A stretch of DNA of 64,000 bases from Octopus vulgaris. Lineage: Eukaryota. Shown piece after piece: positions 1-64,000 of this stretch (the stretch's first letter is position 1; each line of letters opens with the position of its first letter). Location: positions 41,602,001-41,666,000 of the forward strand of contig OX597837.1 in NCBI GenBank assembly GCA_951406725.2, written 5' to 3'. Below the pieces are notes generated by a model. The model was not told the origin of the DNA and did no database searches. It worked only from the letters and a program-made list of their open reading frames with translations. A program made the translations under genes and the position numbers.

Positions 1-28772: not shown

Positions 28773-29890
28773 CACCTATTAAGAAAATATTTAAAGCACA
28801 AACAGCAAATCACTGAAATAAACCGCTGCAGCAGCAGCAACAACAACAACAACAACAATAATAATAACAACATCAACAACAATTCTTCTAGTACCACCAT
28901 CACCAGCGCCATCTGCCGCCAGCAACCGTTACAACTAATACGACGACGAATTTCCGTCAAAAGTGTCCAAGTGTTTTATTTAATTTAGTTCTTAATAGCC
29001 AAGACATTTCTTTAAAAGATTTTTCGAAATACGTAAATATTTTAAAAGCTGTGAAGAATTAACTCTGAGAAAGTTAAATGAATGTTTAAAACACATAAAA
29101 CATAGAAAAATAAATAAATATATGTTAAGAAAGAGAAAATTTAAGGAATCGCTGAGGAATAAACTTCCCGCTGCTAGAATTTCCGTCATTTCATCTTCGC
29201 GTTTAGAAAAAAAAATCTTAAGAATATGGACTTTTGTTTGCTATTGATTGGTCCCGGGGTGACTTGTCCTTTTTTTATGGCCGAACCTACCGCTGGTACT
29301 GTATTTATTGGCGTTGGGTGGTGGTGGTTCTGGTGGTTCTGGTGGCTGTGGTGGTGGTGGTGATGGTTGTGGTGGTGGTAGTGGTGGTGGTGGTGGTGGT
29401 GGATGTCGTTGTGGTGGTGGTGGTGGCGGTGGTGGTGCTGGTGGTGGTGATGGTGGTGGCGGTTGTTGTGGTCGTGGTGGTGGTCGCTGTCGTCGTCGTA
29501 GTAGTAGTGGTCATCGTTGTAGTGATGGTGGTGGTGGTGGTGGTGGTGGGTTGTGGCGGTGGTGGTGGTGGTGGTGGTGGTGGTGGTGGTGGTGGTGGTG
29601 GTGGTGGCGGCGATGGTTGTCGTTGTGGTGATGGTGCTGGTGGTGGTGGTGGTGGTGGTAATTGTGGTGGTCGCGGCGGCGGCGGTGGTTGGCGTCGTGG
29701 TGATGGTGGTGCTGGTTGTGATGGTGGTGGTGGTGGTGGTGGTGGTGGTTGTGATGGTGGTGGTGGTGGTGGTGGTGGTGGTGGTGGTGGTGGTAGTGAT
29801 GGTGGTGGTGATGGTGGTGGTGGTGGTGGTGGCGGTGGTGGTGGTGGTGGTAGTGATGGTGGTGGCATTATTATTTCTAGGGGACTTCAA

Positions 29891-30082
29891 GGCGGCGAGC
29901 TGGCAGAATCGTTAGCATGCTGGGTGAAATGCTTCGCGGCATTTCGTCTGCCGCTACGTTCTGAGTTCAAATTCCGCCGAGGTCGACTTTGCCTTTCATC
30001 CTTTTGGGATCGATAAACTAAGTACCAACTACTCACTGGGGCCGATGTAAACGACTATCCCCCTCCCCCAAATTTCAGGCCT
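29891..30082 (+). mobile_element. SINE family B
   Basis: Same head and central domain as 25197. Confidence 0.8.
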
Positions 30083-30832
30083 TGGTGATCTCATGGTGAT
30101 CTCATATCAAGATAAACAGCGCATGACCTTGCAGGTGGGGCCCAGTTAGAATTTTCTTCTGGTTGAGTAGCCCACCCCGCTCAAAAGGTCCCTGAATACA
30201 GGTTGTTTATGGATGTTGAACGAAGCACCTACGTTTCCAGAGGTGAATTATTCAAACCTCGAAGAATTCCTCTCAACACATGGCTATGATGCTCCCCCAC
30301 TACTTCTGCTTGTGATTAGAGATGCACATATCGTCAGCCACTAAGGGACATGCTCAACTGGTTAAGGTCAAACAACTGACAAGCAAATCTGTGGTATTGA
30401 GCTGAGTATTTGCTGTAGCCCAAGACAAAACAATGGACATGATAACACTTCCAATCAGTTAAGATCAGAAGCCATGAGAGCCACTGCCTGATACTGCATC
30501 AGGGCATTTATTATTATTGTTGTTGTGGTTGTTATTGTTGCTGTTGTTGTCGTTGTTGTTGTTGTTTCCTTTCTGAGTTTTATTTCATTTGTTCAGTGCT
30601 GTTGCTGATCTGTGTTTGAGCCTGTCTCTGGCTTTTATCCAAGTTAATTATTTCTGGTGTGTAATTAGAGTTGTGGAGTGTTTTTTTTTTTATTTTATGT
30701 TGCGTTAAGGTAATATGCCTCTTGATGATGACCTTCGACGATGGACACACTATCATCATCAGTACGGAAAAAAAACGGCAGAGATCATCATCATCATCGT
30801 CATCATCATCGTCATCATCATCGTCATCGTCG

Positions 30833-30885
<53 letters not shown>

Positions 30886-30904
30886 GTCATCATCGTCATC
30901 ATCA

Positions 30905-31305
30905 AGGCGACGTGCACGCTGGACGAAATGCGTAGCGATATTTCGCCCGTCGCTACGTTCTGAGTTCAAATTCCACCGAGGTCGACTTTGCATTTCATCC
31001 TTTCGGGGTCGATAAATTAAGTACCAGTTACGCACTGGGGTCGATGTAATTGACTGATCCCTATCTCCCCCAAGCTGCCATTGTGGCAAAAGTTTGAAAT
31101 AATTATTATTGGAAGCGGTGAGCTGGCAGAATCGTTAACACGCCGGGCAAATTGCTTAGAAGTATCTCGTCTGCCGCTAGGTTCTGAGTTCAAATTCCAC
31201 TGAGGTTGACTTCGCTTTTCATCCTTTCAGTTGAACTTTGGGGTCGATATAATCGACTAGTCCCCTCCCCCCAAATTTCAAGCCTTGTACATATAGTAAA
31301 ATGGA
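30905..31305 (+). mobile_element. Two tandem SINE family B copies
   Basis: Copies at ~30905-31100 and ~31111-31305, each followed by (ATT)n. Confidence 0.75.
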
Positions 31306-31563
31306 TTATCATTATTATTATATATATATAAGGTTATAGTAGAATACACTTCGCCAAGGTGCTACGCAGTGGAACTGAACCCGGAACCACGTGGTTGGGA
31401 AGCAAGCTTCTTCACAACACAGCCACGTCTGCGCCTATATAATTGATGTTTCTGCCGTTGTTGTTCATGAGAAAAAAGGAGGAGGAAGTGGAAGAGGAGG
31501 CGGAGGAAGAGGAGGCGCGGAGGGCGAAGGATCGTGATGATGATGATGACGGTGATGATGAAA

Positions 31564-31653
<90 letters not shown>

Positions 31654-32706
31654 GTGGTGATGATGATGATGTAGATGATGATGACGATGATGATGGTGGT
31701 GATGATGATGATGATGGTGGTGGCGGTGATGATGATGATGATGATGTAGATGATGATGACGATGATGATGGTGGTGATGATGATGATGATGATGATGAAT
31801 GTGGTAATGGTGGTGGTGGTGATGATGACGATGATGACGGGTATTTCTATTCCTTCTTAGCCGTAAATAAAATAAAATAAAATAAAACAGCATAAAATAA
31901 ACGAAAGAAAAAAGAAAAAAACCCATCTTGATAGCAATAAAACAACAAATCAAAACAGCAACAGAATAACAATTAAGATGGAATAATCTAGATTTTTGTC
32001 AGGAAAAAAATAATGAAAACAAAAACAAAGAGTAAACAAACAAAAAAAAACAAAACAAAATAGTGGAAGAAACGGCACAACAACAACATGAACAACAAAT
32101 GTAAAAATATTACAACATCTCTACCGCCGCCACCACCAACTCCACCACCACCACCACTAAGAACACCCCCATCACCTTCACTACCATCACCACCACCACC
32201 ACAACGAGCATCAATAGCAGCAGCAGCAACAACATCAACAACAACCAAGGAGACTGCCGTGACCACCACCCACAATACCAACAACACTGCCATGACCACC
32301 ACCCACAATACCAACAACAACAACAGAAAATACAATAATAATACTGACTACCCGTCTACAACAACAACAACAACAACAGCACTGATGAAATGTGAGTCTC
32401 TGTATGGTCGTTGGCCTGCTAGAAATAACAATCAAATTCTCTCAAATCTCTTAGTATTGGCGTAAATTTAGGAAGGACATGTTTGGACAATGATGAACTG
32501 CACTGCAAGGAAGTTCTTTTTTTATATATAAAAGGCAGGATGGCCATCGATGGAATGCCGTTCGACGTAGCTCTGTTCAGTTAAGGTTGGATTGGATATG
32601 GGACCTAAACAACAACAACAACGACAACAACAACAGCAAACAAAATCCAAATTAAAGTCGTTGATCCAGTTAACAGGCAATAAATAAATACAATAATATA
32701 CAGCTA

Positions 32707-33545
<839 letters not shown>

Positions 33546-34085
33546 TAATCTTGGAAGACATTTCCATTTAATGCTTCTCTGGTTCCGTTCTTCGATGTTA
33601 GGGGAAGGAGGAGCAGGTTGGGAGTTCGAACGAGAGAGAGAGAGAGGTGTGGGAGGGAAACAGACAGACAGAAAGACGCAACTAGCTAGACAGACGACAG
33701 AAACAGAGAGAGACAGAGAGAGAGAGAGAGAGAGTAAGAAATATAGAGGGGAAAAAGAGAGGGGAAGAGAGGGGTGGAGTGGGGGTGAGAAGACTGAGAT
33801 ATTTATTGTTTGACAATAAAACTTTAAAATAAAATAATAGAAAGATTTCGGGGGTGGGGTGGGGGTTGGGGAGACGGGGGGGGGTGAATTAGGATGAGCG
33901 TCAGACGATTTAAAGGTGGCGACAGTTAAGACGTGGAACGAAGATGGCGGAAGACAGACCCCCAAAAACAGAACACACACACACACATACGCACATATGT
34001 ATTTATATCCACGCACACACACATACACACATATGATATACACATACATATTTAGACATACAGAGACATCTGTTTGCATGCATGC

Positions 34086-34172
<87 letters not shown>

Positions 34173-34465
34173 CACACACACATATATATATATACACTAC
34201 CACACTCATATACATACACATATATATATACATATATATATATATATACATACATGACTATATATATGTGTGTGTCTATATATACATACACACACATATA
34301 TATATACACTACCACACTCATGTACATACACACATATATACATATATATGTATATATATGGGTGTGTGTGTATATATATATACATACACACACATATATA
34401 TATATACACTACCACACTCATGTACATACACATATATATACATATATATATATATACATACATGC

Positions 34466-34520
<55 letters not shown>

Positions 34521-34882
34521 CGTGTATAGAGACGCACAGACGGATAGAAAGGCAGATAGACTGACAGACTGTTGGTTTTAAACTGAGAGAAATCGTTATT
34601 GGTTAAATGGTTTAGAGAGTTAACAAAGCTGAACTGTTTGCTAGAGACTCTTCAACGTCATTAAATTTTATAAATTAATCGTTTCTGTTTGTAACTTTGG
34701 ATATTCGTAGACAGAGAGACGGACAGACAGACAGAAAAACAAGCCGGCAGGCAGACAGACAAGGGGGGAAGCGAGAAGGAGGAGGGGAATTAAAAGGCAC
34801 ATGGAGATATATAAGGAGACACAAAGAGAGAGACAGATAAAGATTCGTAGAGACATAGATACACATTGAGATTTATATAGAG

Positions 34883-34918
<36 letters not shown>

Positions 34919-35067
34919 CAATGAGGGAGACATACATAGAAACAGAGAGTGGCACGTAGAGACACATAGAAACACGTAGAGGCACAGCGGAGTCACAGAG
35001 ATATATAGAGATATGTTCAGACGGATAAAGACACATGGGTACATAAATACACAGCAGAAAAATATAT

Positions 35068-35245
35068 ATTTCTTAACTACCCACAAGGGGCTAAACACAG
35101 AGGGGACAAACAAGGACAGACAAACGGATTATGCCGATTACATCGACCCCAGTGCGTAACTGGTACTTAATTTATCGACCCCGAAAGGATGAAAGGCAAA
35201 GTCGACCTCGGCGGAATTTGAACTCAGAACGTAGCGGCAGACGAA
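35068..35245 (-). mobile_element. SINE family B with LINE-like tail
   Basis: Reverse complement of the family B body and tail. Confidence 0.8.
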
Positions 35246-35352
35246 ATACAGGCATCCAGCAACAGGACCTCCGTAATGCTATGATGGACCGTGAGGTCTG
35301 GCGTAGCATGGTAAATTCCATTGTCTCGACCACGGTCGAACAATGATGATGA
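35246..35352 (+). mobile_element. RTE-clade LINE 3' terminal fragment
   Basis: TGIQQQDLRNAMMDREVWRSMV..* followed by a (TGA)n tail; DR..WR is the RTE C-terminal motif. Confidence 0.65.
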
Positions 35353-35437
35353 AGAGACAGTGTTTCACGAATACAGGCAAAGGAAACAGACATGCGCAAA
35401 TTGAAACCCACTGACACACAGAGATACACAAGAGTGG

Positions 35438-35492
<55 letters not shown>

Positions 35493-36366
35493 ACATACAT
35501 ATACAAGCACATATTCACAGAGCCATACATAGAGAAGTACGAACTTGAATCACATCCGAACTAACTCAAACACAGATGCTCAGACAAACACAGAATTTAG
35601 AACATAGATTTAAAGTGGTGCCCTGATTTAAGATATGGAATTTAGGAAATATATCTTTCACGAATACGCAAACATTTGGGAGCATGTACACACACACAGA
35701 CACACACAATGAACGCATAAAGACATCAAGAAAATCTTTGCAAATGGCGTTTGACTGACAGACTTTCCGCCATTAACGATTTCAACCTTCCATGTTGGTT
35801 TCTTACTGTAGCTCGGATATGCTGTCTTAGATATTGCTGTTTGCTGTTAATGTTGTTGCTGATGGTCTTGTTGCTATTGCTGCTGTTGCTGCTGTTGTAG
35901 GCTGGTTGGCTGGCTGGCTGGCTGGCCGGCTAGCAAGCAGTGCAGCGAAGATGAACTATCAACTGAAAACTGCGGAGTGACACGTTATTATCATGTACAC
36001 GGGAGATGCGGCTTCGTCCGCGACATTAGTCTTTCGCTCCAATGCTTAATTAATAAGCATTAATTGCTAATCAATGCTTAGCTGGCCAATTCTTGTTGGG
36101 CTGCACTGGGGTGAGACAGGGTGGGGTGGATTCTAACAATATGACGCACAGCCTTACCGACGCGATACACAGACATACATGGATATATATGCATATATAT
36201 ATACACGTATATGTAATAGATATGTATGTATATATATATGTATATATAGAATATATATGTGTGTGTGTGAGTATATATATATATATATATACGTATATAT
36301 AATAGATATGTATGTATATATATATGTATATATATATGTATATATATATATATATGTGTGTGTGAG

Positions 36367-36405
<39 letters not shown>

Positions 36406-36603
36406 CTGTGTGTGTGTGTGTGTGTGTGTGTATAGGACATATATATATATATTTATCCTATAGATATACGCATATGTATATACAGGATATATATACACAT
36501 ACATATATACACAGAGATACACACACACACTTGTATGTATATGTATGTATGTAAGTATGTATGTATGTATGTATGTATGTATGTATGTATGTATGTATGT
36601 ATG

Positions 36604-36635
<32 letters not shown>

Positions 36636-36673
36636 TGTATGTATGTATGTATGTATGTATGTATGTATGTATG

Positions 36674-36704
<31 letters not shown>

Positions 36705-37143
36705 GTATGTATGTATGTATGTATGTATGTATGTATGTATGTATGTATGTATGTATGTATGAATGTATGTATGTATGTATGTATGAGGTATATCGTAAAA
36801 CTGAGAACAGTCCAGCCACATTGTAGAAATTAACGAGAGTAGAGTTATGGGGGAAGAGAGGCGAATGGCGGCCATGCAGAGAGCGTTCATTGTATGTGTG
36901 AATGTGTGTGAATGTGTGTGTGTGGATGCGTGTGTGTGGATCTGTGTGCGTGCGCTGGCGTCTTGTGGGTGGACAGAAGGAATTATAACAGATGGTTGCA
37001 GACGATTCTCAAAGAGCAAAGATGAAGAGTAGAAATTCATCTTACTGCAGAGCAGAAAGACAAACGATAAATGGAATAGACGGAGAATGGAAGTTCTATC
37101 GTTGAAGAAAAGAGAAACTGGATATGTCTGTGTGCGTGTGTGC

Positions 37144-37191
<48 letters not shown>

Positions 37192-37671
37192 ATGTCTGTG
37201 TGTGTATTTCTTTTTAAGCCGTTATAAAACAAATTTAAAGAACCCCTTCGGTCACGAATGACCATGGGATAAAGTCCCCCTCCGAGGCACAAGTCCGGGC
37301 TAGGGTTGTTTATGGAAGATCAGCAGTCACCCGTGCATACCAGCCTCTCCTCTCTACCGATGTTATCCAAGGGAAAGGCCGATACAGAAACTCATTTCCA
37401 CAGCCGAGTGAACTTGAACTAAGCTAAGAGCATTAGATTCCTTGGAAGAAAGCAGCGAATGTATACGAAAGCAAGGACGGAAAAAAACGGAGAATGTTAC
37501 GCTAGCTTATTTTTTTCCTTGGAGCTGGCCAGATTGGAGCAATCTCGAGTATAACCAGCCGAAATTGCAAAGATAATCTGGAACTCGACTGAGGAAAGAA
37601 AACTCCGAATGACCCGTTCTTGTTTTCTTTGTATCGTCTATCTGGATGTTTTGTGTTCTTGTCCCATTTTG

Positions 37672-37689
<18 letters not shown>

Positions 37690-37713
<24 letters not shown>

Positions 37714-37915
37714 GTGACCTCGTGTGTACCGTTGGCGATTTTTTCCTCTGTCTTCCCTTCTCTGGATCTTTCCTTCTCCTATGTTTCCGACGAAGAGCTC
37801 CGCTCGAAGCGTTAAACCCTCCTTCTTTCCTTCTTTCCTGAGCGTCCAATAATACTATATTTGTTCCACGTCCTCGCGTTGTTGTGTTTTTTTTTGTGCT
37901 TTCTAGTTTGGATTA

Positions 37916-37920
<5 letters not shown>
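37690..37920 (+). mobile_element. Short (TA)n-embedded repeat family F (PLE pLTR-like, degenerate HHR)
   Basis: Close homolog at 54515-54720 (-); related copies at 4066-4266 (+), 10738-10853 (-), 42131-42310 (+), 46527-46711 (-). Confidence 0.65.
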
Positions 37921-37956
<36 letters not shown>

Positions 37957-37980
37957 CGACGTACGTACACTTTGGTCTTT

Positions 37981-38039
<59 letters not shown>

Positions 38040-38040
<1 letters not shown>

Positions 38041-38539
38041 GAGGGTGAGTCAAAAAGTAATGCTATTTTGTTTAGGACAGGTATAATTACCAACACAGGA
38101 ACATGTATCATACGTCAAAATGAAGCTGGTCCACTGTGGATCACATCCCTACTTCTCAACATAGTCACCGTTTCTCTCAATAGCATTGTTCCACCTTCGA
38201 ATGAGTTTTCACTTCCTCGTCACTGGAATATTGTTAGCCTCTCAAACCCTCTTTCATGGGGTGAAGAGATGATAGTCTGAAGGCGCTAAATCTAGTGACG
38301 AGGAAGTGAAAACTGTAGTGAAGAAGTGACTCAAAGTACAGCCAACAGAATTTTACGGGGCAGGGATACATGCTATCAGTCGAAGGTGGAACATTGCTAT
38401 TGAGAGAAACAGTGACTATGTTGAGAAGTAGAGATGTGGTCCACAAAGGGCTAGGTTCATTTTGACGTATGATACATGTTCCTGTGTTGGTAATTATACC
38501 TGTCCTAAACAAAATGGCATTACTTTTTGACTCACCCTC

Positions 38540-38540
<1 letters not shown>
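38040..38540. mobile_element. mariner-derived MITE with ~160-bp inverted arms
   Basis: TA-CGAGGGTGAGTCAAAAAGTAATG..CATTACTTTTTGACTCACCCTCG-TA; arms 38040-38200 and 38380-38540. The plus strand encodes a transposase tail DEEVKTVV..FYGAGIHAISRRWNIAIERNSDYVEK*. Confidence 0.88.
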
Positions 38541-38588
<48 letters not shown>

Positions 38589-38912
38589 TGTAAGCGTGCA
38601 TTAGTCACCCCATCACTGCTTGACAACCGGTGATTGTTTGTTTACGTCACTGTAACATTAGCAACAGAGACCGATCAAATAAGTAACAGATTTCTAAATA
38701 ATGAGTAGTGGGGTCTATTTCTTCAACTATAGCCCTTAAAGGCGGTGCACCAGCATGGCCGATGAAACATCTAAGACGAAAAGATATATTACAACGAGCT
38801 TCTTTTGGGTTCTGAGTTGGAAGAAAATACTTGCCTAAGGTGTCGACGAGCTGGCAGAATGGTTAGCACGCCGGAGAAAATGCTTAGCAGCGTTCCGTCC
38901 GTCTTTATCTTA

Positions 38913-39170
38913 TGGAGGCACGTGACTTAGGGGTTAGGGTTTTAAACTCATGATCGTGAGGTTGTGGTTTCGATTCCTGGACCGGGCGGCGCGTTCTGTT
39001 CTTGAACAAAACACTTCATTTCACGTTGCTCCAGTCCACCCAGCTGGCAAAAAATGTGTAATCCTGCGATGGATCGGGGTCCTGTCCAGGTGGAGGAATA
39101 CATACGCCATGGAAACCGAGAAACCGGCTCTTATGAGTCGGCATGACTCGAGAAGATAACTTTACCTTTA
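38913..39170 (+). mobile_element. tRNA-derived SINE family D
   Basis: tRNA-like head, CACGTTGCTCCAGTCCAC, CCTGCGATGGA..GTCCAGG, tail TTTACCTTTAC; minus-strand homolog at 41745-41968. Confidence 0.7.
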
Positions 39171-39274
39171 CTTGCCCAAGGTGTCACACAGTGGGACCGA
39201 ACCTGGAATCATGTTGTTGGGAAATAAACTCCTTACCACAGAGTCACGTCTGCACCTCTATGTGTACGTGTGTG

Positions 39275-39807
39275 TATTTGGTCGAAGTGGAGCAAAATAC
39301 TTTCTTGAAGGAGGGAAAATGCACAAATTATTCAGTCAACTCCATTCACCCCTGAGTATACATTCCCAATTGAAATTCAATAACAACCATTCTGTATCTC
39401 CTACAAAGGTGACTGCTTAAATACAAAGTTAAGAAGCATCGAACTGTATGTGAGTGTGTGTATTTGGTCGAAGGGGAGCAAAATACTTTCTTGAAGAAGG
39501 GAAAGTGCACAAATTATTCAGTCAACTCCATTTACCCCTGAGTATACATTCCCAATTGAAATTCAATAACAACCATTCTGTATCTCCTACAAAGGTTACT
39601 GCTTAAATACAAAGTTAAGAAGCATCGAACTGTGTGTGTGTATTTGGTCGAAGGGGAGCAAAATACTTTCTTGAAGGAGGGAAAATGCACAAATTATTCA
39701 GTCAACTCCATTCACCCCTGAGCATACATCCCCGATTGAAATTCAATAACAACCATTCTGTATCTCCTACAAAGGTTACTGCTTAAATACAAAGTTAAGA
39801 AGCATCG

Positions 39808-39810
<3 letters not shown>
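39275..39810. repeat. Tandem triplication of a ~170-bp unit separated by (TG)n
   Basis: Units start at 39275, 39461 and 39641 (TATTTGGTCGAAG..GCATCGAAC) and are nearly identical. Confidence 0.95.
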
Positions 39811-39846
<36 letters not shown>

Positions 39847-40407
39847 ATTAACTATGTTTGATAATCTTACCTAACGGAATGAAAAAGACGACAGAACAAC
39901 AAGATCGGGGAAACCTTTGATGCTTAATCGGTTGGAACCAATCAGTTAAAAATATAATAACTCTGTCTATTTGTTGTAATTTCCGCTGAATAAATTTTTT
40001 CTTAGATGTTTTATTTATTTCTGTGTTTGTTTTTGTTGACTTTTTTTTTCGTGAAACACTAATAAATATCGTGGTATTGAATGAGGATTCAAATATTAGG
40101 TTTGTGAACCGCCGCCACCGACATTAACAAATTTATTCCGGTTGCCATTAAACGCCTGTCTTGCTAAACATTCATAAAACCGATGTATGTAAGTATAAGT
40201 GTGTTCGTGTGCGTGTACGTGTGAGTGTGGATGCGTTCGTGTATGAAATATACTAGATGTGTATATGTATATATGGAAATATATGTGAGTGAGTGTGTGT
40301 GTGAGTATACGTGTATATATGTATGTATAAGTATGTATATACATATATATATATATGTAGGTATATATATATATATATATGTATATATACACGTATACAT
40401 GGATGTA

Positions 40408-40439
<32 letters not shown>

Positions 40440-40766
40440 CATAAATATATATATAGAGAGAGAGGGGAGATGATTTTATATATACACTGTGCATAGCGTA
40501 TATTTTAAATATGTATGTTGTATGTGTATACACGCACACATATACACGCACTTACATATATACGAACACACATACATGGTATTTTTCATAATTTGCGATG
40601 TATAATAGATATAACGCAAGAAGTAATTATATAAACACGTATATGCACACGCATGCATATATATACATACATACATACATACATACATACATGCATACAT
40701 AGATATATATATGCATACATACATATATATATATACATGTATGTATACATACATACATACATGCAT

Positions 40767-40846
<80 letters not shown>

Positions 40847-40886
40847 AGATGACAAAGGATTAAATGATTATCTTATGAACTTCACT

Positions 40887-40967
40887 AGCTTACAGCTGTT
40901 TCTGATATAGTATGCGGTAGCGTCATAGTTCAGTACCTGAGTAACACTTTACAGTTTCATCAGAGCC
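40887..40967 (-). ncRNA. Type I hammerhead ribozyme motif with extended domain II
   Basis: Minus strand reads GGCU-CUGAUGA-[~54 nt]-GAAA-CAGCUG-UA/AGCU. Palindromic helix III ACAGCUGU and 4-bp stem I. Confidence 0.65.
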
Positions 40968-41329
40968 TCAACCATGAAGTGCAATTTATTTGAGAAAAGA
41001 AATGCATTTAAACATATGTACAACAAAGTATTGATAATGAGAAAGCATACATGTTTGGGGTTGATATCCACGGCTCCTACCACAATTAGAATAATATTAA
41101 TCCTTCAAGCAAATCAGCTAATTAGAAAATCTCTATAAGAGATGAAAGCAGTAACTGTACAGAGAAGTAATGCTTGTCACCACTTCAGCATGGCTGTTCC
41201 ATAGGAAGCGAAATTACTGCTATTTTTAATCCCAGGAGGACGCCTCCTTCAGCTGGTTATTCGATGTAATCTGCACCCGATATATGTTGCCAGCAGGGGA
41301 GTGAACCCCTATCTTCTAGCCACGATACA

Positions 41330-41374
41330 ACCAGACCGTACGGTTTCGACCTCTTTGTGGTCATCCTCAGTGGT
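41330..41374 (-). ncRNA. Minimal type I hammerhead ribozyme
   Basis: Minus strand reads ACCA-CUGAGGA-U-GACC-acaaaga-GGUC-GAAA-CCGUACGG-UC/UGGU. Core fully conserved, stems I and II paired, 10-nt palindromic helix III, GUC cleavage site. Confidence 0.85.
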
Positions 41375-41674
41375 GGATACTCGCCCGCTAGAGATAGCTG
41401 TAGTTCACTCCAGCTCTCAATATATAGAAAACCAAGCGACACACAGTCACTGGATCTTGCAACAGGCAAATTAGCGAGTTAGGAAATCTCTATAAGAGAT
41501 GAGAGTAATGATGATACTGTTCCGAAGGGAGAGCCATGTTTAAGGGGCGATAAATATTCTTTATCAATATTGTTACTGCTCTCGTAATTTGCTCGTTACG
41601 AGATCAGTGACTGTGTGTCGCTTGGTTTTATACTAATTCTCCGTTTTCATAAATAAAACGCATTTCATGCTTGA

Positions 41675-41990
41675 GGCTCTGATGAAATAGTAAGGTGTTA
41701 CTCAGACAATCAACTATGGGTCTACCGCATGTTATAGTAGAAACCAAACTAAGTTAACTTCTCAGGTTATACCGATTCATAAGGACCAATTTCCCTTTTT
41801 CTATGGCGCATGTATTCCCCGCCTGGACGGGACCCCGGTCCGTCTCAGGATTACTCATTTTTGCCAGGTGAGTGGACTGGAACAACGTGGAACGAAATCC
41901 AAGAATCGAAACCGCAATCTTACTGTCATGAGTTCAACGCCCCTAACCACTAAGCCATCCACCTCCACAAAAGAGGAAACAGCTGTAAGG
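41675..41990 (+). ncRNA. Hammerhead motif (inverted partner of 40887-40967) interrupted by a SINE
   Basis: GGCT-CTGATGA at 41675-41685, GAAAC at 41740-41744, then a SINE, then GAAACAGCTGTAAG at 41976-41989. Confidence 0.6.
41745..41970 (-). mobile_element. SINE family D inserted into hammerhead core
   Basis: Homologous to 38913-39170; flanked by duplicated GAAAC. Confidence 0.7.
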
Positions 41991-42302
41991 TAATGAGGTT
42001 CATATGCTAATCGGTTATTCCTTTGTCGTTTCGTGTTCTTATTACGGCTCTATACGCTTCGTTCAGAATCATGCGTATATTGAGTTCTACTTCAGGTGAT
42101 TTGTATCGTAATGCCTATATATATATATCATGATAGATCGTTAGCCACTACACATATTTTTTTCTCTCCTTGTTTTATCTGTGTCCCTTTCCTTATAAGA
42201 GCGTTGGCTCGAAACGTAAAAGACTCTTTCTATTCCTGAGCGTTATACTAATACATCTGTTTGTTTTGTACACCACCGGTCTTCATCTTGTGTTTTTTTC
42301 GT

Positions 42303-42352
<50 letters not shown>

Positions 42353-42353
<1 letters not shown>

Positions 42354-42725
42354 GGCCCAGTGGTTAGGGCAGCGGACTCGCAGTCGTAGGATCGCGGTTT
42401 CGATTCCCAGACCGGGCGTTGTGAGTGTTTATTGAGCGAAAACACCTAAAAGCTCCACGACGCTCCGGCAGGGGATGGTGGTGATCCCTGCTGTACTCTT
42501 TCACCACAACTTTCTCTCACTCTCACTCTTCCTGTTTCTGTTGTACCTGTATTTCAAAGGGCCAGCCTTGTCACTCTCTGTGTCACGCTGAATATCCCCG
42601 AGAACTACGTTAAGCGTACACGTGTCTGTGGAGTGCTCAGCCACTTACACGTTAATTTCATGAGCAGGCTGTTCCGTTGATCGGATCAACCGGAACCCTC
42701 GTCGTCGTAACCGACGGAGTGCTTA
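42353..42725 (+). mobile_element. tRNA-derived SINE family C
   Basis: TGGCCCAGTGGTTAGGGCAGCGGACTCGC..GTTTCGATTCCC tRNA-like head; homolog at 47661. Confidence 0.8.
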
Positions 42726-42729
42726 AAAA

Positions 42730-42791
<62 letters not shown>

Positions 42792-42796
42792 ATATA

Positions 42797-64000: not shown

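Follow-up and report, generated by a model that had tools for sequence, protein, structure and literature searches.

A stack of three repeats at a single locus

The interval 40850-42030 (about 1.2 kb) of the window, i.e. of the whole 64,000-nt stretch of Octopus vulgaris DNA that was analysed, is a stack of three different repeats at a single locus, and these likely came to lie one inside another by successive insertion, in line with the nesting proposed in the first-pass annotation. The three families, namely a likely Penelope-like element (PLE) end (family A), a probable non-LTR retrozyme (family B) and a tRNA-SINE-like repeat, meet at near-single-copy joints, and we regard three successive retrotranspositions at one old site as the likely history, with good confidence. 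Most of the locus is ordinary transposon debris: its motifs are real, their arrangement is known and they are mostly decayed. The families are fresh members of kinds already described, A and B may already sit in the repeat library of PMC13282606, and we infer that the whole locus is likely inert at present. The features are listed in Table 1.

Copies elsewhere were seen through the contigs of four public runs, aligned to 40845-42060 at 80% likeness; the contig-derived figures below refer to those listed, i.e. 40 of 280 variants, 15 of 217 joints and 32 of about 24,600 pieces. Contig depth is not copy number and is used here as a contrast between parts and joints. Run X14 ('RNA?') held diverged family contigs only, with 1 of 868 records at 99% or more, and is uninformative on expression.

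The window is animal DNA rich in microsatellites, with SINEs and other repeats of octopus-like appearance, and microsatellite matches to miRNA models dominate the 150 of 497 Rfam matches listed for it. Within 40845-42310 the sole Rfam match is the hammerhead ribozyme (HHR) of family B at 41330-41374. No Pfam match was found in the 7 frames scanned of the 22 stop-to-stop frames of at least 35 aa at the locus, which agrees with the earlier remark that no protein is encoded there. These 7 frames held no parent PLE ORF (RT or GIY-YIG) of A or B and no ORF combining RT and GIY-YIG of the kind that marks an autonomous PLE; the one long RT ORF scanned in the window (59252-62686) is of the APE/RT-LINE type, not PLE. 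In view of the lack of an RT or GIY-YIG match, the repeats at the locus are classed as remnants and not as an autonomous PLE. Scans of viral sequences with one A motif and one B motif gave 0 matches each. The sole metagenome match to the family A motif (locus L001) was rejected as chance, as it lies in what looks like bacterial coding sequence and lacks both CUGAUGA and helix II.

Table 1. Features of the composite locus (positions in the window)
Feature	Position	Strand	Remarks
Family A left arm	40851-40998	-	Likely PLE 3' end, next to (TA)n/(GA)n; depth of the family persists to ~41008
Degenerate type I HHR, family A left	40887-40967	-	Fails descriptor
Low-copy spacer	41009-41105		X1 depth 12,528 > 379 > 58
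Family B unit	41106-41462	-	357 nt, non-coding, 45% GC; probable non-LTR retrozyme
Intact type I HHR, family B	41330-41374	-	Sole site of the locus passing the descriptor
Family B terminal redundancy	41463-41505	-	37/43 identical to 41106-41148 (direct repeat)
Inverted 5'-truncated B copy without HHR	41520-41632	+	Head-to-head with main copy
Family A right arm, 5' part	41644-41744	+	CUGAUGA 41679-41685, helix II region, first GAAAC 41740-41744
tRNA-SINE-like repeat	41745-41975	-	In HHR core; flanked by 5-nt GAAAC duplication
Family A right arm, 3' part	41976-42027	+	Second GAAAC 41976-41980, palindrome, predicted cut site

Family A arms and their hammerheads

The outer arms had been described as diverged inverted copies, and self-BLAST bears this out, pairing 40898-40998 with 41644-41744 (80%, E 1e-20) and 40851-40902 with 41976-42027 (85%, E 2e-10). 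With the 236-nt insert (41745-41980) left out, the arms align ungapped and are identical at 120 of 148 positions. Both carry GGCU-CUGAUGA and GAAAC-AGCUGUA on opposite strands and pointing outward, as first noted. All three HHR motifs reported for the locus are real, but one of them alone, that of family B, is intact: helix II of the left-arm HHR is broken and the core of the right-arm HHR is split, its halves lying about 290 nt apart.

The left-arm HHR consists of a GGCU/AGCU helix I, CUGAUGA at 40963-40957, a 54-nt helix II region, GAAA from 40902 and the palindrome ACAGCUGU (helix III/loop 3), with a predicted cut after 40891, behind a GUA triplet; this copy is predicted to be nearly inactive. 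A CUGANGA core with GAAA and UH, closed by helix I, is present both here and in the B HHR. Helix II of the left arm has 7 of 11 pairs, the first two next to the core being broken (A.C and C.U); letters found in the family at 40955, 40952, 40905 and 40911 (48-87% of X1 depth) raise this from 7 to 9 of 11 and give a G-C at the base. The right-arm helix II reaches 9 of 11 pairs unaided, with A-U and then U-G at its base, not G-C, and all 11 pairs can be formed with letters seen in one arm or in the family. What the copies, seen as contig letters, speak for is a restoration of pairs by family letters, as distinct from compensatory change. The helix II region (54 nt, at most 11 bp plus loop) is longer than those consulted in the Fig. 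S3 table of PMC4209133; one long helix II/loop 2 is among the entries in PMC8557442 File S2.

Both A arms have an unpaired A before G12. This was considered as a new core variant and rejected, as published PLE tables list such cores: those with an unpaired base before GAA ('agaa', 'tgaa') appear in entries of PMC8557442 File S2, and one AGAAA row, not tied to a species, appears in PMC4209133 Fig. S3. Pairing of the two minus-strand HHRs, A-left and B, as a heterodimer was likewise rejected, as their palindromes do not match.

The depth of family A in run X1 falls from 94,000 and 83,000 in the 3' half to about 12,500 in the 5' half and to 379 and then 58 in the spacer (3' to 5', 94,000 > 12,500 > 379 > 58), as 5' truncation gives. 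Together with the (TA)n/(GA)n run at the left end and the head-to-head arms, this fall matches the PLE insertion pattern, and family A is likely the end of a Penelope-like element. An inverted 5'-truncated copy lies at the 5' end, as in PLEs, the A and B pairs both being head-to-head in the HHR sense. The link to PLEs drawn in the first-pass annotation is supported by the PLE-type HHRs, the palindromic helix III and the inverted pseudo-LTR. The spacer may belong to family A as well, as a more 5' stretch that few copies retain, and by-eye comparison with the loose-end consensus at 40847 indicates that the right arm probably runs about 20 nt beyond the left-arm end, to ~42050. The 19% divergence of the arms points to an old event, which by the octopus calibration in PMC13282606 would date to roughly 25-30 million years ago if the arms arose together.

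Across 40845-40905 in X1, depth over the 3' half of the A HHR exceeds that over the 5' half about sevenfold, with a sharp drop near 40905-40911, which suggests that there is a bigger sister family whose helix II differs.

The family B hammerhead

The third HHR had been noted as unrelated to the other two. It passes the type I descriptor, for which a match of any kind arose in 1 of 300 dinucleotide-shuffled versions of the locus. It comprises a 4-bp helix I (ACCA/UGGU), a CUGAGGA core, GAAA, a 4-bp helix II with G-C (G10.1-C11.1) at its base, an extra U after A9 and a 10-nt palindromic helix III, ACCGUACGGU; the cut is predicted after 41334, behind a GUC triplet. Rfam matches it weakly to the model HH9 (E 0.27, 18.1 bits where the gathering score is 52). 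Beyond an internal loop, helix I may continue as far as 41322/41384, and a letter at 41326 found in 82% of X1 depth restores one distal pair of this helix. By its sequence, the B HHR on the minus strand appears to be the only one at the locus that keeps the complete fold. None of the three HHRs corresponds to the minimum-energy fold of the strand, which is unsurprising if the motifs act as dimers, yet lends no support either.

The family B unit as a probable non-LTR retrozyme

Family B is present at this locus as 1.1 units. The inner inverted pair of the first-pass annotation was confirmed (41425-41478/41581-41632, 87%, E 2e-10), but its extent is larger, as 41520-41583 also matches 41144-41207 at 70% and the inverted copy thus takes up the whole stretch given in Table 1. 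As the inverted copy is 87% alike in one part and 70% in another, two separate insertions may underlie B. A further match to 41123-41310, at 93%, lies at window positions 13485-13672.

In contigs of other copies, single ones span 41118-41404, 41122-41425 and 41224-41452. Back-joints from 41431-41453 to 41106-41135 number at least 8 among the 12 listed of 92 joint rows, a second joint table has at least 4 head-to-tail B joints among the 15 listed of 217, and such joints occur in contigs of X1, X2 and X8. The spanning contigs and the back-joints together imply that B closes as a ring, which at about 357 nt leaves no space for an ORF. Such closure is the layout of animal non-LTR retrozymes, and B is probably one of them: it has a head-to-tail unit within the range of 150-450 bp, a type I HHR, no ORF and a GC content below 50%. 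In the models, 65% of the B ring is paired (z -2.2 in the ribozyme sense and -2.4 in the antisense, 100 shuffles each), so that the ring appears to fold only modestly better than shuffles, and the ribozyme sense no better than the antisense.

The inverted B copy extends 38 nt past the end of the main copy (41463 to 41425 equivalents), which is a single case, and opposite-strand B joints at 41311/41431 occur in at least 3, 2 and 2 contigs in three runs among the joints listed. The head-to-head inverted copy with its 38-nt overrun and these opposite-strand joints are the basis for a further reading, which we offer tentatively and consider rather doubtful as a whole: from its sequence, B could be a non-LTR retrozyme of cephalopods that has not been described before, with a circular, self-cleaving RNA of 357 nt, and its insertions would carry a PLE footprint (an inverted 5'-truncated copy and a tail of about 38 nt).

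A rival explanation of B, to which we give a little less than an even chance, is that it does not propagate itself as a retrozyme but is a gutted PLE or a pseudo-LTR tandem, i.e. a passively copied by-product of a longer parent element. The B HHR is of the PLE type in its extra U after A9 and its palindromic helix III, the fold signal is weak, unit-length variants occur among the joints listed, and no array of several HHRs was found among the contigs listed, where, these being short, two B HHRs in tandem occur in none. However, depth is fairly even over the whole unit (8,000-31,000 over 41091-41459 in X1), the closed 357-nt permutation recurs in contigs of three runs, size, GC content and HHR type match those of mollusc retrozymes, and, in keeping with the HH9 model, helix I goes on past the internal loop and A prevails in loop 2.

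With regard to the retrozyme reading of B, no paper on cephalopod retrozymes or hammerheads beyond PMC8557442 was found in the literature searched, which lies mostly outside subscription journals; the supplement of PMC7229834 may list cephalopod retrozymes. Neither A nor B showed a target-site duplication at the locus.

The stretch 41464-41500 bears a short by-eye resemblance, which could be chance, to the 5' region of Naiad_Ovul/Naiad_Obim as given in the PMC8557442 supplement.

A SINE-like insert in the right hammerhead

The ungapped join of the arms and the GAAAC duplication show that a SINE-like repeat was inserted into the right-arm HHR. Its part 41751-41970 matches window positions 38910-39162 at 77-81% by self-BLAST, and it aligns with three other window copies through a common A/B-box-like head, the box-like motifs being present in the four copies; those at 42352 and 47671 carry this head. 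Its depth reaches 1.4 million in X1, against 37-58 in single-copy stretches. Like tRNA-derived SINEs, the insert is short (about 230 nt), dispersed and very abundant, has a box-like head and is flanked by a short target-site duplication; unlike them, it has no tRNA that ARAGORN could find, and it has no Rfam match either. From the look of its head it is presumably tRNA-derived, and it may be a SINE of the octopus type. Run X8, which carries another organism label, shares the left joint of the SINE, and its contig across 41420-41843 indicates that the SINE predates the split from that organism.

A likely history of the stack

In the history that we favour, family A would have inserted first, beside a (TA)n run, leaving a 5'-truncated 3' end and a head-to-head inverted 5'-truncated copy with the HHRs facing outward. 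Family B would then have landed between the A arms, leaving a footprint of the same kind with an inverted truncated copy beside 1.1 units, probably by borrowing a PLE reverse transcriptase/endonuclease, so that its insertion too would have been PLE-driven. The SINE entered the right HHR core in a further step, before or after B. In the parent families, going by the literature, precursor RNA would be cleaved by HHRs that pair as dimers through their palindromes or are aided by protein. Dimeric PLE hammerheads have reportedly been described by Lunse et al. The minimal HHRs of PLEs are described as cleaving weakly and as dimers, and one PLE has an HHR that depends on the protein of the element and is not required for insertion in vitro (PMC11167929).

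The first-pass annotation had raised the possibility of a hotspot at which such elements insert into one another, i.e. of a favoured site for elements with HHRs. B does lie between the A arms, with a family C HHR remnant next to the locus (42116-42313), and according to one review, in the passages cited, older copies are where PLEs tend to insert, either within them or next to them (PMC6765202). However, 5 of the 6 descriptor sites in the window (one core mismatch allowed) are outside the locus, one family C motif alone has 4 copies, a second outward HHR pair is found at 22303-22901 and further HHR remnants are scattered over the 64 kb. At this density of HHRs chance nesting is to be expected, and a hotspot is improbable.

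Little survives of the proposal that the 1.2-kb structure is one non-coding, ribozyme-bounded unit, mobile as a whole and self-cleaving on both strands. Its symmetric nested layout, the outward HHR motifs at both ends and the absence of Pfam matches would suit such a unit, but the depths do not. The joints in X1 have depths of 58, 120 (centre of the inner inversion) and 125 (B/A joint), and the parts have 8,000-1,400,000; X2 and X8 have the same pattern, with joints near single-copy in all three runs and parts hundreds to thousands of times deeper. Deep parts with near-single-copy joints mean that the composite was not amplified as a unit. The parts are also found apart elsewhere in the window (13485-13672, 38910-39162) and the arms have diverged by 19%. 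Cleavage of both strands is not supported at this locus either, as the sole plus-strand HHR is split by the SINE, helix II of the left HHR is broken and an HHR is absent from the inverted copy of B. The single-unit explanation is thus largely refuted and, in our estimate, very improbable.

The joint at 41105 is bridged by an X2 contig (40941-41147) with 1 difference in 207 positions, and 41420-41843 is bridged by contigs of X1 (4 differences in 424) and X8 (10 and one gap in 426); being near-identical, these contigs indicate that four joints are real and not assembly errors. An assembly artefact behind the nested inversion, to which repeat-rich sequence lends itself and which would fit the lack of a contig spanning the whole stretch among those listed, is therefore negligible in probability, as the arms are 70-87% alike and not identical and near-identical contigs of three runs bridge 40941-41147 and 41420-41844.

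Comparison with known systems

Head-to-head pairs of outward-pointing HHRs are a published signature of PLE insertion. Minimal HHRs on opposite strands lie 100-700 bp apart in PLEs, and in a truncated PLE a second HHR is found on the opposite strand at the 5' end (both from sections of PMC4209133). Compared with the PLE ends described there (Cervera & De la Pena 2014, PMC4209133), the locus is alike in its CUGANGA-H core, short helix I, palindromic 15.2-16.2/loop 3, solo non-coding copies and two HHRs about 720 nt apart on opposite strands; it differs in that no parent ORF was found in the frames scanned at the locus. In the passages of PMC8557442 that deal with EN+ PLEs, these are described as having a (TA)n bias, a 30-40 bp tail at one end and, at the 5' end, an inverted copy that is 5'-truncated. 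With such elements (Hydra, Neptune and Naiad; Craig et al. 2021, PMC8557442) the locus shares the inverted 5'-truncated copy, an HHR near the 3' end and the (TA)n neighbour, and its 3' ends are probably unequal too, judging from one case each in A and B. Ten short motifs from A, B and other window families have no match in the PMC8557442 supplement, where line breaks may hide matches.

Mussel retrozymes have units of 350-390 bp in the portions of PMC7229834 cited. Family B resembles animal non-LTR retrozymes (Cervera & De la Pena 2020, PMC7229834; Li, Clavereau & Pollet 2026, 10.64898/2026.07.22.740005) in its 357-nt head-to-tail unit and type I HHR and in being non-coding with less than 50% GC, and is unlike them in having 1.1 units at the locus plus an inverted truncated copy. 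The main text of the latter paper makes no mention of octopus or molluscs.

Significance

As a composite the locus matters little: precedents for all of its features have been published, and of its three ribozymes two are broken. What offers a useful lead is family B alone, the probable cephalopod retrozyme. Were its retrozyme reading true, cephalopods would join the list of retrozyme hosts. How animal retrozymes are mobilised is stated as an open question in 10.64898/2026.07.22.740005, and the link between PLEs and retrozymes has so far been argued from distribution and phylogeny. If the PLE-footprint reading of B were true, mobilisation of animal retrozymes in trans by PLE enzymes would have direct evidence from structure, and finding the inverted-copy/tail footprint of PLEs at many loci of a retrozyme family would tie retrozymes to PLE enzymes mechanistically.

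HHR families with a long helix II are found at 40963, 22383 and 13095. That at 40963 is missed by Rfam, so that ribozyme counts in such genomes are probably too low.

Other hammerheads and repeats in the window

A second head-to-head outward pair, 22303-22392 (-) and 22847-22901 (+), has the same long-helix-II, palindromic design. The HHR at 22303-22392 has an intact core (CUGACGA), a 13-bp helix II flanked by G and A, a 6-bp helix I and the palindrome ACGGCCGU, and is better preserved than family A; its inverted copy at 22847-22901 comprises the 3' half only and ends near (TA)n. Another HHR-like motif at 13089-13165 (+), with one core change (CCGAAGA), a 45-nt helix II region and the palindrome ACAAUUGU, lies about 390 nt upstream of an HHR-less B fragment (13482-13672).

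The motif of family C, an abundant family with a classic minimal HHR (GAGC/GCUC helix II, GAAACGU), is found at 4143, 10833, 42197 and 46621, i.e. in 4 window copies against 0 in 100 shuffles, with related motifs at 28231-28317 and 54648. The copy at 42116-42313, directly right of the locus, has its first core box mutated.

Several further inverted pairs were seen. Positions 25908-26037 and 26347-26484 form a head-to-head pair (83%) with CUGAUGA outward and no GAAA, which has the 3' motif ATTCCTTTGTCG in common with family A. The pair 9241-9327/10002-10088 encloses 9504-9614/9767-9885 in a nested double inversion in which no HHR was found. Between (TA)n runs lie two 160-nt inverted repeats that are 93% alike (38045-38204/38376-38535), presumably a MITE by their look.

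On the minus strand, 59249-62686 is an open 1145-aa ORF with APE endonuclease, RT and zf-RVT domains, preceded upstream by a low-complexity frame (62725-63633); together they are apparently an intact L1/Tx1-like LINE.
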